Shown piece after piece: positions 1 through 64,000 of a stretch of 64,000 nt of DNA. The DNA comes from Tyzzerella sp. (GTDB lineage Bacteria; Bacillota; Clostridia; Lachnospirales; Lachnospiraceae). Within the stretch, counting starts at the first letter, position 1, and every line of letters begins with the position of its first letter. The notes beneath the pieces are model-generated. The model was given only the letters and a program-made list of their open reading frames with translations. It was not told the origin of the DNA and did not search any database. Both the position numbers and the translations under genes were made by a program. The stretch is taken from assembly GCA_017410145.1 (NCBI GenBank), contig JAFQRJ010000006.1:21062-85061 (forward strand). Direction: 5' to 3'.

Positions 1-361
1 TGCACATGGAAAAACCGGAATAGATATCAATCCGGGTGCCACCATCGGTGAATATTTCTTTATTGACCATGGTACCGGTGTTGTAATCGGTGAAACTGCT
101 ATCATTGGAAATGGTGTAAAGATTTACCAGGGTGTTACAATCGGTGCACTTTCCACAAGAAAAGGGCAGGCGTTATCCGGTATCAAACGTCATCCAACTA
201 TTGAAGATAATGTTATCATCTATGCAAATGCAACCATTTTAGGAGGCGATACGGTTGTAGGTGAAGGCGCAACCGTGGCAGGTAACACCTTTGTAACGGA
301 GTCCGTGCCTGCAGGCGCGAAGGTCAGTGCCATGCATCCGGAGTTGAATGTGAGAATTTAA
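1..361 (+). CDS. cysE: Serine O-acetyltransferase, 3' portion (truncated by window start)
   Basis: Manual translation from base 2: ...[28 protein letters not shown]...IYQGVTIGA...[21 protein letters not shown]...; TAA at 359-361. Not in ORF track. Confidence 0.9.
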
Positions 362-385
362 GGCGTGCGAAAGCACGCCTTTTTT
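361..385 (+). terminator. Rho-independent terminator of cysE
   Basis: AGGCGTGC-GAAA-GCACGCCT followed by T-run. Confidence 0.9.
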
Positions 386-437
386 GTGGGTAACTGTATC
401 TGTAAACATGTAAATATACTAGGTTTTATGGAGCGGA

Positions 438-727
438 ATTTCTGTATACAGAAAAAGTTGTTAACAATACCCGTTATCATGTAGACATACTAGTTTATAG
501 CACGTGAAATTTCTATATACAAGAAAAATATTCTCAAATACCCTTGGAGTTGTAACAAAGTGGGTATTTGAGAATATTTATTTTACATATAGAAAATCAA
601 TACGAAAAAGTAAAATAATTAAGGGTATTGCAAACAAATTTCTGCCTATATAGAAAATTTGAACAATTCTAATTGGAAATGACAAAAATTGTGGGTATAG
701 CGAAGATATTTTCTTGCATATAGAAAA
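438..727. repeat. Array of five 35-bp degenerate units GGGTAT-N20-TATAGAAAA (2 reverse, 3 forward)
   Basis: Reverse units 438-472, 509-543; forward units 562-596, 623-657, 693-727. Confidence 0.85.
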
Positions 728-824
728 ACAGGAACACGGAAAAAATCCTGTAAATATCTATAATTTACCAAAGCACATGACAGCAATTTTATGATAATAT
801 CATTTTGGCTACTGAAAAATTGTT

Positions 825-1811
825 CTATAGAAGGTGCGACACATCTACATATTCGTGGTGTACGTCTTTTACACCATCTCCCGTAATTCGAAATACCGTT
901 CCGCCGTTTAAAACCGGGTTCCAATAACATCCCGGACCGGTATTTAAAGCGAAAATCAGTTGAATTCCTTCATAGCGAATTATCCAGTTGTTCACATGGT
1001 CATGACCTGCAAGAATATGCGTCGTCAACCCCATTTCTTTTACGGCTGAAAACACTCCATCGTCTAAAGGAAAAGAGGAGATGTCTTCGTATTGCACGCC
1101 GGTGCTTTCTTTGTAGTCCGCCTCCCAACATTCGTCTCCCAACGCCTGTGCCGGAGTGAGTTCCTTTAGGTTGATATCTCTCTTATACGCACAGGCAGAT
1201 GCTTTGCGATAGGCGTTTATCGGAATGTGTGTGATTAAAATTGCATCCTTACAGCCATTTTCTTTCAAATGCGATATCTGTTCTTTATACCATTCAATCT
1301 GTGCAGGTGTCAGTTTAGACCATGCCTCATATTCTTTGCCATCTACGTTTACATATTTTTCTCTGTCGTGAGTATCCATAAGAAGAAGAGCGGTTATTAA
1401 CTCGTCTTTTTCTGTAATTGCAACCACATAATTTCCATTTCCTAAAACCGGGTCACCTTTTTCGAAAAGGCAATATGGACGTTTCATGTACCTTGTAGCT
1501 ACATTGTCTACCAACTCAGAACCACCTTGATTGTCGTGATTTCCGAAGATAGGAGCCCAAGGAATATGAAAACTTTCGATAAAATCCGCAAATTTGTCAT
1601 ACGCAATATCATTTCCGGCCCATGCAATATCGCCGGAAATGGTAATAAGGTCGGGATTACTCCGTTGAATCAATTCCGTAATGGTATATTCCAAGATTTG
1701 ACGGTTTGGATGCCCTTCATCCCATTCCTCGTTTGACAATTGGGTGTCAGTCAGATTGAGGATAATAAAGTCCTTTTCAGGACATTTATGTAGTGTTTTA
1801 TTTGATGACAT
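825..1811 (-). CDS. Calcineurin-like metallophosphoesterase
   Basis: Motifs LTDTQ, SGD, FGNHD, THIP, AGHDH; start chosen at ATG 1811 after GGAG RBS (ORF extends to 1871). Confidence 0.85.
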   Translation of the reverse strand: MSSNKTLHKCPEKDFIILNLTDTQLSNEEWDEGHPNRQILEYTITELIQRSNPDLITISGDIAWAGNDIAYDKFADFIESFHIPWAPIFGNHDNQGGSELVDNVATRYMKRPYCLFEKGDPVLGNGNYVVAITEKDELITALLLMDTHDREKYVNVDGKEYEAWSKLTPAQIEWYKEQISHLKENGCKDAILITHIPINAYRKASACAYKRDINLKELTPAQALGDECWEADYKESTGVQYEDISSFPLDDGVFSAVKEMGLTTHILAGHDHVNNWIIRYEGIQLIFALNTGPGCYWNPVLNGGTVFRITGDGVKDVHHEYVDVSHLL

Positions 1812-1989
1812 TTTAGTTTTCTCCGTTTTTAGAATCGCTGTATTATTCATATCTGTGTTTCCATAAAACAAATCAAAAAATAATTACAGTTTTATTTATG
1901 TTAACCAAAAAAGATAGAAAAGTCAATTTGAATGCAGAGTTTGTGATAAAACCATTTGAAATAAAAACCTTTAAGTTCTATTTCTAATT

Positions 1990-2036
1990 AAAAAGAGACG
2001 ATGATGTGGTTTGTTGGACCACGCCATCGTCTCTTT
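1990..2036 (-). terminator. Terminator of PBP1A gene
   Basis: AAAGAGACGATG...CATCGTCTCTTT inverted repeat with A-run on the left (U-tract on minus strand). Confidence 0.75.
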
Positions 2037-2063
2037 GTTGTTGAGCGATTTATATCAATCTGG

Positions 2064-4484
2064 TTACGGTGTTGGAGTGGTGGTTGTTGTGTTACCACCT
2101 GCGGCACCTTCTGCAGTTCCTGCATCCGGTGTTTCACCATGTCCCGGACAGGTCTTGCTTGGACCGGTTCCTTCCGCAAAATATTCGCTGTATTTTGTGC
2201 AGGCATCACTGCTTGCAAGTAGTCCGGTTTCTTTACAGATTGTTTGTCGTTTTACAGATTCCGGCATTTCAAAATTCACAGATTCATAATCCATTTTGTC
2301 GTGAATCCGTTGCATGACTTTTTTCCATATTATTTTGTGATAACTGCTAGATCCGTCAATTCCCTGATTGTCATCATAACCGCTCCATACAGAAGCTGTC
2401 AGATAAGGAGTATATCCGGAGAACCACAGGTCACGGGTATCCGTTGTTGTACCTGTTTTTCCGGCTGCAACATAGCCTGATAATTTGGCCACTTTTCCGG
2501 TACCTTTGGTGAGAACGTCCTGCATTGCACTTGTAATCAAGTATGCAGTAGAGTCTTTCATTGCAGTGTGAGTAGCAGGAGTATTCTCAAACAATAAATT
2601 TCCAAGATTATCGTAAATCTGTGTATAGAGAATTGGCTCTGTATATGTTCCTGCATTTGCAATAGCTGCATAAGCTGCCGTTAATTCAATGTTATATACA
2701 CCCGTCGTAATACCACCTAGTGAGGTGGCTTCACCGGCATCATTTGAGGAATGCAAAGTAGTAAAACCAAAGTTCTTTGTTAAATATTGCATTCCCACAC
2801 TTGGAGTAATTTCCTGATATTTTCTTACGGTACAAACGTTGGCAGATTGTTCTATACAATAGCGGATAGTTAAATTTCCTTTGTATCCACCCCACCAGTT
2901 CTTTACGGCTTTTTTCTCACCGGTTGTATAGTTCAGCGGTGCATCCTTAATAGTGGTTGATAATGTATCCCCATTCATATCTAAAGCAGGTACATAAGTG
3001 GAAAGCACCTTAAAGGTAGAACCAGGTTGTCTTCCGGATTGGGTGGCACGGTTTAAACTCATGTTAGAGGTTTTTTCTCCACGGCCGCCAACCATCGCTT
3101 TCACATATCCGGTATATTGATCCATAACTACAATTGTTGCCTGTGGCTGAGGAGAAAGTGTAATGTTGGTGAAAACAGTATCATTCTCATCCTTTTTTAG
3201 AGTTTCAATATATTGCTCTAACAGTGTGTTTGCTCTTTCTTCGGAAGGGAAGGTAATTCCCAATGGTCCGTATTTTTCTTCACCGTATAGTTTGATTACA
3301 TATTTCCCAAATGTGTTATGGTCGTAATGTTTTTGCGTGCCGTCCTGGTGTACGATAGAGATGGCACCATTGACAGTCCAGTTTACTGTGGAAGGGTAGT
3401 TGTCTTTACGATTCAATTCCTCGTCACAAATCTTCTGCATGGTTAGGTCTTGTGTTGTAATAATTTTTAAGCCCCCGCTATACAGCGCCTTGTATGCCTG
3501 ATCCTCGGTGTAGCCTAATTTATTCACAAGGTCTTTTTGTACTTCCTTAGCAACCTCGTCCAAGAAGTAAGAGTTTACAGTAATGCTTTCCTTGTATTCT
3601 GCATTTGCAGTCTGGATTCTTTTGTAAATATCCTCTGTGTCTGCAAGAGCTGTGTCAAATTCTTCCTGTGAAATCTTTTCCTGTTCCAGCATATCCTTGA
3701 GCACTTTTTCACGACGCTTTTGATTGGCTTCAGGGTTCGTGATTGGGTTATAGCCGGTTGGACTTTTAGTAATTGCAGCGATGGTAGCACATTCTGATAA
3801 AGTAAGTTCACTGACATCCTTGCCGAAATACCGTTTTGCCGCAGCTTGTACACCAAGGGTGTTTTGACCGAGATTAATTGTATTTAAGTAGTTTTCCAGA
3901 ATCTCCGGTTTATCAACAATTTTTTCAATCTGAACGGCTAAATACAACTCTTGAACTTTACGTTCAATTTTCTGCCAAGTGGTTTCCCTGCTAAAGTTTG
4001 GGAAAACACTGTTTTTAATTAACTGCTGTGTAATGGTACTGCCACCCTGAGAAAAATGTCCGGAGGTAAGACCCTTTACAAATGCTCTGGTGATACCTTT
4101 TACATCAATACCCTTGTGGTCGTAAAAACGAGAGTCCTCTACCGCAATAAAAGCATCTTGTAAATATTTTGGAATATTTTCAAGGGAAGTATATACACGA
4201 TTGGAACCGGCACTTACAAAAGTACCCAAAACGGTTTCGCCATCATTGGCATATGCAGTTGTTGTATATGCAGAAGGTTTAATACTATCTGCCGTAATCT
4301 GTGGTGTATCATCAATTATTTTTTTGAACAGAAGACCACCGCCGGCAAGTGCTAAGATTCCTACTCCAAGGAAAAGGAGTAATAATACTTTCAGCCAACG
4401 CATTCCTGTTCTTTTTTTCTTCTTAGACGTACGTGATTGTAGCTGTGCACGTTGTTTAGAAGTGTTCTTTCTACCATAATTCAT
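2064..4484 (-). CDS. Class A penicillin-binding protein (PBP1A family, transglycosylase/transpeptidase)
   Basis: N-terminal TM; EDSRFYDHKG and GGSTITQQLIK transglycosylase motifs; STFK, SAN, KTG transpeptidase motifs. Confidence 0.95.
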   Translation of the reverse strand: MNYGRKNTSKQRAQLQSRTSKKKKRTGMRWLKVLLLLFLGVGILALAGGGLLFKKIIDDTPQITADSIKPSAYTTTAYANDGETVLGTFVSAGSNRVYTSLENIPKYLQDAFIAVEDSRFYDHKGIDVKGITRAFVKGLTSGHFSQGGSTITQQLIKNSVFPNFSRETTWQKIERKVQELYLAVQIEKIVDKPEILENYLNTINLGQNTLGVQAAAKRYFGKDVSELTLSECATIAAITKSPTGYNPITNPEANQKRREKVLKDMLEQEKISQEEFDTALADTEDIYKRIQTANAEYKESITVNSYFLDEVAKEVQKDLVNKLGYTEDQAYKALYSGGLKIITTQDLTMQKICDEELNRKDNYPSTVNWTVNGAISIVHQDGTQKHYDHNTFGKYVIKLYGEEKYGPLGITFPSEERANTLLEQYIETLKKDENDTVFTNITLSPQPQATIVVMDQYTGYVKAMVGGRGEKTSNMSLNRATQSGRQPGSTFKVLSTYVPALDMNGDTLSTTIKDAPLNYTTGEKKAVKNWWGGYKGNLTIRYCIEQSANVCTVRKYQEITPSVGMQYLTKNFGFTTLHSSNDAGEATSLGGITTGVYNIELTAAYAAIANAGTYTEPILYTQIYDNLGNLLFENTPATHTAMKDSTAYLITSAMQDVLTKGTGKVAKLSGYVAAGKTGTTTDTRDLWFSGYTPYLTASVWSGYDDNQGIDGSSSYHKIIWKKVMQRIHDKMDYESVNFEMPESVKRQTICKETGLLASSDACTKYSEYFAEGTGPSKTCPGHGETPDAGTAEGAAGGNTTTTTPTP

Positions 4485-4627
4485 GAGTGTAGCCTCCTTT
4501 ATTTCGTATGATATTATACCAAACTTACATATTTAAATAAAGGAAAATAGGAAAAATTTAAGAAAATATTGTGAAAATAGATGTAATACTGTTATAGTAA
4601 TAGAAAAGACGTAAATAGGTGAAACAT

Positions 4628-5302
4628 ATGTTGAGTCAATATAAAACAGTGTATTGCGGCGGTGAGGCCGAAATCATAGAGAAAAAATCCAGATTCATAG
4701 CGACGGTTCAACCGGTGAAAAACGAGGAAGAAGCGATTGCATTTATTGAGCGCATGAAAAAGAAATATTGGAATGCAACCCATAACTGCTCTGCCTATGT
4801 TCTCGGAGAGCATTTCCAAATTCAGCGTTGCAGTGATGACGGAGAGCCAAGCGGGACAGCAGGGAAACCAATGTTGGATGTGCTCTTAGGAGAAGAAATT
4901 CATGATGTCGTCGTTGTAGTGACCAGATATTTTGGTGGAACTCTTTTAGGCACAGGTGGACTGGTAAGAGCATATTCAAGTTCTACAAAAGAAGGCCTTT
5001 TGGCAAGCAAGGTGATTACAAAAATGTATGGTCAGAAGTTCTCCATAGAGACCGATTACACAGGACTTGGAAAAATTCAGTATATTCTGGGGCAGAGAGG
5101 GCTTACGATTTTAAATTCCACTTATACGGATAAAGTGGTACTTGAGGTACTTCTTCCGGAGGCTCTGATTCAGGGTGTTCTTGCTGAAATCAGAGAGGGA
5201 ACCAATGGACAGGCGAAGATGGAACAAATGGAAGAATGTTACTTTGCAAATATAGATGGTGAGATTCGAATATTGTCTGAAAATTCATTGCATAATCCTT
5301 GA
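4628..5302 (+). CDS. YigZ/IMPACT family protein
   Basis: IEKKSRFIA, ATHNCSAY, SDDGEPSGTAGKPML, VTRYFGGTLLGTGGLVRAY; ATG 4628 after AGGTGA. Confidence 0.92.
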   Translation: MLSQYKTVYCGGEAEIIEKKSRFIATVQPVKNEEEAIAFIERMKKKYWNATHNCSAYVLGEHFQIQRCSDDGEPSGTAGKPMLDVLLGEEIHDVVVVVTRYFGGTLLGTGGLVRAYSSSTKEGLLASKVITKMYGQKFSIETDYTGLGKIQYILGQRGLTILNSTYTDKVVLEVLLPEALIQGVLAEIREGTNGQAKMEQMEECYFANIDGEIRILSENSLHNP

Positions 5303-5316
5303 ATTTTGTGTATAAT
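5288..5316 (+). promoter_or_regulatory. SigA-type promoter of hpf
   Basis: TTGCAT-N17-TATAAT. Confidence 0.7.
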
Positions 5317-5351
5317 ATACATATAAATTGAATAAAAAGGAGTTGAATTGC

Positions 5352-5882
5352 ATGAATTTTATCATTAGTGGAAAAAACATCGACGTAACAGCTGGTTTAC
5401 GGTCGGCAATTGAGCAAAAATTAGGAAAGCTGGAAAGATATTTCACTCCTGACACTGACATTATCGTAACGCTCAGTGTTGAAAAAGGTCGTCAAAAGAT
5501 TGAAGTTACGATTCCGGTTATGGGAACTATCATCCGCTCGGAACAAGTAAGTGATGACATGTATGTCTCTATTGACCTAGTGGAAGAAGTCATTGAGCGT
5601 CAACTTCGAAAGTTTAAGAATAAGTTGATTGCAAAGCATCAAGAGGGCGGACATTTCAAAGATGCATTTTCAGAGATAGAGGAAGATGAAACAGATGACG
5701 AGATAAAAATTATCCGCACCAAGCGATTTGGAATCAAACCAATGTTTCCAGAAGATGCCTGTGTACAAATGGAACTTTTGGGACATAGCTTCTTCGTGTT
5801 TTGTAATGCGGAGACGGATGAGGTAAATGTGGTATACAAAAGAAAAGATGGTGCTTATGGTTTGATTGAACCTGAGTTTTAA
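5352..5882 (+). CDS. hpf: Ribosome hibernation promoting factor (long HPF)
   Basis: ISGKNIDVT...KLGKLERYF, DMYVSIDLVEEVIERQLRK, C-terminal EDACVQMELLGHSFFVF...VVYKRKDG. Confidence 0.93.
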   Translation: MNFIISGKNIDVTAGLRSAIEQKLGKLERYFTPDTDIIVTLSVEKGRQKIEVTIPVMGTIIRSEQVSDDMYVSIDLVEEVIERQLRKFKNKLIAKHQEGGHFKDAFSEIEEDETDDEIKIIRTKRFGIKPMFPEDACVQMELLGHSFFVFCNAETDEVNVVYKRKDGAYGLIEPEF

Positions 5883-5919
5883 AAGTGGGGCGTGCCAATG
5901 TTGGTACGCCTGCGTAATT

Positions 5920-5974
5920 TGTCGAAAAGTTTTTGTTATATATTGTTCTAAATACGAATCTCCCTTCATAGACT
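5920..5974 (+). promoter_or_regulatory. Spo0A box plus possible SigE-type promoter upstream of ssb
   Basis: TGTCGAA at 5920-5926; TTCTAAA-N14-CATAGACT at 5946-5974. Confidence 0.45.
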
Positions 5975-6022
5975 GTTTATTGAATGAAAAGTACAAGACA
6001 GAGGAAGGGAGATTTTAAATTC

Positions 6023-6652
6023 ATGTCAGATAAGATTATCGAAAACAATCAAGTAACTATTATTGGAGAAGTGGCTTCGGAGTTTACCTTTAGTCATGAG
6101 GTGTTCGGAGAGGGCTTTTATATGGTGGATGTTCTGGTAAAACGTCTAAGTAATTCCGATGACCGAATCCCTCTTATGATTTCAGAGCGTCTCATTGATG
6201 TTCGCCAGAATTACATAGGTGAATATATTGAGGTAACAGGTCAATTTCGTTCCTATAATCAGCATGAGGAACATAAGAACCGTTTGATATTATCGGTTTT
6301 TGTGAGAGAAGTATCATTTGTGGAAGAAGAAGTGGATGGGGCTAAGACAAACACGATATTACTGGATGGCTATATATGCAAACGTCCAATTTATCGAAAA
6401 ACTCCGCTTGGCAGAGAAATTGCGGATTTATTATTGGCGGTGAACCGTCCATATGGAAAATCGGATTATATTCCGTGCATTTGCTGGGGGCGTAATGCAA
6501 GATTCGCATCAAGCTTTGAAGTAGGAGAACACGTGCAAGTTCTTGGAAGAATTCAGAGTCGTGAGTATGTAAAGAAGTTGACGGAGACGGAAACAGAAAA
6601 AAGAACGGCATATGAAGTATCTGTTAGCAAACTTGAGTGTGTCATAGATTGA
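6023..6652 (+). CDS. Single-stranded DNA-binding protein, clostridial double-OB-fold type
   Basis: Two OB-like halves; RKTPLGREIADLLLAVNRPYGKSDYIPCICWGRNA, GRIQSREY; no acidic DDLPF tail. Confidence 0.85.
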   Translation: MSDKIIENNQVTIIGEVASEFTFSHEVFGEGFYMVDVLVKRLSNSDDRIPLMISERLIDVRQNYIGEYIEVTGQFRSYNQHEEHKNRLILSVFVREVSFVEEEVDGAKTNTILLDGYICKRPIYRKTPLGREIADLLLAVNRPYGKSDYIPCICWGRNARFASSFEVGEHVQVLGRIQSREYVKKLTETETEKRTAYEVSVSKLECVID

Positions 6653-6722
6653 CAGAACGAAAGAATGGTGCTAAAATCCTCTAATAGAAAGGTTTTCAAT
6701 TGGAAACTAAGGAGGTTAAATT

Positions 6723-7607
6723 ATGGCGATTTTTACAGGTTCGGGAGTGGCGATTGTTACACCATTTCATGCAGACGGAAGTATTAATTATAATAAATTA
6801 GAGGAAATGATTGATTTCCATTGCAATAACGGAACAGACAGTATTGTAATTTGTGGAACGACAGGTGAGTCTGCGACGATGACAGAAGCAGAACATGTGG
6901 AGTGCATCAAGAAAGCAGTAGAGTTTACAAAAGGTCGTATTCCTGTTGTTGCAGGTACCGGCTCAAACTGTACACAGACTGCGATAGAATTATCGAAAGA
7001 GGCAGAAGCGGCAGGAGTAGATGGGCTTTTGATTGTAACGCCATATTACAACAAATGTACACAGCAAGGTTTGGCACAACATTACACTGCAGTTGCGAAG
7101 GAAGTAAAAACTCCGATTATTATGTACAGTGTTGCAAGTAGAACAGGTGTGAACATTGCGCCGGAAACAGTTGCTTCATTGGTGAAGAATGTAGACAATA
7201 TTGTAGGTGTTAAGGAGGCATCCGGCAATATCGGCCAAGTTGCCAAAATTATGAATCTTACAGATGGAAAAATCGATTTGTATTCAGGAAATGATGATCA
7301 GATTGTACCGCTTATGTCACTTGGCGGATTGGGTGTTATCTCTGTGTTGGCAAATGTGGCACCACAGGAAACACATGATATTTGTGCGAAGTATCTTGCA
7401 GGAGATGTGAAAGAAAGTGCGAAGCTTCAATTGAAAGCGATTCCACTTATCGATGCATTGTTTAGTGAAGTGAATCCAATTCCGGTTAAGAAGGCGTTGA
7501 ACTTGATGGGGATGGAAGTTGGTCCATTGCGCATGCCTTTGACAGAGATGACCGATGCAAATGCAGAGAAGCTTGCAAAAGCAATGCGAGACTTTGGAAT
7601 ACTATAA
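6723..7607 (+). CDS. dapA: 4-hydroxy-tetrahydrodipicolinate synthase
   Basis: AIVTPF, GTTGES, AGTGSN, VTPYYNK, GVKEASG, NPIPVK. Confidence 0.95.
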   Translation: MAIFTGSGVAIVTPFHADGSINYNKLEEMIDFHCNNGTDSIVICGTTGESATMTEAEHVECIKKAVEFTKGRIPVVAGTGSNCTQTAIELSKEAEAAGVDGLLIVTPYYNKCTQQGLAQHYTAVAKEVKTPIIMYSVASRTGVNIAPETVASLVKNVDNIVGVKEASGNIGQVAKIMNLTDGKIDLYSGNDDQIVPLMSLGGLGVISVLANVAPQETHDICAKYLAGDVKESAKLQLKAIPLIDALFSEVNPIPVKKALNLMGMEVGPLRMPLTEMTDANAEKLAKAMRDFGIL

Positions 7608-7619
7608 ATAACATTTATG

Positions 7620-7654
7620 AAAATGACCTCGATGCAGTAAGCACGAGGTCATTT
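7620..7654. terminator. Bidirectional terminator between dapA and the convergent gene
   Basis: AAATGACCTCG...CGAGGTCATTT. Confidence 0.75.
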
Positions 7655-7669
7655 GTTATGATTTACATA

Positions 7670-8554
7670 TTATTGCAATAATGTATGTTGCCTACAATCG
7701 TAATAATACACATGATTAGATAAAATATCCTCTGGACCAACCTGGGTTTCATTGACCTCTAATACCATATCATTTAAGGTATCTTTATCGGGAGCATGAG
7801 TTTCCGGAATAATAATTACTTCGTGAATACTGCTTGGAAGGATGTAAAAACTATCCTTTAGAAAATTGCAGATATGGAATAAAATGTCGTCATACAAGAT
7901 ACATGCGGCACCGAGATTCCGCAGAGAATTGGTCAGGACAAACATGATATCGTCTGCCCGAACGATGTTATCACATGGGTTTCCTAATAATTCTTCAATT
8001 ACAATTCGCATAGGTTTAAAAACTGCCGGAAGTAATTGAGGTGTGTTTTGTTTTGCAATCTGATGAATTTCGGTTAAAGAAGTTTCCCAAAGGCGAACTA
8101 ACTCATTGGTAACAGGAATCGTTGCGGTACCCTTTTCATCTACTTCAAACAGAATGTAGAAAACAATTGCAAAATCCAAATAAGGTACGAATGGAAGTTC
8201 CTTCAGAAGGGTTTCATTTTGTTTTTCATGTATCACTTTATATACGATTTTTTCCTTGATGGCGTCAAAATCAGAAATACTATGAACATCCCAGGAATGT
8301 TCAAATTTTACCTCGTGATATACCTCCAAAATACACTCTGCAATATCTTCGATGGTTTCTCCGTCCTGATAATGTTTGTAGAATTCTTCTAAATAGATTG
8401 TAGGGGATAAATTGACACTTTTATCAGAGAAGGTTAATCCAACTCGCTCATTCCCATTGTTTTTAAGGGCTGTATGAAGCTGAACGTCGGTGGTTTCTCC
8501 TAGGATAGAAAACAGTTTTTCCCTGAGTGTCGAGACAAATTGTTGATAATTCAT
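7670..8554 (-). CDS. DUF5688-family hypothetical protein
   Basis: KNNG, SPTIYLEEFY, MFVLTN, GAACILY, FYILPSSIHEVIIIP, EVNETQV...LSNHVYYY pattern. Confidence 0.75.
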   Translation of the reverse strand: MNYQQFVSTLREKLFSILGETTDVQLHTALKNNGNERVGLTFSDKSVNLSPTIYLEEFYKHYQDGETIEDIAECILEVYHEVKFEHSWDVHSISDFDAIKEKIVYKVIHEKQNETLLKELPFVPYLDFAIVFYILFEVDEKGTATIPVTNELVRLWETSLTEIHQIAKQNTPQLLPAVFKPMRIVIEELLGNPCDNIVRADDIMFVLTNSLRNLGAACILYDDILFHICNFLKDSFYILPSSIHEVIIIPETHAPDKDTLNDMVLEVNETQVGPEDILSNHVYYYDCRQHTLLQ

Positions 8555-8702
8555 AAATACTCCTTTCAATAGTTAGAGCATATTGAATCAATTGTAAGTA
8601 CGTGAATATCGACAGAAATGTCAAGAAAAATGAATGGATAAATATTATGGTTTCTTGATTATAACCTATCAGAAAACAAAAAGCAACTTAAAAAGCAACT
8701 TC

Positions 8703-8731
8703 TTTACATTTGAAAATAAATATGTTACGAT
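8703..8731 (+). promoter_or_regulatory. SigA promoter of tRNA gene
   Basis: TTTACA-N17-TACGAT with TGn extension. Confidence 0.6.
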
Positions 8732-8758
8732 GAACAAGGTGTTTTCATACCGTTGTAT

Positions 8759-8830
8759 GTCTCTGTAGCTCAGTGGATAGAGCGCCGCCCTCCGGAGGCG
8801 GGTGCGCAGGTTCGACTCCTGTCAGAGACG
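8759..8830 (+). tRNA. tRNA-Arg (anticodon CCG), CCA not encoded
   Basis: Acceptor stem GTCTCTG/CAGAGAC; D arm GCTC-AGTGGATA-GAGC with A20; anticodon arm CCGCC-CTCCGGA-GGCGG; T arm GCAGG-TTCGACT-CCTGT. Confidence 0.96.
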
Positions 8831-8836
8831 TTTGAA

Positions 8837-8880
8837 AAGTCGCTGTAAGCCTTGAAATTAGGGTTTGCAGCGATTTCTTT
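8837..8880 (+). terminator. Terminator after tRNA-Arg
   Basis: AAGTCGCTGTAAGCC...GGTTTGCAGCGATTTCTTT. Confidence 0.75.
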
Positions 8881-8949
8881 GTAAAAAAATAGAAAAAACA
8901 GTTTTATCGCTGAAAATAGAAAAAAACTTTCTTAAAATGCATATAAAAC

Positions 8950-8978
8950 TTGAAAAAATGAAATAATAGTGATATATT
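8950..8978 (+). promoter_or_regulatory. SigA promoter of the RloA/RloB operon
   Basis: TTGAAA-N17-TATATT with TGn extension. Confidence 0.6.
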
Positions 8979-9006
8979 AGATGCAGAAAAGAAGGAGGCG
9001 AGAAAA

Positions 9007-10215
9007 ATGCTTTGTCAGTTTTCATTTCAGAATTTTAAGTCCTACAAGGACGAAACAACATTTGATTTACAGGCGACAACTATTTCAGAGTTTAAGGATA
9101 GTTTGATTAAAAGAGCGAAGTGTAGTGAACTTTTGCCGATTAGCGTTATCTATGGTCCAAATGGCGGAGGAAAGAGTAATCTATTGCAAGCATTGGCAAG
9201 TTTGATTACTACAGTTGTAAAGCCTGTTCATGAATTGGGAAACACAAGGAAGTCGATTGTCATACAACAGAGATTTTTGGCTGAGCCATTTCTGTATGAT
9301 GCAGTTTCAACGAATGAACCAACGGAATTCCAAATATTTTTCAGAACAGACGAGTATGAATATCGTTACTACCTAGCTCTTTTAAAGGATGAGGTATATG
9401 CGGAGACGTTGGATAGAAAAACATTTGGTGGAAAGAAGCCGGCTCGTATTTTCTATCGAGAAGGAGAGGAAATCACGCTTGGCACCATTTTGAAGAAGGA
9501 AAGTGTAAATACCAAGGTTAATGAGAAGATGCCATTTTTATCATTTTTGGCTATTAACTATAATATTCCGGTTATTACTGATGTACAGGAATGGTTTGAA
9601 TCATGCATTATTCGTAGTTATAGCAATCCCATGGCAGAAATGGAAATCATGTTTTCCGAGGATTCAAAGGTTAAGAAGCAGATACTTATGCTTTTGAATG
9701 ATATGGGTATTGATGTCGAGGATTACCGATATGACAATGAGGAAAAGCAGTTATTCTTGAAGAGAACAATTGATGGAACAGCTTATGAGTTGAAGTTGAG
9801 TCAGGAATCAGATGGTACGAAGAAGTTAATTGCTGCATTGCCGGTAGTTCTTGTGGCATTGCTAGAAGGACGATTGGTGATTATTGATGAATTGGATGCA
9901 AAGTTACACCCAAAGCTTTTGCGATATGTAATTTCGATGTTTAAGAATCCAAAGATTAATAAGCGTGGAGCACAGTTGTTATTTACATCACACGATATGG
10001 CAACAATGAAGAATACAGTATTTCGTAGAGATGAAATATGGTTTGCAGCATTAAATGCTAAGCGAAGTAGTGAAATTTATTCTCTTTATGAGATTCGTCG
10101 TGAAGATAATGAGAGAGTAAAGAGTACAGCTGCATTTGATAAGCAGTATATGGAAGGCAGATATGGCGCTGATCCATACTTGCAAAATATGCTAAGCGGA
10201 GGTGACTGGATTTGA
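9007..10215 (+). CDS. RloA-like / AAA_21 ABC-type ATPase (abortive infection associated)
   Basis: FQNFKSYKD, Walker A IYGPNGGGKSN, signature ESDGTKKL, Walker B IIDELD..LHP, QLLFTSHD, RRDEIWF, YMEGRYGADP. Confidence 0.88.
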   Translation: MLCQFSFQNFKSYKDETTFDLQATTISEFKDSLIKRAKCSELLPISVIYGPNGGGKSNLLQALASLITTVVKPVHELGNTRKSIVIQQRFLAEPFLYDAVSTNEPTEFQIFFRTDEYEYRYYLALLKDEVYAETLDRKTFGGKKPARIFYREGEEITLGTILKKESVNTKVNEKMPFLSFLAINYNIPVITDVQEWFESCIIRSYSNPMAEMEIMFSEDSKVKKQILMLLNDMGIDVEDYRYDNEEKQLFLKRTIDGTAYELKLSQESDGTKKLIAALPVVLVALLEGRLVIIDELDAKLHPKLLRYVISMFKNPKINKRGAQLLFTSHDMATMKNTVFRRDEIWFAALNAKRSSEIYSLYEIRREDNERVKSTAAFDKQYMEGRYGADPYLQNMLSGGDWI

Positions 10216-10886
10216 GTTTAAAACCTCCAAAGAAGAGTGACATGAGTAAGTCATGGATGAAAAAGAAACCGGATCGAGGAATCAAGATACATCCAGAGTA
10301 CCATTTGATTATTTCAGAAGGAACAGATACAGAACCAGCATATTTCGGAACTATTAAGGATATTATCAACAAGCAATACCCAGAGAAAATACAGCTAGAC
10401 GTATCTGGTGCAGGAGATAATACAGTTCATCTATTTGAAAAAGCAAAGGCGTTAGCTAAGAATAATCCCAATCAGTATCGACATGTCTGGGTGGTTTATG
10501 ATACAGATGATTTTCCGGCAGAACATATTGACATGGTAGTACATTTATGTAATGAAAATAGTACAGAAGAAACGGAATATCATCCGATATGGTCTAATCA
10601 GTGTGTGGAACTTTGGTTTTTATTACATTTCTGTTTTATGCAATCGGACATTCATAGAACAGAATATTGGCCAAAGTTAACAGAGTGGCTAAATCAAATA
10701 GATGCGGGAGCATATGTTAAAAACCGAACAGATATGTATCAGATATTACGTCCTTTTATGGATACTGCAATTGCCAATGCGAAAAAATTGAATGCAATTA
10801 ATGAAGGAAGATTACCATCAAAAGCCGCACCGGGAACGAAGGTGTATGAGTTGGTAGAAATGTTAAAACCGTATTTGACGGAATAG
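10212..10886 (+). CDS. RloB-like protein (AbiLii family, TOPRIM-like)
   Basis: LIISEGTDTEPAYF, VWVVYDTDD, WSNQCVELWFLLHF, PGTKVYELVE; TTG start overlaps the ATPase stop. Confidence 0.88.
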   Translation: MSLKPPKKSDMSKSWMKKKPDRGIKIHPEYHLIISEGTDTEPAYFGTIKDIINKQYPEKIQLDVSGAGDNTVHLFEKAKALAKNNPNQYRHVWVVYDTDDFPAEHIDMVVHLCNENSTEETEYHPIWSNQCVELWFLLHFCFMQSDIHRTEYWPKLTEWLNQIDAGAYVKNRTDMYQILRPFMDTAIANAKKLNAINEGRLPSKAAPGTKVYELVEMLKPYLTE

Positions 10887-10917
10887 AGGACAAAAGATGT
10901 ATAGATAAGTTTGTATG

Positions 10918-10966
10918 ATGTCAGTAGTATAACTACGCATAAAGCGAGTTATGTACTGACATTTTT
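10918..10966 (+). terminator. Terminator after RloB
   Basis: ATGTCAGTA...TACTGACAT followed by T-run. Confidence 0.75.
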
Positions 10967-11071
10967 GATAAAAGGGGTAGAATTAAATAATAAAATGAAT
11001 AGCAAAGATAATTGAATTTTCACTTCTTTCATGATAAAATGTCGCCTAGATGTTAGAAAAGAGGACGAAAA

Positions 11072-11776
11072 ATGTCGGAATATAAACAGGCGTTTAAGAA
11101 GGCATTTCCATATACGATTCCTGTTCTCACAGGCTATCTGTTTATTGGAATTGCTTTTGGAGTAATGTACGCAGAAAAAGGATATTCTTTCTTATGGGCG
11201 ATACTTATGAGTGTCATGGTGTACGCAGGTTCAGGACAATATCTGGCAGTCAATTTTTTTGTGCCTGGTATTTCTTTTATTCAGGTTATTTTCCTGACCT
11301 TTATGGTAAATGTGCGACATGTCTTTTACGGGATATCGCTGTTAGAGAGATTTAATAAAATAGGAAAAAAGAGATGGTATATGATCTTTGCATTGACAGA
11401 TGAAAGTTATTCTCTGCTTTGTACAACCAAGGTGCCAAAGGGAGTCAATGAAGCCAAGTTCTTGTTTGCAATTTCAGTGCTTGACCACTTATATTGGATC
11501 TTGGGTTCTGCCATAGGTGCAATTGCAAAAACTTTGCTCCCAATCAGCTCGGAAGGCATTGAATTTGCCATGACAGCACTGTTCGTTGTTATCTTTATTG
11601 AACAATGGATGGAGAGCAAAAACCGAATTCCGGAGTTGATTGGAGTGGTAGTTGCTGTTAGTAGTTTGTTAGTCTTTGGTGCAAATAATTTTGTATTACC
11701 CGCGATGCTGGTCATTGTGTCATTGCTTTTTGTGGGAAGAAAACAATTAGATAAGGAGGGAGCCGTATGCCGTTAA
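11072..11776 (+). CDS. azlC: AzlC-family branched-chain amino acid exporter subunit
   Basis: GIAFGV, VYAGSGQY, VNVRHVFYG, LTDESYS, EFAMTALF. Confidence 0.9.
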   Translation: MSEYKQAFKKAFPYTIPVLTGYLFIGIAFGVMYAEKGYSFLWAILMSVMVYAGSGQYLAVNFFVPGISFIQVIFLTFMVNVRHVFYGISLLERFNKIGKKRWYMIFALTDESYSLLCTTKVPKGVNEAKFLFAISVLDHLYWILGSAIGAIAKTLLPISSEGIEFAMTALFVVIFIEQWMESKNRIPELIGVVVAVSSLLVFGANNFVLPAMLVIVSLLFVGRKQLDKEGAVCR

Positions 11777-12099
11777 GTGCAGGAATGTCGTTTCTGATTA
11801 TTGTTGTAGTTGCAATTACAACATTTGCAACACGTGTGATTCCCTTTCTTGTTTTTCCAAAGGGAAAGGAAATTCCTAAGACCGTGCAGTATTTAGGGAA
11901 GGTTTTGACACCGGCGGTTATCGGTATGCTGGTGGTGTATTGTCTAAAAGGTACAACCATACTTTCCAAACCGTATGGAATACCAGAGGCAGTTTCCGTA
12001 CTGGTTGTAGCAGTGTTACATATTTGGAAACGCAACAATCTACTCAGTATTGGGGTTGGAACCGTACTATATATGTTTTTGGTACAGGTCGTTTTCTGA
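11767..12099 (+). CDS. azlD: AzlD-family exporter subunit
   Basis: TRVIPF, YLGKVLTPAVIGMLVVY, LHIWKRNNLLSIGVGT; overlaps azlC. Confidence 0.9.
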   Translation: MPLSAGMSFLIIVVVAITTFATRVIPFLVFPKGKEIPKTVQYLGKVLTPAVIGMLVVYCLKGTTILSKPYGIPEAVSVLVVAVLHIWKRNNLLSIGVGTVLYMFLVQVVF

Positions 12100-12177
12100 T
12101 GCAAAAAAGGAAACTAAGTATTGTTTGAGAGAAAAGCATGTGCTAAAATGACTAGATAAGGAAATTTAGGAGGAAGT

Positions 12178-13944
12178 ATGAAGAAATTAGTTGATTTACT
12201 AACATTCGAACTGGAAAATGCGTTTGAAAAAGCAGGTTATGATAAACAGTATGCAAAAGTAACGTTGTCAAACAGACCTGATTTATGTGAATATCAATGT
12301 AATGGCGCAATGGCAGCTGTGAAGGTTTATAGAAAAGCACCAATCATGATTGCAAATGATGTAGTTGCTGCGTTGGAAGGCTGCGTTTGCATTGAAAAAG
12401 TAGAGGCGGTAAATCCGGGATTTATCAATATTACATTGGATGCAGCATTTGTTGCAGAGTATTTGAAAAATATGAATGCCGAGGAGAAACTTGGTGTATC
12501 AGAACCTAATAAGGTGAAAACGATTGTAGTTGATTATGGCGGAGCAAATGTTGCAAAAGCGCTCCATGTAGGTCATCTTCGTCCTGCTATTATTGGCGAA
12601 AGTGTGAAGCGTATTGGAAGATATGTTGGGCATCAAGTAATTGGTGATGTGCATTTGGGTGACTGGGGCTCTCAAATGGGGCTTGTCATGATGGAATTAA
12701 AGAGGAGACAGCCAGAACTTCCATATTTTGACGAGTCATTTGAGGGAGAGTATCCAAAAGAGTCGCCATTTACAATTGAAGAGCTTGGAGAGATTTATCC
12801 GACAGCAAGTGCCTATGCAAAAGAAAATGAAGCATTTAAAGAAGAGGCACTTCAGGCCACATATTTGTTGCAAAATGGGCACAGGGGTTATACGGCTTTG
12901 TGGCGACATATTATGAATGTATCTTTGCCGGATTTAAAGAAAAATTACAGTGCATTAAATGTAGAGTTTGACCTTTGGAAGGGTGAGGCAGATGCAAAGC
13001 CTTACATTGCAGATATGGTGCAGTATCTGAAAGATGAAGGATACGCTCGTGAAGACCAAGGTGCTTTAGTAGTTGATGTTAAAGAAGATACTGATACGAA
13101 AGAGGTTCCACCGTGCATGATTTTAAAATCCGATGGAGCGGCATTGTATGCGACAACAGACCTTGCAACCTTGGTGGAGCGCGAAAAATTGTATCAACCA
13201 GACCAAGTGGTTTATGTTACAGACAAGCGTCAGGAAATGCATTTTGAGCAGGTGTTCCGCTGTGCAAAGAAGACAGGCATTGTACGTCAAGAAACGGAAC
13301 TGAAACACATTGGTTTCGGTACCATGAATGGAAAGGACGGAAAGCCGTTTAAGACTAGAGATGGCGGCGTAATGCGTCTGGAAGAACTTGTTGGTGATAT
13401 TAACGATAAGATGTATGAGAAAATTATTGAAAATCGTGCTATCGAAGAGGAAGAAGCAAGAGAAACTGCTAAAAAGGTTGGTTTGGCAGCATTGAAATAC
13501 GGCGACTTGTCAAATCAGGCAGCAAAGGATTACGTATTTGATGTTGACCGTTTCATTTCCTTTGAAGGAAATACAGGTCCGTATATTTTATATACCATTG
13601 TACGTATCAAATCTATTCTGGCAAAATATGTAGAAAGCGGTAAGGAAGTTGCACTTTGTGAAATTCAAAAAGCAGAGTCGGCAAGTGCAAAAGCATTGAT
13701 GCTGGAAGTTGCGAAGTTTAATTCCGTCATGGAAGGCGCATATGAAGAACTGGCACCACACAAGATTTGTGCATATATTTATGATTTGTCAAATGCGTTT
13801 AACCGTTTTTATCATGAGACAAAGATTTTATCGGAAGAAAACGAGGCAAGAAAGGCAGGTTATATTGCACTGCTTTCTATTACAAAACGTGTGTTAGAAA
13901 CATGTATCGATGTGCTTGGTTTTGAAGCACCGGAAAGGATGTAA
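12178..13944 (+). CDS. argS: Arginine--tRNA ligase
   Basis: NVAKALHVGHLR (HIGH), HLGDWG, KSDGAALYATTDLA, KPFKTR, FEGNTGPY, C-terminal APERM. Confidence 0.97.
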   Translation: MKKLVDLLTFELENAFEKAGYDKQYAKVTLSNRPDLCEYQCNGAMAAVKVYRKAPIMIANDVVAALEGCVCIEKVEAVNPGFINITLDAAFVAEYLKNMNAEEKLGVSEPNKVKTIVVDYGGANVAKALHVGHLRPAIIGESVKRIGRYVGHQVIGDVHLGDWGSQMGLVMMELKRRQPELPYFDESFEGEYPKESPFTIEELGEIYPTASAYAKENEAFKEEALQATYLLQNGHRGYTALWRHIMNVSLPDLKKNYSALNVEFDLWKGEADAKPYIADMVQYLKDEGYAREDQGALVVDVKEDTDTKEVPPCMILKSDGAALYATTDLATLVEREKLYQPDQVVYVTDKRQEMHFEQVFRCAKKTGIVRQETELKHIGFGTMNGKDGKPFKTRDGGVMRLEELVGDINDKMYEKIIENRAIEEEEARETAKKVGLAALKYGDLSNQAAKDYVFDVDRFISFEGNTGPYILYTIVRIKSILAKYVESGKEVALCEIQKAESASAKALMLEVAKFNSVMEGAYEELAPHKICAYIYDLSNAFNRFYHETKILSEENEARKAGYIALLSITKRVLETCIDVLGFEAPERM

Positions 13945-13950
13945 CAACCG

Positions 13951-15105
13951 ATGACAGAAAAGTTATTTTATGAAGACAGCCATATGATAACCTTCTCTGC
14001 AGTTGTGGAAGCTTGTGAAAAAGTGGGAGAATATTATGAGGCGGTTCTAGATAGAACTGCCTTTTTTCCTGAAGGCGGCGGACAATTTGCAGACACAGGT
14101 GTAATTGATGGAGTAAAGGTGTTGGATGCACAAGAAAAAGAGGGAATTATTTATCATAAGATGGAGGCACCTTTAGAAGTTGGAAAACAAGTGAAAGGCA
14201 TGATTGACTGGGAGGAACGTTTTTCTAAAATGCAACAGCATTCTGGGGAACATATTGTATCCGGACTTGTGCATGCGGCCTATGGCTATGACAATGTAGG
14301 GTTCCATATGGGAACAGATGCTATTACCATTGATTTTAACGGGGTACTGACAAAAGAGCAGTTGAAAGAGATTGAAAAAAAGGCCAACGAAGCAGTGGTT
14401 GCAAACCTAGATGTGCAGGTACAATATCCGACAAAGGAAGAATTGGCTCATATCAAGTACCGCAGCAAAATCGAAATTGAAGGTCAGGTGCGACTTGTGA
14501 CTGTGCCGGGCCATGATGCCTGCGCTTGCTGTGCACCGCATGTAAAAAAGACCGGGGAAATCGGTTTGATTAAGTTGATTGGTCTACAGAACTACAAGGG
14601 CGGAGTCCGTGTGTCCATGTTATGCGGGACTCGTGCCATTGCAGATTTTGATGAAAAGTCGGAAAGTATGAAGCGGTTATCCGTGATGCTTTCTGCACCG
14701 GAGACGGAAGTTGTACAGGAAGTGGAGCGATTGAAAGAAGAAATTTCCGGATACAAATATGAGATGGCAAAGCTACAGCAGAAGATTTTAGAATACAAAG
14801 CAAGCCTTTATGAAGGGGTACAAGATTCGGTTGTTTTGTTTGACAGTGAACTAGAAGGGAATGCACCGAGAGAATTGGTGAATTTAATTCTGGATAAACA
14901 GGTGAAAGTTGTAGCAGTTTTTGCTCGGACAGGTGAAAATCAATATCGTTATGTAATCGGAAGCAGAGTGATGGATGTCAGACCATTTGCTAAAATCTTG
15001 AATGAAAAATTTCAAGGAAGAGGCGGTGGAAAACCGGAGATGGTACAAGGCTCTGTAACTGGAACCGAAAGAGAAATTTGTGATGCGTTTGATTTGTTTT
15101 TGTGA
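13951..15105 (+). CDS. AlaX-type alanyl-tRNA editing protein with C-terminal DHHA1 domain
   Basis: DRTAFFPEGGGQ, QQHSGEH, CCAPH zinc motif, GRGGGKPEMVQG. Confidence 0.88.
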   Translation: MTEKLFYEDSHMITFSAVVEACEKVGEYYEAVLDRTAFFPEGGGQFADTGVIDGVKVLDAQEKEGIIYHKMEAPLEVGKQVKGMIDWEERFSKMQQHSGEHIVSGLVHAAYGYDNVGFHMGTDAITIDFNGVLTKEQLKEIEKKANEAVVANLDVQVQYPTKEELAHIKYRSKIEIEGQVRLVTVPGHDACACCAPHVKKTGEIGLIKLIGLQNYKGGVRVSMLCGTRAIADFDEKSESMKRLSVMLSAPETEVVQEVERLKEEISGYKYEMAKLQQKILEYKASLYEGVQDSVVLFDSELEGNAPRELVNLILDKQVKVVAVFARTGENQYRYVIGSRVMDVRPFAKILNEKFQGRGGGKPEMVQGSVTGTEREICDAFDLFL

Positions 15106-15123
15106 GTATCACCATAATTTGGA

Positions 15124-15176
15124 TGTTACAAAAATGTTAAAAATATATTGCAAATACATGTCTGATGATATATAAT
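15124..15176 (+). promoter_or_regulatory. WalR-type box and SigA promoter upstream of NlpC/P60 hydrolase
   Basis: TGTTAC-N5-TGTTAA (15124-15140) matches TGTWAH-N5-TGTWAH; TTGCAA-N17-TATAAT (15148-15176). Confidence 0.65.
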
Positions 15177-15216
15177 TTTTGTATAAGGTAGATGGTATTA
15201 TGCAATTACATCTAGT

Positions 15217-15245
15217 AAGAGAGTCTGTTTGGTCAGACTCTTTTT
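15217..15245 (+). terminator. Terminator-like hairpin inside the 5' leader of the NlpC/P60 gene
   Basis: AGAGTCTG-TTTGGT-CAGACTCT followed by T-run, 35 nt before the start codon. Confidence 0.6.
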
Positions 15246-15279
15246 ATGGGAAGAAATAAAACATAAAAAGGTGTTATAA

Positions 15280-16245
15280 ATGAAAAGATTATATAGAACA
15301 ATGTTACTACTTGTTATGGCGTTTGTGATGCTGGGAACTACTGTGTTTGCTACGCCGGCAAGTGATAAAGAAAAAGCAGAAAAAGAATTAAAACAAGCCA
15401 AGAGCACGATGACAAGTCTTATGAAGAAAATCAATAAGGCAGAAAAAGACTTGGTTGAAGTCGGTGCGGCGATTATTCAGGCAGAAGAGGATTTAGAAGA
15501 GACAGAAGAAAAAGAAAAAGAGCAATATGAGGCAATGAAACGTCGTATTGTTGTTATGTATGAAAGTGGAAATGGTTCCATGCTTGCAAAAGTTCTTGAA
15601 TCCGGAAACTTCGCCGAGATGTTGAAGCAGATTGAAAATGTGCAGACGATTCATGAGTATGACAGAGCGCAGTTGGAAGAATTTGTGAAGACAAAAGAAA
15701 AGATAGAAGATTTAAAGGCTTCTCTGGAAAATGACATGGCAATCATTAAAAAGAAGCAGAAGCAATACAAGAAAGATAAAGATGATTTGAATAGAACTAT
15801 TGCTAATCTGGAAGGAAAGATTGATGATTTGGAAGACCAGATTGCAAGAGCTGCACAGAATGCATCCAATTCAGGTGGTTCTTCAAACAATTACGTTCCA
15901 CCGGTTGGAACAGGTGGTGGCGGAGCCATTGTTTCCGCAGCATATAAATACATGGGAGTTCCATACAGATGGGGTGGGACAAGCATGAAAGGGATTGACT
16001 GTTCCGGACTTGTTATGAGAGCTCACGAAGCAATTGGTGTCAGATTGGCACATTATTCCGGCTCTATCGGAAGCGGCGGACGAAGAGTTTCAAAGGCTGA
16101 CAGACAGCCGGGAGATGTAGTATGTTATTCCGGTCATGTTGGAATATATGTGGGTAATGGCATGATGATACATGCACCACAGACAGGAGACGTTGTAAGA
16201 GTAGTAAAAGTATACGGCTCACCTTGGTATCGTAGATATTGGTAG
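15280..16245 (+). CDS. Secreted coiled-coil NlpC/P60 peptidoglycan endopeptidase (CwlO/PcsB-like)
   Basis: Signal peptide, long coiled coil, GVPYRWGG..GIDCSGLV, PGDVV, GHVGIYVGNGMMIHAP. Confidence 0.92.
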   Translation: MKRLYRTMLLLVMAFVMLGTTVFATPASDKEKAEKELKQAKSTMTSLMKKINKAEKDLVEVGAAIIQAEEDLEETEEKEKEQYEAMKRRIVVMYESGNGSMLAKVLESGNFAEMLKQIENVQTIHEYDRAQLEEFVKTKEKIEDLKASLENDMAIIKKKQKQYKKDKDDLNRTIANLEGKIDDLEDQIARAAQNASNSGGSSNNYVPPVGTGGGGAIVSAAYKYMGVPYRWGGTSMKGIDCSGLVMRAHEAIGVRLAHYSGSIGSGGRRVSKADRQPGDVVCYSGHVGIYVGNGMMIHAPQTGDVVRVVKVYGSPWYRRYW

Positions 16246-16262
16246 AAACGTAGATGTTAATT

Positions 16263-16308
16263 AAATAGGTGGTTTAGACCTTATGAAAGGTTTAAACCAC
16301 CTATTTTT
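16263..16308. terminator. Bidirectional terminator
   Basis: AAATAGGTGGTTTAGACC...GGTTTAAACCACCTATTT between convergent genes. Confidence 0.8.
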
Positions 16309-17242
16309 AATGTGTTATAAAATCTTTGATTTGGTGATAAATAATATCCATCAAATTCGTACGAGCTTCCACACTTGCCCAAGCAATATGTGGGGTAATT
16401 AAAAGACGTTTGCTGTCCTTGAATGGAAGGAATGGGCTGTTTGGCCTCATCGGTTCTTCGCACAGTACATCCAAACCAGCTGCAGCAATTGTTTTGTTAT
16501 CTAAAGCGCTGGCAAGGTCTTTTTCTACCACAATGGCTCCACGACCTAAGTTTAAGAAAATGGCGGTTTCTTTCATTTTTGTGAAAGCCTCTGCATTCAT
16601 TAACCCCTCTGTTTCAGGAGTGAGTGGTGCGTGTACAGAAATAATATCTGAAGTGTTTAGTAAGGTGTCAAAATCGACACGGGCATAATTCTCCTGATTA
16701 TTCTTGCCTGACGTTGAATAATAAATCACATTAGCTCCAAACATTTTTGCAATATCTGCAACTCGGCGGCCAATGGCACCAAGGCCGATAATACCCCAGG
16801 TTTTTCCATTTATCTCGTGGAAATGTTCTGCAAAGTGCGTAAATAAGGTATCGTTTGCATATTGTTCGTTTTTGACATAAGCATCATAATAACTTAATTT
16901 CTCTAAAAGGTAAAATAACATTGCAAAGGTGTGTTGGGCAACTGACTCCGTGGAGTATCCAGCCACGTTTCTCCATGCAATATTTCTTTTGGCTAAATAT
17001 TCTTTGTCTAGGTTGTTTGTTCCTGTTGCAGTAACACAGACTAACTTCAAATTTTGTGCGTTTCCGATGCTTTCTTCATTAATCACACATTTATTTGTAA
17101 TAATCACCTCTGCATCGAAGCAGCGTTCGGGAATCTGCTCCGAGGTGGAAAAATCATAGGTTATAAATTCGCCTAGGTTATTATATTTTGACAAATCAAT
17201 GTCTTCACCGACACTTTTTGCATCTAGGAATACTATTTTCAT
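16307..17242 (-). CDS. D-isomer-specific 2-hydroxyacid dehydrogenase (glycerate dehydrogenase-like)
   Basis: GIIGLGAIG, SVHAPLT, NLGRG, AGLDV..EP, ITPHIAW. Confidence 0.92.
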   Translation of the reverse strand: MKIVFLDAKSVGEDIDLSKYNNLGEFITYDFSTSEQIPERCFDAEVIITNKCVINEESIGNAQNLKLVCVTATGTNNLDKEYLAKRNIAWRNVAGYSTESVAQHTFAMLFYLLEKLSYYDAYVKNEQYANDTLFTHFAEHFHEINGKTWGIIGLGAIGRRVADIAKMFGANVIYYSTSGKNNQENYARVDFDTLLNTSDIISVHAPLTPETEGLMNAEAFTKMKETAIFLNLGRGAIVVEKDLASALDNKTIAAAGLDVLCEEPMRPNSPFLPFKDSKRLLITPHIAWASVEARTNLMDIIYHQIKDFITH

Positions 17243-17272
17243 GAAAAACCTCCGTAATTCTTATTTTATATC

Positions 17273-17333
17273 ATTATAGGGAGTCCGTGTAAGTATGTCA
17301 AATGTTGACTTGCATAGGAAGAAAATATATAAT
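17273..17333. promoter_or_regulatory. Back-to-back divergent SigA promoters
   Basis: Minus strand: TTGACA(17301-17296)-N17-TATAAT(17278-17273); plus strand: TTGACT(17305)-N17-TATAAT(17328-17333). Confidence 0.75.
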
Positions 17334-17373
17334 TCATGTATATGTAATTTGAGCGAAAAAGAGAGGATAAAAA

Positions 17374-18315
17374 GTGATGCTAAATAAGCTGAAAGAAAAT
17401 ATTGAAAAAGTAATTATTGGAAAAGGTGAAGTGATTGACTTGGTGCTTACGGCACTTATTGCCGATGGTCACGTACTGTTGGAGGACATGCCTGGCACCG
17501 GTAAAACGATGCTTGCCAAAGCCCTGGCACGTTCGCTGAATGTTCCGTTTTCAAGGGTACAAATGACACCGGATTTACTTCCTTCTGATGTTACAGGTCT
17601 TTCTATATATAACGTAAAGAGCGGAGAGTTTGAATTTCACAAAGGTCCTGTGTTCACAAACATTTTGCTGGCGGATGAAATCAATCGTGCAACGCCAAGA
17701 ACACAGGCGAGTTTGTTGGAGTGTATGGAGGAGAAACAGGTTACGATTGACGGTGTGACAAGAAAATTAGAGAAGCCGTTTTTTGTGATTGCAACTCAGA
17801 ATCCGTTAGAGACATCCGGAACCTTTCCTTTGCCTGAGGCTCAATTGGACCGTTTTACGATGTTGCTTAGTATGGGACCGATGGAAGCCTTGCAAGAACG
17901 TATGATTTTGGAGCAGTATAGACTGAAAAATCCGATTGATGAGATTACTGCTGTAGCAGGTGTGGATGAAATTATAGAGTTGCAAAAGTCCTGCAGAGAG
18001 ATATATATCCATCCGGAACTTTTGGAGTATTTGCAGAACATCTGTGTGGCAACCAGAAAACGCAAAGAAATTCGAGTTGGTGTCAGTGTGCGTGGTGCCT
18101 TGGCATTTATGCGTACCGTACAGGCTTATGCTTGCCTGAAGGGTAGAACCTATGTTGTGCCGGAAGATATCAAGAAATTGGCGATTCCTGTGTTGGCACA
18201 CCGCTTGGTACTTGAAGGAAGTTTCTATCTTCAGGATGCGGCAAGAACGCAAATGGAATTGATTTTAAAGGAGATACCGGTGCCTACTGAGGAATGGGGT
18301 AACGCGAAAGGATAG
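17374..18315 (+). CDS. MoxR-family AAA+ ATPase
   Basis: GHVLLEDMPGTGKT, TPDLLPSD, LADEINRATPRTQASLLE, ATQNP, LPEAQLDRF. Confidence 0.95.
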   Translation: MMLNKLKENIEKVIIGKGEVIDLVLTALIADGHVLLEDMPGTGKTMLAKALARSLNVPFSRVQMTPDLLPSDVTGLSIYNVKSGEFEFHKGPVFTNILLADEINRATPRTQASLLECMEEKQVTIDGVTRKLEKPFFVIATQNPLETSGTFPLPEAQLDRFTMLLSMGPMEALQERMILEQYRLKNPIDEITAVAGVDEIIELQKSCREIYIHPELLEYLQNICVATRKRKEIRVGVSVRGALAFMRTVQAYACLKGRTYVVPEDIKKLAIPVLAHRLVLEGSFYLQDAARTQMELILKEIPVPTEEWGNAKG

Positions 18316-18317
18316 CT

Positions 18318-19493
18318 ATGACACTTGTTTATTTGGGGATTGTAGCGGCAGTTTGCATTTTCGCTACGCTTTCTGTCTATAGTAAATTTTGGGATTATGG
18401 ACTTACGGCAGATGTTTCATTTTCGCAGAATGAAGTAGAAGAGGGGCAAGCGCTGCTTATAAGAGAAAAGGTTGAAAATCGAAAAATGTTGCCGCTTCCG
18501 ATGTTGATGGTGAAGTTTGAGATGGACCGCAATATCAAATGTGTAGATTCGGTCAATACCAGTGTCACTGATAAGCAATATCGAAACGATTGGGTATCCA
18601 TCATGCCATATAAAAGGGTGACTAGGAAGATTGAAGTGATTGGCACCAAACGTGGATTTTACAGTATTGATGGTTTGCGACTTGTTACTTCCGATATTCT
18701 ATTTCACAGTTTGCACAGCAAAGCCATTCAGAATTACTCTTGGCTTTATGTATATCCTGCAAGGTCGCGATTTATGCAGTTGCCGGAGATTTTCTGCCGC
18801 ATGTATGGGGAATATCTTGTCAATCGACAGCTTCAGGAGGATTCCATGGAATTTAAAGGAATCCGAGATTATACACAGAGTGATCCTATGCGAAAAGTGA
18901 ACTGGAAGGCATCTGCACGGACAGGAAATTTAAAGGTGAATCAATATTTTGATAGTTCAAGTCAGAGAATCACAGTATTTCTAAATATTAGTCAGAAGGG
19001 AATTCTGCGTTATTATGATTTGATAGAGGAGTCCATACGTATTGCGCGCAACTTCATTGAAGGATTTGTACATAAAGGGATACCTGTGCGCATCATCAGC
19101 AATAGTGTGGATAAATTGACGGGACAAGAGATTTATTTAAAAGAAGGAGCTGGGCTTTCCCACATAGATGCGTGTCTGAAACAGCTTGCAAAAATGGATA
19201 TTTATGCACCGGCACGTAATATGGAGGAGTTAATCAGAGAGCAGAATATGAAAGAAAATACTGCTTCCTATAAGGGAGAAGTCTCCTTGCTGATTTCGGC
19301 AGAACAGACACCGGAGCTTGCCCAGGCATATCTGGATTATGCCGGAGAAGATGGAAGTGCGAACTGGCTGATACCGATTCATGAATCTATGAAAAGTTAT
19401 TTGACGAAACATGTGAGCGATAAGAAACTTCGTGGAACCAGCGGGAATTATATCCATACGGAGTACCTTGTTATGGAGGAACTGGAACGATGA
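18318..19493 (+). CDS. DUF58 domain protein
   Basis: N-terminal TM; EFKGIRDYTQSDPMRKVNWKASAR; follows moxR. Confidence 0.88.
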   Translation: MTLVYLGIVAAVCIFATLSVYSKFWDYGLTADVSFSQNEVEEGQALLIREKVENRKMLPLPMLMVKFEMDRNIKCVDSVNTSVTDKQYRNDWVSIMPYKRVTRKIEVIGTKRGFYSIDGLRLVTSDILFHSLHSKAIQNYSWLYVYPARSRFMQLPEIFCRMYGEYLVNRQLQEDSMEFKGIRDYTQSDPMRKVNWKASARTGNLKVNQYFDSSSQRITVFLNISQKGILRYYDLIEESIRIARNFIEGFVHKGIPVRIISNSVDKLTGQEIYLKEGAGLSHIDACLKQLAKMDIYAPARNMEELIREQNMKENTASYKGEVSLLISAEQTPELAQAYLDYAGEDGSANWLIPIHESMKSYLTKHVSDKKLRGTSGNYIHTEYLVMEELER

Positions 19494-20704
19494 AACAGGT
19501 AATAAAAATAGGTACACATATGATAATCAGCGGGGCTCTTTTGCTTGCTTTGGCAAATGCATTTGAAAGTGTGTGGGAGCTTTTGGCTTATAGTTTGGCA
19601 AGCATGATTTTAGGGGTTGTCTGCTGTGTGATAAGACAGAAAGAATGGTCTTTTTGGATGTTTATCGGAAGTCATTTGCTTCTGATTTTCGGAGGAGTTT
19701 TGGGCATAGCTGTGGCTGACTTTAGAGGGTGGTATCTATTGATTTGGATAACCCTTATATTATATTCTGCCATTATACGATTGGTGCCACAGGCCCACTG
19801 GCTAGACGAACCAGGATTGGCTTATGTGGTAATACTCATTCTTAATTACATGCTCGTTTGTGCTCTTGATGGAAGCGCTCGAATACAAAGTGTAAGTATT
19901 TTGACTGTACTGCTTTGCTTTTTATTGTATTTGTTATATAGAAATTTGGATTGCATGGATGAGTTTATTGTGTTGCAAGGTTTTTCTACGAAAGTGGACG
20001 AACAAGGTGTTCGCAAGTTAAATAATCGTCTATCAGTGCTGTATACAGCTGTGCTGGGCATGATTCTTGGATTGTTTAGTTTGTTTCGTGGGGAAAAGTT
20101 GTGGGAAGTTCTTGCTGGGTTACTTAAAAAAGTACTTCGGTATTTGCTGAGTTTCCTTCCAATAACAGAGCAGGTGCAACCGGAGGAAAAAGAAGAAATA
20201 AAAAATGGTATGGGCAATATGCTCCACGAGATGACAGAGGAACAGGATCCTTCCATGTTCATGAAGATTTTAGGGGAAATCATGTACGTGTTGTTTACGA
20301 TTTTGATTGTGGCAGGTGTTATTGCTGCAATTGTTTATGCTGCATTATACATCTACCGAAATTTCTACAATAAACAGAGTGGCAGAGATGAAAACAAAGT
20401 GGTAGAAGCGCTTTCGTATGGTGATAAGGTTACGAAAGAAAAGAAAACCAGATTTTTTGCAAGAGGGGAACAAACTCCTGCCAGAAGGATTCGAAAGATA
20501 TACAAGAAGAATATGAAACGACTGGGGGCAAAACGTATTTCGGGATTTTCTTACATGGCACCGAAAGAGCAGGTGAAACTTCTGCGGGAACAGGGGACTG
20601 ACGCGGACACCGTTAGAAAGATTAGGATGTTGTATGAGAAAGCGCGGTACAGCTCGGATTTTGTAACAGATGTCGAAGTGGACTATATGCGACGGAACAT
20701 GTAA
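19490..20704 (+). CDS. Polytopic membrane protein, possible C-terminal DUF4129-like domain
   Basis: Many hydrophobic segments; IRKIY and LYEKARYS near the C-terminus; coupled to the DUF58 gene. Confidence 0.65.
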   Translation: MKQVIKIGTHMIISGALLLALANAFESVWELLAYSLASMILGVVCCVIRQKEWSFWMFIGSHLLLIFGGVLGIAVADFRGWYLLIWITLILYSAIIRLVPQAHWLDEPGLAYVVILILNYMLVCALDGSARIQSVSILTVLLCFLLYLLYRNLDCMDEFIVLQGFSTKVDEQGVRKLNNRLSVLYTAVLGMILGLFSLFRGEKLWEVLAGLLKKVLRYLLSFLPITEQVQPEEKEEIKNGMGNMLHEMTEEQDPSMFMKILGEIMYVLFTILIVAGVIAAIVYAALYIYRNFYNKQSGRDENKVVEALSYGDKVTKEKKTRFFARGEQTPARRIRKIYKKNMKRLGAKRISGFSYMAPKEQVKLLREQGTDADTVRKIRMLYEKARYSSDFVTDVEVDYMRRNM

Positions 20705-20733
20705 AAAAATGTCAATTTGGTATGCGTATCCAA

Positions 20734-20763
20734 TTGACAATTTGTGTAATTTTTTTGTATAAT
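20734..20763 (+). promoter_or_regulatory. SigA promoter of the hydrolase/cohesin operon
   Basis: TTGACA-N18-TATAAT. Confidence 0.7.
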
Positions 20764-20815
20764 AAGTAATAATGCTGTAACAAAGGGGAAGTTACATTAT
20801 TAAGGGGAGAAACGA

Positions 20816-22903
20816 ATGAAAATTTTGGGGAGAAATGTAAGTAGAACTTGTCTTAGTATACTAATGATTATAGTATGCCTCGGGACAAGTTTACTTTTTT
20901 TAGGTATAAATGCGGATGCGAAGACAGTGATTCGGACAGGGACTGTCGAGGTAAGCAGTAGTTTGAATCTTCGAAGTGGTCCGGGCACGGAATATAGTGT
21001 CGTTGGTTATTTGAAAAATGGTGATACAGGGCAAATCATTGAGGAGAAGAAGGCTACTACCGGTAAGATATGGTACAAAATGATTGTAAATGGAAAGACT
21101 GGTTGGGCATCATCTTCTTATGTAAAGGTAACGGAAACAATCGTAGAAGAAGATAAAGACTTTGATGCATATTTAGCAGCGCAAGGATTTCCGGAAAGTT
21201 ACCGAGCACAGCTTCAGGCATTGCATGCAAAGTATCCAAATTGGAAATTTGAGGCCCAGATTACAAATCTGACTTGGGATGAAGTTATCAAAGGTGAAAG
21301 TGCCCTTGGTAAAAACTTAGTACATGATAGTGCAGATTCTTCTTGGAAATCGACACAAACCGGCGCCTATGACTGGGAGAAAAATGAATGGAAAGAATTT
21401 GATTCCGGCGGATGGGTAGCTGCATCAACTGAGATTATCCGATATTACATGGACCCAAGGAATTTTCTGGATAGTACAAATATTTTTCAATTTATTAAAC
21501 AAAGCTATAATGCTTCAGCATTAAATGCAACACAACTGGCGCAAAAAAAGGCTGACCTGACAAACATGGTTAAAGGTACATATCTTGCTGGTGGGTGCGA
21601 TAACAGTACTTACGTAGACGTAATTATGAGCGTGGCTGCAAGCACAAAAGTTTGCCCGTTTACTTTGGCTTCCATGATGATTCAGGAGCAAGGAATTAAT
21701 GGTGACGGTAGAAGTATTTCAGGTAAGGTTCCGGGATATGAAGGATATTATAACTATCTGAATATCGGAGCATACAAGACAAGCAGTTTTGCTTCTGCTG
21801 TAGAGCGTGGATTGTGGTATGCGAAAGGTGGAGACAGTGGTTCCACATCATATGGGAGACCATGGAATACAAGAACCAAAGCTATTAAAGGTGGTGCATT
21901 GTATTACGGTGAAAATTTTGTGAATGTAGGACAAGATACCTTGTATCTAAAGAAATTTAATGTACAGGGTTCCAATCTATACGGACATCAATATATGACA
22001 AATGTTGGCGGTGCGGCAAGTGAAGGAATTCACATGTCAAAAGCATATGATGAAAATGCGAGAGAGGCGGCATTGATATTCAAGATTCCGGTATACAAAA
22101 ACATGCCTGCCGCGGTGAGTAAAAAGCCATCAGGTGATGACAATCCAAACTATATGTTGAAATCATTATCAGTAAGTGGTTATAATTTGACACCAACCTT
22201 TAGTATGTACGAAACCTCCTATTCGTTGATTGTACCGAATAGCGTTACAAGCATTACAGTTAGTGCACAGGCGGCATCTTCCACAACTACAGTTTCAGGA
22301 ACAGGTGCAAGAAGTTTGAATGTAGGTACCAATGCTATTGCAATTACGACAAAAGCACAGAATGGTAGTACCAGAACCTATACCATTAGTGTTGTTCGTC
22401 AAGCTGCAAGTAACACAGGCGGCGGAAATGGTGGAACAAACAATGGAGGCAACAACGGAGGAACAACAGTTGTAACTCCAAGTGTTAGCAGTACCACCTA
22501 CAAGGTAAATAGCAATAATACGATTACCGGAATTACAAGTTTTCCAATAAAGGCATCAGATTTCACAAAGAAATTTGCTGTTGCAAATGGAAGTGTAAAG
22601 ATTACAAAATCAAATGGTACAGCAGAAACGGGTAATGTAGGAACCGGAGACCAAGTGAGAGTGTATGATTCGACAGGTGCGCATAAGTTTACTTATAACG
22701 TTGTCATTTATGGGGATACCAATGGTGATGGAAGAATAAATGCTCAGGATCTGTTGCTTATACAAAAGAATAATATTCGTGTTAGCACATTAAACGGAGT
22801 ATTTTCTTCAGCGGCAGATGTAAATAAGAATGGAAAGGTCAATGCACAAGATTTACTTTTAGTGCAGAAACACAATATCAAGATATATACCATTAAACAA
22901 TAG
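20816..22903 (+). CDS. Secreted peptidoglycan hydrolase: SH3b + GH73-like glucosaminidase + cadherin-like beta-sandwich + C-terminal dockerin
   Basis: LNLRSGPGT...WYK...GWASSSYV (SH3b); IQEQG, YYNYLNIGA, HQYMTN; two Ca-loop repeats GDTNGDGRINAQDLLLIQK and ADVNKNGKVNAQDLLLVQK. Confidence 0.85.
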   Translation: MKILGRNVSRTCLSILMIIVCLGTSLLFLGINADAKTVIRTGTVEVSSSLNLRSGPGTEYSVVGYLKNGDTGQIIEEKKATTGKIWYKMIVNGKTGWASSSYVKVTETIVEEDKDFDAYLAAQGFPESYRAQLQALHAKYPNWKFEAQITNLTWDEVIKGESALGKNLVHDSADSSWKSTQTGAYDWEKNEWKEFDSGGWVAASTEIIRYYMDPRNFLDSTNIFQFIKQSYNASALNATQLAQKKADLTNMVKGTYLAGGCDNSTYVDVIMSVAASTKVCPFTLASMMIQEQGINGDGRSISGKVPGYEGYYNYLNIGAYKTSSFASAVERGLWYAKGGDSGSTSYGRPWNTRTKAIKGGALYYGENFVNVGQDTLYLKKFNVQGSNLYGHQYMTNVGGAASEGIHMSKAYDENAREAALIFKIPVYKNMPAAVSKKPSGDDNPNYMLKSLSVSGYNLTPTFSMYETSYSLIVPNSVTSITVSAQAASSTTTVSGTGARSLNVGTNAIAITTKAQNGSTRTYTISVVRQAASNTGGGNGGTNNGGNNGGTTVVTPSVSSTTYKVNSNNTITGITSFPIKASDFTKKFAVANGSVKITKSNGTAETGNVGTGDQVRVYDSTGAHKFTYNVVIYGDTNGDGRINAQDLLLIQKNNIRVSTLNGVFSSAADVNKNGKVNAQDLLLVQKHNIKIYTIKQ

Positions 22904-22914
22904 GGGAGAATTAA

Positions 22915-24480
22915 ATGAATAATTTTAAAAAAATAGGGGGATTTTTCTTAAGTATATGTTTACTTTTCGTGCTACTTTCAGGAGAGGCGTTTGCAGCGTC
23001 AGCAAAAGTAAGTGTATCTAGTGCGAGTGGCAACGTTGGTAATACTGTTACGGTAACATGTTCAGCGACTACATCCGGGACTGCGATTGGTGGTGCAGAT
23101 ATTACATTGAAATATGATCCTTCTGCGCTGACAGTTGTAAATTGTTCAAGTGGGGCAAGTGGAAGTTCAGGAAGTGTGTACTACAGTGGATATGCTACTA
23201 GTGGCGGATTGACCAAGTTAAGTTTTACAGTGAGTTTTAAAATTTTGAAGGCAGGAACACATAGTATTAGTGTAACATCTGCAGACGTATATGATTATGA
23301 AGCAGCAAGTTCTGTTTCTACAAGTTCAAGTGGTGGTAAGATTACCGGAAAAGTTCCTACAACTAACAACAATAATAACACAAACAACAATACTAATAAT
23401 AACAAACCACAGAACAACAAAGACACGAATAACAAGTTAAGTGCTCTTCAAGTGTATCCGGGAAATTTAAGCCCGGCATTTAGCGGGGATACTACTTCTT
23501 ATACAGTAAGTGTTCCGGGAGATACAACAGAAGTGACAATTTCTGCAACTCCGGCTAGCAGTAAATCAACGGTAAGCGTTTCGGGTGGAAAAGATTTGAA
23601 ACTAGGTCCAAACGAGGCAAAAGTTATTGTTGTCTCTGAAAGTGGCTCGTCCAGAGCATACACCATTACAATCATGTGCGGAGAAGCAGAAAAGATTCAG
23701 ATTGGAAACGTCGAGCATACGATTGATGAGAATTTTAAAGACGACCAGATACCAACAGGATTTAGCAGAAAGCAAGTGACATACAACAACAGACAATATG
23801 AAGCAGTGACGAATACAAGTGGAAGTCTGGTGCTTATGAATTTAAAATCCGGTGAGAACACAAGCTTTTATATTTACAACCAGGAAGCAAAAGAATTCTA
23901 TGATTTTATACAAATTAAATTTGCAGAAGGTAAATATATTATTCCACTGCCACTTAATAAAGAGGTGGCAGAGTTTGCAGAGTATGAAACTGTAGCACTT
24001 CAGGTGCAAGGAAAGCGTGTGGATGCTTGGAAACTGGATGAAGAATTTAGTGTTGCTTATGTGATGAATCAAGATGGAACAGAAGTCTTATACAAATATG
24101 ACAGTTTAGATGGAACCTTCCAAAGATACAACGATATAAAAGTCGAAGATGTGGAACAGGCACCAGTTGAAAAAACTTGGTTCCCGAACGAGTATTATAT
24201 GTATGCAATCGTAGGGCTCGGTGCACTTTCTTTTATTCTCTTAATTGCGATGATTTACTTTATCGCAAGCAGAAAAGCAAGACATGAGGGGAGAAAGAAA
24301 AAAGCAATGAAACGCCAGGAAAAGCAGAAAGCAAAAGAAGAAAGACAACGAGAAAAAGAAGCACGTGAACTTGAAAAACATAGACAGATTTTAGAAGAAG
24401 AACGTGAAAAACAACGCCAGAAAGAAGAAAAGAAATTGGCGAAACAACGGGCTAAAGAAGAAAAGAAGAGAGAAGAATAA
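22915..24480 (+). CDS. Membrane-anchored protein: cohesin-like domain + Asn-rich linker + cadherin-like beta-sandwich + TM + charged tail
   Basis: Signal peptide (AFA); VGNTVTV...IGGADITLKYDPSALTVV...FTVSFKILKAG cohesin-like pattern; LSPAFSGDTTSYTVSV; TM near the C-terminus; E/K/R-rich tail. Confidence 0.72.
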   Translation: MNNFKKIGGFFLSICLLFVLLSGEAFAASAKVSVSSASGNVGNTVTVTCSATTSGTAIGGADITLKYDPSALTVVNCSSGASGSSGSVYYSGYATSGGLTKLSFTVSFKILKAGTHSISVTSADVYDYEAASSVSTSSSGGKITGKVPTTNNNNNTNNNTNNNKPQNNKDTNNKLSALQVYPGNLSPAFSGDTTSYTVSVPGDTTEVTISATPASSKSTVSVSGGKDLKLGPNEAKVIVVSESGSSRAYTITIMCGEAEKIQIGNVEHTIDENFKDDQIPTGFSRKQVTYNNRQYEAVTNTSGSLVLMNLKSGENTSFYIYNQEAKEFYDFIQIKFAEGKYIIPLPLNKEVAEFAEYETVALQVQGKRVDAWKLDEEFSVAYVMNQDGTEVLYKYDSLDGTFQRYNDIKVEDVEQAPVEKTWFPNEYYMYAIVGLGALSFILLIAMIYFIASRKARHEGRKKKAMKRQEKQKAKEERQREKEARELEKHRQILEEEREKQRQKEEKKLAKQRAKEEKKREE

Positions 24481-24524
24481 AAACAAGTGCGGCTCAGAAC
24501 ACATCGATGAGTCGCACTTGTTTT
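24479..24524. terminator. Bidirectional terminator
   Basis: AAAACAAGTGCGGCTCA...TGAGTCGCACTTGTTTT. Confidence 0.8.
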
Positions 24525-24551
24525 ATATTGGTCATACCAACTGATTTCAGT

Positions 24552-24854
24552 ATGGGTATATGCTGCTTTTTTTTATTTGCTATACCCTTATGTTTGCCTG
24601 ATTCCATGTGGTTTTGGGAGATTTTTTCTATATGAAAAATAAGTGTTTTGTAATACCCTGCTTTTTCACAACCTATGGGCATGGCAAGCAAGTTTTTTTG
24701 CGTATAGAAAATTCTAACCACCAAGGTACCCTTTGGGGTCTGAATTTGGGGTATAGGAAGCAAGTTATTATGTATATAGAAAAAAACACCCCGAAAGTGT
24801 TTTTGCATCCCTGCGTTTTGGGTATGGAGAGCCAATTATTATGCATATAGAAAA
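24552..24854. repeat. Second array of GGGTAT-N20-TATAGAAAA units (2 reverse, 3 forward)
   Basis: Reverse units ~24552-24587 (degenerate) and 24624-24658; forward units 24677-24711, 24749-24783, 24820-24854. Confidence 0.85.
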
Positions 24855-24895
24855 ACGCCCCCCAAGTGCTGCTCATAGCCCGAATTAAGGGTGCG

Positions 24896-25336
24896 CTATA
24901 TTCTACTTAAAAAACTATTATGATATAACCTGCTAAATGTCACATCTTCTGCAAACCAATCAGGGGCGATGAATGCCTTTGCCTCTTCTTCGGAAGCAAA
25001 TTCCACCTCTGCAAGTGTGAGAGGAGCTAAGTCTCCTTCAAAAATGTCTAATTCAATGGTATATTTTTCAAACGGAATCATGTAACGTTTTTTAGTAATG
25101 AGTCTGCCGTCTATTTTCTCTTTCAGGTGTTCATAAGCTTCTTTTGTAAGTGGAAGATTATATTCCTCGCGTATCATCATTCCTTTTGCTTTATACGTGA
25201 GTTCGTATTTGTCATTATCCTTTCTGATGCGAACCACCGGACCGGTACACAGGTAGCCTTGTTCTAAGTGGCGCACAGGGTATTTTTCTAAATCATTTGG
25301 TAATTCTTTTAATAAAAATTTGCGTTCGATTTCCAT
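24896..25336 (-). CDS. CYTH domain protein (triphosphate tunnel metalloenzyme)
   Basis: MEIERKFL (ExExK), QGYL, VRIR, LTYK, ELDIF, AEVEF. Confidence 0.92.
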   Translation of the reverse strand: MEIERKFLLKELPNDLEKYPVRHLEQGYLCTGPVVRIRKDNDKYELTYKAKGMMIREEYNLPLTKEAYEHLKEKIDGRLITKKRYMIPFEKYTIELDIFEGDLAPLTLAEVEFASEEEAKAFIAPDWFAEDVTFSRLYHNSFLSRI

Positions 25337-25450
25337 ATTTATATCCTCCAGACATATTTATAGTAATATGAAATGCTAAAAAAGTAAACAAATTTGCATT
25401 TTCTCTATACTTTTGTTACAATCAAAAGAGTTGAAAAAGGAGGACTTTTT

Positions 25451-26002
25451 ATGAAAAAAGTAAGTGTTTTTCTTGCAGACGGATTTGAAGAAATTGAAGG
25501 ATTGACCGTAGTGGACTTGCTTCGCAGGGCCGGCGTGGAGGTTACAACTGTATCGATCACAGGAGAAAATACGATTCACGGCGCACACGGGATTGACGTA
25601 CAAGCAGATAAATTATTTGAAGAAATGAACTTTGAAGGAGAAGATATGTTGGTGCTTCCGGGTGGAATGCCGGGAACTTTAAATCTTGGCGCACATAAGG
25701 GATTAGAAGAATTACTGAACAAAGGTTATGACGAGAAAAAATATCTTGCAGCAATCTGTGCGGCTCCAAGTGTTTTTGGAAAGTATGGGTTTTTAAGGGG
25801 AAGAAAAGCCACCTCCTATCCGGGATTTGAAGCCCAATTGTTGGGAGCAGAGTGTGTGGAAGATTCAGTCGTGGTGGACGAGTTTATTGTTACAAGCAGG
25901 GGAATGGGAACAGCGATTCCGTTTTCGTTAGCCTTAATTGAGTTGTTATTAAGTTCTGAAAAAGCAGATGAAATTGGGAAATCAATTATTTATTATCAAT
26001 AG
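25451..26002 (+). CDS. DJ-1/PfpI (YajL/ThiJ) family protein
   Basis: ADGFEEIE, LPGGMPG, AAICAAP, TSRGMGT; start at ATG after GGAGG. Confidence 0.92.
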   Translation: MKKVSVFLADGFEEIEGLTVVDLLRRAGVEVTTVSITGENTIHGAHGIDVQADKLFEEMNFEGEDMLVLPGGMPGTLNLGAHKGLEELLNKGYDEKKYLAAICAAPSVFGKYGFLRGRKATSYPGFEAQLLGAECVEDSVVVDEFIVTSRGMGTAIPFSLALIELLLSSEKADEIGKSIIYYQ

Positions 26003-26014
26003 AAGGGGTGTAGT

Positions 26015-26713
26015 ATGGATAAGAAAAGGAAAAATGTAGTATTTGGCATAGTTGTTAGTGTAGCAGTTGTGATGCTTATTGTTTTTGGAACACTTGCGTG
26101 TCTTGGCGTGTTTCGTGGGTTTAACGCGCAAGGTTATGTGTCTGCGATTTTAGACCAAACAATAAAAGGTAATGTTGAAGTTGCAGCAGAGATGACAGAA
26201 GGGACGACGGAAGAAGCATTATTAGCACAATATAATGCCGGAATAGAATCATTTGTAAAAAATACGCTTCTTAATAAAATGACGATTGATTCAGAATTAG
26301 AGGAAAAGTATATTGCACTTTGCAAAAAGATTTTTGCAAAACTAGATTATAGTGTGCAAGAGGCTGAAAAGGTTAGTGATGATGAGTTTCATGTACTAGT
26401 GAAGTATCGTCCAACAAATATTATGAATGTGTATGTTGAAGCGGTAAACAGTGAAGTACAACGTGCAAATGAGAAAAAGGAAAAAGGGGAATATAGAGGT
26501 ACTTATGAAGAGATATTTGCCCAAATGACTTCAGATACGATGGCGAACGCATATACAGCATTAGAAGAAGCTTATAACAACATGGAATTTGGAGAAGAAC
26601 AAAAGGTGATTTTTAAGGTCATAAAAGAAGAAGACGGGTTGTACAAGTTAGAAGAGTCTTCAATTACCAAATTTTTAGTAAAAATCCTGAGTTTAGATGT
26701 AAAACAAGACTAG
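26015..26713 (+). CDS. Hypothetical protein with N-terminal membrane anchor
   Basis: 232-aa ORF with RBS and a single N-terminal TM. Confidence 0.7.
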   Translation: MDKKRKNVVFGIVVSVAVVMLIVFGTLACLGVFRGFNAQGYVSAILDQTIKGNVEVAAEMTEGTTEEALLAQYNAGIESFVKNTLLNKMTIDSELEEKYIALCKKIFAKLDYSVQEAEKVSDDEFHVLVKYRPTNIMNVYVEAVNSEVQRANEKKEKGEYRGTYEEIFAQMTSDTMANAYTALEEAYNNMEFGEEQKVIFKVIKEEDGLYKLEESSITKFLVKILSLDVKQD

Positions 26714-26804
26714 ATATTTCGAAAAAACTGTGATATAATCAAGCGATGAGCGTCATGTAAAGATAAGCCGATAGGCTTTTCGTATATATAAGGAGGAGAA
26801 AGTA

Positions 26805-28091
26805 ATGAGCTTACAAGTAGAAAAATTAGAAAAAAACATGGCAAAACTTACAATTGAAGTTTCTGCTGAAGAATTAGACAAAGCAATTCAAGCTGCTTAT
26901 CTGAAACAAAGAAAACACATCAGCGTACCTGGATTCCGTAAAGGAAAAGTTCCACGTCAAATGATTGAAAAAATGTATGGAGTGGAAATTTTCTATGAAG
27001 ATGCAGCAAATGCATTGATTCCGGATGCATATGCAAACGCATACGATGAAAGTGGTTTGGAAATCGTTTCACAACCAAGCATTGATGTTGTTCAATTAGA
27101 AAAGGGAAAACCATTTATCTTCACAGCAGAAGTAGCTCTCAAACCGGAAGTAACACTTGGTGAATACAAAGGATTGAAAGTAGACAAAGTTTCTACCAGA
27201 GTAACTGCAAAAGAAGTAGATGCTAGATTAGAAGAAGAACAAAAGAAAAATGCAAGAACAATTACAGTAGAAGACCGTGCAGTACAAGACGGAGATGAAG
27301 TAATTTTCGATTTTGAAGGATTTGTTAACGGTGTTGCATTTGAAGGTGGTAAAGGCGAAAACTATCCATTGACAATCGGTTCGGGAGCATTTATTCCAGG
27401 ATTTGAAGAACAATTAATCGGTGTAGAAGTTGAAAAAGAAGTGGAAGTAAATGTGACATTCCCAGAAGAATACCATGCAGAAGATTTAGCCGGAAAAGAA
27501 GCTACATTTAAATGTACCGTACATGAAATCAAAGTAAAAGAACTTCCGGAATTAGATGATGATTTCGCTGCAGAAGTTTCTGAATTTGATACATTAGAGG
27601 AATACAAGGCTGATATCAAAGCTAAGATCAAAGAACAAAAAATTACAGAAGGTAACAGACAAAAAGAAGATCAGGCTGTAGAAAAAGCAGTTGCAAATGC
27701 TACAATGGATATCCCGGAAGCAATGATTGACACTCAAGTGGGACAAATGACACAAGAATTTGCACAAAGATTGCAGTCACAAGGTCTTTCTATGGAACAA
27801 TACTTCCAGTTTACAGGTTTAACTGCAGATAAGATGAAAGAAGAAATGAGACCACAAGCTGTGAAGCGCATTGAGACAAGATTAGTTCTTGAAGCAATTG
27901 CAAAAGCAGAAAACATCGAAATTTCTGATGAAAAATTAGATGCAGAATTAACAAAAATGGCTGAAACATACCAGATGGAAGTTGACAAACTGAAAGAATA
28001 CATGGGTGAAAGCGAAAAAGCACAAATGAAGGCTGATATGGCTGTTCAGGAAGCAGTAACATTGTTAGTTGACAACGCTGTAGAAGAATAG
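26805..28091 (+). CDS. tig: Trigger factor
   Basis: PGFRKGKVP, FKBP domain FEGGK...FIPGFEEQL..VTFPEEYH. Confidence 0.97.
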   Translation: MSLQVEKLEKNMAKLTIEVSAEELDKAIQAAYLKQRKHISVPGFRKGKVPRQMIEKMYGVEIFYEDAANALIPDAYANAYDESGLEIVSQPSIDVVQLEKGKPFIFTAEVALKPEVTLGEYKGLKVDKVSTRVTAKEVDARLEEEQKKNARTITVEDRAVQDGDEVIFDFEGFVNGVAFEGGKGENYPLTIGSGAFIPGFEEQLIGVEVEKEVEVNVTFPEEYHAEDLAGKEATFKCTVHEIKVKELPELDDDFAAEVSEFDTLEEYKADIKAKIKEQKITEGNRQKEDQAVEKAVANATMDIPEAMIDTQVGQMTQEFAQRLQSQGLSMEQYFQFTGLTADKMKEEMRPQAVKRIETRLVLEAIAKAENIEISDEKLDAELTKMAETYQMEVDKLKEYMGESEKAQMKADMAVQEAVTLLVDNAVEE

Positions 28092-28110
28092 AACTTAAGG
28101 GAGGCATTTC

Positions 28111-28692
28111 ATGAGCGTAATACCTTATGTCATTGAACAAACAAGTCGTGGAGAACGTTCTTATGACATTTATTCAAGACTATTAAAAGAGAGAATCATT
28201 TTCTTGGGAGAAGAAGTAAGTGATGCTTCTGCAAGTGTAATTATTGCACAATTGTTATTCCTTGAAGGTGAAGATCCGGAAAAAGATATTCATTTGTATA
28301 TTAACAGTCCAGGTGGTTCTGTTACGGCAGGTATGGCTATCTATGATACAATGCAATACATTAAATGTGATGTATCTACAATCTGTATTGGAATGGCTGC
28401 AAGTATGGGTTCATTCTTGCTGGCAGGTGGTGCGAAGGGTAAGCGTTATGCACTTCCGAATTCTGAAATTATGATTCATCAGCCATCCGGCGGAGCAAAA
28501 GGACAGGCAACAGAGATTAAGATAGTTGCTGAACATATCTTGAAGACAAGAAGTAAATTGAACCAAATCCTTGCAGAGAACACAGGACAAAGTTTAGAAA
28601 GAATTGAAATTGATACAGAACGAGACAATTTCATGTCTGCACAGGAAGCAAAAGAATACGGTTTGGTAGATGAGGTAATTACCAGCCATTAA
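28111..28692 (+). CDS. clpP: Clp protease proteolytic subunit
   Basis: [38 protein letters not shown]. Confidence 0.98.
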
Positions 28693-28758
28693 TGAAAAAC
28701 AAGGGGGATGTTCTGGAACAAAGAGCAGCCCCTTTACGCTTGAAAATGAGGAGAGAGT

Positions 28759-30015
28759 ATGGCAGGAAGAAAAGGTGAAGATATCGTTAGATGTTCATTT
28801 TGTGGCAAAACACAGGCACAAGTACGTAAACTGATTGCAGGACCGAATAATACATTTATCTGTGATGAATGTGTGGAGGTTTGTGCAGAGATTATTGACG
28901 AGGAACTGGAACAGGATGAGATTAATCCTGTGGCAGAGGATATTAACCTCTTAAAGCCGGAAGAAATCAAAGCATTCTTGGATGATTATGTAATTGGACA
29001 AGATGAGGCCAAAAAGGTTCTTTCCGTTGCAGTTTACAATCATTACAAAAGAATCCTTGCTGGAAAAGACTTGGGAGTAGAGTTACAAAAGAGTAATATT
29101 TTAATGTTGGGACCAACCGGCTGCGGTAAGACTTTATTAGCACAGACACTAGCGAAGATCTTGAATGTGCCATTTGCAATTGCAGATGCAACAGCACTGA
29201 CAGAGGCTGGTTATGTTGGCGAAGACGTGGAAAATATTTTGTTAAAGGTAATCCAGGCAGCAGACGGTGATGTAAAACGTGCTGAATATGGAATTATCTA
29301 TATAGATGAAATTGATAAGATTACAAGAAAATCTGAAAATCCATCCATCACCCGTGATGTATCGGGAGAAGGTGTGCAACAGGCGCTTCTTAAGATTATC
29401 GAAGGAACTGTGGCATCTGTACCACCACAGGGCGGTAGAAAGCACCCACACCAAGAATTGATTCAGATTGACACTACAAATATTTTGTTTATTTGCGGTG
29501 GAGCATTCGAGGGTATTGAGAAAATTATTGAGACTCGTTTGGACCGCAAGTCTATGGGATTTAATTCCGAGATTATGGGGAAGGCCGAGAAGAGAAATGG
29601 TCAGTTACTGAAACAGATTTTACCACAGGATTTAATCAAATTTGGTATTATTCCGGAGTTGGTAGGTCGTGTTCCGATTAACGTAACATTAGATACACTC
29701 GACCGGGAGGCGTTGATACGTATCTTGACAGAACCAAAGAGTGCAATTGTAAAACAATATAAAAAGTTATTGGAACTTGACGGTGTTGAGTTGGAGTTTG
29801 AAAAGGATGCTTTGGAGGAGATTGCAGATATTACATTAGCAAGAAAAACCGGAGCAAGGGGACTTCGTGCAATTATGGAAAATATCATGATGGATACCAT
29901 GTATCACGTACCATCCGATGAAACTATAAAAACTTGTTTAATCACAAAAGATGTGGTGCTTTGCAAGGAAAAGCCAGTTTATAATTCCAATGCAGTTGCA
30001 ACACAAAGTGCGTAA
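28759..30015 (+). CDS. clpX: Clp protease ATP-binding subunit
   Basis: CSFCGK zinc finger, [33 protein letters not shown]. Confidence 0.98.
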
Positions 30016-30018
30016 ATA

Positions 30019-30050
30019 GGGAGCGGGTACAGATAATGTGCTCGCTTTTT
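30019..30050 (+). terminator. Terminator-like hairpin after clpX
   Basis: GAGCGGGTACA-GATAA-TGTGCTCGC followed by T-run. Confidence 0.6.
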
Positions 30051-30096
30051 GTTGTGTGAGAGTTTGAGGGGAAACTCGAAAAAAGGAGAAGGATAT

Positions 30097-32424
30097 ATGG
30101 AAAAACAAACGATTAGTATGCCGATGGTTGCTTTGCGTGGAATGACGGTTTTACCGGAAATGGTGGCTCATTTCGACGTAAGCAGAACACGTTCTGTTCA
30201 GGCAGTCAAGAAGGCAATGCAGGGGAAAGAACAGAAAGTATTTCTCGTTGCCCAACGAGAATTAAGTATAGAAGAACCAACACAAAAAGATGTTTATGAA
30301 ATAGGTACCATTGCTACAATTAAGCAAATTGCAAAAATGCCAAAAGATATGTATCGTGTCTTGGTGACGGGACAAGAACGCGCCAAACTGGTACAAATTA
30401 CAGAATCAGATCCATTTTTGCAGGCAGAGGTAGAAGTTGTGGAAGACTACAATGACTATGAGCCGGAGCATTTGAATGAAATGCCGGAGGTAAAGGCATT
30501 GCAGGAGATTTTCTTTGAATACTCATTGAAAAGCGGAAAGATTCCAAAAGAGATAACAGCACAGATTGCAGATATCAAGGAGTTTAAGGCCTTAGTCAAT
30601 AAAATAGCAGCAGTTTTACCATTCGATTATCTCAATTTGCAGGATATTCTGGAAGAAAACGATTTATACAAACGATGTGCACTTTTAAGTTTTAAAATAG
30701 CCAATGAAATTGCTGTGTTAGCGATGAAGGATACCATTCAAAGCAAAGTAAAGGAACGCATGGAAAAACACCAAAAGGAGTTTATTTTAAGAGAGCAGTT
30801 AAAAGTGATTCGTGAGGAATTGGGTGAGGAGAATCTGGTCTCTGATGCAGAGGAATTTACGGATGCAACCAATAAATTAAAGGCTTCTCAAGAAGTAAAA
30901 GATAAATTAATGAAGGAAATTCATCGGTTCAAAAGTGCGATGCAAAATTCCGCTGAAAATGGGGTTTCTCGTACCTATATTGAAACCATGCTGGAAATGC
31001 CGTGGGATAAAATGGTGGAGGATAAGGTGAATATTGCAGAGGCAAAGAGAATTCTGGATGAAGACCATTACGGCTTGGAGAAGGTGAAGGAGAGAATTTT
31101 AGAATTTCTTGCAGTACGCACATTGACGAGTAAAGGGGAGAGCCCGATTCTTTGCTTGGTAGGCCCACCGGGAACGGGAAAAACTTCCATTGCAAAGTCT
31201 CTTTCAAAAGCATTGAACAAACCTTATGCCAGAATTTCACTTGGCGGGGTAAGGGATGAAGCAGAGATACGAGGACATCGCAAAACCTACGTGGGAGCTA
31301 TGCCGGGACGTATTGCAAATGCATTAAAATCAACAGGTGCGAAAAATTCACTCATTTTGTTAGATGAGATTGACAAAGTAAGTAATGATTATAAAGGGGA
31401 TACATTCTCCGCACTTTTAGAGGTGCTTGACAGTGAGCAAAATGTCAAGTTCCGAGACCATTATCTGGAAGTGCCGTTGGATTTGTCAGAAGTTCTGTTT
31501 GTTACTACAGCCAATAGCTTGCAAACAATTCCAAGGCCACTTTTGGATCGTATGGAAGTGATAGAAATCAGCAGTTATACGGAAAATGAAAAATTGCACA
31601 TCGCCACCAGACATTTGGTTCCAAAACAGCTTCAAAAGCATGGATTGACAGAGGAACAGTTGAAAATTACAAAAGGTGCCATTTGGAAAATGGTGAGTGG
31701 TTATACGAAGGAAGCCGGTGTGAGACAATTGGAACGTACCATCGGTGAAATTTGCAGAAAGACAGCAAGAGAGATCCTCGAAGGTGGGAAGGCAACTATC
31801 CGTGTAACGGAACGCAATCTTGAAAAATATTTAGGAAAAGAGAAATTTCACTATCATTTGATTAATCAAACTGATGAAATCGGGATTGTACGAGGGCTTG
31901 CGTGGACCAGCGTGGGAGGAGACACCCTGGAAATAGAAGTAAATATCATGCCGGGAAAAGGTGAAATTCTATTGACAGGACAACTGGGAGATGTTATGAA
32001 AGAATCAGCAAGAGCCGGAATTAGTTACATTCGTTCTGTGGGAGAAGAATATCATATTTCAGAGGATTTCTTTGAGAAACATGATATTCACATCCATATA
32101 CCGGAAGGAGCAACCCCAAAAGATGGTCCGTCTGCAGGAATCACTATGGCAACCGCTATGCTTTCGGCAATCACAGAGAGAAAGGTGCGTGCCGATGTAG
32201 CAATGACAGGTGAAATTACTTTGCGTGGACGAGTGCTTCCAATCGGTGGTTTGAAGGAAAAATTGCTTGCTGCCAAAAATGCAGGTGTAAAAATTGTGCT
32301 TGTTCCGGAAAAGAATATGCGGGACGTGGAAGACATTTCAAATGAGATTACAAATGGATTGGAAATTGTACCGGTAGGCACTATGACAGAAGTTCTGGAA
32401 AAAGCCTTGGTATGTGAGGACTAG
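30097..32424 (+). CDS. lon: Lon protease
   Basis: [44 protein letters not shown]. Confidence 0.97.
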
Positions 32425-32427
32425 AGT

Positions 32428-33030
32428 ATGAAGATTAAGAATGTAGAATTGGAAATTGTTTGCGGAATTACAAGTAAGTTGTCGGAGACAGACAAAGTGG
32501 AAATTGCGTTTGCAGGGAAGTCAAATGTGGGTAAATCTTCTTTGATTAATGCCTTAATGAATCGCAAGGCACTTGCAAGAACATCGGCCACTCCGGGAAA
32601 AACCCAGACCATTAATTTCTATAATGTAAATGATGTAATGTATCTGGTGGATTTGCCGGGATATGGGTATGCAAAGGTGTCTGAACAAGAAAAAATCAAA
32701 TGGGGACAGCTGATTGAACGTTATTTGAATACATCGAAGCAGTTAAAAGCTGTTTTCTTATTGATTGATATCAGGCATGACCCATCTGCAAATGATAAGA
32801 TGATGTATGAGTGGATTGTGGCGCAAGGCTATCATCCAATTATCATTGCAACAAAGCTGGATAAATTGAAACGAAGCCAAGTGGCAAAACATGTGAAAAT
32901 GATTAAGGAAGGATTAAAACTCCTTCCGGGAACAACGGTTATTCCTTTCTCGGCGGAGACAAAACAAGGCCGGGAAGAAATTTGGGAACTCATGGAAACT
33001 TACCTACAAGAAGAAACTGAGGTGGAGTAG
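32428..33030 (+). CDS. engB: Ribosome biogenesis GTPase YsxC/EngB
   Basis: GKSNVGKSS, PGKT, DLPGYGYA, TKLDK; follows lon. Confidence 0.96.
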   Translation: MKIKNVELEIVCGITSKLSETDKVEIAFAGKSNVGKSSLINALMNRKALARTSATPGKTQTINFYNVNDVMYLVDLPGYGYAKVSEQEKIKWGQLIERYLNTSKQLKAVFLLIDIRHDPSANDKMMYEWIVAQGYHPIIIATKLDKLKRSQVAKHVKMIKEGLKLLPGTTVIPFSAETKQGREEIWELMETYLQEETEVE

Positions 33031-34149
33031 ATGGAAAATACACGTCCATATTGGAAAGTGATAGTCAGTTTAATATTTAGTCTGCTTGCAACGGCTTTTG
33101 TTGTGGGAGTGGGTGTAGGATTGATTCGATTTCTAATGCCATTTGTGATTGGTTGGATTATTTCTTGTATTGCAAATCCGGTAGTCTGCTGGCTGGATAA
33201 GAAAGTGAAGATTCAGAAGAAATTTGGCTCTGCAATTATGATTATTGTTGTAATTGGAACAGTTGTTGGACTCTTATATTTGCTCGGAAGCATGATTGTA
33301 AAGGAACTTGGTGGCCTTGTCACAAATCTTCCGGAAATGTATGAAGAAATTGAACTTCAGCTCAAAGAAATTGCAAGTAACCTGGCAGGTTTCTTTGATA
33401 AATTACCAAAAGGTGTTCAGAATGGCTGGAATGCGATTGTATCCGGTATAGGAAATGCAACAGGAGGGTGGATCGAAAAAATAAGCGACCCGACAGTGTC
33501 CTTGGTTGGAGATATTGCAAAATCTATTCCAACCATTATTATCGGAACTTTTGTTACGATTCTTTCGGCTTACTTTTTTGTGGCAGACAGAGAAAATGTG
33601 GTTGCTTGGTTTAAGAAAGTGATTCCACAATCTGTATATCAGAGACTGACCATGGTAGTCACCAATTTCAAATTCTCTGTAGGAGGATATTTCAAAGCGC
33701 AGTTCAAGATTATGGGAGTCGTGGGTGCCATTTTGTTGATTGGTCTTAGCATTCTAAGAATCAAATATGTGATTGTTCTTTCGATTATTATTGCATTTTT
33801 AGATTTCCTCCCGTTCTTAGGGACAGGAACTGCATTTGTACCATGGTGTATTTATACGTTTCTAGTCGGAGACTATAAGCGATTGATTTTCCTCGTAATT
33901 CTGTATGCAACAACGCAGATTGTTCGTCAGTTGATTCAGCCAAAACTGGTGGGAGACGAAGTGGGATTAAAACCGCTTCCGACCTTGGTGTTCATTTACA
34001 TTGGTTACCGATTAGGTGGTGTCGTTTGGATGATTCTTGCCGTGCCAATCGGTATGATTATGATTAACATGGTGAAGGCCGGAGCCTTTGATTATATTAT
34101 TAATGATGTGAAGATATTGGCCAAAGGAATTAAGAGTATGAGAGAATAG
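33031..34149 (+). CDS. ytvI: Sporulation integral membrane protein YtvI (AI-2E family)
   Basis: GYFKAQ, DFLPFLGTG..FVPW, RQLIQPKLVG..VGLKPL. Confidence 0.85.
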   Translation: MENTRPYWKVIVSLIFSLLATAFVVGVGVGLIRFLMPFVIGWIISCIANPVVCWLDKKVKIQKKFGSAIMIIVVIGTVVGLLYLLGSMIVKELGGLVTNLPEMYEEIELQLKEIASNLAGFFDKLPKGVQNGWNAIVSGIGNATGGWIEKISDPTVSLVGDIAKSIPTIIIGTFVTILSAYFFVADRENVVAWFKKVIPQSVYQRLTMVVTNFKFSVGGYFKAQFKIMGVVGAILLIGLSILRIKYVIVLSIIIAFLDFLPFLGTGTAFVPWCIYTFLVGDYKRLIFLVILYATTQIVRQLIQPKLVGDEVGLKPLPTLVFIYIGYRLGGVVWMILAVPIGMIMINMVKAGAFDYIINDVKILAKGIKSMRE

Positions 34150-34161
34150 GTAAAGTTGTAT

Positions 34162-34190
34162 TTGTATTCTTTTGGTAAATATGTTACAAT
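34162..34190 (+). promoter_or_regulatory. SigA promoter of the BMC gene pair
   Basis: TTGTAT-N17-TACAAT with TGn extension. Confidence 0.6.
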
Positions 34191-34247
34191 ATGCCAAGAA
34201 AGTTTAATGTGTATCATATACGCAAAAGAAGAAGCGAGGAATTCACA

Positions 34248-34547
34248 ATGAATGGTAAATACGATGGTATGGCAATTGGTGTGTTTGAATTAGATAGCGA
34301 ATGTGCATGCTTTGTTGCATTGGATGCAGCGGCAAAAACTGCGGATGTCAAGATTCAATCTGTAGAGAGAAACCGTCTTGGCGCAGGTGCCTGCGTAAAG
34401 ATGCGTGGTAGAATATCAGATGTGAACGCGGCAATGGAAGCAGCATTGGCAAAGGCGGCACCGATTTCAAAGATTATTTCGCATACAGTAATTGCTGCTC
34501 CTGATAAGGGAACAGAACTTGCAGCAGCGATGACAATCAGTAAGTAA
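34248..34547 (+). CDS. BMC-H bacterial microcompartment shell protein
   Basis: AIGVFE...ALDAAAKTADV...RGRISDVNAAMEAA...HTVIAAP; 99 aa. Confidence 0.85.
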   Translation: MNGKYDGMAIGVFELDSECACFVALDAAAKTADVKIQSVERNRLGAGACVKMRGRISDVNAAMEAALAKAAPISKIISHTVIAAPDKGTELAAAMTISK

Positions 34548-34570
34548 GGTCGAAAGCAGAGGTAGATGTT

Positions 34571-34858
34571 ATGAGATACGGAGCATATGGATTAGTGGAA
34601 GTTCTCGGAGAGGCAAATGCAGTGATTGTATTAGACCAGATGTTGAAGACTTCGGAAGTGGAATATGAAACAAAGGATACAAAATGTGGGGGACACGTAT
34701 TAGTTTTTGTCAGTGGAGAGGTGGCTGCTGTCAGCGCGGCAGTAGAGCGCGTGACTACGAACCCACTATGTAAGATTTTCGCATCTGCAGTTGTCTCCAA
34801 TCCGTCAGAAGAAATGATTGGGATTGTGGAAGAATTTAAGGCAAGAGCGAAGAAGTAA
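34571..34858 (+). CDS. BMC-H bacterial microcompartment shell protein
   Basis: AYGLVEV.G...LDQMLKTSEV...VSGEVAAVSAAV...VVSNP; 95 aa. Confidence 0.88.
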   Translation: MRYGAYGLVEVLGEANAVIVLDQMLKTSEVEYETKDTKCGGHVLVFVSGEVAAVSAAVERVTTNPLCKIFASAVVSNPSEEMIGIVEEFKARAKK

Positions 34859-34878
34859 TTTATTGATACGAATATCAC

Positions 34879-34920
34879 AAAGTACAGAACAAAAGTTCGA
34901 TTTGTTCTGTACTTTTCTTT
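34879..34920 (+). terminator. Terminator of the BMC pair
   Basis: AAAGTACAGAACAAA-AGTTCGA-TTTGTTCTGTACTTT followed by T-rich run. Confidence 0.75.
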
Positions 34921-34936
34921 TATCTTCTGATATAAT
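34886..34936 (+). promoter_or_regulatory. LexA (SOS/Cheo) box and extended -10 of uvrBA
   Basis: AGAAC-AAAA-GTTCG at 34886-34899; TGATATAAT at 34928-34936. Confidence 0.75.
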
Positions 34937-34991
34937 CTAGTAGAATAAGTAGATAATAGTTTTAAGAACGATTGGAACCAGGAGGTTAGTT

Positions 34992-36977
34992 ATGGATCAA
35001 TTCGTTTTAAAATCAGAATACAAGCCAACCGGCGACCAACCTCAAGCCATCGAAGCCCTTGTAAAAGGCTTTGAGGAGGGCAATCAATGCCAGACATTAC
35101 TTGGTGTTACAGGCTCCGGTAAAACGTTTACAATGGCGAATATTATTGAAAAACTGAATAAACCAACCTTGGTAATTGCACATAACAAGACCTTGGCTGC
35201 GCAACTCTACGGGGAGTTCAAGGAGTTCTTCCCTGATAACGCGGTGGAGTATTTTGTGTCCTATTACGATTACTACCAGCCGGAAGCCTATGTGCCATCG
35301 TCGGATACGTATATTGCCAAAGATTCGTCTATCAATGATGAGATTGACAAACTGCGCCATTCTGCCACAGCAGCGCTTTCTGAACGCCGCGATGTAATCA
35401 TTGTAGCCAGCGTATCCTGTATCTATGGGCTTGGCTCACCGATTGATTATAAAGAGATGGTGATTTCCCTTCGTCCGGGTATGATAAAAGACCGTGACGA
35501 AGTCATTCGAAAACTCATTGATATACAGTATGATCGCAATGAGATGGATTTTAAACGGGGAACATTTCGTGTGCATGGCGATGTGTTGGAGATTTTTCCG
35601 GCATATTCGGAAAGCAAGGCCTACCGTGTGGAATTTTTTGGGGATGAAGTGGACAGAATTACAGAGATAGATGTGCTGACAGGGGAGATTAAAGCTTCAT
35701 TGGAGCATATGGTGATTTTCCCGGCATCACACTACGTGGTTTCACAGGACAGCATGAATCGTGCTATCCATGAGATCGAAGATGAATTAGATGAGCGGGT
35801 GCGATATTTTAAGAGCGAAGATAAATTATTGGAGGCACAGCGTATTGCTGAACGCACCAATTTCGATATAGAAATGATGAGAGAGACTGGATTTTGTTCC
35901 GGAATTGAGAACTATTCCAGACATTTGACCGGTCTTGAACCGGGGCAACCACCACACACATTAATTGATTATTTCCCAGATGATTTTCTGATTATGATTG
36001 ATGAGTCTCACATGACCATTCCGCAATTGGGGGCTATGTACAATGGAGACCAGTCAAGGAAATCTACGCTGGTGGAATACGGATTTCGTCTGCCGTCTGC
36101 CAAGGACAACCGTCCACTGAATTTTGTTGAGTTTGAAGGAAAGGTGAATCAGATGCTTTTCGTTTCTGCTACACCTGGAAAATACGAGGAGCAAAATGAA
36201 CTCCTTCGTGCGGAGCAGATTATTCGTCCGACGGGACTTTTGGACCCGGTGGTAGAGGTACGCCCGATTGAAGGCCAGATTGATGATTTGATTGGGGAAG
36301 TGAATAAAGAAGTTGCAAATAAGAATAAAGTTTTGATTACCACGCTTACGAAACGTATGGCAGAGGATTTGACGGACTATATGCGGGAATTGGGCATTCG
36401 TGTGAAATATCTCCACTCGGATATCGATACCTTGGAGCGAACAGAGATTATCCGAGATATGCGTTTGGATGTATTCGATGTTCTTGTGGGTATTAACCTT
36501 TTGCGAGAAGGTTTGGATATTCCGGAGATTACGCTCATAGCCATCTTAGATGCGGATAAGGAAGGGTTCCTCCGTTCTGAGACGTCGCTTATTCAGACTA
36601 TTGGACGTGCAGCACGTAACTCAGAGGGACACGTTATTATGTACGCAGATGTCATTACTGATTCCATGAGACGTGCGATGGAAGAAACTGAGCGTAGACG
36701 CAAGCTCCAGATGGAGTATAATGTAGAACATGGTATTACACCACAGACCATTCGTAAAGCAGTCCGCGACTTGATTAGTATTTCTAAAAAGGTTGCAGCG
36801 GAAGAACTTCGCATGGAGAAGGATCCGGAATCTATGAGTAAGACGGAACTGGAGAAATTAATTAAAGATGTTTCCAAACAAATGCGAAAGGCTGCGGCAG
36901 AACTTAACTTTGAGGCGGCAGCAAGCTTGCGTGATAAGATGATTGAATTAAAGCAAGTATATCAAGCACTAGATTGA
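34992..36977 (+). CDS. uvrB: Excinuclease ABC subunit B
   Basis: [43 protein letters not shown]. Confidence 0.98.
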
Positions 36978-37071
36978 GATATGATGCCACATTGTGAGAA
37001 AATGTGCACCTATCTGGAGTGTAGCATGTGCAATGCACATGATATGACATTAAAGGAGCATACAGTAAAAT

Positions 37072-39918
37072 ATGGATAACAAGAAATATATCAAAATACG
37101 TGGTGCTAATGAGCACAACTTGAAAAATATAGATATTGATATTCCACGTAATGAATTAGTCGTTTTGACAGGGCTTAGTGGTTCGGGTAAGTCATCCCTT
37201 GCCTTTGACACTATTTATGCGGAGGGGCAAAGAAGATACATGGAATCTTTGTCATCTTATGCGAGACAATTCCTCGGACAGATGGAAAAACCAAATGTGG
37301 AGAGTATAGAAGGCTTATCACCGGCTATCTCCATCGACCAGAAAACCACCAACCGCAACCCACGTTCTACGGTTGGTACGGTAACGGAAATTTATGATTA
37401 TTTCCGACTTCTTTACGCAAGAATCGGTATCCCACATTGTCCAAAATGCGGGAAGGAGATTAAGAAGCAGACGGTGGACCAGATGGTAGACCAGATTATG
37501 GAATTGCCGGAAGGGACAAAGGTTCAGCTTTTAGCACCGGTTGTGCGTGGCAAGAAAGGTCGTCATGAAAAGTTACTTGAGCGAGCTAAGAAAAGCGGTT
37601 ATGTACGTGTGCGTGTAGATGGGAACCTTTATGAATTAACAGAACAGATTACACTGGATAAGAATATCAAACACAATATTGAGATTATTGTGGACAGACT
37701 TGTGGTTCGTCCGGGGATAGAAAAGCGTATGACCGATTCCATTGAAAATGTTTTGGAACTTGCAGAGGGGCTTTTGGTGGTGGATGTGATTGGCGGTGAA
37801 CCAATTCAATTTAGCCAGAGCTTTTCTTGTCCGGATTGTGGTATCAGTGTGGATGAGATTGAACCAAGAACCTTTTCATTTAACAATCCTTTTGGAGCAT
37901 GTCCGGTATGTTTTGGTCTGGGACATAAGATGGAATTTGATATTGATTTGATGATTCCGGACCCAAGCCTTAGTATTGATGAAGGCGCTATTGTCGTGCT
38001 TGGATGGCAATCCAGTACAGATGAAAAAAGTTTCACAAGAGCCATTTTGAATGCCTTGGCTGAGGAATATCATTTCTCCCTTAGCACACCGTTTCAAGAG
38101 TATCCGGAGGATATTAAAAACATTCTCATTCATGGAACAAATGGGAAAACGGTAAAGGTACACTATGTGGGACAGCGAGGAGAAGGATTTTATGACATCG
38201 CCTTTGATGGTCTTGTTCGTAGTGTGGAACGACGTTATAGGGAAACTGCATCAGAGACCATGAAAGCAGAATATGAAACTTTCATGCGTATTACACCGTG
38301 TCACGAATGTGGAGGGCAGCGATTGAAGCAGAGTGCGTTGGCGGTTACAGTCGGCGGAAAGAATATTGCGGAGATTACCAATTTTTCCATAGAAAAGCTG
38401 GTACAATTTTTAGACGAATTACAATTGACAAAAACCCAGGAATTAATCGGGGAACAGATATTAAAGGAGATAAAAGCACGTCTACGTTTTTTGATGAATG
38501 TAGGTTTGGACTATCTGACACTCTCTCGTGCAACCGGCAGTTTATCCGGCGGAGAGGCACAGCGAATTCGCCTGGCAACTCAGATTGGGTCCGGATTGGT
38601 AGGTGTGGCTTATATATTGGATGAGCCGAGCATCGGTCTTCACCAAAGAGATAACGATAAATTGTTGGGCACACTGAAGCACCTTAGAGACTTGGGTAAT
38701 ACACTCATTGTGGTGGAGCATGATGAGGATACCATGATGGAAGCGGATTACATTGTGGATATTGGACCGGGAGCAGGAGAACATGGTGGCGAAGTGGTTG
38801 CAGCAGGAACTGCAAAAGAGATCATGGCTTGTGAGAATTCTATCACCGGTGCATATCTGAGCAGAAGGGTAAAGATCCCTGTACCCGAAACTCGAAAAGA
38901 GCCTAAGGGTTGGCTGACGGTGAAAGGTGCTGCGGAAAACAACTTAAAGAATATTGACGTGGATCTCCCATTGGGTGTGATGACTTGTGTGACAGGTGTA
39001 TCAGGCTCGGGGAAAAGTTCCCTTGTGAATGAGATTTTATATAAAGCACTTGCAAAGAAGTTGAATCGCGCCAGAACCATTCCGGGAAAGCACACTTGCA
39101 TTGAGGGCGTAGAACAACTGGATAAGGTGATAAATATCGACCAGTCACCGATTGGGAGAACCCCAAGGTCAAACCCTGCCACGTATACTGGAGTGTTTGA
39201 TATGATTCGTGATTTATTTGCTGCTACACCGGATGCGAAGGCAAAAGGATACAAAAAGGGCAGATTTAGCTTCAATGTGAAAGGTGGACGATGCGAAGCT
39301 TGTTCGGGTGACGGTATCTTAAAGATTGAAATGCATTTCCTACCGGATGTGTATGTGCCATGTGAGGTATGTGGCGGAAAGCGTTATAATCGGGAAACAT
39401 TAGAGGTAAAATATAAAGGGAAAAGCATTTATGATGTGCTGAATATGACGGTGGAAGAAGCTTTGGTATTTTTTGAGAACGTGCCAAGTATTCGCAGGAA
39501 GATCGAGACCTTGTACGATGTGGGACTTTCCTACATCCGTCTCGGACAGCCATCTACCACCTTATCCGGGGGAGAGGCGCAGCGTATCAAATTGGCTACA
39601 GAACTCAGCAGGAGAAGTACAGGAAAGACCATTTACATTTTAGACGAGCCTACAACAGGACTTCATTTTGCTGACGTGCATAAATTGACAGAGATTTTGA
39701 AACGTCTGACGGAAGACGGAAATACAGTGATTGTGATTGAACACAATCTGGATGTTATAAAAACAGCAGATTATATTATTGATATTGGACCGGAGGGTGG
39801 AGACAAAGGCGGAACAATCATTGCAAAGGGTACCCCGGAGGAAATCGCCGAGCATCCAAAATCATATACGGGCTATTATGTAAAACGTGAACTGTCTGTC
39901 AAGAAAAGTGAAAAATAA
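37072..39918 (+). CDS. uvrA: Excinuclease ABC subunit A
   Basis: Two ABC domains ([25 protein letters not shown]) and zinc fingers. Confidence 0.98.
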
Positions 39919-40024
39919 TAAAAAACTCTTTCCATTTATTAGAAATTCCATTATAATGTTAGAGACATTAGACTAGAGAACGAAAGATAACAGAATAGAT
40001 AAGAGTTGTGAAAGGAGAAATCAG

Positions 40025-41005
40025 ATGTCAGTCACAGATATCGGAATCGATTTAGGAACCGCCAGTGTATTGGTGTATGTAAAAGGAAAAGGTGTAGTAT
40101 TAAAAGAGCCTTCCGTAGTTGCATTTGACAGAGATACGAATGAAATCAAAGCAATTGGGGAAGATGCCAGACTAATGCTCGGTAGAACACCGGGTAACAT
40201 TGTTGCCATTAGACCATTAAGACAAGGTGTAATTTCGGATTATACTGTAACAGAAAAAATGATCAAATATTTTGTACAGAAGGCAGTAGGAATTCGTCTG
40301 TTTAAGAAACCACGTATTAGCATTTGTGTGCCAAGTGGTGTGACAGAAGTGGAAAAGAAAGCCGTTACAGAAGCAGGATATGCAGCTGGGGCAAGAGAGG
40401 TGCATTTGATTGAAGAACCGGTAGCGGCAGCTATTGGAGCAGGCATTGATATTGCGAAACCATGCGGTAACATGATTGTAGATATCGGTGGCGGTACAAC
40501 AGATGTTGCAGTTATCTCACTTGGAGGTACGGTAGTTAATACGTCCCTTAAAGTTGCCGGTGATGACTTCGATGAAGCAATCGTGCGTTATATGCGTAAG
40601 AAACACAATTTATTGATTGGTGAACGTACTGCAGAAGATATCAAGATTAAAATTGGTACAACCTATCCATTAGTTGAAGATATGGTAATGGAAGTACGTG
40701 GGCGTAACCTCGTAACAGGACTTCCGAAGACTGTTACAGTTTCTTCTTCAGAAACAGAAGAAGCGCTTCGCGAAACAACAGCGCAGATTGTAGAAGCAGT
40801 AATTGCTGTACTAGAGAGAACTCCACCGGAGTTATCGGCAGATATTTTGGATAGAGGTATTGTTCTAACAGGTGGTGGTGCATTGCTTCGCGGATTGGAA
40901 GAGTTGATCGAAGAAAAAACCGGAATTAACACGATGACGGCAGAAGATCCAATGAAAGTTGTTGCGATTGGAACCGGTCAGTTTGTAGAATTTATGGGTA
41001 AATAG
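40025..41005 (+). CDS. MreB/Mbl-family actin-like rod shape-determining protein
   Basis: IGIDLGTA, EPSVVA, VPSGVTEVE, VDIGGGTT, LTGGGALL. Confidence 0.95.
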   Translation: MSVTDIGIDLGTASVLVYVKGKGVVLKEPSVVAFDRDTNEIKAIGEDARLMLGRTPGNIVAIRPLRQGVISDYTVTEKMIKYFVQKAVGIRLFKKPRISICVPSGVTEVEKKAVTEAGYAAGAREVHLIEEPVAAAIGAGIDIAKPCGNMIVDIGGGTTDVAVISLGGTVVNTSLKVAGDDFDEAIVRYMRKKHNLLIGERTAEDIKIKIGTTYPLVEDMVMEVRGRNLVTGLPKTVTVSSSETEEALRETTAQIVEAVIAVLERTPPELSADILDRGIVLTGGGALLRGLEELIEEKTGINTMTAEDPMKVVAIGTGQFVEFMGK

Positions 41006-41064
41006 GAATGTAGGGGCTGTCTTTTGAAAAGAGGAGCCCCTCTTTGCGTAAAGGAGGAAATGTT

Positions 41065-43278
41065 TTGGAAACAGTAAAAGGCTATGTGGAGCATATCGTC
41101 TTTCGAAATGGAGATAATGGCTATACCGTATTCCACTTGACAACTGAAGATGGAGAACTAACCTGTGTAGGAACATTTCCGTACATAAGTGAAGGGGAAT
41201 TGTTAGATGTTTCCGGAGAGTACATCACACACAATGTTTATGGTTTGCAATTACAGGTGTCCGAACATGAAGTGCTTGAACCGGAAGATTTAGTGTCTAT
41301 AGAACGTTATCTGGGTTCAGGAGCCATTAAAGGTTTGGGAGCAGTTCTTGCAGGTAGAATTGTACGTAGATTTAAAGGAGATACATTCCGAATTATTGAG
41401 GAAGAACCGGAGAGATTGGCAGAAGTAAGTGGAATCAGTGAGCGCAAGGCGCGAGAGATTGCTGTGCAGGTATATGAGAAGAAAGATATGCGAAAAGCAA
41501 TGATTTATTTACAGAAATTCGGGATTACGTTGGCTCTTGCTGCAAAGATTTATGCACAGTTCGGCCAAGAGGTATATCGGGCACTGGAAGAAAATCCATA
41601 CCAGATCGCAGATCGTATTCCGGGTGTCGGTTTCAAAACTGCCGATGAGATAGCAAGAAGAATCGGAATTCATACCGATTCGGATTATCGAATTCGCAGT
41701 GGTCTTTTCTATGTGCTTTTGCAGGCCACAGCAGATGGGCATGTCTATTTGCCGGAAGCAGAACTTCTGTATCGGACAAAAGAACTTTTGGAAATTGAGA
41801 TTGGTGATCTTTCCAAGTATTTAATGGATTTGTCCATGGAAAGAAAAATCATTGTAAAAGACAAAGAAGATGGAAGAAGGATTTATCCGGCACAATACTA
41901 TTACATGGAACTGACTACAGCGAAAATGTTACATGATTTAAATGTGAACTATGAGATTGCGGATGTAGTGATTGAAAAACGTTTGAGCCAGATTGAGAAA
42001 AATGCGAATCTGGAGCTGGATGACATGCAACGTCAGGCGGTGATAGCGGCAGTGCGGCATGGTGTGCTGGTATTAACCGGAGGACCGGGCACCGGAAAGA
42101 CCACAACAATTAATGCTATGATTCGGTTTTTTGAAAGCGAAGGAATGGATATTTATCTGGCGGCGCCGACCGGAAGAGCAGCAAAACGAATGACTGAAGC
42201 AACCGGCTATGAGGCAAGAACCGTTCATCGAATGCTGGAACTTGGCTATGTACCGGAGGGGGATGATAATCGCATGCATTATGGGAAAAACGAGGAGAAT
42301 CCGCTGGAAGCAGATGTGATTATTGTTGATGAGATGTCTATGGTTGACCTTCCGTTGATGAATGTGTTATTGCGGGCTATTGTAGTTGGAACCAAATTGA
42401 TTCTAGTAGGAGACAAAGACCAACTGCCGTCAGTAGGTCCGGGAAGTGTATTGAAGGATTTGATTGAATCCCACTGTTTTCCGGTTGTCACATTGAATAA
42501 GATTTTCAGACAGGCAGAAGAAAGCGATATTGTCGTAAATGCACATAAAATTAATCGGGGAGAAGAAGTGATTTTAGACAATAAGAGCAAGGATTTCTTC
42601 TTTTTAAAGCGAAATGATGCCAACACCATTATTAGTGTGTTGCTGACTTTGATTCAGAAAAAATTGCCAAAGTATGTGGATGCCACGGTTTTTGATATTC
42701 AGGTTTTAACACCCATGCGAAAAGGGTTGTTAGGAGTGGAGCGGTTAAATTCCATTCTGCAACAGTATTTAAATCCTGCGGATCCGAAGAAAACGGAGAA
42801 AGAATATGGGGACAAGGTATTTCGCGTAGGTGATAAGGTCATGCAGATAAAGAACAATTATGAGTTGGAGTGGGAAATTACTACAAAGTATGGTCTGGTG
42901 GTTGACAATGGGGTAGGCGTTTTCAATGGAGATATTGGAAGGATTACGGAAATCAACACCTATGCAGAGACAGTAGAAGTTGAATTTGAAGAAAAGAAAA
43001 AAGTGAGATATCCGTTTGAATTATTAGAGGAGTTGGAGCTTGCCTATGCAGTGACAATTCATAAATCCCAGGGAAGTGAATATCCGGCAGTAGTGATTCC
43101 ACTTCTACAGGGACCGCGCCAGTTGTATCACCGAAACTTGATTTATACGGCAGTGACCAGGGCGAGGAAATGCGTAACTCTGGTAGGGAGCGATGTTACA
43201 TTCCAGGAAATGATTTGCAATGTGAATGAGAACAATCGATATACAAGCCTGGCAGAACAACTTATGGAATTGCAATAG
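41065..43278 (+). CDS. recD2: RecD2 (RecD-like) DNA helicase
   Basis: HhH N-terminal region, TGGPGTGKTT, APTGRAAKR, DEMSM, GDKDQLPSVG, YAVTIHKSQGSEY; TTG start after AGGAGG. Confidence 0.93.
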   Translation: METVKGYVEHIVFRNGDNGYTVFHLTTEDGELTCVGTFPYISEGELLDVSGEYITHNVYGLQLQVSEHEVLEPEDLVSIERYLGSGAIKGLGAVLAGRIVRRFKGDTFRIIEEEPERLAEVSGISERKAREIAVQVYEKKDMRKAMIYLQKFGITLALAAKIYAQFGQEVYRALEENPYQIADRIPGVGFKTADEIARRIGIHTDSDYRIRSGLFYVLLQATADGHVYLPEAELLYRTKELLEIEIGDLSKYLMDLSMERKIIVKDKEDGRRIYPAQYYYMELTTAKMLHDLNVNYEIADVVIEKRLSQIEKNANLELDDMQRQAVIAAVRHGVLVLTGGPGTGKTTTINAMIRFFESEGMDIYLAAPTGRAAKRMTEATGYEARTVHRMLELGYVPEGDDNRMHYGKNEENPLEADVIIVDEMSMVDLPLMNVLLRAIVVGTKLILVGDKDQLPSVGPGSVLKDLIESHCFPVVTLNKIFRQAEESDIVVNAHKINRGEEVILDNKSKDFFFLKRNDANTIISVLLTLIQKKLPKYVDATVFDIQVLTPMRKGLLGVERLNSILQQYLNPADPKKTEKEYGDKVFRVGDKVMQIKNNYELEWEITTKYGLVVDNGVGVFNGDIGRITEINTYAETVEVEFEEKKKVRYPFELLEELELAYAVTIHKSQGSEYPAVVIPLLQGPRQLYHRNLIYTAVTRARKCVTLVGSDVTFQEMICNVNENNRYTSLAEQLMELQ

Positions 43279-43295
43279 AGAGTCTAAGAGAATAT

Positions 43296-44000
43296 ATGAA
43301 TTTAATTGAAAAGTGTTTGGGGGTATTGTATCCTCAAACATGTTGTTTTTGTGGAAAAGTAAGCAAAGAACACATTTGTAAAGAATGTAGTGAAAAAATC
43401 ACATATCTTGAAGAACCGGTTTGCAAGAAGTGTGGGAAACCGATTCGGTATGAGGAACAGGAATATTGTAGCGATTGTCAAAATACTGTATTTTTCTACG
43501 AACAGGGGAAAAGTGTATGGTTACATACGGGTTCTGTTCGTTGGTCTGTTTATCAGTTTAAATATCATAATCGTAGGATTTACGGAAAGTTTTATGCACA
43601 GGAGCTTTTTCGCTTATATGGGAAGTGGATCCGGGAAAATAAAATAGATGTCATTATCCCGATTCCTTTGCACAAGAAAAGAAAAAGGAAGAGGGGATAT
43701 AATCAATCAGAGGTTATTGCACGGCACTTGGGAAAACTTTTGAATCTTCCTGTAAATGCCAGAGCAGTCGTACGTGTGCGAAATACGAAGCCCCAAAAGG
43801 AACTTAGCCACAAAGAGAGAACACGCAATTTAAGGGATGCTTTTCGTGTGACAAAGTATTGGAATGAAAGAGGCAACGTGCTTTTAATTGATGATATCTA
43901 TACAACGGGTAACACCGTGGATTCTGTGGCAAAATTATTGCGGCAAAAAGGTGCTAATAAAGTATGGTTTTTAACCATAAGTATTGGACAAGGTTTTTAG
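43296..44000 (+). CDS. ComF/ComFC family protein (double zinc ribbon + PRTase)
   Basis: CxxC pairs, IPIPLH, RGYNQS, LLIDDIYTTG. Confidence 0.92.
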   Translation: MNLIEKCLGVLYPQTCCFCGKVSKEHICKECSEKITYLEEPVCKKCGKPIRYEEQEYCSDCQNTVFFYEQGKSVWLHTGSVRWSVYQFKYHNRRIYGKFYAQELFRLYGKWIRENKIDVIIPIPLHKKRKRKRGYNQSEVIARHLGKLLNLPVNARAVVRVRNTKPQKELSHKERTRNLRDAFRVTKYWNERGNVLLIDDIYTTGNTVDSVAKLLRQKGANKVWFLTISIGQGF

Positions 44001-44061
44001 AAATGTGATATACTAAGAATGTTATATTGGGAGTAGTATGTTATATACAGAGGTGACTTTT

Positions 44062-44472
44062 ATGCTGAATGAAGAACGTGTAAAACATATGATTAAGCTT
44101 GCCGATTATGAAACAAAAGGCGGCAAGGAAGAATTGAAAATCAGTTCTTATTTCAAGAAAGATTATATAAGCATGAATACCATGTGGACATTACTGTGGA
44201 TGACAGTTGCATATGCGCTTGTAGTGATGACAGTCTGGCTGGCATTGCGAGAACTTGTGACGGTGGAACTGAATCAGATACAAGTACTGTCTCTGGTGAT
44301 TTTAATTGCAACTATCTATCTTGCACTATTTATTACATACCTGGTTAAAGCAAGAAGATATTATAAGAGAAAACATGCCCGTGCATATCATCGTGTAAAA
44401 AAATTTAAGGAAAACCTGATGGTCTTAGAGCGAATATACGAGAAGGAGGACCAAGATGCAGAAACTATTTGA
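44062..44472 (+). CDS. Hypothetical 2-TM membrane protein
   Basis: RBS GAGGTG; two TM segments; overlaps next gene. Confidence 0.7.
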   Translation: MLNEERVKHMIKLADYETKGGKEELKISSYFKKDYISMNTMWTLLWMTVAYALVVMTVWLALRELVTVELNQIQVLSLVILIATIYLALFITYLVKARRYYKRKHARAYHRVKKFKENLMVLERIYEKEDQDAETI

Positions 44473-45493
44473 AATGAAAGGATACTTAACAAAGTACTAT
44501 GCAAAATATTCTAAAATCGTGGATAAGGCGATACAGTTTGTTCTGGCATTATTGACATTTACATTTATCAATCAAAATGTTGGATTTTCAGAAATTATCG
44601 CGAATCCGATTATGACCATTGTATTGTCTTTGATTTGCATGTTGCTACCTAGGATGATGATTGTGGTTTTAGCTACAATCGTGGCTACCATCCAGGTGGT
44701 AACAGTGTCAGTCGGAATGGCCATTGTTTTTTTGATTTTATTTGTTGTGTTATACGCATTTTATTTCCGCTTTGCCGCAGGCAAGTCATTGATTTTATTG
44801 CTGACACCAATCGCGTTTATGTTGCGGATACCGGTTGTAATTCCAATCGTATTTGGGTTGGTTGGCAGTCCGATTTGTATCTTACCGGTTACTGCGGGTG
44901 CCTTGATTTATTACATGATTGACTATGTCAGAATGAATGGAAGTTTGTTTGCTTCTGTTGGTGAGATGGATTTATTGACACAGATTGGTACATATGTACA
45001 GGCAATCTTCGCAAACCGAGAAATGTGGTGCGTGATTATTGCATTTGCGGTGTGTTTGCTTTTGGTGTATAGCGTGAGAAGATTGTCAGTTGACTATGCT
45101 TGGGAAATCGCAATTATTGCAGGTACGCTCGGAAACATTAACGTAATGGCATATGGATATATCGTAATGGATATACAGCTTTCTTATGTATCTCTGATTG
45201 TGGGAAGCCTGGTGGCAATTCTGATTGCATTGCTTCTCAAATTCCTTGTATTTTCCGTGGATTATACGAGGACGGAGTATTTACAGTTTGAAGATGATGA
45301 ATACTACTATTATGTAAAGGCAGTGCCAAAGGCAGCAGTAGCAATTCCGGAAAAGACTGTAAAACACATTCATGAACGTCAAAAAACAGGCATGATTGAT
45401 GCGGAGAGAGTTGTAGAATTAGAAACAATGTCGAAAAGCAATGACGATGATTCGGAAATTCAAAGAATCATAGATGAGGAATTAAAAAACTAG
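44456..45493 (+). CDS. Hypothetical polytopic membrane protein
   Basis: Many TM segments; C-terminal DYTRTEYLQFEDDEYYYYVKAVPK. Confidence 0.75.
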   Translation: MQKLFEMKGYLTKYYAKYSKIVDKAIQFVLALLTFTFINQNVGFSEIIANPIMTIVLSLICMLLPRMMIVVLATIVATIQVVTVSVGMAIVFLILFVVLYAFYFRFAAGKSLILLLTPIAFMLRIPVVIPIVFGLVGSPICILPVTAGALIYYMIDYVRMNGSLFASVGEMDLLTQIGTYVQAIFANREMWCVIIAFAVCLLLVYSVRRLSVDYAWEIAIIAGTLGNINVMAYGYIVMDIQLSYVSLIVGSLVAILIALLLKFLVFSVDYTRTEYLQFEDDEYYYYVKAVPKAAVAIPEKTVKHIHERQKTGMIDAERVVELETMSKSNDDDSEIQRIIDEELKN

Positions 45494-45514
45494 AAAATAC
45501 ATGGAGGTGACAGG

Positions 45515-46411
45515 ATGGGAGAAAGTATTCGAAATCTTTTGAATACGTATCTAGACGATTGGTATTGGCCGGATATGAGAATAACAGATTTAATCGAGAT
45601 TCTGATTATTGCGTTTTTGGTGTATTATATCATCGTTTGGATTAAAAATACAAAAGCATGGATGTTGCTCAAGGGGATTGCTGTATTAGCAGTCTTTATC
45701 CTGCTTGCAGCTATCTTAAAGATGAACACCATTTTGTGGTTGGCAAAGAATTCCATCAGTGTATTGGCTACAGCAGCAGTGATTGTATTCCAGCCTGAAC
45801 TTCGAAGGGCATTGGAAAAGTTGGGGCAGAAGGATTTCTTAAATGCAATTACACTTTTTGAAAAGAACAGAGAGCCGGAACGATTTAGCGAGAAAACGGT
45901 AGATGCCATAGTGGCAGCCTGTTATGAGATGAGCAAGGTGAAAACAGGGGCATTGATAGTTGTGGAACGAGATATCATGTTGACAGAGTATCAGCATACA
46001 GGTATTGAGTTGGATAGTATCGTTTCAGAACAGATTTTGATTAATATTTTTGAACATAACACACCACTTCATGATGGTGCTGTTATTGTGCGTGGAGACA
46101 GAATTGTGGCAGCAACTTGCTATTTGCCGTTATCTGAGAACATGGGATTGAGCAAACAACTGGGCACGAGACATCGCGCGGCAGTTGGCATGAGCGAAGT
46201 GAGTGATGCCATGGTTATCTGTGTTTCCGAGGAATCCGGAAACGTGTCATATGCAATCGGCGGTCATATTGCCCGGGATGTTTCAGAAGAGCATCTTAGA
46301 GAGCAGTTGATACAATTGAAAAGCAGAGTAAGAACAGAGGAAGTAAGCAGGAAGTTCATATTGAAGAAAGGAAGACGCAAAGATGACAATGAAGGACAAA
46401 TGGAAGAATAA
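45515..46411 (+). CDS. cdaA: Diadenylate cyclase CdaA/DacA
   Basis: Three N-terminal TMs, FQPELRRALE, TPLHDGAV (DGA), LGTRHRAA (RHR). Confidence 0.95.
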   Translation: MGESIRNLLNTYLDDWYWPDMRITDLIEILIIAFLVYYIIVWIKNTKAWMLLKGIAVLAVFILLAAILKMNTILWLAKNSISVLATAAVIVFQPELRRALEKLGQKDFLNAITLFEKNREPERFSEKTVDAIVAACYEMSKVKTGALIVVERDIMLTEYQHTGIELDSIVSEQILINIFEHNTPLHDGAVIVRGDRIVAATCYLPLSENMGLSKQLGTRHRAAVGMSEVSDAMVICVSEESGNVSYAIGGHIARDVSEEHLREQLIQLKSRVRTEEVSRKFILKKGRRKDDNEGQMEE

Positions 46412-47630
46412 TCTTGGCCTTAAAATACTGGCGGTATTATTTGCGATTTTCCTATGGTGGATGGTTGTAAATATAGATGATCCGATGGATAAAAAGTCAT
46501 TTATAGTTGATGTTACTGTTACAAATCCTGAAGTCATTACAAACGCGGGAAAAAGTTACCAGATTATTGATGACACCAAAAATATTTCTGTAACAGTAAA
46601 AGCAAGACGAAAAGTATTGGATGAAATTAAAAAGAGACACATTGTTGCAACAGCGGATTTGCGTGAAATGCAGGACACATCTGTGCCAATTCGTGTAAGC
46701 GTAGCCGGATTTGAAGGTGATTATGAAGAAATTACGGCGAATCCAAGAAACATACAAGTAAAAGTAGAAAACACGCAGAAGAAGACATTTCCAATTACTA
46801 CCGTTGCTGTAGGTGTTCCACGTGATGGTTATGTTGTGGGCATCATGACCGCTTCTCCAAAGACCGTTGATATCAGTGGACCGGAATCGTCTATTGCAAA
46901 AATCAGCAAAGTTGTTGCAAAAGTAGATGTAAGTGAAATGGCGGCAGATGCCTCTGTGCAGACACAATTAATATACTATGATGCTGCGGATAATCTGATT
47001 GATAAGACCTTATTAACCAGCAATTGTGATAAGAATGGCGTATCTGTTACAGTTGACATATGGAAAACAAAAGAGTTGACTTTAAAATTTGACACATCAG
47101 GGATTCGGGCGGCAGAAGGTTTCGTGTTTACGGGCATAGAAGTGGAACCGCAGGCTGTTGAAGTGGCCGGAAATCCGGAGATTTTGCGAGGTATGACAGA
47201 ACTTGCAATTGATAAAAAAGCACTTGAAAAATCAGAAATGACAGAGAGTGAGGAAGTTATCGTAGATATCAAAGCATATTTGCCGGAAGGAGTATCTTTG
47301 GCAGATGCAGATGCGGCAAGTGTGGTAGTACGAATTATTTTGGAAAAGGCAGGAACGAAAACTCTACGATTGCCAACAGGGTCTATCACTGTGTTGAACG
47401 CTGCGGAAAATCTGCAGCTTGCATACGAAGACCTGGAAGTAGAGCTGACATTCTCCGGTTCAAATGAGAATCTGGAGAAACTGACCAGCGAGACCATTCT
47501 TGCGTCCATTGACTTAAAAGAATGTACAGAAGAGGGCACATATACTGTCCCGGTTAAGGTGATGGAATTGCCAAGTGGATGTACGTATACACAAGTCTGT
47601 GAAGTAAAGATTGAATTAACAAAAAAATAG
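46383..47630 (+). CDS. cdaR: CdaR/YbbR-domain regulator
   Basis: NNLGLKILAVLFAIFLW TM followed by repeated YbbR-like beta domains; overlaps cdaA. Confidence 0.88.
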   Translation: MTMKDKWKNNLGLKILAVLFAIFLWWMVVNIDDPMDKKSFIVDVTVTNPEVITNAGKSYQIIDDTKNISVTVKARRKVLDEIKKRHIVATADLREMQDTSVPIRVSVAGFEGDYEEITANPRNIQVKVENTQKKTFPITTVAVGVPRDGYVVGIMTASPKTVDISGPESSIAKISKVVAKVDVSEMAADASVQTQLIYYDAADNLIDKTLLTSNCDKNGVSVTVDIWKTKELTLKFDTSGIRAAEGFVFTGIEVEPQAVEVAGNPEILRGMTELAIDKKALEKSEMTESEEVIVDIKAYLPEGVSLADADAASVVVRIILEKAGTKTLRLPTGSITVLNAAENLQLAYEDLEVELTFSGSNENLEKLTSETILASIDLKECTEEGTYTVPVKVMELPSGCTYTQVCEVKIELTKK

Positions 47631-47643
47631 GAGGTTACTACCC

Positions 47644-47907
47644 TTGGTAACACAAAAAACAACCATAAAAAATCCTACAGGGCTACATTTGCGCCCTGCA
47701 GGTCTGTTCTGCAAAACAGCAGTTCAGTTTAAAAGCAAAATCACATTTCAACACAAGGATACAACGGCGAATGCAAAAAGTGTTCTGAGCGTGCTGGGAG
47801 CTTGTATAAAGGCAGGAGATGAAATAGAAATCATCTGCGAAGGAGAGGACGAGCAAAAGGCACTTGTAGCCATGTTGGAGATTATAGAAGACGGATTAGG
47901 AGAGTGA
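47644..47907 (+). CDS. HPr phosphocarrier protein
   Basis: GLHLRPA (His15), NAKSVLSV (Ser46), GEDE; TTG start after GGAGGT. Confidence 0.92.
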   Translation: MVTQKTTIKNPTGLHLRPAGLFCKTAVQFKSKITFQHKDTTANAKSVLSVLGACIKAGDEIEIICEGEDEQKALVAMLEIIEDGLGE

Positions 47908-47913
47908 CATAAG

Positions 47914-49569
47914 ATGTTGAATTTTCAAAAATATAAAAGAGTGCCGGTCATGAATTATCCGGAGCGAGAATGGCCAAACAAACAAATTCAGAAAGCACCG
48001 ATGTGGTGTAGTGTGGATTTGCGGGATGGTAATCAAGCTTTGATTGAACCAATGACAGTTGAAGAAAAAGTCGAAATGTTCAATTTGCTTGTAAAATTAG
48101 GGTTTAAACAAATTGAAGTAGGTTTTCCTTCGGCTTCGCAAATTGAGTTTGATTTTATGCGTGAATTGGTAGACAGAAATTTGATTCCGGATGATGTGAC
48201 GGTTCAAGTACTGGTACAATGTCGTGAACATTTGATTCAAAGAACATTTGAGGCTTTAGAAGGCGTAAAACGTGCAATTGTACATATTTATAATTCAACA
48301 TCTACTCTTCAAAGAGATGTGGTGTTTAATAAAGGAAAAGAGGAAATCAAACAGATTGCAATCGAAGGAACCAAACTGGTAAAATCTTTTGTAAAAGATT
48401 TCCCAGGACATATTACTTTAGAGTATTCTCCTGAAAGTTTTACAGGAACAGAGTTGGATTATGCGTTGGATATCTGTACCGTAGTGCAAGAAACATGGGG
48501 GGCTACAAAAGAGGAGCCGATTATCATCAATTTGCCGGCAACCGTTGAAATGACAACGCCAAATGTTTATGCTGACCAGATTGAATGGATGCACAAGAAT
48601 TTTAAAAACAGAGAAAGTATTATTTTGAGTATCCATCCACATAATGACCGAGGAACCGGTGTGGCAGCCACAGAACTTGCACTTTTAGCAGGGGCTGACC
48701 GTGTGGAAGGAACCTTGTTTGGAAATGGAGAACGAACAGGAAATCTTGACATTTTAACAGTGGCATACAATATGTTCTCTCAGGGTATTAATCCGGAATT
48801 GGATTTGACAAATATCGTAGAGATTCAGGAAGTATATGAAAGATGCTGTAAGATGGAGGTTCCAATGCGCCATCCGTATGCCGGAAAGCTTGTATTTACT
48901 GCATTTTCCGGTTCTCATCAGGATGCGATTAATAAAGGTGTCAGAGCCATGAAGGAACGCCATCAGGATTGGTGGGAGGTTCCATATCTTCCAATTGACC
49001 CGTCGGATGTTGGGCGTGAGTACGAACCGATTGTCCGTATCAACAGTCAGTCAGGTAAGGGCGGAGTTGCATTTGTTATGGACAGCGAGTTTGGATTTAA
49101 GCTTCCAAAAGCAATGCATAAGGAGTTCGCAGATGTAATTCAGAAGATTGCTGAAAAACAGGGCGAAGTTGCTCCTGCAACCATAATGGAAGTATTTGAA
49201 CAAGAATATCTGACACTTAAGGCACCATATGAATTCTTACGTGCACGAGCTGAAGACCATGGCGACCGTGATACAAAGGTTGAATTAAATTTCAACTATG
49301 AAGGTGAAACAAAGGCTGTAGAAGCAATTGGAAATGGGCCGCTTGACGCAGTAAAGCAAGCTGTGCAAGAAACAACGGGTGCAAATGTGAAAATTATGGA
49401 TTATACACAACATGCACTGGGGGAAGGCTCCCATGCAAAAGCTGCAGCGTATATCTGTATGCAGGATGAAGTGACAGGAGCTGTTACTTTCGGTGTAGGT
49501 GTAAGCTCTAATATTACAAGAGCCGGCATACGAGCAGTATTTAGTGCGTTGAACCGATTGGCACGTTAA
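47914..49569 (+). CDS. leuA: 2-isopropylmalate synthase (yeast/actinobacterial type)
   Basis: WCSVDLRDGNQAL, HPHNDRG, GNGERTGN, TAFSGSHQDAI, GNGPLDA. Confidence 0.95.
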   Translation: MLNFQKYKRVPVMNYPEREWPNKQIQKAPMWCSVDLRDGNQALIEPMTVEEKVEMFNLLVKLGFKQIEVGFPSASQIEFDFMRELVDRNLIPDDVTVQVLVQCREHLIQRTFEALEGVKRAIVHIYNSTSTLQRDVVFNKGKEEIKQIAIEGTKLVKSFVKDFPGHITLEYSPESFTGTELDYALDICTVVQETWGATKEEPIIINLPATVEMTTPNVYADQIEWMHKNFKNRESIILSIHPHNDRGTGVAATELALLAGADRVEGTLFGNGERTGNLDILTVAYNMFSQGINPELDLTNIVEIQEVYERCCKMEVPMRHPYAGKLVFTAFSGSHQDAINKGVRAMKERHQDWWEVPYLPIDPSDVGREYEPIVRINSQSGKGGVAFVMDSEFGFKLPKAMHKEFADVIQKIAEKQGEVAPATIMEVFEQEYLTLKAPYEFLRARAEDHGDRDTKVELNFNYEGETKAVEAIGNGPLDAVKQAVQETTGANVKIMDYTQHALGEGSHAKAAAYICMQDEVTGAVTFGVGVSSNITRAGIRAVFSALNRLAR

Positions 49570-49638
49570 AATGCAGTTTGGTGATTAAAAATTATAGTGT
49601 CAAAGTTGTGTGACATGAGAAAAGAGAGGGAGAGACGA

Positions 49639-50559
49639 ATGGCAAAAGCAACATTAGTTATTATGGCGGCAGGCATCGGAAGTCGCTTTGGTGGTGGAAT
49701 TAAACAATTGGAACCTGTTGGACCAAATGGGGAAATTATTATGGATTATTCTATCTATGATGCCATGGAAGCCGGGTTTGATAAGGTGGTTTTTGTAATC
49801 CGTAAGGATTTGGAAGAAGATTTTAAAGAAGTGATTGGCAATCGTATCGAAAAGATTGTGGATGTTGCATATGCATTTCAGGAGAAAACAGACATTCCTG
49901 AGCCGTATAAGACCAATTACGCAGACCGTGTAAAGCCTTGGGGAACCGGGCAGGCAATTTTGTGCTGCAAGGATGTTGTACATGAGCCGTTCTTGGTTAT
50001 TAACGCAGATGATTATTATGGAAAAGAAGCATATGTAGAAGCATTTCAGCATCTTATAAAGGCACAAAAGGAAAGCGACAAAGTGCAGATTAGCATGGTG
50101 GGGTTTGTGCTGGGAAATACCTTGAGTGAAAATGGTGGTGTAACACGAGGAATCTGCATGGTGGATGAGAATAAGATACTTACGGATGTTGTGGAAACCA
50201 GCAATATTATCAAAACAGAAACTGGAGCTGCGGTTCAGACAGAGGGAGGAGAAATTCCTGTGGATGTAAATTCTCTGGTATCTATGAATATGTGGGGCCT
50301 AACACCGGATTTTTTTGATATTCTAGACACCGGATTTGTCACGTTTTTAAATGAAAACGCAGATAATTATATGAAAGCGGAATATTTGCTTCCTACGATT
50401 GTAGGAGGTTTGCTCCGCAGAGAGGCAGCAGAGGTTACTGTTCTTCAATCCAATGATAAGTGGTTTGGTGTGACTTACAAAGAAGATAAGGACTATGTGG
50501 TGGCTTCGGTTAGAAGTTTGATTGAAGCAGGGGTGTATCCAGATAAGTTGTTTGGATAA
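49639..50559 (+). CDS. Sugar-phosphate nucleotidyltransferase family protein
   Basis: IMAAGIGSRFGGGIKQ, KPWGTGQA, INADDYYG. Confidence 0.85.
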   Translation: MAKATLVIMAAGIGSRFGGGIKQLEPVGPNGEIIMDYSIYDAMEAGFDKVVFVIRKDLEEDFKEVIGNRIEKIVDVAYAFQEKTDIPEPYKTNYADRVKPWGTGQAILCCKDVVHEPFLVINADDYYGKEAYVEAFQHLIKAQKESDKVQISMVGFVLGNTLSENGGVTRGICMVDENKILTDVVETSNIIKTETGAAVQTEGGEIPVDVNSLVSMNMWGLTPDFFDILDTGFVTFLNENADNYMKAEYLLPTIVGGLLRREAAEVTVLQSNDKWFGVTYKEDKDYVVASVRSLIEAGVYPDKLFG

Positions 50560-50652
50560 TAAATTTGCTGGTAAGCAGTTTGGATTCTTTGCAAAATTGG
50601 TGAGATAGCAGTTGGATAGGGAATATAAATATAGTTAAATGAGGGAATACAT

Positions 50653-51729
50653 ATGAAAAAAAGTTTACTTGTAGTACTTGTAATTTGCTTAATGTTGGTT
50701 GGTTGTAAGAAACAGGAGAACACGGATGGAAGTGCAAAGGTAAGCGGTCAGGCTGTCAGCCTGTTCCAAATGCCAAAACTAGACGAAATTCCGGAGCCGG
50801 GAAATCAGAATCTCCTTACCGGCTGGGCAAATTTATCAGAAAAAGCAATTGGTAAAAGACCGGTTGCAGTTATGGTTAACAATGTAGAGGATGCACTTCC
50901 GCAGTATGGAATCTCACAGGCAGATGTTATATTTGAACTTCCGGTGGAAGGTGATTTAACAAGACTTATGGCCATGTATGCCGATTACACGAAAGTACCG
51001 GATGTGTGTGCCATTCGAAGTTGCAGATACTATTATCCATCGATAGCAAAAGGCTTTGACGCTTTTTATGTACACTGGGGAATTGACAAGACGGTTGAAA
51101 GTGACGTGAAGTCCATGTATCCAGACAAATACGATGGTTTGACAAATGATGGGGGTTTGTTTGGAAGAGACAGCGCAAGGAGAAGTGCAGGATATTCACT
51201 GGAACATACCGGGTATTTTAAAGGAACGAAGTTTGCCACGGTTGTAGATGGTAGTGGTGACAGAGTGAATTTGAAGGATGCAAAAAAAGGTACCGCTTTC
51301 CAATTTGCTGATTATGGTGCATTGGTGACACCAACAGGTGGAGTATGCAGTACAGTTTCCATTCGTTTTGGCGCATGTAATTCTAAATTTACATATAATG
51401 CGGATACAAAAACCTATTATAAATCCATGAATGGCCATAAGCATGTGGACGGCAAAACAGGAGAACAATTGTCATTTACTAATGTATTTATTTTGGAAAC
51501 AAGTATTTCTGTGCGAGATACTGTTGGACATAAAAAATTAAATTGGCAAGGCTCAAGTAGTTCAAAGGGATATTACATTTCTAATGGAGCAGTGCAGAGA
51601 ATTCGTTGGTCGCAAAACGGTGAGAATTCTTACTTGAAATTCTATGATGAAAGTGGAAATGAGTTAGAAATCAACCGTGGAAAAAGTTATATTGCATATA
51701 CACATAGCGGAAGGACGACAGTAGAATAA
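50653..51729 (+). CDS. DUF3048 (YerB-like) lipoprotein
   Basis: Lipobox LVGC; RPVAVMVNN, PQYGISQADVIFE..VEG..TRLMA, IRSCR. Confidence 0.85.
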   Translation: MKKSLLVVLVICLMLVGCKKQENTDGSAKVSGQAVSLFQMPKLDEIPEPGNQNLLTGWANLSEKAIGKRPVAVMVNNVEDALPQYGISQADVIFELPVEGDLTRLMAMYADYTKVPDVCAIRSCRYYYPSIAKGFDAFYVHWGIDKTVESDVKSMYPDKYDGLTNDGGLFGRDSARRSAGYSLEHTGYFKGTKFATVVDGSGDRVNLKDAKKGTAFQFADYGALVTPTGGVCSTVSIRFGACNSKFTYNADTKTYYKSMNGHKHVDGKTGEQLSFTNVFILETSISVRDTVGHKKLNWQGSSSSKGYYISNGAVQRIRWSQNGENSYLKFYDESGNELEINRGKSYIAYTHSGRTTVE

Positions 51730-51739
51730 GGAAATATAT

Positions 51740-51768
51740 GGGCAAGACGGAAAAGTCTTGCCTTTTTT
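51740..51768 (+). terminator. Rho-independent terminator
   Basis: GGCAAGAC-GGAAAA-GTCTTGCC-TTTTTT. Confidence 0.9.
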
Positions 51769-51835
51769 ACTGAAAAATTATATAAATATTAAGAAAAATT
51801 TATGCACTAATTTGTCGATTAAATGTGATTACACG

Positions 51836-51864
51836 TTGTAAAAAAGGTAGGCTTTTGTTATAAT
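51836..51864 (+). promoter_or_regulatory. SigA promoter of the polysaccharide cluster
   Basis: TTGTAA-N17-TATAAT with TGn extension. Confidence 0.7.
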
Positions 51865-51904
51865 ATAATATTGAAATAAACTATAGAATAAAAAGGTGTT
51901 TACT

Positions 51905-53278
51905 ATGGATAAAAGGAAATTTGAACAGTACAAGAAGATGATGCGTTTTTTTGCAACTATGTTTGTAGTAGCGATAACAACAGTTGTTTTTATCCTTTTC
52001 TGGAAGGAGAATTATAATGATGGCATTGTACTTCCATTCCATTATAAAGGATATTGGTTGGTCGGAGCATTTTATATCTTCTTTTTTATAATGTTTATAT
52101 ATATTTATGGTGGTATGAGTTATGGTTATCTGAGGAATAGCAATATTATTTTCTCTCAGGAATTATCCCTGATTTGTGCTAATGTGTTAATTTATTTGGA
52201 AACAGTTCTTCTGTCAGCAGAGTTTGTAAGTATAATTCCTATGATAGAGATGACACTGATACAAGGTGTTATTATTGCAGTATATTCTTTTTGTATGGAC
52301 AAGCTGTTCAAGAAAATGTTTCCGCCGCATAAAATTACTGTATTGTATCAGGAGTATGACCCTTCAGATATGTTGCGTAAGGTAAAGGCAAGGAAAGACA
52401 GATATCTCATCAAAGATGTTGTAAGTGTTGATAAAGAGTGGAATGAGATAGTAGGTATTATCGATCAAAGTGAAGCAATTATGATATATGATGTCCACTC
52501 AGAACTTCGTAACAAGATTGTGAAATATTGTTACGAAAAGGATGTGCGTTTATATGTAACACCTAAAATTTCAGATGTATTACTCCGTAGTTCTGAGAAT
52601 ATTCATTTGTTTGATTCACCATTATTGTTACTCAGAAACAACGGATTGAGTTTTGAGGAAAAGTTAATCAAACGTTTGATAGACATTTTGGTGTCATTAA
52701 TTGTTATTGTTGTGACATCGCCATTTATGTTAATTATTGCAATAGCCATTAAGGCATATGACAGAGGCCCTGTATTTTTTAAACAGAAGAGATGTACTTT
52801 GGATGGCAAGGTGTTTGAAATCCATAAATTTAGAAGTATGATTGTAGATGCCGAAAAAGAAGGCTTATCTGTACCGGCATCGGAAAAAGATCCACGTATA
52901 ACTCCTGTGGGAAATATTATCCGTGCTACCAGATTGGACGAGTTGCCACAGATTTTTGATATCTTGTTAGGCAACATGAGTCTTGTTGGTCCAAGACCGG
53001 AGAGAGTCGAACATGTGGAAAAGTACACAAAGGATATTCCGGAATTTGCGTACAGACTGAAGGTAAAGGGTGGACTTACCGGATATGCCCAAATTTTTGG
53101 GAAATACAATACAACGGCATATGATAAATTGAAGTTGGATTTGATGTATATCCAGAATTACTCAATACTATTAGATATCAAGTTGATTCTGATGACAATT
53201 AAGATTATTTTTATGAAAGAAAGTACAGAAGGGTTTGATGAAAAGCAAATCCATGAAATTCAATCAAGAGAGAAATAG
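51905..53278 (+). CDS. Priming undecaprenyl-phosphate sugar phosphotransferase (CpsE/WcaJ-like)
   Basis: IKRLIDI, GPVFFKQKR, KFRSM, DPRIT, RLDELPQ, MSLVGPRPE, GLTGYAQ. Confidence 0.93.
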   Translation: MDKRKFEQYKKMMRFFATMFVVAITTVVFILFWKENYNDGIVLPFHYKGYWLVGAFYIFFFIMFIYIYGGMSYGYLRNSNIIFSQELSLICANVLIYLETVLLSAEFVSIIPMIEMTLIQGVIIAVYSFCMDKLFKKMFPPHKITVLYQEYDPSDMLRKVKARKDRYLIKDVVSVDKEWNEIVGIIDQSEAIMIYDVHSELRNKIVKYCYEKDVRLYVTPKISDVLLRSSENIHLFDSPLLLLRNNGLSFEEKLIKRLIDILVSLIVIVVTSPFMLIIAIAIKAYDRGPVFFKQKRCTLDGKVFEIHKFRSMIVDAEKEGLSVPASEKDPRITPVGNIIRATRLDELPQIFDILLGNMSLVGPRPERVEHVEKYTKDIPEFAYRLKVKGGLTGYAQIFGKYNTTAYDKLKLDLMYIQNYSILLDIKLILMTIKIIFMKESTEGFDEKQIHEIQSREK

Positions 53279-53295
53279 TTTCTAGAGGGGCTTAA

Positions 53296-53766
53296 ATGAA
53301 GAAAGTAATGTTTATATCAAGTACTGGTGGTCATTTATCTGAATTGTTACAGTTGGAACCACTGTTTACTGAGTACAATTCTTATTTGGTTACGGAAAAA
53401 ACAAAATCAACGGTTGGTTTGAAAGAAAAATATCAGGATAGAACTTTTTTCCTGAAATATGGAACAAAGTCACATTTAATATCTTATGTTTTTATCTTTC
53501 TTTTTAACATATTAAAATCTTTGGTTTTAATGTTGAAAATTAGACCGGATGTTGTTGTTACCACAGGTACCCATACGGCTGTGCCTATGTGTTATATTGC
53601 AAAGTTGTTTCGTAGAAAAGTGATTTTTATAGAAACTTTTGCAAACAGTAAAACTAGGACAAAAGCGGGGGAAATGGTTTATCCAATAGCAGATGTCTTT
53701 ATTGTACAATGGGAATATATGTTAGAATTATATCCGAAAGCTGTGTATGGAGGGTGGATCTATTGA
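53296..53766 (+). CDS. Alg14/Cps14F/PssD-like glycosyltransferase enhancer subunit
   Basis: SSTGGHLSEL, RPDVVVTTG, IFIET, FIVQW. Confidence 0.9.
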   Translation: MKKVMFISSTGGHLSELLQLEPLFTEYNSYLVTEKTKSTVGLKEKYQDRTFFLKYGTKSHLISYVFIFLFNILKSLVLMLKIRPDVVVTTGTHTAVPMCYIAKLFRRKVIFIETFANSKTRTKAGEMVYPIADVFIVQWEYMLELYPKAVYGGWIY

Positions 53767-54239
53767 TATTAGTTACTTTGGGAACAAATGATAAAAGTTT
53801 TGTTAGATTAATTCAAAAAATAGAAGATTTAATTGTTAGAGGAATTATAACAGAGGAAGTTGTAGTTCAGGCAGGATATACAAAATACGAATCTGAACAT
53901 ATGAAAGTATTTGATTTGATTCCGATGGATAAATTTCAAGACTTAATGGAAAAATGTAGCCTGCTAATTACGCATGGTGGTGTCGGAACCATTATTTCGG
54001 GATTGACAAAGGACAAGAAAGTAATTGCTGTTCCAAGATTAAAGAAATATGGGGAGCACGTAAACGACCATCAGTTACAGATAATTGAAAACTTCAGTGA
54101 GTCCGGATATATCTTGGCGGCATACGATGTAGAAGATTTAGAGGATGTTCTTTTAAAAGCGTTTGAGTTTAAACCTCAGAAATATGAGAGTAATACAACT
54201 CATATGATTGAATTGGTAAGAAAATTTATAGATGAATAA
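53763..54239 (+). CDS. Alg13/Cps14G/PssE-like glycosyltransferase
   Basis: ILVTLGT, FVRL, QAG, ITHGGVGT, VPRLKKYGEHVNDHQ; TTG start overlapping the previous TGA. Confidence 0.9.
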   Translation: MILVTLGTNDKSFVRLIQKIEDLIVRGIITEEVVVQAGYTKYESEHMKVFDLIPMDKFQDLMEKCSLLITHGGVGTIISGLTKDKKVIAVPRLKKYGEHVNDHQLQIIENFSESGYILAAYDVEDLEDVLLKAFEFKPQKYESNTTHMIELVRKFIDE

Positions 54240-54250
54240 GGAGACTATGA

Positions 54251-55801
54251 ATGGAAACAAAGTCACGGAGTGAGAAGGCAGTAAAAAATGTAACTATGGG
54301 ACTTTTGTCAAAAGCTGTTGTACTGGTGTTGGGGTTTATAGACAGAAAGTTTTTTATTACGATATTAGGAGAAGAATTATTAGGAATCAATGGTTTGTTT
54401 TCTAACATTTTATTAATGCTGTCTTTGGCTGAGATGGGCTTGACCAACGTTATGGTGTTAAGTTATTATGAGCCATTAGAAAAACATGATTATGAAAAAT
54501 TGAGTTCATTGACTGCATTTTATAAAAAAATCTATAATACAATTGCGGTGGTGATAGCACTCATTGGTGTGATTTTAATTCCTTTTCTAAAGTATATTGT
54601 TAAACTCGAAAATCCAATTGAAAATATGGTATTAATATACTTGATTTTTTTGGCCAATACAGTTTTTTCATACTTATTTATATATAAATCAACAATACTT
54701 ACGGCAGATCAGAACGGACATATTGTGACAAAAACACAGATGAAATTTGATTTGTTAAGACAAGTTGTGCAGATAATTGTTTTGCTAGTTTTTAACAATA
54801 TTATTTCTTACCTTGTAGTGAAAATAATGTTTGTATTGTTCAATAATTTGTATTTGATGCGTTGTGTTGATAAAACATATCCATTTCTGGATTTAAAACA
54901 TGCTGAAAAATTATCGAAGTCAGAAAGGAAGAATATAGCATCAACAATTAAGTCGGGATTTATTTATAAAATATCAAGTGTTTTGCTCAATGGTACAGAC
55001 AATATAATTATATCAGCATTAATAGGAACCGTATGGGTAGGAATGATAGCAAATTATGATACTGTCATCACTTCAATTACAGCGTTTATTGTAATTATTT
55101 TTACTTCATTAACTTCTAGTCTTGGAAATTTAAATGTATCAGCAGAACCTAAAAAAAAGATGGAAATATTTGATGTAGTGTTATTTGCTGGATTTTGGAT
55201 TGCTTTGATTGTAGTACCATGTTGCTGTATCATGATGGACGATTTAGTTGCATTATGGTTGGGAGAAAAATATGTCCTTGACGATGGAATTTTATATGCA
55301 AAACTTGGAATGATGTACCTGTCATGTACTTTGAATCCTATTTTTAGTTTTAGGGAAGCGACAGGTCTGTTTAGAAAAACAAAATATATGATTTTTGCAG
55401 GAGCAATTGTTAATATTATTCTTTCTTTAGTCTTAGGGAAAATTATGGGTGTATCGGGGGTTTTATTCGCATCTATAATGGCAATGCTCGTAACCTATAT
55501 ATGGTATGAACCAGTAGTGTTATATCGTGAACATTTTGATAGCAGTCCATTTATATATTTTGGCAAACATTTAGTAAATTTGATTAAATTAGTATCTGTT
55601 GTTATTATTGCAACCATATTAGTGGATTGGTTACAAGCAAATAATTGGATTATGCTGTTCGTGAAAGCTTCATTTTGTTTTATAACTGTTTTTGCATTGA
55701 GTTTTATTTTGATGTTCAAGAGCAGAGAATTTGTATATATAAAACGATGGGGGATGAGAGTATTAGTGAAGAAAAATGGTAAAAGGGGAGAATTGTCTTG
55801 A
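54251..55801 (+). CDS. Wzx-type repeat-unit flippase (MOP family)
   Basis: 12-14 TM segments; LSLAEMG, TDNIIIS motifs; cluster context. Confidence 0.85.
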   Translation: METKSRSEKAVKNVTMGLLSKAVVLVLGFIDRKFFITILGEELLGINGLFSNILLMLSLAEMGLTNVMVLSYYEPLEKHDYEKLSSLTAFYKKIYNTIAVVIALIGVILIPFLKYIVKLENPIENMVLIYLIFLANTVFSYLFIYKSTILTADQNGHIVTKTQMKFDLLRQVVQIIVLLVFNNIISYLVVKIMFVLFNNLYLMRCVDKTYPFLDLKHAEKLSKSERKNIASTIKSGFIYKISSVLLNGTDNIIISALIGTVWVGMIANYDTVITSITAFIVIIFTSLTSSLGNLNVSAEPKKKMEIFDVVLFAGFWIALIVVPCCCIMMDDLVALWLGEKYVLDDGILYAKLGMMYLSCTLNPIFSFREATGLFRKTKYMIFAGAIVNIILSLVLGKIMGVSGVLFASIMAMLVTYIWYEPVVLYREHFDSSPFIYFGKHLVNLIKLVSVVIIATILVDWLQANNWIMLFVKASFCFITVFALSFILMFKSREFVYIKRWGMRVLVKKNGKRGELS

Positions 55802-57567
55802 AAAATTTAGTGTATATTTTGGTTGATGCATTGTCTTATGATAATGTGGGGGCACGAGAATATCGTAATTCGCCTACTCCATTTTTGGATGAGTTAAAAA
55901 GCAAGAGTTTATCTTTTGAGAATATGTATACACAGGCGCCGTATACCGAAGCGGCGTTTGTGTCTACTTTGTGTGGCGAAAATGTGTTGGATAATGGCGG
56001 ATATATTTGGGGACTTGAGAAGTGTGAAAGATCGTACGCGAGTGTTTTGAAAGAAAAAAATTTCTGTACACTTTCTACCTTGAGTCCCTATATTATGTCT
56101 AAGTCATATATAAAAAATGTAGACACTTATGTATATAGTAGAACATACTCATTAGCACCATTAAAATTATACAGATTAGGATACTTCAGAGAAAAATACC
56201 TGAATCACACGATGACAGCTAGGGAATATGAGATATGTGAAAGACTGTTAGACGATGCTCTGGAAGTGTTGCTTGATCAATTAGAGAGTTTACAAAATAA
56301 TGGTGAAGAAACAGTCTTGATACAGAATCTTGTTGATAATAAAGATGAAGTACCAAGTATTTTGCAGACAGTCCGAAAACAGAGGGAATTGTATCTGAGA
56401 GATAAGATAGCATATTTGCAGGAAATTTTCGAACAATGGGATACACAAGAGCTGTTAAAGAATACAAAACTATCAATGGTGAAAAAGGTTAGTGCAGATA
56501 CAAAGAGATATATCGAAGAAAACTATGGTGAATTTTTACATGAAGTACAGAAAAAAGAAAATTCTTTAATGAAAAAAAACCAAAAGTATGACTGGAAGTA
56601 CATACTTGATCTTGCATGTAATGATGAACAAAAATATAGAGGTGCAATTCATACGTACAGAAAGTATAAGGAATTGTATGAAAATACACTAATTATTGAT
56701 GGTATTAATGGAGCTGTGGAGGAGAAAGTTACAATTAGTGCCGAGAGACAATTACAATTTTTTGCTGAGAAAATCATTGGTTTAGACCAACAGAAACAAA
56801 ATTATTTTGCGTTTATTCATTTGGAAGATTTTCACCTGCCGAGCATGTATTATTCATATGATGAAAATAGTCGAAATGTGATAGATAGAGACTTTAAAAG
56901 ACTTGAAGAATTTGTGAAAACAATTCCAGATAATTATAAAGGAAGTCTTGTGGCAGATATGAGCGCTTTTTATGTGGACAATGCGATTAGAAACTTTTTT
57001 AACACACTTAGTGAACAGACAAAAAATGAATTTGTGTTTGTCGTTACAGCAGATCATGGTTACCCATGTAATTATAATCCGCCAAGGCCAATTATTTTCA
57101 ATGCCTTTTACCAAGAAAATTACCACATACCATTGGTGATATATGATAGTTCAAAACCAGAAAAAAGAGTGGAAAATGGGTTGTTTTCTTCTATGGATAT
57201 TATGGATATTTTGTTTGATATGATTGACGAGAAAGAAGAACAGCTAATAGAACGACCATATGTATTGATAGAGTATCCTGGTCCTGGTTGTCCGGTTATT
57301 AGTTCTAAAGAGATATACTATGCTATTTTTGATGGCAAGTATAAAGTTGCAGTAAAAGCCAAATTGGCTGAAAGGGTAGATGAGAGTAAGGTGGTATTAG
57401 TAACGGATGTAGAATCTGATGCGGAAGAGAGAAGAAATTTAATTCGAAAAATAAAGAAATTAAAGCAGGTACAGAAATTAATTGAAATTGTAGATGCGCG
57501 TCATGTGGAAATTGCGAATAAATTTGGCGGTGAAAAATTTTATAAACATATTTTAGGAGAAGATTAA
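55798..57567 (+). CDS. Alkaline-phosphatase/sulfatase-superfamily hydrolase or transferase
   Basis: ILVDAL, TPFLD, APYTEAA, HLEDFH, VTADHG, HIPL. Confidence 0.78.
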   Translation: MKNLVYILVDALSYDNVGAREYRNSPTPFLDELKSKSLSFENMYTQAPYTEAAFVSTLCGENVLDNGGYIWGLEKCERSYASVLKEKNFCTLSTLSPYIMSKSYIKNVDTYVYSRTYSLAPLKLYRLGYFREKYLNHTMTAREYEICERLLDDALEVLLDQLESLQNNGEETVLIQNLVDNKDEVPSILQTVRKQRELYLRDKIAYLQEIFEQWDTQELLKNTKLSMVKKVSADTKRYIEENYGEFLHEVQKKENSLMKKNQKYDWKYILDLACNDEQKYRGAIHTYRKYKELYENTLIIDGINGAVEEKVTISAERQLQFFAEKIIGLDQQKQNYFAFIHLEDFHLPSMYYSYDENSRNVIDRDFKRLEEFVKTIPDNYKGSLVADMSAFYVDNAIRNFFNTLSEQTKNEFVFVVTADHGYPCNYNPPRPIIFNAFYQENYHIPLVIYDSSKPEKRVENGLFSSMDIMDILFDMIDEKEEQLIERPYVLIEYPGPGCPVISSKEIYYAIFDGKYKVAVKAKLAERVDESKVVLVTDVESDAEERRNLIRKIKKLKQVQKLIEIVDARHVEIANKFGGEKFYKHILGED

Positions 57568-57571
57568 TAAC

Positions 57572-58651
57572 ATGGTGAAAAAGTTGATAAAGAAATTACT
57601 TCCTAAAAGTATAGAGAAATTTATTGTTAAAATAAATGCAAAGAGAAAATATAAAGAAATGGAAAAGAAGATTCAAATTGTGCGAAAATCCAAAAACATA
57701 ATTTATCTATTGGCGACTCCAAACCATGGTAATGTTGGTGATCAGGCAATTGCAAAGGCAGAGGTGGAGTTTCTTGAAAATGAGTTTAGTCAGTTCCATG
57801 TAGTCGAGGTTATGTTTAATGAGTATTTGGAATGGAAAGAAAACTTAACTGCATTAATTTCACCTGAAGAAATTATTATGTACCATGGTGGTGGGAATAT
57901 GGGGACAGAATATTTTGAATGCGAAACGGTATTTCGAGATATTGTGAAGCGGTTTCCAAACAATTGGATTATTTCGTTTCCACAGACGGTATATTATGAT
58001 GATTCACCAGAAAGTCAGGAACAATTTGAAATTTCAAAGGAAATATATGCAACCAATCAGAGATTGATTTTGACTGCAAGAGAAAAAAAGTCATATAAGA
58101 TAATGAAAGAAGCTTATGGTAACTATAACAGAGTTCTTTTTGTCCCAGATATTGTCTTATATATGCAGAGAATAGATGCGGATAGTCGCAAGGGTGTATT
58201 GACATGCCTGCGAAACGATGTGGAGAGAAGTTTGAGCGAAACGGATCATAAAGAAATTTATAGTGTTTTGCGAGAATGGTATACCGAAATCAAAAAAAGT
58301 GATACGGTTGTAGACTTGGATTATGTGTCAAAATATATGAGACCAGAGGTTGTGAACGGAAAATTGGAAGAATTTAAAAAGTCTGAATTGGTTGTGACAG
58401 ATAGACTTCACGGTATGGTTTTTTCCTACCTAACACACACGCCTTGTATTGTGTTGAGCAACTATAATCATAAGGTGTGTGGCCTGTATGAATGGATAAA
58501 GGACAGCAGTATCATCGCTTTAATTGAAGATGTTAAGGAATTGCGAGATGCAATGACTGTGGTAAATGGAAAATACGATAATAAAAATTTGGAATTTCCG
58601 GAATATCAAGAATTTAAAAATGTGATTTGGGAGTGTTGTAAGAATGCTTAG
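57572..58651 (+). CDS. Polysaccharide pyruvyl transferase family protein
   Basis: HGNVGDQAI, HGGGNMG, FPQT, AREKKSY, VPD, VTDRLHG. Confidence 0.9.
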   Translation: MVKKLIKKLLPKSIEKFIVKINAKRKYKEMEKKIQIVRKSKNIIYLLATPNHGNVGDQAIAKAEVEFLENEFSQFHVVEVMFNEYLEWKENLTALISPEEIIMYHGGGNMGTEYFECETVFRDIVKRFPNNWIISFPQTVYYDDSPESQEQFEISKEIYATNQRLILTAREKKSYKIMKEAYGNYNRVLFVPDIVLYMQRIDADSRKGVLTCLRNDVERSLSETDHKEIYSVLREWYTEIKKSDTVVDLDYVSKYMRPEVVNGKLEEFKKSELVVTDRLHGMVFSYLTHTPCIVLSNYNHKVCGLYEWIKDSSIIALIEDVKELRDAMTVVNGKYDNKNLEFPEYQEFKNVIWECCKNA

Positions 58652-59528
58652 AAAAATTAAGAGGTTTGTTCGCATTTCAATATTGTATGTGTGGACAAGA
58701 TTAATTAATTTGATATATAAAAAACCAAGAGTAGTTGATGATTTGAAAACATTAGATGAAATTATCAATTATAATAAGTCCATTACTAGATACGGCGATG
58801 GTGAAATTCTGCTGATGAATATGAAAAATATAAAGTTTCAGATGGCAGATGAAACTTTGGCAACACGACTGAGAGAAGTTCTGGAAAATGAAAGAAAAGG
58901 GCTGTTGGTAGGAATACCCAACATCTTTACACTTAAATGCATGAGATGGTTGACATATGATTCGAAAATTTTTTGGCAACATCAATTGATAGAACAAAGG
59001 GAAATATGGTACAGTATACCAAAAGGTAGAATATATTATGATGCCTGTATTACGAGACCATATATTCGTTATAGCAATAAGCAACATAGCAAACAAATAT
59101 TTGATGGATTAAAAAAAATATGGAACAATAGAGAGGTTGTGATTGTAGAAGGAGTGTATAGTAGACTTGGTCTTGGAAATGATTTGTTCGCCAACACCTC
59201 TTCTTTGCAAAGGATATTATGTCCGGCAACAAATGCTTTTTCAGTATATGACCATATTTTAGATACAACATCTACAGTTGATAAGAAAAAGTTGATCTTA
59301 ATTTCGTTAGGACCAACAGCGACTGTATTGGCATACGATCTCCATGAGAGAGGCTATCAAGCGATTGATTTGGGTCATATAGATTTGGAGTATGAATGGT
59401 ATTTAAGAGGCGCAATGGAACGAGTAGCTATTGATAATAAAATGGTAAATGAACTTGATAATCAAGGCGTAATGGATGAAAAGACAGACGATATTTTTGA
59501 GAGTCAAGTAATTGCTAAAGTATTCTAG
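58644..59528 (+). CDS. GT-D fold (DUF1792) glycosyltransferase
   Basis: SITRYGDGE, ITRPY, VEG..SRLG.GNDLF, CPATNAF, SLGPTATVLAYDL, AIDLGHIDLEYEW. Confidence 0.88.
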   Translation: MLRKIKRFVRISILYVWTRLINLIYKKPRVVDDLKTLDEIINYNKSITRYGDGEILLMNMKNIKFQMADETLATRLREVLENERKGLLVGIPNIFTLKCMRWLTYDSKIFWQHQLIEQREIWYSIPKGRIYYDACITRPYIRYSNKQHSKQIFDGLKKIWNNREVVIVEGVYSRLGLGNDLFANTSSLQRILCPATNAFSVYDHILDTTSTVDKKKLILISLGPTATVLAYDLHERGYQAIDLGHIDLEYEWYLRGAMERVAIDNKMVNELDNQGVMDEKTDDIFESQVIAKVF

Positions 59529-59539
59529 TGGAGGCATGG

Positions 59540-60490
59540 ATGAAATTTAGTGTTATTATTCCGGTTTATAATGTTGAGAAGTATATTAGAAAATGTTTGG
59601 ATAGTGTTCTAAGTCAAACATATTGTAACTACGAAGTGATAGTAGTTAATGATGGTAGTACAGATGATTCACAAAGTATAATCGAAGAATATGCAAACAA
59701 AGATACACGTATTTGTGGTTATATGAAAGAAAATGGTGGATTGTCTGATGCCAGAAATTATGGACTACAATATGTAACTGGTGAATATATTGTTTTTCTC
59801 GATAGTGACGATTATTTGGAAACTGGGCTTCTACAACATCTATATGACGTGTTGAGTGCGGGTGGTCATGTTGATTTGATTCGTTATTCGTTTCAAAAGG
59901 TTGATGAAGACGGTAATATATTACAAAAAATAATTTCACAAGATTACAAGAATTTAAAGTTGGATGATATCGTTGGAAAAATTTTGGAGACAGACTATGT
60001 CGAGCCAGCATGGAGTTACGCATACCGCACAGTTTTTTTTGTTAAGAATGGTTTTAAGTATCCGAAAGGATATTATCATGAGGATTATGGACTTACACCA
60101 TATATCATTTTAAAGGCGAAAAGTGTTTCTTCTTCTTCTTATATAGGACTAAACTATGTACAACGTGCTGGAAGTATTATGAATTCAGGCGCATATGAAA
60201 AAGAGGTAAGAAAAGCAGAAGATGTTTTGGAATTATATTTGAAATTAAAAAAGAGAATTGAAGATTTGACAGTAACCGAAAAAAATAAGCAAATGATGCT
60301 CGGTTTTATGAGTAGAGTTTTATTGGAGAAGACGATGGTATTAGAAAAAAAAGATAGGCATGTCTTCATAGAAAAAATAAAAGGATGTAACGTAAGTCGG
60401 TATTTGTATTTGAAAGGTGTAAAAGGAGCCATTAGAAGAGTGTGGGCAAAGATTAGTCTGAACTCATATTGCAACTATTTTTATAAATAA
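59540..60490 (+). CDS. Family 2 glycosyltransferase
   Basis: SVIIPVYN, VNDGSTD, NGGLSDARN, FLDSDD. Confidence 0.93.
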   Translation: MKFSVIIPVYNVEKYIRKCLDSVLSQTYCNYEVIVVNDGSTDDSQSIIEEYANKDTRICGYMKENGGLSDARNYGLQYVTGEYIVFLDSDDYLETGLLQHLYDVLSAGGHVDLIRYSFQKVDEDGNILQKIISQDYKNLKLDDIVGKILETDYVEPAWSYAYRTVFFVKNGFKYPKGYYHEDYGLTPYIILKAKSVSSSSYIGLNYVQRAGSIMNSGAYEKEVRKAEDVLELYLKLKKRIEDLTVTEKNKQMMLGFMSRVLLEKTMVLEKKDRHVFIEKIKGCNVSRYLYLKGVKGAIRRVWAKISLNSYCNYFYK

Positions 60491-60504
60491 AAAACGGAGA
60501 TGTT

Positions 60505-61470
60505 ATGTGTAAAATTAGCGTGATAATACCTGTGTATAATGTGGAAAAATATATCGAGAGATGCCTAGAAAGTGTGTGCAGCCAAACCATGCAGGATTTT
60601 GAAGTAATTATTATTAATGATGGAAGTAAAGAAAATGAAGAACTGATTATTGATAAATATTTGGCACAGAATTCTAATATATACTATTGCAAAAAGGCAA
60701 ATGGTGGACAAGCTAGTGCTAGGAATCTGGGAATCGAAAAAGCAAATGGTAGGTATGTTCTCTTTTTGGATAGCGATGATTATTTGGAACAAGATGCACT
60801 CGAAACAATGTATACTGCCACAGAAGATGAAAAAGTAGATATTGTTTTATGCGATGGATATTTTGTTTACGAAAAAGGGGAAAAGAAATATTTTAAGACG
60901 AACATTTTTTATACAAAAGACAAAGCAAAAAATTATCTTATTAATGCATGCTCGCCGTGCTTTAAATTAGTAAGAAAAACAATCTTGGAGCATAGCGAGA
61001 GTAGATTTTTGGAGAATAGAATTTACGAAGATTTGGCCAGTGTAGGTACATATCTGTTACATTCTGATGAGATAGTATATATTGAGAAACCGTTATATAA
61101 TTATACTGTTCGCAAAGGCTCTACCATGAACAAAGTGATGTTCGATAAAAAGATGGAAGATATTTTTTTTGCACTTTATAATCTTAAAAATATTTTTACA
61201 AACAAACAAAAATATCATAAGTATAAAGAGGAATTTGAGTTTATTTATATCATGCGTCTTTTGCATGATGCATCGTTGCGATTTTTTGAATTTCCTGAGG
61301 GGCGGGAAAATAACAAAAGAATTGCAGATATTATGAAAAAAGAGTATCCAAAGTGGTGTCACAACCGTTACTATAGAAAAATGAGCTTGAAATATAAAAT
61401 TATCTGTGAATTGTTTGCAAGGGAGAAGTATAAAATTTTGAGTATGATTTTGGAAAGAGGAGATAAATGA
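60505..61470 (+). CDS. Family 2 glycosyltransferase
   Basis: SVIIPVYN, INDGS, NGGQASARN, FLDSDD, YED. Confidence 0.93.
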   Translation: MCKISVIIPVYNVEKYIERCLESVCSQTMQDFEVIIINDGSKENEELIIDKYLAQNSNIYYCKKANGGQASARNLGIEKANGRYVLFLDSDDYLEQDALETMYTATEDEKVDIVLCDGYFVYEKGEKKYFKTNIFYTKDKAKNYLINACSPCFKLVRKTILEHSESRFLENRIYEDLASVGTYLLHSDEIVYIEKPLYNYTVRKGSTMNKVMFDKKMEDIFFALYNLKNIFTNKQKYHKYKEEFEFIYIMRLLHDASLRFFEFPEGRENNKRIADIMKKEYPKWCHNRYYRKMSLKYKIICELFAREKYKILSMILERGDK

Positions 61471-62627
61471 GAAAAATATTGTTTGTAGTTGATGAGAATA
61501 GAATTGGTGGGGTTTCTGTCGTGGTACGCGACATACTTTTGAATCTTGATAGAAAAAAATATGATGTTGATCTGCTTGTCTTACATGATCAGAATGAAAT
61601 GTTAAAGGATTTGCCTGAACATATCAACGTTTTATACGGTACGCCTTTTTTTGACACTATTGATTATACGCTTTCGCAGATATTGAAAACAAAAAGTTTG
61701 AAATTGATATTGAAAAAAGTTCGAATTATTATTGGACTCAAGACAGGATGGATTAAATACTTTATTTTAAATGAAAGAAAAAAAATATTGAAAGAAATAA
61801 AATATGATGTAGAGGTTGCAGCAAAGGATGGATTTACTGCAGTATTCACTGCTTTTGGTGATTCAGTAAAAAAGGTGCACTGGCTTCATTCAGAGTATAA
61901 AGAAACTAATTCAAACTCAAACTATTTGCATTTATTTAGAAAAGTATTATCCAAATTTGAGCAGATTGTTGCAGTGTCGGAAGGTGTTGAGAAACAGTTC
62001 AATGCTATTTATCATATGGAAAACAAGACAATGGTGATTCGTAATTTGATTATGGTAGATCTGATTAAAGCAAGGGGGAGTGACAATCCCGTTTATTATG
62101 AAGCAGATAAAATCAATGTTGTTTTGGTTGGCAGATGTCATCCGGATAAAGGGTACGACAGAATGTTGCAAGTAATTAGAATGATGTATGACAATAATCA
62201 ATTAAGCAAGCTACAGTTCCATATTGTCGGTGATGGACCACAACGAATAGAATTAGAGAGTATCGTTCAAACAAACAATTTACAACAACATGTTAAATTT
62301 TATGGTATGGTAGACAATCCATATCGATATATGAAGAATGCAGATTGTGTTTTTCTGCCATCAATCAATGAGTCTTTTGGCCTGGTTGCTGTTGAATCAC
62401 AGATTTTGGGCGTGCCGGTTGTGGCCACAAAAAATGCGGCAACGGAAAGTATTATAAACAATGGGAAAACAGGAATTGTGGTTGAAAATACAGACGAGGG
62501 TGTGAAAACAGGAATTGAACAAATGTGTAATCAACAGAGATTTTCCCAATTTAAAATGAATCTCATGAATTACAATTATGATAATACTGAAAGTTTGATA
62601 AAATTGAATGAAATATTAGAGGAATAG
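61467..62627 (+). CDS. Family 4 (GT-B) glycosyltransferase
   Basis: IGGV, VGR..PDKG, VGDGP, PSINESFGLVAVE (EX7E). Confidence 0.92.
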   Translation: MRKILFVVDENRIGGVSVVVRDILLNLDRKKYDVDLLVLHDQNEMLKDLPEHINVLYGTPFFDTIDYTLSQILKTKSLKLILKKVRIIIGLKTGWIKYFILNERKKILKEIKYDVEVAAKDGFTAVFTAFGDSVKKVHWLHSEYKETNSNSNYLHLFRKVLSKFEQIVAVSEGVEKQFNAIYHMENKTMVIRNLIMVDLIKARGSDNPVYYEADKINVVLVGRCHPDKGYDRMLQVIRMMYDNNQLSKLQFHIVGDGPQRIELESIVQTNNLQQHVKFYGMVDNPYRYMKNADCVFLPSINESFGLVAVESQILGVPVVATKNAATESIINNGKTGIVVENTDEGVKTGIEQMCNQQRFSQFKMNLMNYNYDNTESLIKLNEILEE

Positions 62628-62631
62628 ATAC

Positions 62632-64000
62632 ATGATGAGAAGACAAGAAAATAATAGGCAAAATTTAATGTTGACATTTCTATTAATAGCCTTTATAATT
62701 TTGCAACCATTTTTGGATTATAGGGAACTGTTTGTTAATGAAAAACTTCAAATTGTAGGATTTACAATTCCAACTCTTGTAAGGTTTATTGGAATATTTG
62801 TAATGGCTTTGATAAGTTTACGATGTATAACATCTAAGAAACTGATTTCATCGTACGTGGCATTTGCAATAGTTGTGATATTATATTTTTTAGCTCATCA
62901 TTTAGTGGTATCAAAAGAAATGATTTTACCATTTTCTTATAAATATTCATTCATGAGCGAATTATTGTATGTTGCCAGAATGATTCTTCCTTTCATTGTC
63001 TTATATCTAACTGTGGTTGTAAAAATAACATATGAGAAATTTATTCTTTGCATACAAGTGGTAAGCTTAACAATAGGGATAGTAATCATTGCAAGCAATC
63101 TGTTTCATGTTTCATTAACCAGTTATTATACAGCGGGTACGTATAATGTTTTGAACTTTATCGAGTGGTTTACTCATGATCTCAGACAGTATACGTTTGA
63201 AGAGTTGACCTCAAAAGGTTGGTTTTTTATGGCAAACCAAATTGGAGCATTGATGATGTTGTTATTGCCAATTAACTTGCATGACATGTTGAAACGAACG
63301 AACAAATTAAGTGTGATTAGTTCGTTGATATTAACTACATCTATGATATTATTGGGAACACGTGTTGCAGTATATGGAGCACTTGGAATGCTGTTGGTAT
63401 ATGTGGTATTGTTTTTGTTTTTTAAGTTGACTAAAAAAGAAGACCTAAAGTGGAAATCGGGTATTGTTTTATTGGTACTAATCTGTGTGATTTGCCTTTT
63501 GTTTGTGTATTCTCCTATTCAAAGTAGGGTTTATTCGTATGGAGAAGTGAACACAGAGGGAATAGATTCTGTAATGAATGATTCTGATTATGACGAGTTG
63601 GACGAGACACAAGTTGAAGAAAATGTTTTGGAACTTTATCACGATTTTAAAATTTCTGATGCATATATTTTGAAAATTTATCCATATAACGAAGACCTTG
63701 AATTCTGGAGTGATTTTATGGAAAATTATCAAGGTGAAGTACAAAACAACCGTAATATGCAAAATTTGATTACACAAAGAATTGCCGAATTGAACAATCA
63801 TTTTTTAAATAAACTCTTTGGATATTCACACACAAGGTTTACGAATGGTGGCTTGTATCTTGAACAAGACATTGTCGTTCATTATTACACACTGGGAATT
63901 GTGGGAATATTTGTTTTGTTAGGGCCATGGTTTTGGTGTCTAGGTAGATTGTTAATTAGAATGTTTATTGGCAAAAATAGGAAAATTTCTTTGATAAATT
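62632..64000 (+). CDS. O-antigen ligase-like / Wzy-type polymerase membrane protein (truncated by window end)
   Basis: Manual translation: MMRRQENNRQNLMLTFLLIAFIILQPFLD...TIPTLVRF...KGWFFMANQIGA...LGTRVA; multi-TM; absent from the ORF track, consistent with no stop inside the window. Confidence 0.75.
   Translation, partial: MMRRQENNRQNLMLTFLLIAFIILQPFLDYRELFVNEKLQIVGFTIPTLVRFIGIFVMALISLRCITSKKLISSYVAFAIVVILYFLAHHLVVSKEMILPFSYKYSFMSELLYVARMILPFIVLYLTVVVKITYEKFILCIQVVSLTIGIVIIASNLFHVSLTSYYTAGTYNVLNFIEWFTHDLRQYTFEELTSKGWFFMANQIGALMMLLLPINLHDMLKRTNKLSVISSLILTTSMILLGTRVAVYGALGMLLVYVVLFLFFKLTKKEDLKWKSGIVLLVLICVICLLFVYSPIQSRVYSYGEVNTEGIDSVMNDSDYDELDETQVEENVLELYHDFKISDAYILKIYPYNEDLEFWSDFMENYQGEVQNNRNMQNLITQRIAELNNHFLNKLFGYSHTRFTNGGLYLEQDIVVHYYTLGIVGIFVLLGPWFWCLGRLLIRMFIGKNRKISLIN

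What the first reader, a model, noticed from the sequence alone, without database searches (positions are those of the whole stretch)
438..727. Non-coding array of 35-bp bipartite units (GGGTAT-N20-TATAGAAAA) in a head-to-head layout
Seen: five units of exactly 35 bp. Forward: gggtatttgagaatatttattttacatatagaaaa (562), gggtattgcaaacaaatttctgcctatatagaaaa (623), gggtatagcgaagatattttcttgcatatagaaaa (693). Reverse-complement units: 438-472 and 509-543. The ends are nearly invariant and the middle is semi-conserved. The two inner units form an inverted repeat (aatattctcaaataccc / gggtatttgagaatatt) around an 18-bp core. Periods are 71, 61 and 70 bp. The sequence preceding units 1 and 2 is also similar (catgtaaatatactag / catgtagacatactag), which suggests growth by tandem duplication. 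It matches no element I recognise, and no cas or transposase gene is adjacent. Inference: a multi-site protein-binding platform, a non-autonomous mobile/REP-like element, or an array processed into small RNAs.
Basis: partly seen in the sequence, partly recalled or inferred. Interest (0 to 1): 0.8.

Follow-up and report, generated by a model that had tools for sequence, protein, structure and literature searches.

The report
Repeat array partnered with a nuclease
The array is real: it is one copy of a non-coding repeat family scattered behind genes in a few gut Lachnospiraceae, whose reference copies frame the gene of an unnamed restriction-enzyme-like nuclease, a pairing that works like REP/RAYT or Ssn/NTS but uses a different enzyme.

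Summary
The motif GGGTAT-N20-TATAGAAA occurs 9 times in the window (0.67 expected). All 20 clear genomic copies lie in five arrays with the same layout: minus-strand units, an 18-19 bp centre in four of the five (60 bp in the fifth), then plus-strand units about 71 bp apart.

The arrays are non-coding and match no Rfam family, phage or plasmid. None lies between diverging genes. Two arrays are whole insertions missing from the same site in a relative. Between species the boxes are 60/60 identical while spacers are 76% identical, so the boxes are under selection.

Two arrays on another contig are inverted copies framing a 259-aa protein with no Pfam or NCBIfam family. Its C-terminal domain folds as a PD-(D/E)xK nuclease. 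A relative with at least 35 units at about 20 loci has one such gene, framed the same way. Two other paralogs in this genome carry their own private repeats.

Best reading: boxes are recognition sites of a cognate nuclease that spreads or recombines the arrays. The association is shown; binding and cleavage are inferred. It is a new variant of the REP/RAYT and Ssn/NTS kind. This scan reported the sister array here and similar pairs on other DNA.

The parts
360..385 (+). Intrinsic terminator of the upstream acetyltransferase gene. It is not part of the repeat; the array begins right after its T-run.
   Evidence: 9-pair stem with 6 GC pairs, then a T-run; this hairpin is absent at the same site in G052.
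386..437 (-). Decayed outermost module (GGGTAA...ATATAC). It is the left copy of a 71-bp tandem duplication.
   Evidence: family D1: 386-456 against 457-527, 70% identical. The call that this is a decayed unit is my reading of the sequence.
438..472 (-). Unit L2 (GGGTAT-N20-TATACAGAAAT).
   Evidence: 1 mismatch.
509..543 (-). Unit L1, the inner left arm.
   Evidence: 0 mismatches. pair I2.
544..561 (.). 18-bp centre between the two GGGTAT heads. It is homologous to the loop of the single hairpin at the same site in G052.
   Evidence: By my count of the printed sequences, 14 of 18 bases are identical.
562..596 (+). Unit R1, the inner right arm.
   Evidence: Three paired (compensatory) differences from the G052 hairpin arms.
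623..657 (+). Unit R2.
   Evidence: 0 mismatches.
693..727 (+). Unit R3.
   Evidence: 0 mismatches.
728..754 (.). Right flank of the array, up to the point where similarity to relatives resumes (about 755-781).
   Evidence: the G052 match starts at query base 755 and the G013 match at 781.
24530..24896 (.). Sister array, a 367-bp insertion. It holds variant unit 24555-24590, minus unit 24625-24658 and plus units 24677-24710, 24749-24782 and 24820-24853. TATATT lies on both sides (24524-24529 and 24897-24902).
   Evidence: The site is empty in G052:C7, whose flanks are 89-91% identical.

Best explanation
Window 386-754 is one chromosomal copy of a family of composite, non-coding repeat elements. 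Each element is built from 34-35-bp units with two conserved boxes, GGGTAT and (C)ATATAGAAA, about 19 bp apart. Minus-strand units and plus-strand units face each other across an 18-19 bp centre. Further units are added outward by tandem duplication of a ~71-bp module.

The boxes are protein recognition sites. The most likely partner is a 259-aa protein encoded on another contig (G000:C29:23472-24248). It has an N-terminal helical hairpin with a small sheet and a C-terminal PD-(D/E)xK nuclease domain of the Vsr / I-Bth0305I type. Its gene is framed by two inverted copies of the same array.

I propose that the protein binds as a dimer across the inverted GGGTAT heads and nicks or cuts there. 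That would drive insertion, loss, inversion and unit gain of the arrays at sites just behind transcription terminators. Gene-less arrays such as this one would then be either copies moved in trans or what remains after recombination between units removes the gene.

Shown: the family, its fixed layout, selection on the boxes, whole-array presence/absence between species, the gene-repeat association in three genomes, private repeats for other paralogs, and the nuclease fold. Inferred: binding, cleavage, dimer geometry, and that the nuclease moves the arrays.
For: (1) Layout. All 20 clear units in the 1.89-Mb assembly sit in five arrays that share the minus / centre / plus layout.

(2) Framing. 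Arrays A and B on C29 are inverted copies that frame a MerR-like gene and the 259-aa gene.

(3) Relatives. G042 has at least 35 units at about 20 loci and a single homolog, 69% identical. That gene is framed on both sides by complete composite elements in inverted orientation. In G007:C54 the units flank a decayed copy of the gene.

(4) Private repeats. In G000 an internally deleted paralog on C1 lies between arrays of TTACGGTG-N22-CACCGTAA. That 8-mer occurs 129 times in 16 clusters; my own composition-based estimate of the expected count is about 47. The C15 paralog has yet another repeat on both sides. At least 10 of 14 homolog loci carry such repeats, by script plus inspection. In the script alone, 8 of 300 random control segments scored.

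(5) Selection. G000 array A against its G052 ortholog: boxes 60/60 identical, unit interiors 84%, spacers 76%.

(6) Gain and loss. Array 2 is absent from G052 and array C from G008, in both cases immediately after a terminator.

(7) Protein. The AF2 models have pLDDT 94 and 90.5. The best structural match of the C-domain is the I-Bth0305I homing endonuclease catalytic domain (Z 8.9, rmsd 3.0, 90 residues aligned), followed by Bax1, TnsA, VRR_NUC and Vsr. The C-domain matches the C-terminus of PADLOC PDC-S68 helicase-nucleases at E 2e-27. Conserved E157, D187, E202 and H203 are present in G000's gene.

(8) Copy number. The gene is multi-copy and patchy: 28 of 47 genomes of the genus, up to 8 matches each, including partial and interrupted copies.
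Against: No experiment links the protein to the boxes; the link rests on position alone.

Copies within a genome are old: spacers are only about 50-76% identical and I saw no near-identical pairs, so recent movement is not shown.

The arms of a pair are barely more alike than unrelated units (0.54 against 0.49 identity at variable positions, p 0.02), unlike REPIN hairpins.

The homologs at the dnaB locus of G008 and G019 are framed only by a terminator-like hairpin, not by arrays.

G052 has 9 units but no detected homolog. Its array contig runs off into an apparent IS gene, and the assembly is 85% complete.

The 6-bp flanking repeat rests on one locus in AT-rich DNA.

At locus 1, G052 has a perfect 20-bp hairpin right after the stop codon, and three compensatory changes separate the two species. 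That argues for a hairpin or terminator role at that site.
Confidence: 0.6

Rival explanations
1. The arrays are host 3'-end elements. Their hairpins terminate transcription in both directions or protect mRNA ends, as REP/BIME elements do in E. coli. The nuclease gene merely sits in a repeat-rich spot. This does not exclude the best explanation.
For: Four of the five G000 arrays lie between converging genes, none between diverging genes, and the roughly 20 G042 loci all follow a 3' gene end. Array 1 folds into a long nested hairpin at -77.4 kcal/mol, z -7.3. At the same site G052 has only a perfect 20-bp stem flanked by A- and T-runs directly after the stop codon, with three compensatory changes relative to G000.
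Against: In most pairs only the boxes can pair; the interiors are not complementary. The 18-19-nt loop and tandem same-strand units are not what terminators need. cysE already has its own strong terminator at 360-385. This reading does not explain why each nuclease paralog is framed by its own private repeat.
Confidence: 0.2
2. This is a self-DNA control system of the Ssn/NTS type. The nuclease cuts DNA carrying the boxes, for example incoming single strands during transformation, and the arrays mark chromosomal regions whose exchange is limited. Spread of the arrays is a side effect.
For: The motif-gene-motif layout is the one described for NTS-ssnA-NTS, where SsnA cuts single-stranded DNA and lowers transformation (PMC11893778). 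The nuclease domain is shared with a candidate defence protein, PADLOC PDC-S68, at E 2e-27.
Against: The enzyme fold is different: PD-(D/E)xK, not GIY-YIG. I did not test whether these bacteria are competent for transformation. G000 has only about 5 arrays, against hundreds of NTS copies in Neisseria.
Confidence: 0.12
3. Each unit is a promoter of an alternative sigma factor (GGGTAT as upstream element, TATAGAAA as -10), or the array is cut into small RNAs of about 70 nt.
For: The unit is bipartite with fixed spacing. A loose -35-like ATGACA/TTGCAA lies 16-18 bp before TATAGA in many units (my reading).
Against: Sigma-70-like sites are at chance level: 4 found against 3.6 expected. Units never occur singly in front of genes. 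Outward firing would give antisense RNA into converging genes. No locus lies between diverging genes. There is no Rfam match. The nuclease's own promoter region in G000 holds no unit.
Confidence: 0.05
4. It is a decayed or orphan CRISPR-like array of 35-bp repeats with 26-37-bp spacers.
For: The repeat and spacer lengths resemble those of CRISPR arrays.
Against: Repeat interiors differ between neighbouring units. Units face each other. Spacers of arrays A and B are copies of each other. Array 1 matches nothing in the phage and plasmid collections. I saw no cas gene among the ORFs I annotated beside the arrays.
Confidence: 0.01

Closest known systems
REP/BIME and REPIN elements with their RAYT (TnpA-REP) gene, the 'REPtron' (PMC3116915, PMC3337134, PMC3733652)
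   Same: Short extragenic repeats sit behind genes, are arranged in opposed pairs and clusters, and are dispersed through the chromosome. A single cognate enzyme gene is framed by inverted copies. Different paralogs have different private repeats.
   Different: The enzyme here has a PD-(D/E)xK fold, not a Y1 HUH transposase. The unit is not a palindrome and lacks the GTAG/CGTC tag. Paired arms are complementary mainly at the boxes. Units are bipartite over 34 bp and the centre gap is fixed at 18-19 bp.
Ssn nucleases and their NTS/SRM motifs (Chenal et al. 2025, PMC11893778)
   Same: A small nuclease gene is flanked on both sides by its own dispersed motif, and many enzyme-motif pairs have their own specificity. 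There the enzyme-motif interaction is proven.
   Different: Ssn is a single-domain GIY-YIG enzyme that cuts single-stranded DNA next to a 20-50-nt hairpin. Here the enzyme has two domains, a helical hairpin plus PD-(D/E)xK, and the motif is a bipartite box pair in opposed tandem sets.
I-Bth0305I, prototype of the EDxHD homing endonucleases (PMC3239194)
   Same: It is the best structural match of the nuclease domain (Z 8.9). As I recall from the paper's abstract (only its opening lines were displayed), it is a multi-domain homodimer with a ~60-bp footprint centred on a pseudopalindrome. That is a plausible model for binding across the inverted heads.
   Different: I-Bth0305I sits in a phage group I intron and homes into recA. 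Here there is no intron or intein, no sequence-level family match, and the partner DNA is a dispersed repeat.

Membership tests
REP/REPIN-RAYT (REPtron) | The associated gene is a Y1 (HUH, IS200/IS605-like) transposase framed by the repeats. | tested here: not met
   The framed gene folds as PD-(D/E)xK. The only Y1_Tnp match in G000 is an 80-aa fragment with a stop codon on C9, where one search found no clear unit.
REP/REPIN-RAYT (REPtron) | The unit is a 20-40-bp imperfect palindrome tagged by GTAG or CGTC at one end. | tested here: not met
   The unit consensus GGGTAT.g.a.a..A.TTtTttt.cATATAGAAAa is not a palindrome and carries no GTAG/CGTC tag.
REP/REPIN-RAYT (REPtron) | Two inverted units form a long hairpin (REPIN). 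| tested here: inconclusive
   Opposed pairs are the rule. Arm identity at variable positions is 0.54 against 0.49 between loci. Array 1 is an exception at 88%.
REP/REPIN-RAYT (REPtron) | Extragenic and dispersed, mostly at 3' ends of genes. | tested here: met
Ssn/SRM | Single-domain GIY-YIG nuclease. | tested here: not met
   No GIY-YIG match in Pfam or NCBIfam. The fold matches are PD-(D/E)xK enzymes.
Ssn/SRM | The gene is flanked on both sides by its dispersed motif. | tested here: met
   G000 C29 and G042 C13.
Ssn/SRM | The enzyme cuts single-stranded DNA beside the motif. | not testable with these tools
   This needs a nuclease assay.
CRISPR array | Near-identical direct repeats, unique spacers, one direction, cas genes. 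| tested here: not met
   Unit interiors vary and units are opposed. Arrays A and B share spacers. Array 1 matches nothing in the phage collection.
MITE / insertion sequence | Terminal inverted repeats, target-site duplication, and a known transposase family in the full-length element. | tested here: inconclusive
   A 6-bp TATATT lies on both sides of array 2, against one TACATT in the empty G052 site; this is a single locus. I saw no match between the outer ends of array 2 (my reading). The framed gene matches no transposase family in Pfam or NCBIfam.
EDxHD / Vsr-like PD-(D/E)xK nucleases | Nuclease domain with the Vsr-like fold and conserved acidic and His residues. | tested here: inconclusive
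   Fold match to 3r3p_B at Z 8.9 and to Vsr 1cw0 at Z 7.3. E157, D187, H192, E202 and H203 are conserved. The profile search against PDB sequences gives only E about 1, to T7 endonuclease I.
Rfam RNA families | A match at the family's gathering score. | tested here: not met
   Only a tRNA in the whole window. The sub-threshold hits in 340-860 are generic hairpin (miRNA) models far below their cut-offs.

The most novel reading that the evidence does not exclude
This is a third, undescribed class of enzyme-repeat partnership in bacteria, after RAYT/REP and Ssn/NTS. A dimeric two-domain PD-(D/E)xK nuclease family has more than 5,600 clusters at 50% identity in public data and no Pfam or NCBIfam family. 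Each paralog recognises its own bipartite boxes across a fixed 18-19-bp centre, and by cutting there it seeds, expands, inverts and deletes ~70-bp-phased arrays behind terminators. That would make it a programmable family of long-site DNA-recognising nucleases and a driver of intergenic turnover in gut Lachnospiraceae.
Probability: 0.35. Interest if true: 0.8.

Novelty: new variant of a known kind. Interest (0 to 1): 0.62.

Why it matters
If the nuclease does recognise these boxes, Lachnospiraceae carry many enzyme-site pairs with long, paralog-specific DNA targets. That would be a natural library of sequence-specific nucleases, as Ssn proved to be. It would also explain why the DNA behind genes turns over so fast in these gut bacteria: the same intergenic site holds different repeat families in sister species. 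It would give a first function to a large protein family (5,645 clusters at 50% identity) that public records leave unnamed or label 'ATPase'. On the practical side, these repeats probably break metagenome assemblies, since many homologs sit alone on ~1-kb contigs.

Tried and rejected
- **Rfam.** At gathering scores the window gave only a tRNA. At E up to 5, region 340-860 gave only generic hairpin models.
- **Phage and plasmid DNA.** blastn of the array found nothing.
- **Promoter scan.** Sigma-70-like sites were at chance level.
- **Protein family searches.** Pfam, NCBIfam and PDB sequence searches found no family. PHROGs gave one marginal 'endonuclease' hit at E 0.0095.
- **Fold search of the whole model.** The list was swamped by coiled-coil look-alikes of the N-terminal hairpin, so I modelled and searched the C-domain alone.
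- **MerR-like neighbour as the box-binding partner.** Rejected as a general partner. It accompanies the nuclease only at the dnaB locus (G000, G008, G019), not in G042 or at most other copies.
- **G013 as an empty-site control for array 1.** Synteny is broken there, so it was not usable.
- **10-mer counting for further repeat families.** The output was dominated by AT-rich words.
- **Exact 8-mer inverted-repeat detector.** It misses families with short arms, so the '10 of 14' figure combines script and inspection.

Full report
**The observation**

With up to two mismatches, GGGTAT-N20-TATAGAAA matches 9 times in the window. In 100 dinucleotide-preserving shuffles the mean was 0.67 and the maximum 4. 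The other four matches form a second array at 24625-24853 with the same layout.

The inner pair of array 1 is a 34-nt inverted repeat, 88% complementary, around an 18-bp centre.

The array lies between two converging genes. One is a hexapeptide acetyltransferase that ends at 361 and has its own strong terminator at 360-385. The other is a metallophosphoesterase on the minus strand that ends at 825.

**The family in this genome**

The window is G000:C5:21062-85061, part of a 1.89-Mb, 68%-complete assembly. In that assembly every clear unit (20 of them) lies in one of five arrays:
- C5:21500-21787, the array of this finding, with 2 minus and 3 plus units;
- C5:45686-45914, with 1 minus and 3 plus units;
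- C29:22469-22695, with 2 minus and 2 plus units;
- C29:24361-24589, with 2 minus and 2 plus units;
- C29:28571-28769, with 1 minus and 2 plus units.

Minus units always come first and plus units second. The gap between the GGGTAT heads is 18-19 bp in four of the five arrays and 60 bp in the fifth (C29:28571-28769). Same-strand units follow each other at about 70-72 bp.

The unit consensus is GGGTAT.g.a.a..A.TTtTttt.cATATAGAAAa. A variant unit that ends in TATACCC instead of TATAGAAA sits at the outer edge of several arrays, for example window 24555-24590.

**What it is not**
- It matches no Rfam family.
- Array 1 has no similar DNA in the phage or plasmid collections.
- Promoter-like sites are at chance level.
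- Units never stand alone in front of a gene.
- Four of the five G000 arrays lie between converging genes and none between diverging genes. The roughly 20 loci in relative G042 all follow a 3' gene end.

Outward-firing promoters or a small-RNA array are therefore unlikely. Opposed units, variable repeat interiors and shared spacers between arrays A and B rule out a CRISPR array.

**The boxes are under selection**

I aligned G000 array A with its ortholog in G052. The box positions are 60/60 identical, unit interiors are 64/76 (84%) identical, and spacers and flanks are 218/287 (76%) identical. At the spacer rate, 60 unchanged positions have a probability of about 7e-8 (my arithmetic).

Within G042, the two arms of a pair are hardly more alike than units from different loci: 0.54 against 0.49 identity at variable positions, permutation p 0.02. 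So the sequence of the boxes is what is kept, not a hairpin in general.

Array 1 is an exception. Its G052 ortholog is a single perfect 20-bp stem with a homologous 18-nt loop, and three paired changes separate the two species. At this site a hairpin role, such as termination for the converging genes, is plausible.

**Arrays come and go as blocks**

Array 2 (window 24530-24896, 367 bp) is missing from the same site in G052:C7, where the flanks are 89-91% identical. In G000 the sequence TATATT lies on both sides of the insert, and the empty site has one TACATT.

Array C, between grcA and pflA, is missing in G008. G052, G019 and G013 carry an unrelated ~175-bp insert at that site. A GGGTAT element in G052:C25 is replaced in G000:C11 by an array of a different repeat.

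In both cases with an empty site, the insert begins a few bases after a terminator's T-run.

**The partner gene**

Arrays A and B on C29 are inverted copies of each other. They frame a MerR-like gene and a 259-aa ORF. The ORF matches no Pfam or NCBIfam family and no PDB sequence. It nevertheless belongs to a large family:
- 3,299 clusters at 90% identity;
- 5,645 clusters at 50% identity;
- many members alone on ~1-kb contigs, and the few named ones called 'ATPase'.

The AlphaFold model (pLDDT 94) has an N-terminal helical hairpin with a small sheet and a C-terminal alpha/beta domain. Modelled alone (pLDDT 90.5), the C-domain matches only restriction-endonuclease-fold enzymes:

| Match | Z-score |
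|---|---|
| I-Bth0305I homing endonuclease catalytic domain (rmsd 3.0, 90 residues) | 8.9 |
| Bax1 | 8.7 |
| TnsA | 7.8 |
| VRR_NUC | 7.7 |
| Vsr | 7.3 |

These values are; Foldseek probabilities reached 0.99. Other points on the protein:
- The C-domain aligns with the C-terminus of PADLOC candidate PDC-S68 at E 2e-27.
- It also aligns with part of plasmid genes annotated as 'AAA ATPase' or 'RecD-like helicase', which may explain the 'ATPase' label.
- E157, D187, H192, E202 and H203 are conserved across the family and present in G000's gene.

**The association recurs**

G042 is a 'Tyzzerella sp.' MAG from roe deer. It has at least 35 units at about 20 loci and one homolog, 69% identical. That gene is framed on both sides by complete composite elements in inverted orientation, with the variant unit nearest the gene. 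With about one element per 77 kb, two elements within 300 bp of one gene by chance is on the order of 1e-5 (my estimate). In G007:C54 the units flank a decayed copy of the gene.

Within G000 itself:
- An internally deleted paralog on C1 lies between two arrays of TTACGGTG-N22-CACCGTAA. That 8-mer occurs 129 times in 16 clusters, against about 47 expected from base composition (my estimate).
- The C15 paralog and its ClpP-like neighbour are framed by a third repeat.

Homologs in other genomes carry other inverted units, again with about 18-23 bp between the arms:
- GATTGGGCAAGA-N18-TCTTGCCCAATC in nine ~73-bp periods;
- TTGGACAT-N21-ATGTCCAA;
- AGGTAT...TATTGAAA and TGTATAG...TATTGAGAATA.

The more the protein differs, the more the motif differs. 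I did not test this formally. In all, at least 10 of 14 homolog loci have such repeats. In the script alone, 8 of 300 random control segments scored.

The gene is patchy and multi-copy in the genus: 28 of 47 genomes, with up to 8 matches each, including partial and interrupted copies. Arrays of six or more GGGTAT units occur only in genomes with the gene, plus G052, whose array contig ends in an apparent IS gene.

The framed cassette is inverted relative to dnaB and pfl between G000 and G008, as recombination between flanking inverted repeats would produce.

**Mechanism**

The best-supported reading is that the boxes are recognition sites for the cognate nuclease. By analogy with I-Bth0305I, which as I recall from its paper is a homodimer with a ~60-bp footprint (PMC3239194; only the opening of the abstract was displayed), the protein would sit as a dimer across the inverted heads.

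Breaks made there, and their repair, would account for several features:
- whole-array gain and loss behind terminators;
- 71-bp unit duplication;
- inversion of the framed cassette;
- gene-less arrays. Because each array contains both orientations, recombination between same-direction units of the two framing arrays would delete the gene and leave one opposed array.

All of this is inference. Only the association, the selection on the boxes and the fold are shown. A host role for the hairpins (termination or mRNA stability), and an Ssn-like role in limiting uptake of box-bearing DNA, remain open and could coexist with it.

**Comparison and novelty**

The logic matches REP/RAYT (PMC3116915, PMC3337134, PMC3733652) and Ssn/NTS (PMC11893778). 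Membership fails for both on the enzyme class and on the form of the unit.

I found no paper describing this enzyme-repeat pair.

This scan has seen the same thing before. It reported the sister array in this window (e1-5450372) and nuclease-plus-private-repeat pairs in other Lachnospiraceae (e1-5235668, e1-3930837). I re-derived the claims about this genome independently. New here:
- the ortholog comparison of boxes against spacers;
- two more empty or replaced sites;
- the compensatory changes at locus 1;
- the G042 reference element;
- the two further private families in G000;
- the cassette inversion.

Exact opposed pairs occur in the 185,579-species collection only in a few Lachnospiraceae MAGs labelled Tyzzerella, Agathobacter and Lachnobacterium.

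**Verdict**

This is a real, selected, non-coding repeat array. It is a new variant of the known 'nuclease gene plus cognate dispersed repeat' kind, and its mechanism is unproven.

Noticed in passing
G000:C1:30692-31003 and 32446-32654 (L027 2690-3075 and 4405-4690): A second repeat family, TTACGGTG-N22-CACCGTAA. The 8-mer occurs 129 times in 16 clusters in this genome. Here it frames an internally deleted nuclease paralog (N- and C-terminal pieces at L027 4125-4337 and 3971-4219) and an RluD-like gene.
   Followed up: partly
G000:C15 (L026 3560-3950 and 5420-5660): A third nuclease paralog, 56% identical, and a ClpP-like gene are framed by yet another repeat with CATGCAAAAC, TAGGCCTA and CAGAAAC motifs.
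   Followed up: partly
L001 6844-8252 against L017 877-2298: The MerR-like plus nuclease cassette is inverted relative to dnaB and the pfl genes between G000 and G008. The MerR N-terminus is identical in G000, G008 and G019, while the nuclease is only about 63% identical.
   Followed up: partly
G000:C11:30572-30860 against G052:C25 (L084 1400-1700); L001 12499-12812 against G008, G052, G019 and G013: The same intergenic sites hold different repeat families, or none, in sister species. These sites look like hot spots of repeat turnover just behind terminators.
   Followed up: partly
P0003 against L001:7473-8252: The 90%-identity cluster representative has Ala at the conserved Glu202 of the WEHFG motif. 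The G000 DNA encodes Glu.
   Followed up: no
L050 3690-3860 and 4080-4200 (G042:C13): Two short tandem repeats lie next to the nuclease-framing elements, one of 31-bp period with 5 copies and one of about 21-bp period. Their meaning is unknown.
   Followed up: no
window 20816-24480: A two-gene unit with cohesin and cadherin-like domains lies just upstream of the second array. An earlier scan note (e1-5375, same window) treats it as a cohesin-dockerin pair. I only confirmed the Cohesin and Cadherin-like Pfam hits for 22915-24480.
   Followed up: no
G052:C49:1-143 (L083): In G052, where the MerR/nuclease cassette would lie, the contig ends in what looks to me like the start of an IS3-type transposase gene. 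I ran no family search on it. This may be why no nuclease homolog was found in that assembly.
   Followed up: no

What the first reader, a model, noticed from the sequence alone, without database searches (positions are those of the whole stretch)
24552..24854. Second copy of the array 24 kb away: architecture conserved, spacers diverged
Seen: the same motif and layout as 438-727. Two reverse units end 71 bp apart (24587, 24658), then a gap of again exactly 18 bp (24659-24676), then three forward units at 24677, 24749 and 24820 (periods 72, 71). Spacers are not obviously alignable between the two loci, so unit length, orientation switch, central gap and period are conserved while the filler is not. 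Both arrays lie between convergent genes, just past the plus-strand gene's terminator and 3' of a minus-strand gene. Inference: selection on geometry points to an undescribed dispersed cis-element family, for example for nucleoid organisation, site-specific recombination around the 18-bp core, or RNA processing, served by a trans-acting factor encoded elsewhere. This is my best candidate for a novel system.
Basis: partly seen in the sequence, partly recalled or inferred. Interest (0 to 1): 0.85.

Follow-up and report, generated by a model that had tools for sequence, protein, structure and literature searches.

The report
Dispersed repeat array with cognate nuclease
The array is real: it is a roughly 370-bp non-coding insertion from a repeat family scattered through some Lachnospiraceae genomes, and reference copies of that family flank a single gene for an uncharacterised restriction-enzyme-like nuclease, a layout that resembles the REP/transposase "REPtron" of E. 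coli but uses a different kind of enzyme.

Summary
The unit GGGYAT-N20-TATAGAAA occurs 8 times in the window against 0 expected. The array is a 367-bp insertion (24530-24896), absent from the same site in five sister species. It sits 5 nt after a terminator and is flanked by a TATATT duplication.

The genome has five such arrays. A relative, G042, has at least 20 loci, and none lies between divergent genes. The family's basic form is an inverted unit pair around an 18-19 nt gap, then a spacer, then a "U0" unit (GGGTAT..ATACCC). Extra units arise by tandem duplication, so the 71-nt period is local and not a family rule.

The main result concerns a gene on another contig. Inverted copies of the element, U0 inward, flank a 259-aa gene with no Pfam or NCBIfam family. 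Its C-terminal domain has a PD-(D/E)xK, Vsr/TnsA-like nuclease fold. I saw this layout, on both flanks or one, at several loci in different gene contexts. G042 has one detected copy of the gene. Paralogues of the gene carry their own flanking words (TGGGCAA, TGGGCGA, TTAGGCA).

Best reading: a REPtron-like repeat and nuclease system, with window array B a solo copy. The link to the nuclease rests on association only; no activity was tested.

The parts
24530..24896 (.). Array B as a whole: a 367-bp insertion, a solo non-autonomous copy of the GGGTAT repeat family
   Evidence: Absent at the orthologous site of G052, G008, G019, G053 and G011, whose flanks are about 86-90% identical.
24524..24529 (.). 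Left copy of the TATATT direct duplication
   Evidence: Empty sites carry one TA(C/T)ATT. This may be a target-site duplication; only one locus shows it.
24897..24902 (.). Right copy of the TATATT duplication. It overlaps the remodelled stop codon of the CYTH gene.
   Evidence: The stop codon at 24896-24898 spans the junction between insert and flank.
24480..24524 (+). Native intrinsic terminator of the upstream gene. The insertion lies 5 nt after it.
   Evidence: 17-nt inverted arms, 94% complementary (I4). A terminator hairpin with similar stem sequence stands at the same place in the empty-site relatives.
24554..24587 (.). U0-type unit: GGGTAT at the 5' end and ATACCC at the 3' end
   Evidence: (I12). 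The same unit type closes arrays in G042, G007, G046 and metagenome loci.
24625..24658 (-). Reverse unit U-1 (TTTCTATA..ATACCC)
24659..24676 (.). 18-nt central gap between the inverted unit pair
   Evidence: The gap is 18-20 nt (mostly 18-19) in all 28 pairs collected by a pattern that allowed 16-21 nt. Two arrays that pattern could not catch have 60 nt (Cc) and 9 nt (G052, downstream of atpC).
24677..24710 (+). Forward unit U+1 (starts GGGCAT)
24749..24782 (+). Forward unit U+2
   Evidence: It is 89% identical to a unit of the C29 reference array.
24820..24853 (+). Forward unit U+3
386..754 (.). Array A, the sister copy in the window. Units at 439-472(-), 510-543(-), gap 544-561, then 562-595, 623-656 and 693-726(+).
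   Evidence: The closest relative G052 has only the central hairpin at this site, and its loop is homologous to this gap.
22915..24480 (+). Upstream flanking gene (cohesin plus cadherin-like domains); not part of the element
24896..25336 (-). Downstream flanking gene (CYTH domain); not part of the element

Best explanation
Array B is a solo, non-coding copy of a modular DNA repeat family.

The family's basic form has three parts:
- an inverted pair of 34-nt bipartite units (TTTCTATAT-N19-ATACCC, an 18-19 nt gap, GGGTAT-N19-ATATAGAAA);
- a spacer;
- a U0 unit (GGGTAT..ATACCC).

The copy entered the short spacer between two convergent genes, just after a terminator, after this species split from its sisters. 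It then gained extra forward units by tandem duplication of unit plus filler. That duplication gives the local 71-72 nt period.

Reference copies of the family flank, as inverted repeats with U0 inward, a gene for a 259-aa protein. The protein has an N-terminal coiled-coil/beta module and a C-terminal PD-(D/E)xK (Vsr/TnsA/I-Bth0305I-like) nuclease domain.

I infer that this protein recognises the conserved words of the units and, by cutting or recombining at them, spreads and amplifies the repeats. That would parallel the way the Y1 transposase TnpA(REP)/RAYT is thought to spread the REP/BIME sequences that flank it in a REPtron.

Shown here: the anatomy, the insertion polymorphism, the dispersal, the gene-repeat association and the nuclease fold. 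Inferred: binding, cleavage and mobilisation by this protein.
For: 1. Real and non-random. There are 8 matches in the window against 0 in shuffles. The genome holds 5 arrays.

2. An insertion. Five sister genomes have an empty site with clean boundaries and one copy of TA(C/T)ATT. At the pfl locus the array is likewise absent from G008, G053 and G041. The copy is stable within the species in contigs from 4 gut-metagenome studies.

3. Dispersed and placed like REP or MITE elements. G042 gives 43 unit hits at 20 or more loci. All 19 loci with a scored element lie next to a gene's 3' end, and none lies between divergent genes. In this genome four arrays (A, B, Ca, Cc) start just after a terminator.

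4. Family members occur in Agathobacter, Faecalimonas and other Lachnospiraceae assemblies.

5. Association with the gene. Inverted elements, U0 inward, stand on both sides of the 259-aa gene in G000 (318 bp, 88% identical), G046 (182 bp, 93% identical), G042 and the P0022 loci, which lie in a different gene context. At the P0084, P0104 and P0013 loci family units were seen on the downstream side only. In G007 a pseudogene remnant of the gene adjoins an array.

6. G042 has one detected copy of the gene, and that copy is flanked by 2 of its roughly 20 elements.

7. Paralogues carry other cognate words in their flanks, for example TGGGCAA x13, TGGGCGA x10, TTAGGCA x9, TTGGACC x9. Sister proteins have related words.

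8. The protein. The AF2 models have pLDDT 89 (whole protein) and 92 (C-terminal domain). Almost all fold matches with Z of 5 or more are restriction-endonuclease-like nucleases: I-Bth0305I Z 8.8, Bax1 8.5, TnsA 8.3, Vsr 7.0. E157, D187, H203 and D208 are invariant and E202 nearly so. The C-terminal domain matches the end of the PADLOC candidate PDC-S68 at E 5e-30.

9. Contigs carrying homologues are often only 1-1.3 kb long, or break about 130 nt upstream of the gene. That is expected if repeats flank the gene.

10. The REPtron parallel. tnpA(REP) is single-copy, always flanked by variable numbers of REP/BIME, and the BIMEs are thought to spread and then amplify locally (PMC3333891).
Against: - No activity was tested, so the gene-repeat link is association only.
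- Orthologues of the gene at the dnaB locus in G008, G053 and G011 have no detectable arrays, so the gene can exist without the repeats.
- Solo elements equal one arm of the flanked structure, not two ends joined. They are therefore not classical deletion derivatives of a transposon.
- A target duplication is seen at one locus (B) and not at another (Cc).
- At locus A the closest relative keeps the central hairpin only. This fits local growth or decay better than one clean insertion.
- The canonical lysine of the (D/E)xK motif is not evident; the motif reads E-H-F.
- All assemblies are incomplete MAGs (G000 68%, G042 65%), so copy numbers are lower bounds.
Confidence: 0.55

Rival explanations
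1. It is an ordinary MITE moved by an unrelated, unassembled DDE or other transposase. The nuclease gene is flanked by copies only because the element likes terminator-proximal spacers or because the gene hitch-hikes.
For: Insertion polymorphism with a 6-bp duplication at B. Intergenic, terminator-proximal placement. IS elements are often missing from MAGs. An IS110-type transposase sits beside one homologue (L186).
Against: The same inverted, U0-inward layout recurs around the gene in several different gene contexts. Paralogues have different cognate words. No transposase was seen next to any array examined. Solo copies lack terminal inverted repeats at their outer ends.
Confidence: 0.15
2. 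It is an RNA-level system. The arrays are transcribed, and the nuclease-fold protein binds or processes the repeat RNA, like a type III toxin-antitoxin pair or a Cas6-like processor. Solo arrays would be extra RNA genes or decoys.
For: Many paralogues are followed by head-to-tail arrays of units of about 40 nt, each with a 7-bp hairpin. Vsr-like RAP/FASTK domains, which act on RNA, are among the fold matches at Z 6.7-8.1.
Against: There is no covariation for a hairpin. Arm identity within a copy is 10.0 of 19 against 8.95 between copies, and the RNAalifold energy is weak and rests on invariant columns. No Rfam match. No sigma-70-type promoter in the units of B. The flanking arrays are inverted on the two sides of the gene, so they cannot both be sense. 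In type III systems the repeats lie upstream of the toxin gene (my own knowledge).
Confidence: 0.12
3. It is a host cis-regulatory or architectural array: phased binding sites for a DNA-binding protein that organises DNA or insulates convergent genes, kept by selection on geometry.
For: The end words and the central T-tract of each unit are conserved while the interior drifts. The 18-19 nt gap is conserved across genera. The array is stable in four populations.
Against: It is absent from the same sites in sister species with no visible replacement. The period is not conserved across the family. Distribution within the genus is patchy, with more than 2 unit hits in only 5 of 47 genomes.
Confidence: 0.1
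4. It is a degenerate CRISPR-like array: about 35-nt repeats with about 36-nt spacers.
For: A repeat of 34-36 nt plus filler of 36-37 nt gives a CRISPR-like period.
Against: Units are only 62-77% alike. Fillers are paralogous to each other rather than unique. The two halves are inverted. No cas gene is nearby. No CRISPR family in the Rfam scan.
Confidence: 0.01

Closest known systems
REPtron: REP/BIME sequences with their Y1 transposase TnpA(REP)/RAYT (E. coli, Pseudomonas)
   Same: [quoted passage not shown] Inverted pairs (REPIN-like) are the basic form, and arrays grow by local amplification. Different gene clades go with different repeat sequences (PMC3333891; abstracts).
   Different: The enzyme here has a PD-(D/E)xK/Vsr-like fold, not the HUH Y1 fold. 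PF01797 does not hit it and does not track the family. The units are 34-nt bipartite words that are not palindromic on their own and have no GTAG. The host is Bacillota (Lachnospiraceae).
MITEs, such as Correia, RUP, BOX and bcr1 elements
   Same: Small, non-coding and multi-copy, with insertion polymorphism between close relatives. One copy has a short AT-rich duplication. The structure is modular with variable module number, like BOX.
   Different: The outer ends carry no terminal inverted repeat. Solo copies equal one arm of the gene-flanking structure. No DDE transposase partner was found. No target duplication at the second locus tested.
Tn7 TnsA and homing endonuclease I-Bth0305I (PD-(D/E)xK/Vsr-like nucleases of mobile DNA)
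   Same: The C-terminal domain shares their fold (Z 8.3 and 8.8). Both are nucleases that serve the mobility of DNA elements.
   Different: There is no sequence similarity detectable with HMMER. No TnsB/TnsC partners, no intron or intein context. The N-terminal module is different.
Type III toxin-antitoxin loci (ToxIN)
   Same: A nuclease gene stands next to a short tandem repeat array.
   Different: By my own knowledge, ToxI repeats lie upstream on the same strand and ToxN has a Kid/MazF-like fold. Here the arrays lie on both sides in inverted orientation or downstream, and the fold is restriction-endonuclease-like.

Membership tests
REP/BIME-RAYT (REPtron) | The repeat is a 20-40 nt imperfect palindrome with a conserved 5' GTAG | tested here: not met
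   Units read GGGTAT-N20-TATAGAAA, have no GTAG and are not self-complementary. Only U0 and the central pair have complementary ends.
REP/BIME-RAYT (REPtron) | The associated enzyme is a Y1 HUH transposase (Pfam PF01797) | tested here: not met
   The flanked gene has no PF01797 hit. PF01797 genes are absent from the repeat-rich G042 and G052 assemblies and present in many repeat-free genomes.
REP/BIME-RAYT (REPtron) | A low- or single-copy gene is flanked by its own repeats, while many further copies are intergenic | tested here: met
   G042 has one detected gene copy, flanked by 2 of about 20 elements. G000, G046 and the P0022 loci show the same layout.
MITE | Terminal inverted repeats at the two ends of the element | tested here: not met
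   The ends of the B insert and of the Cc insert show no inverted repeat. The inverted pair is internal.
MITE | Target-site duplication of fixed length | tested here: inconclusive
   TATATT is duplicated at B. No duplication is visible at Cc. Only two loci could be tested.
MITE | Presence/absence polymorphism at orthologous sites | tested here: met
CRISPR array | Near-identical direct repeats separated by unique spacers, usually with cas genes nearby | tested here: not met
   Repeats are 62-77% alike, fillers are paralogous, the halves are inverted and the neighbours are housekeeping genes.
Rfam RNA families | Match to a curated covariance model | tested here: not met
   No match at gathering score in the window. 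Only chance-level hits at E-value thresholds.
PD-(D/E)xK nuclease superfamily (for the 259-aa protein) | Restriction-endonuclease-like alpha/beta core fold | tested here: met
   C-terminal domain model pLDDT 92. Almost all matches with Z of 5 or more are nucleases of this fold (I-Bth0305I 8.8, Bax1 8.5, TnsA 8.3, VRR_NUC 7.3, Vsr 7.0).
PD-(D/E)xK nuclease superfamily (for the 259-aa protein) | Catalytic D...(D/E)xK residues | tested here: inconclusive
   E157, P186-D187, H203 and D208 are invariant and E202 nearly so, but the third motif reads E-H-F with no lysine. A Vsr/EDxHD-like His-Asp site is possible. I did not map the residues onto the model.
Known IS transposase families | Match to a Pfam or NCBIfam transposase model | tested here: not met
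   No Pfam or NCBIfam hit for the protein.
Type III toxin-antitoxin | Repeat array upstream of, and co-oriented with, an endoribonuclease toxin gene | tested here: not met
   Arrays lie on both sides in inverted orientation or downstream. No PADLOC ToxN-type hit appeared.

The most novel reading that the evidence does not exclude
The 259-aa proteins form a very large, unnamed family of repeat-associated nucleases in Bacillota: 7817 clusters at 50% identity with E up to 0.001, and 2586 up to 1e-30. Each lineage would have co-diversified with its own short DNA word of the type TGGG-YNN, carried in arrays beside the gene. Some lineages, such as the GGGTAT one, would have spread these arrays through the chromosome. 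That would be a second, mechanistically independent invention of the REP/RAYT lifestyle, and a natural set of nuclease and recognition-word pairs.
Probability: 0.4. Interest if true: 0.8.

Novelty: new variant of a known kind. Interest (0 to 1): 0.62.

Why it matters
So far, dispersed intergenic repeats with a cognate single-copy enzyme are essentially known from Proteobacteria, with HUH Y1 transposases (REP/RAYT). This finding points to an analogous system in gut Firmicutes built on a restriction-endonuclease-fold protein that has no family name, although it has thousands of diverse relatives. If the link holds, four things follow:
- A large 'hypothetical protein' family gets a function.
- Recurrent contig breaks and intergenic hypervariability in Lachnospiraceae MAGs get an explanation.
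- Inverted copies provide substrates for inversions; the MerR-nuclease segment is already found in both orientations in different species.
- The family offers protein and DNA-word pairs for studying how specificity evolves.

Tried and rejected
- **Rfam.** No family at gathering score in the window. Only chance-level hits in E-value mode on array B and on six G042 elements.
- **Sigma-70 promoter and terminator scan.** No promoter-like site inside the units of B. The two in array A were no more than shuffles give. By-eye comparison with sporulation-sigma, sigma-54, Spo0A and CodY consensus sequences was unconvincing and was dropped.
- **Conserved hairpin or RNA.** The arms of the central pair are only marginally more alike within a copy than between copies. 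RNAalifold gives about -11 kcal/mol on invariant columns only.
- **Small ORF after U0.** The RBS-like purine tract there is followed by no conserved reading frame.
- **HUH/RAYT.** PF01797 does not co-occur with the family.
- **Phage or plasmid origin.** No BLAST match in either collection. The central pattern is not found in viral contigs.
- **Public scans with the central pattern.** 8 genome-contig and 6 metagenome-contig hits, about half of them chance hairpins in unrelated DNA.
- **Expression.** No RNA holder was listed for the stretch.
- **Within-species empty alleles.** No contig in the four runs laid joins across the array.
- **Sequence search of the PDB** with profiles of the protein found nothing significant.
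- **Literature.** No paper for PDC-S68, and none found for MITE or REP families in Lachnospiraceae.
- **Other repeat words** (TGGGCGA, TGGGCAA) are mostly confined to the gene-adjacent array in their genomes. Genome-wide dispersal is therefore not general to all paralogues.
- **Tree of 24 homologues.** It is poorly resolved. Three rows (the G046, G019 and G008 dnaB copies) were mistranslated across a frame change in my script and must be ignored.

Full report
**1. Observation**

The 34-nt unit GGGYAT-N20-TATAGAAA occurs 8 times in the window: 4 at 510-726 and 4 at 24625-24853. None was found in 100 dinucleotide-preserving shuffles. In the 1.89-Mb assembly the strict pattern has 13 hits against 0 for the reversed control.

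A profile search finds five arrays:
- A, at window 386-754;
- B, at window 24530-24896;
- Ca, Cb and Cc on contig C29, which I read as locus L001.

Each array has reverse units on the left and forward units on the right, so the GGGTAT ends face an 18-nt gap. Cc is the exception, with a 60-nt gap. An alignment of 20 units shows near-invariant GGGTAT, a central T-tract and (Y)ATATAGAAA, with a drifting interior.

Two corrections to the finding. The outermost 'reverse unit' of B (24554-24587) is a separate type, U0, with GGGTAT at one end and ATACCC at the other. The fillers within an array are diverged tandem duplicates, not unrelated sequence.

**2. It is an insertion**

Five species of the same genus have flanks about 86-90% identical to this genome. 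In them the terminator is followed directly by the 3' end of the CYTH gene, and the 367 bp at 24530-24896 are missing. The empty site has one TA(C/T)ATT where the filled site has TATATT on each side. The right junction rebuilds the CYTH stop codon.

At the pfl locus, array Cc is absent from G008, G053 and G041, with clean boundaries but no visible duplication.

At locus A the closest relative, G052, has only the central hairpin: ATACCC, an 18-nt loop homologous to the gap of A, then GGGTAT. Arrays therefore also grow or shrink in place.

Downstream of atpC, G052 has a typical array, G019 a diverged one and G053 a remnant. G000 and G008 carry an unrelated repeat at that site.

Contigs from four animal-gut metagenome studies carry array B intact, with two substitutions and one single-base indel. 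No contig joins across it.

**3. The family**

A sequence-only covariance model was run over the 47 genomes of the genus. It finds many units in G000 (20), G042 (43), G007 (16) and G052 (8), and 6 weak partial hits in G020. The other genomes have 0-2. Diverged members, such as those in G046 and G019, escape the model.

In G042 the element has one regular form of about 170-190 bp: U-1, a 19-nt gap, U+1, a 45-nt spacer, U0, and a short purine-rich tail. All of it aligns between copies.

All 19 G042 loci with a scored element lie beside a gene's 3' end. None lies between divergent genes. In G000 arrays A, B, Ca and Cc start within a few nucleotides of an intrinsic terminator.

Members occur in Agathobacter, Faecalimonas, 'Tyzzerella' and unnamed Lachnospiraceae assemblies.

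The 18-19 nt gap and the 34-nt unit hold across these genomes. The 71-nt period does not: array A has 61 and 70, G042 has single pairs, and in another Lachnospiraceae array the units stand much closer together.

**4. What it is not**

- It matches no Rfam family.
- The units of B hold no sigma-70-like promoter.
- It is not a conserved hairpin. Interior identity between the two arms is 10.0 of 19 within a copy and 8.95 between copies (permutation p = 0.002, driven by a few young palindromes). The alifold energy is weak.
- It is not CRISPR-like in repeat identity or in its spacers.
- It has no match in the phage or plasmid collections.
- Y1/RAYT genes do not track it.

**5. The gene**

Arrays Ca and Cb are 88% identical inverted copies (318 bp). 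They flank a MerR-type gene and a 283-codon frame, probably 259 aa from the second ATG.

While looking for empty sites in G042, I found that the ORF lying between two G042 elements is a 69% identical homologue of that frame. It too is flanked by inverted elements with U0 on the gene side.

The same layout recurs elsewhere:
- on both sides of the gene in G046 (182 bp, 93% identical) and in two metagenome loci of homologue P0022, which sit in a different gene context;
- on the downstream side of P0084, P0104 and P0013;
- next to a pseudogene remnant of the gene in G007.

G042 has one detected copy of the gene and at least 20 elements.

Other paralogues in the genus, and two of three random distant representatives, carry other short words in their flanks, often as head-to-tail arrays of about 40-nt hairpin units:
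- TGGGCAA x13;
- TGGGCGA x10;
- TTAGGCA x9;
- TTGGACC x9;
- TGGGTCT;
- TGGGACA.

Those other words are mostly confined to the gene's neighbourhood. Sister proteins have related words, but the tree is otherwise unresolved and three of its rows were mistranslated and must be ignored.

Contigs carrying homologues are often only 1-1.3 kb, or break about 130 nt upstream of the gene, as expected if repeats flank it.

**6. The protein**

- It has no Pfam or NCBIfam family. Some NCBI records call it 'ATPase', and nothing here supports that name.
- It has 3299 relatives among 90%-identity clusters. Among 50%-identity representatives, 7817 score E up to 0.001 and 2586 score up to 1e-30.
- The protein atlas lists only Bacillota.
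- AlphaFold2 gives pLDDT 89 for the whole protein and 92 for residues 128-259.
- The N-terminal part is a long helical hairpin with a three-stranded sheet. Its matches are generic coiled coils.
- The C-terminal domain has the restriction-endonuclease fold: I-Bth0305I catalytic domain Z 8.8 (rmsd 2.9, 90 residues), Bax1 8.5, TnsA 8.3, VRR_NUC 7.3, Vsr 7.0, XisH-like 6.1.
- PADLOC matches it to the C-terminal end of the candidate-defence protein PDC-S68 (E 5e-30) and weakly to a PD-DEXK model.
- E157, D187, H203 and D208 are invariant and E202 nearly so. No lysine follows E202.

**7. Mechanism**

The best-supported picture is a REPtron-like system. In E. coli a single tnpA(REP) gene is always bordered by variable numbers of REP/BIME. 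These are thought to spread by the enzyme's action and then amplify locally (PMC3333891).

[quoted passage not shown] Solo copies of the same module have landed in safe, terminator-proximal spacers and have grown by tandem duplication. Array B is one such solo copy.

Binding, cutting and mobilisation by this protein are inferred, not shown. Several points argue for caution:
- some orthologues of the gene have no arrays;
- solo copies are single arms;
- the target duplication is inconsistent between loci;
- locus A points to growth or decay in place.

Rivals are an ordinary MITE with an unseen transposase, an RNA-level nuclease and repeat system, and a host architectural array.

**8. Verdict**

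The finding extends to a candidate cognate enzyme of a new kind. I rate it a new variant of a known kind, with interest 0.62.

Noticed in passing
G000 contig C11 30573-30859 (outside the window; seen): Downstream of atpC this genome carries a different short repeat family, with TTTACGGTG / CACCGTAAA words in both orientations. G008 has a shorter version at the same site. G052 and G019 have GGGTAT-family arrays there instead. This spacer looks like a hot spot for small repeats.
   Followed up: partly
L001:6844-8252 (G000 C29 22843-24251) compared with G008, G019 and G046: The MerR-plus-nuclease segment between dnaB and a sugar-binding-protein gene lies in opposite orientation in G008 and G019 compared with G000 and G046. 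In all four it is flanked by inverted repeats: arrays in some, duplicated terminators in others. It may be an invertible segment.
   Followed up: partly
window 24896-24902: The insertion of array B fell on the stop codon of the CYTH gene. The empty sites read ..AGA ATG TAA, and this genome reads ..AGA ATA TAG, with the new stop spanning the junction.
   Followed up: yes
L001:10025-12456 (G000 C29): Pyruvate formate-lyase is encoded as a 721-aa frame with only the first half of the glycyl-radical domain, followed by a separate 80-aa frame carrying the second half. This is either a split gene or a GrcA-like spare part.
   Followed up: no
pfl locus in G011, G019, G052, G013 and G051 (L044, L047, L048, L052, L051): Where G000 has array Cc, these relatives carry an unrelated 120-175 bp insert that starts with a long hairpin (GAGATAAATAAGGCACCACAT..). 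This is another small mobile or structured element.
   Followed up: no
window 781-1500: The metallophosphoesterase gene next to array A is 98% identical in G013, although the neighbouring cysE is only about 76% identical and is not adjacent there. This suggests recent horizontal transfer of that gene.
   Followed up: no
L183:3820-4000 and L192 downstream of the gene: Beside the nuclease gene some loci carry further head-to-tail repeats of another kind. One has a 39-nt unit starting GGGTATATAGG, repeated 5 times. Another has a roughly 21-nt unit with CATGCGGAGCACC, repeated about 8 times and with differing copy number between two samples.
   Followed up: no
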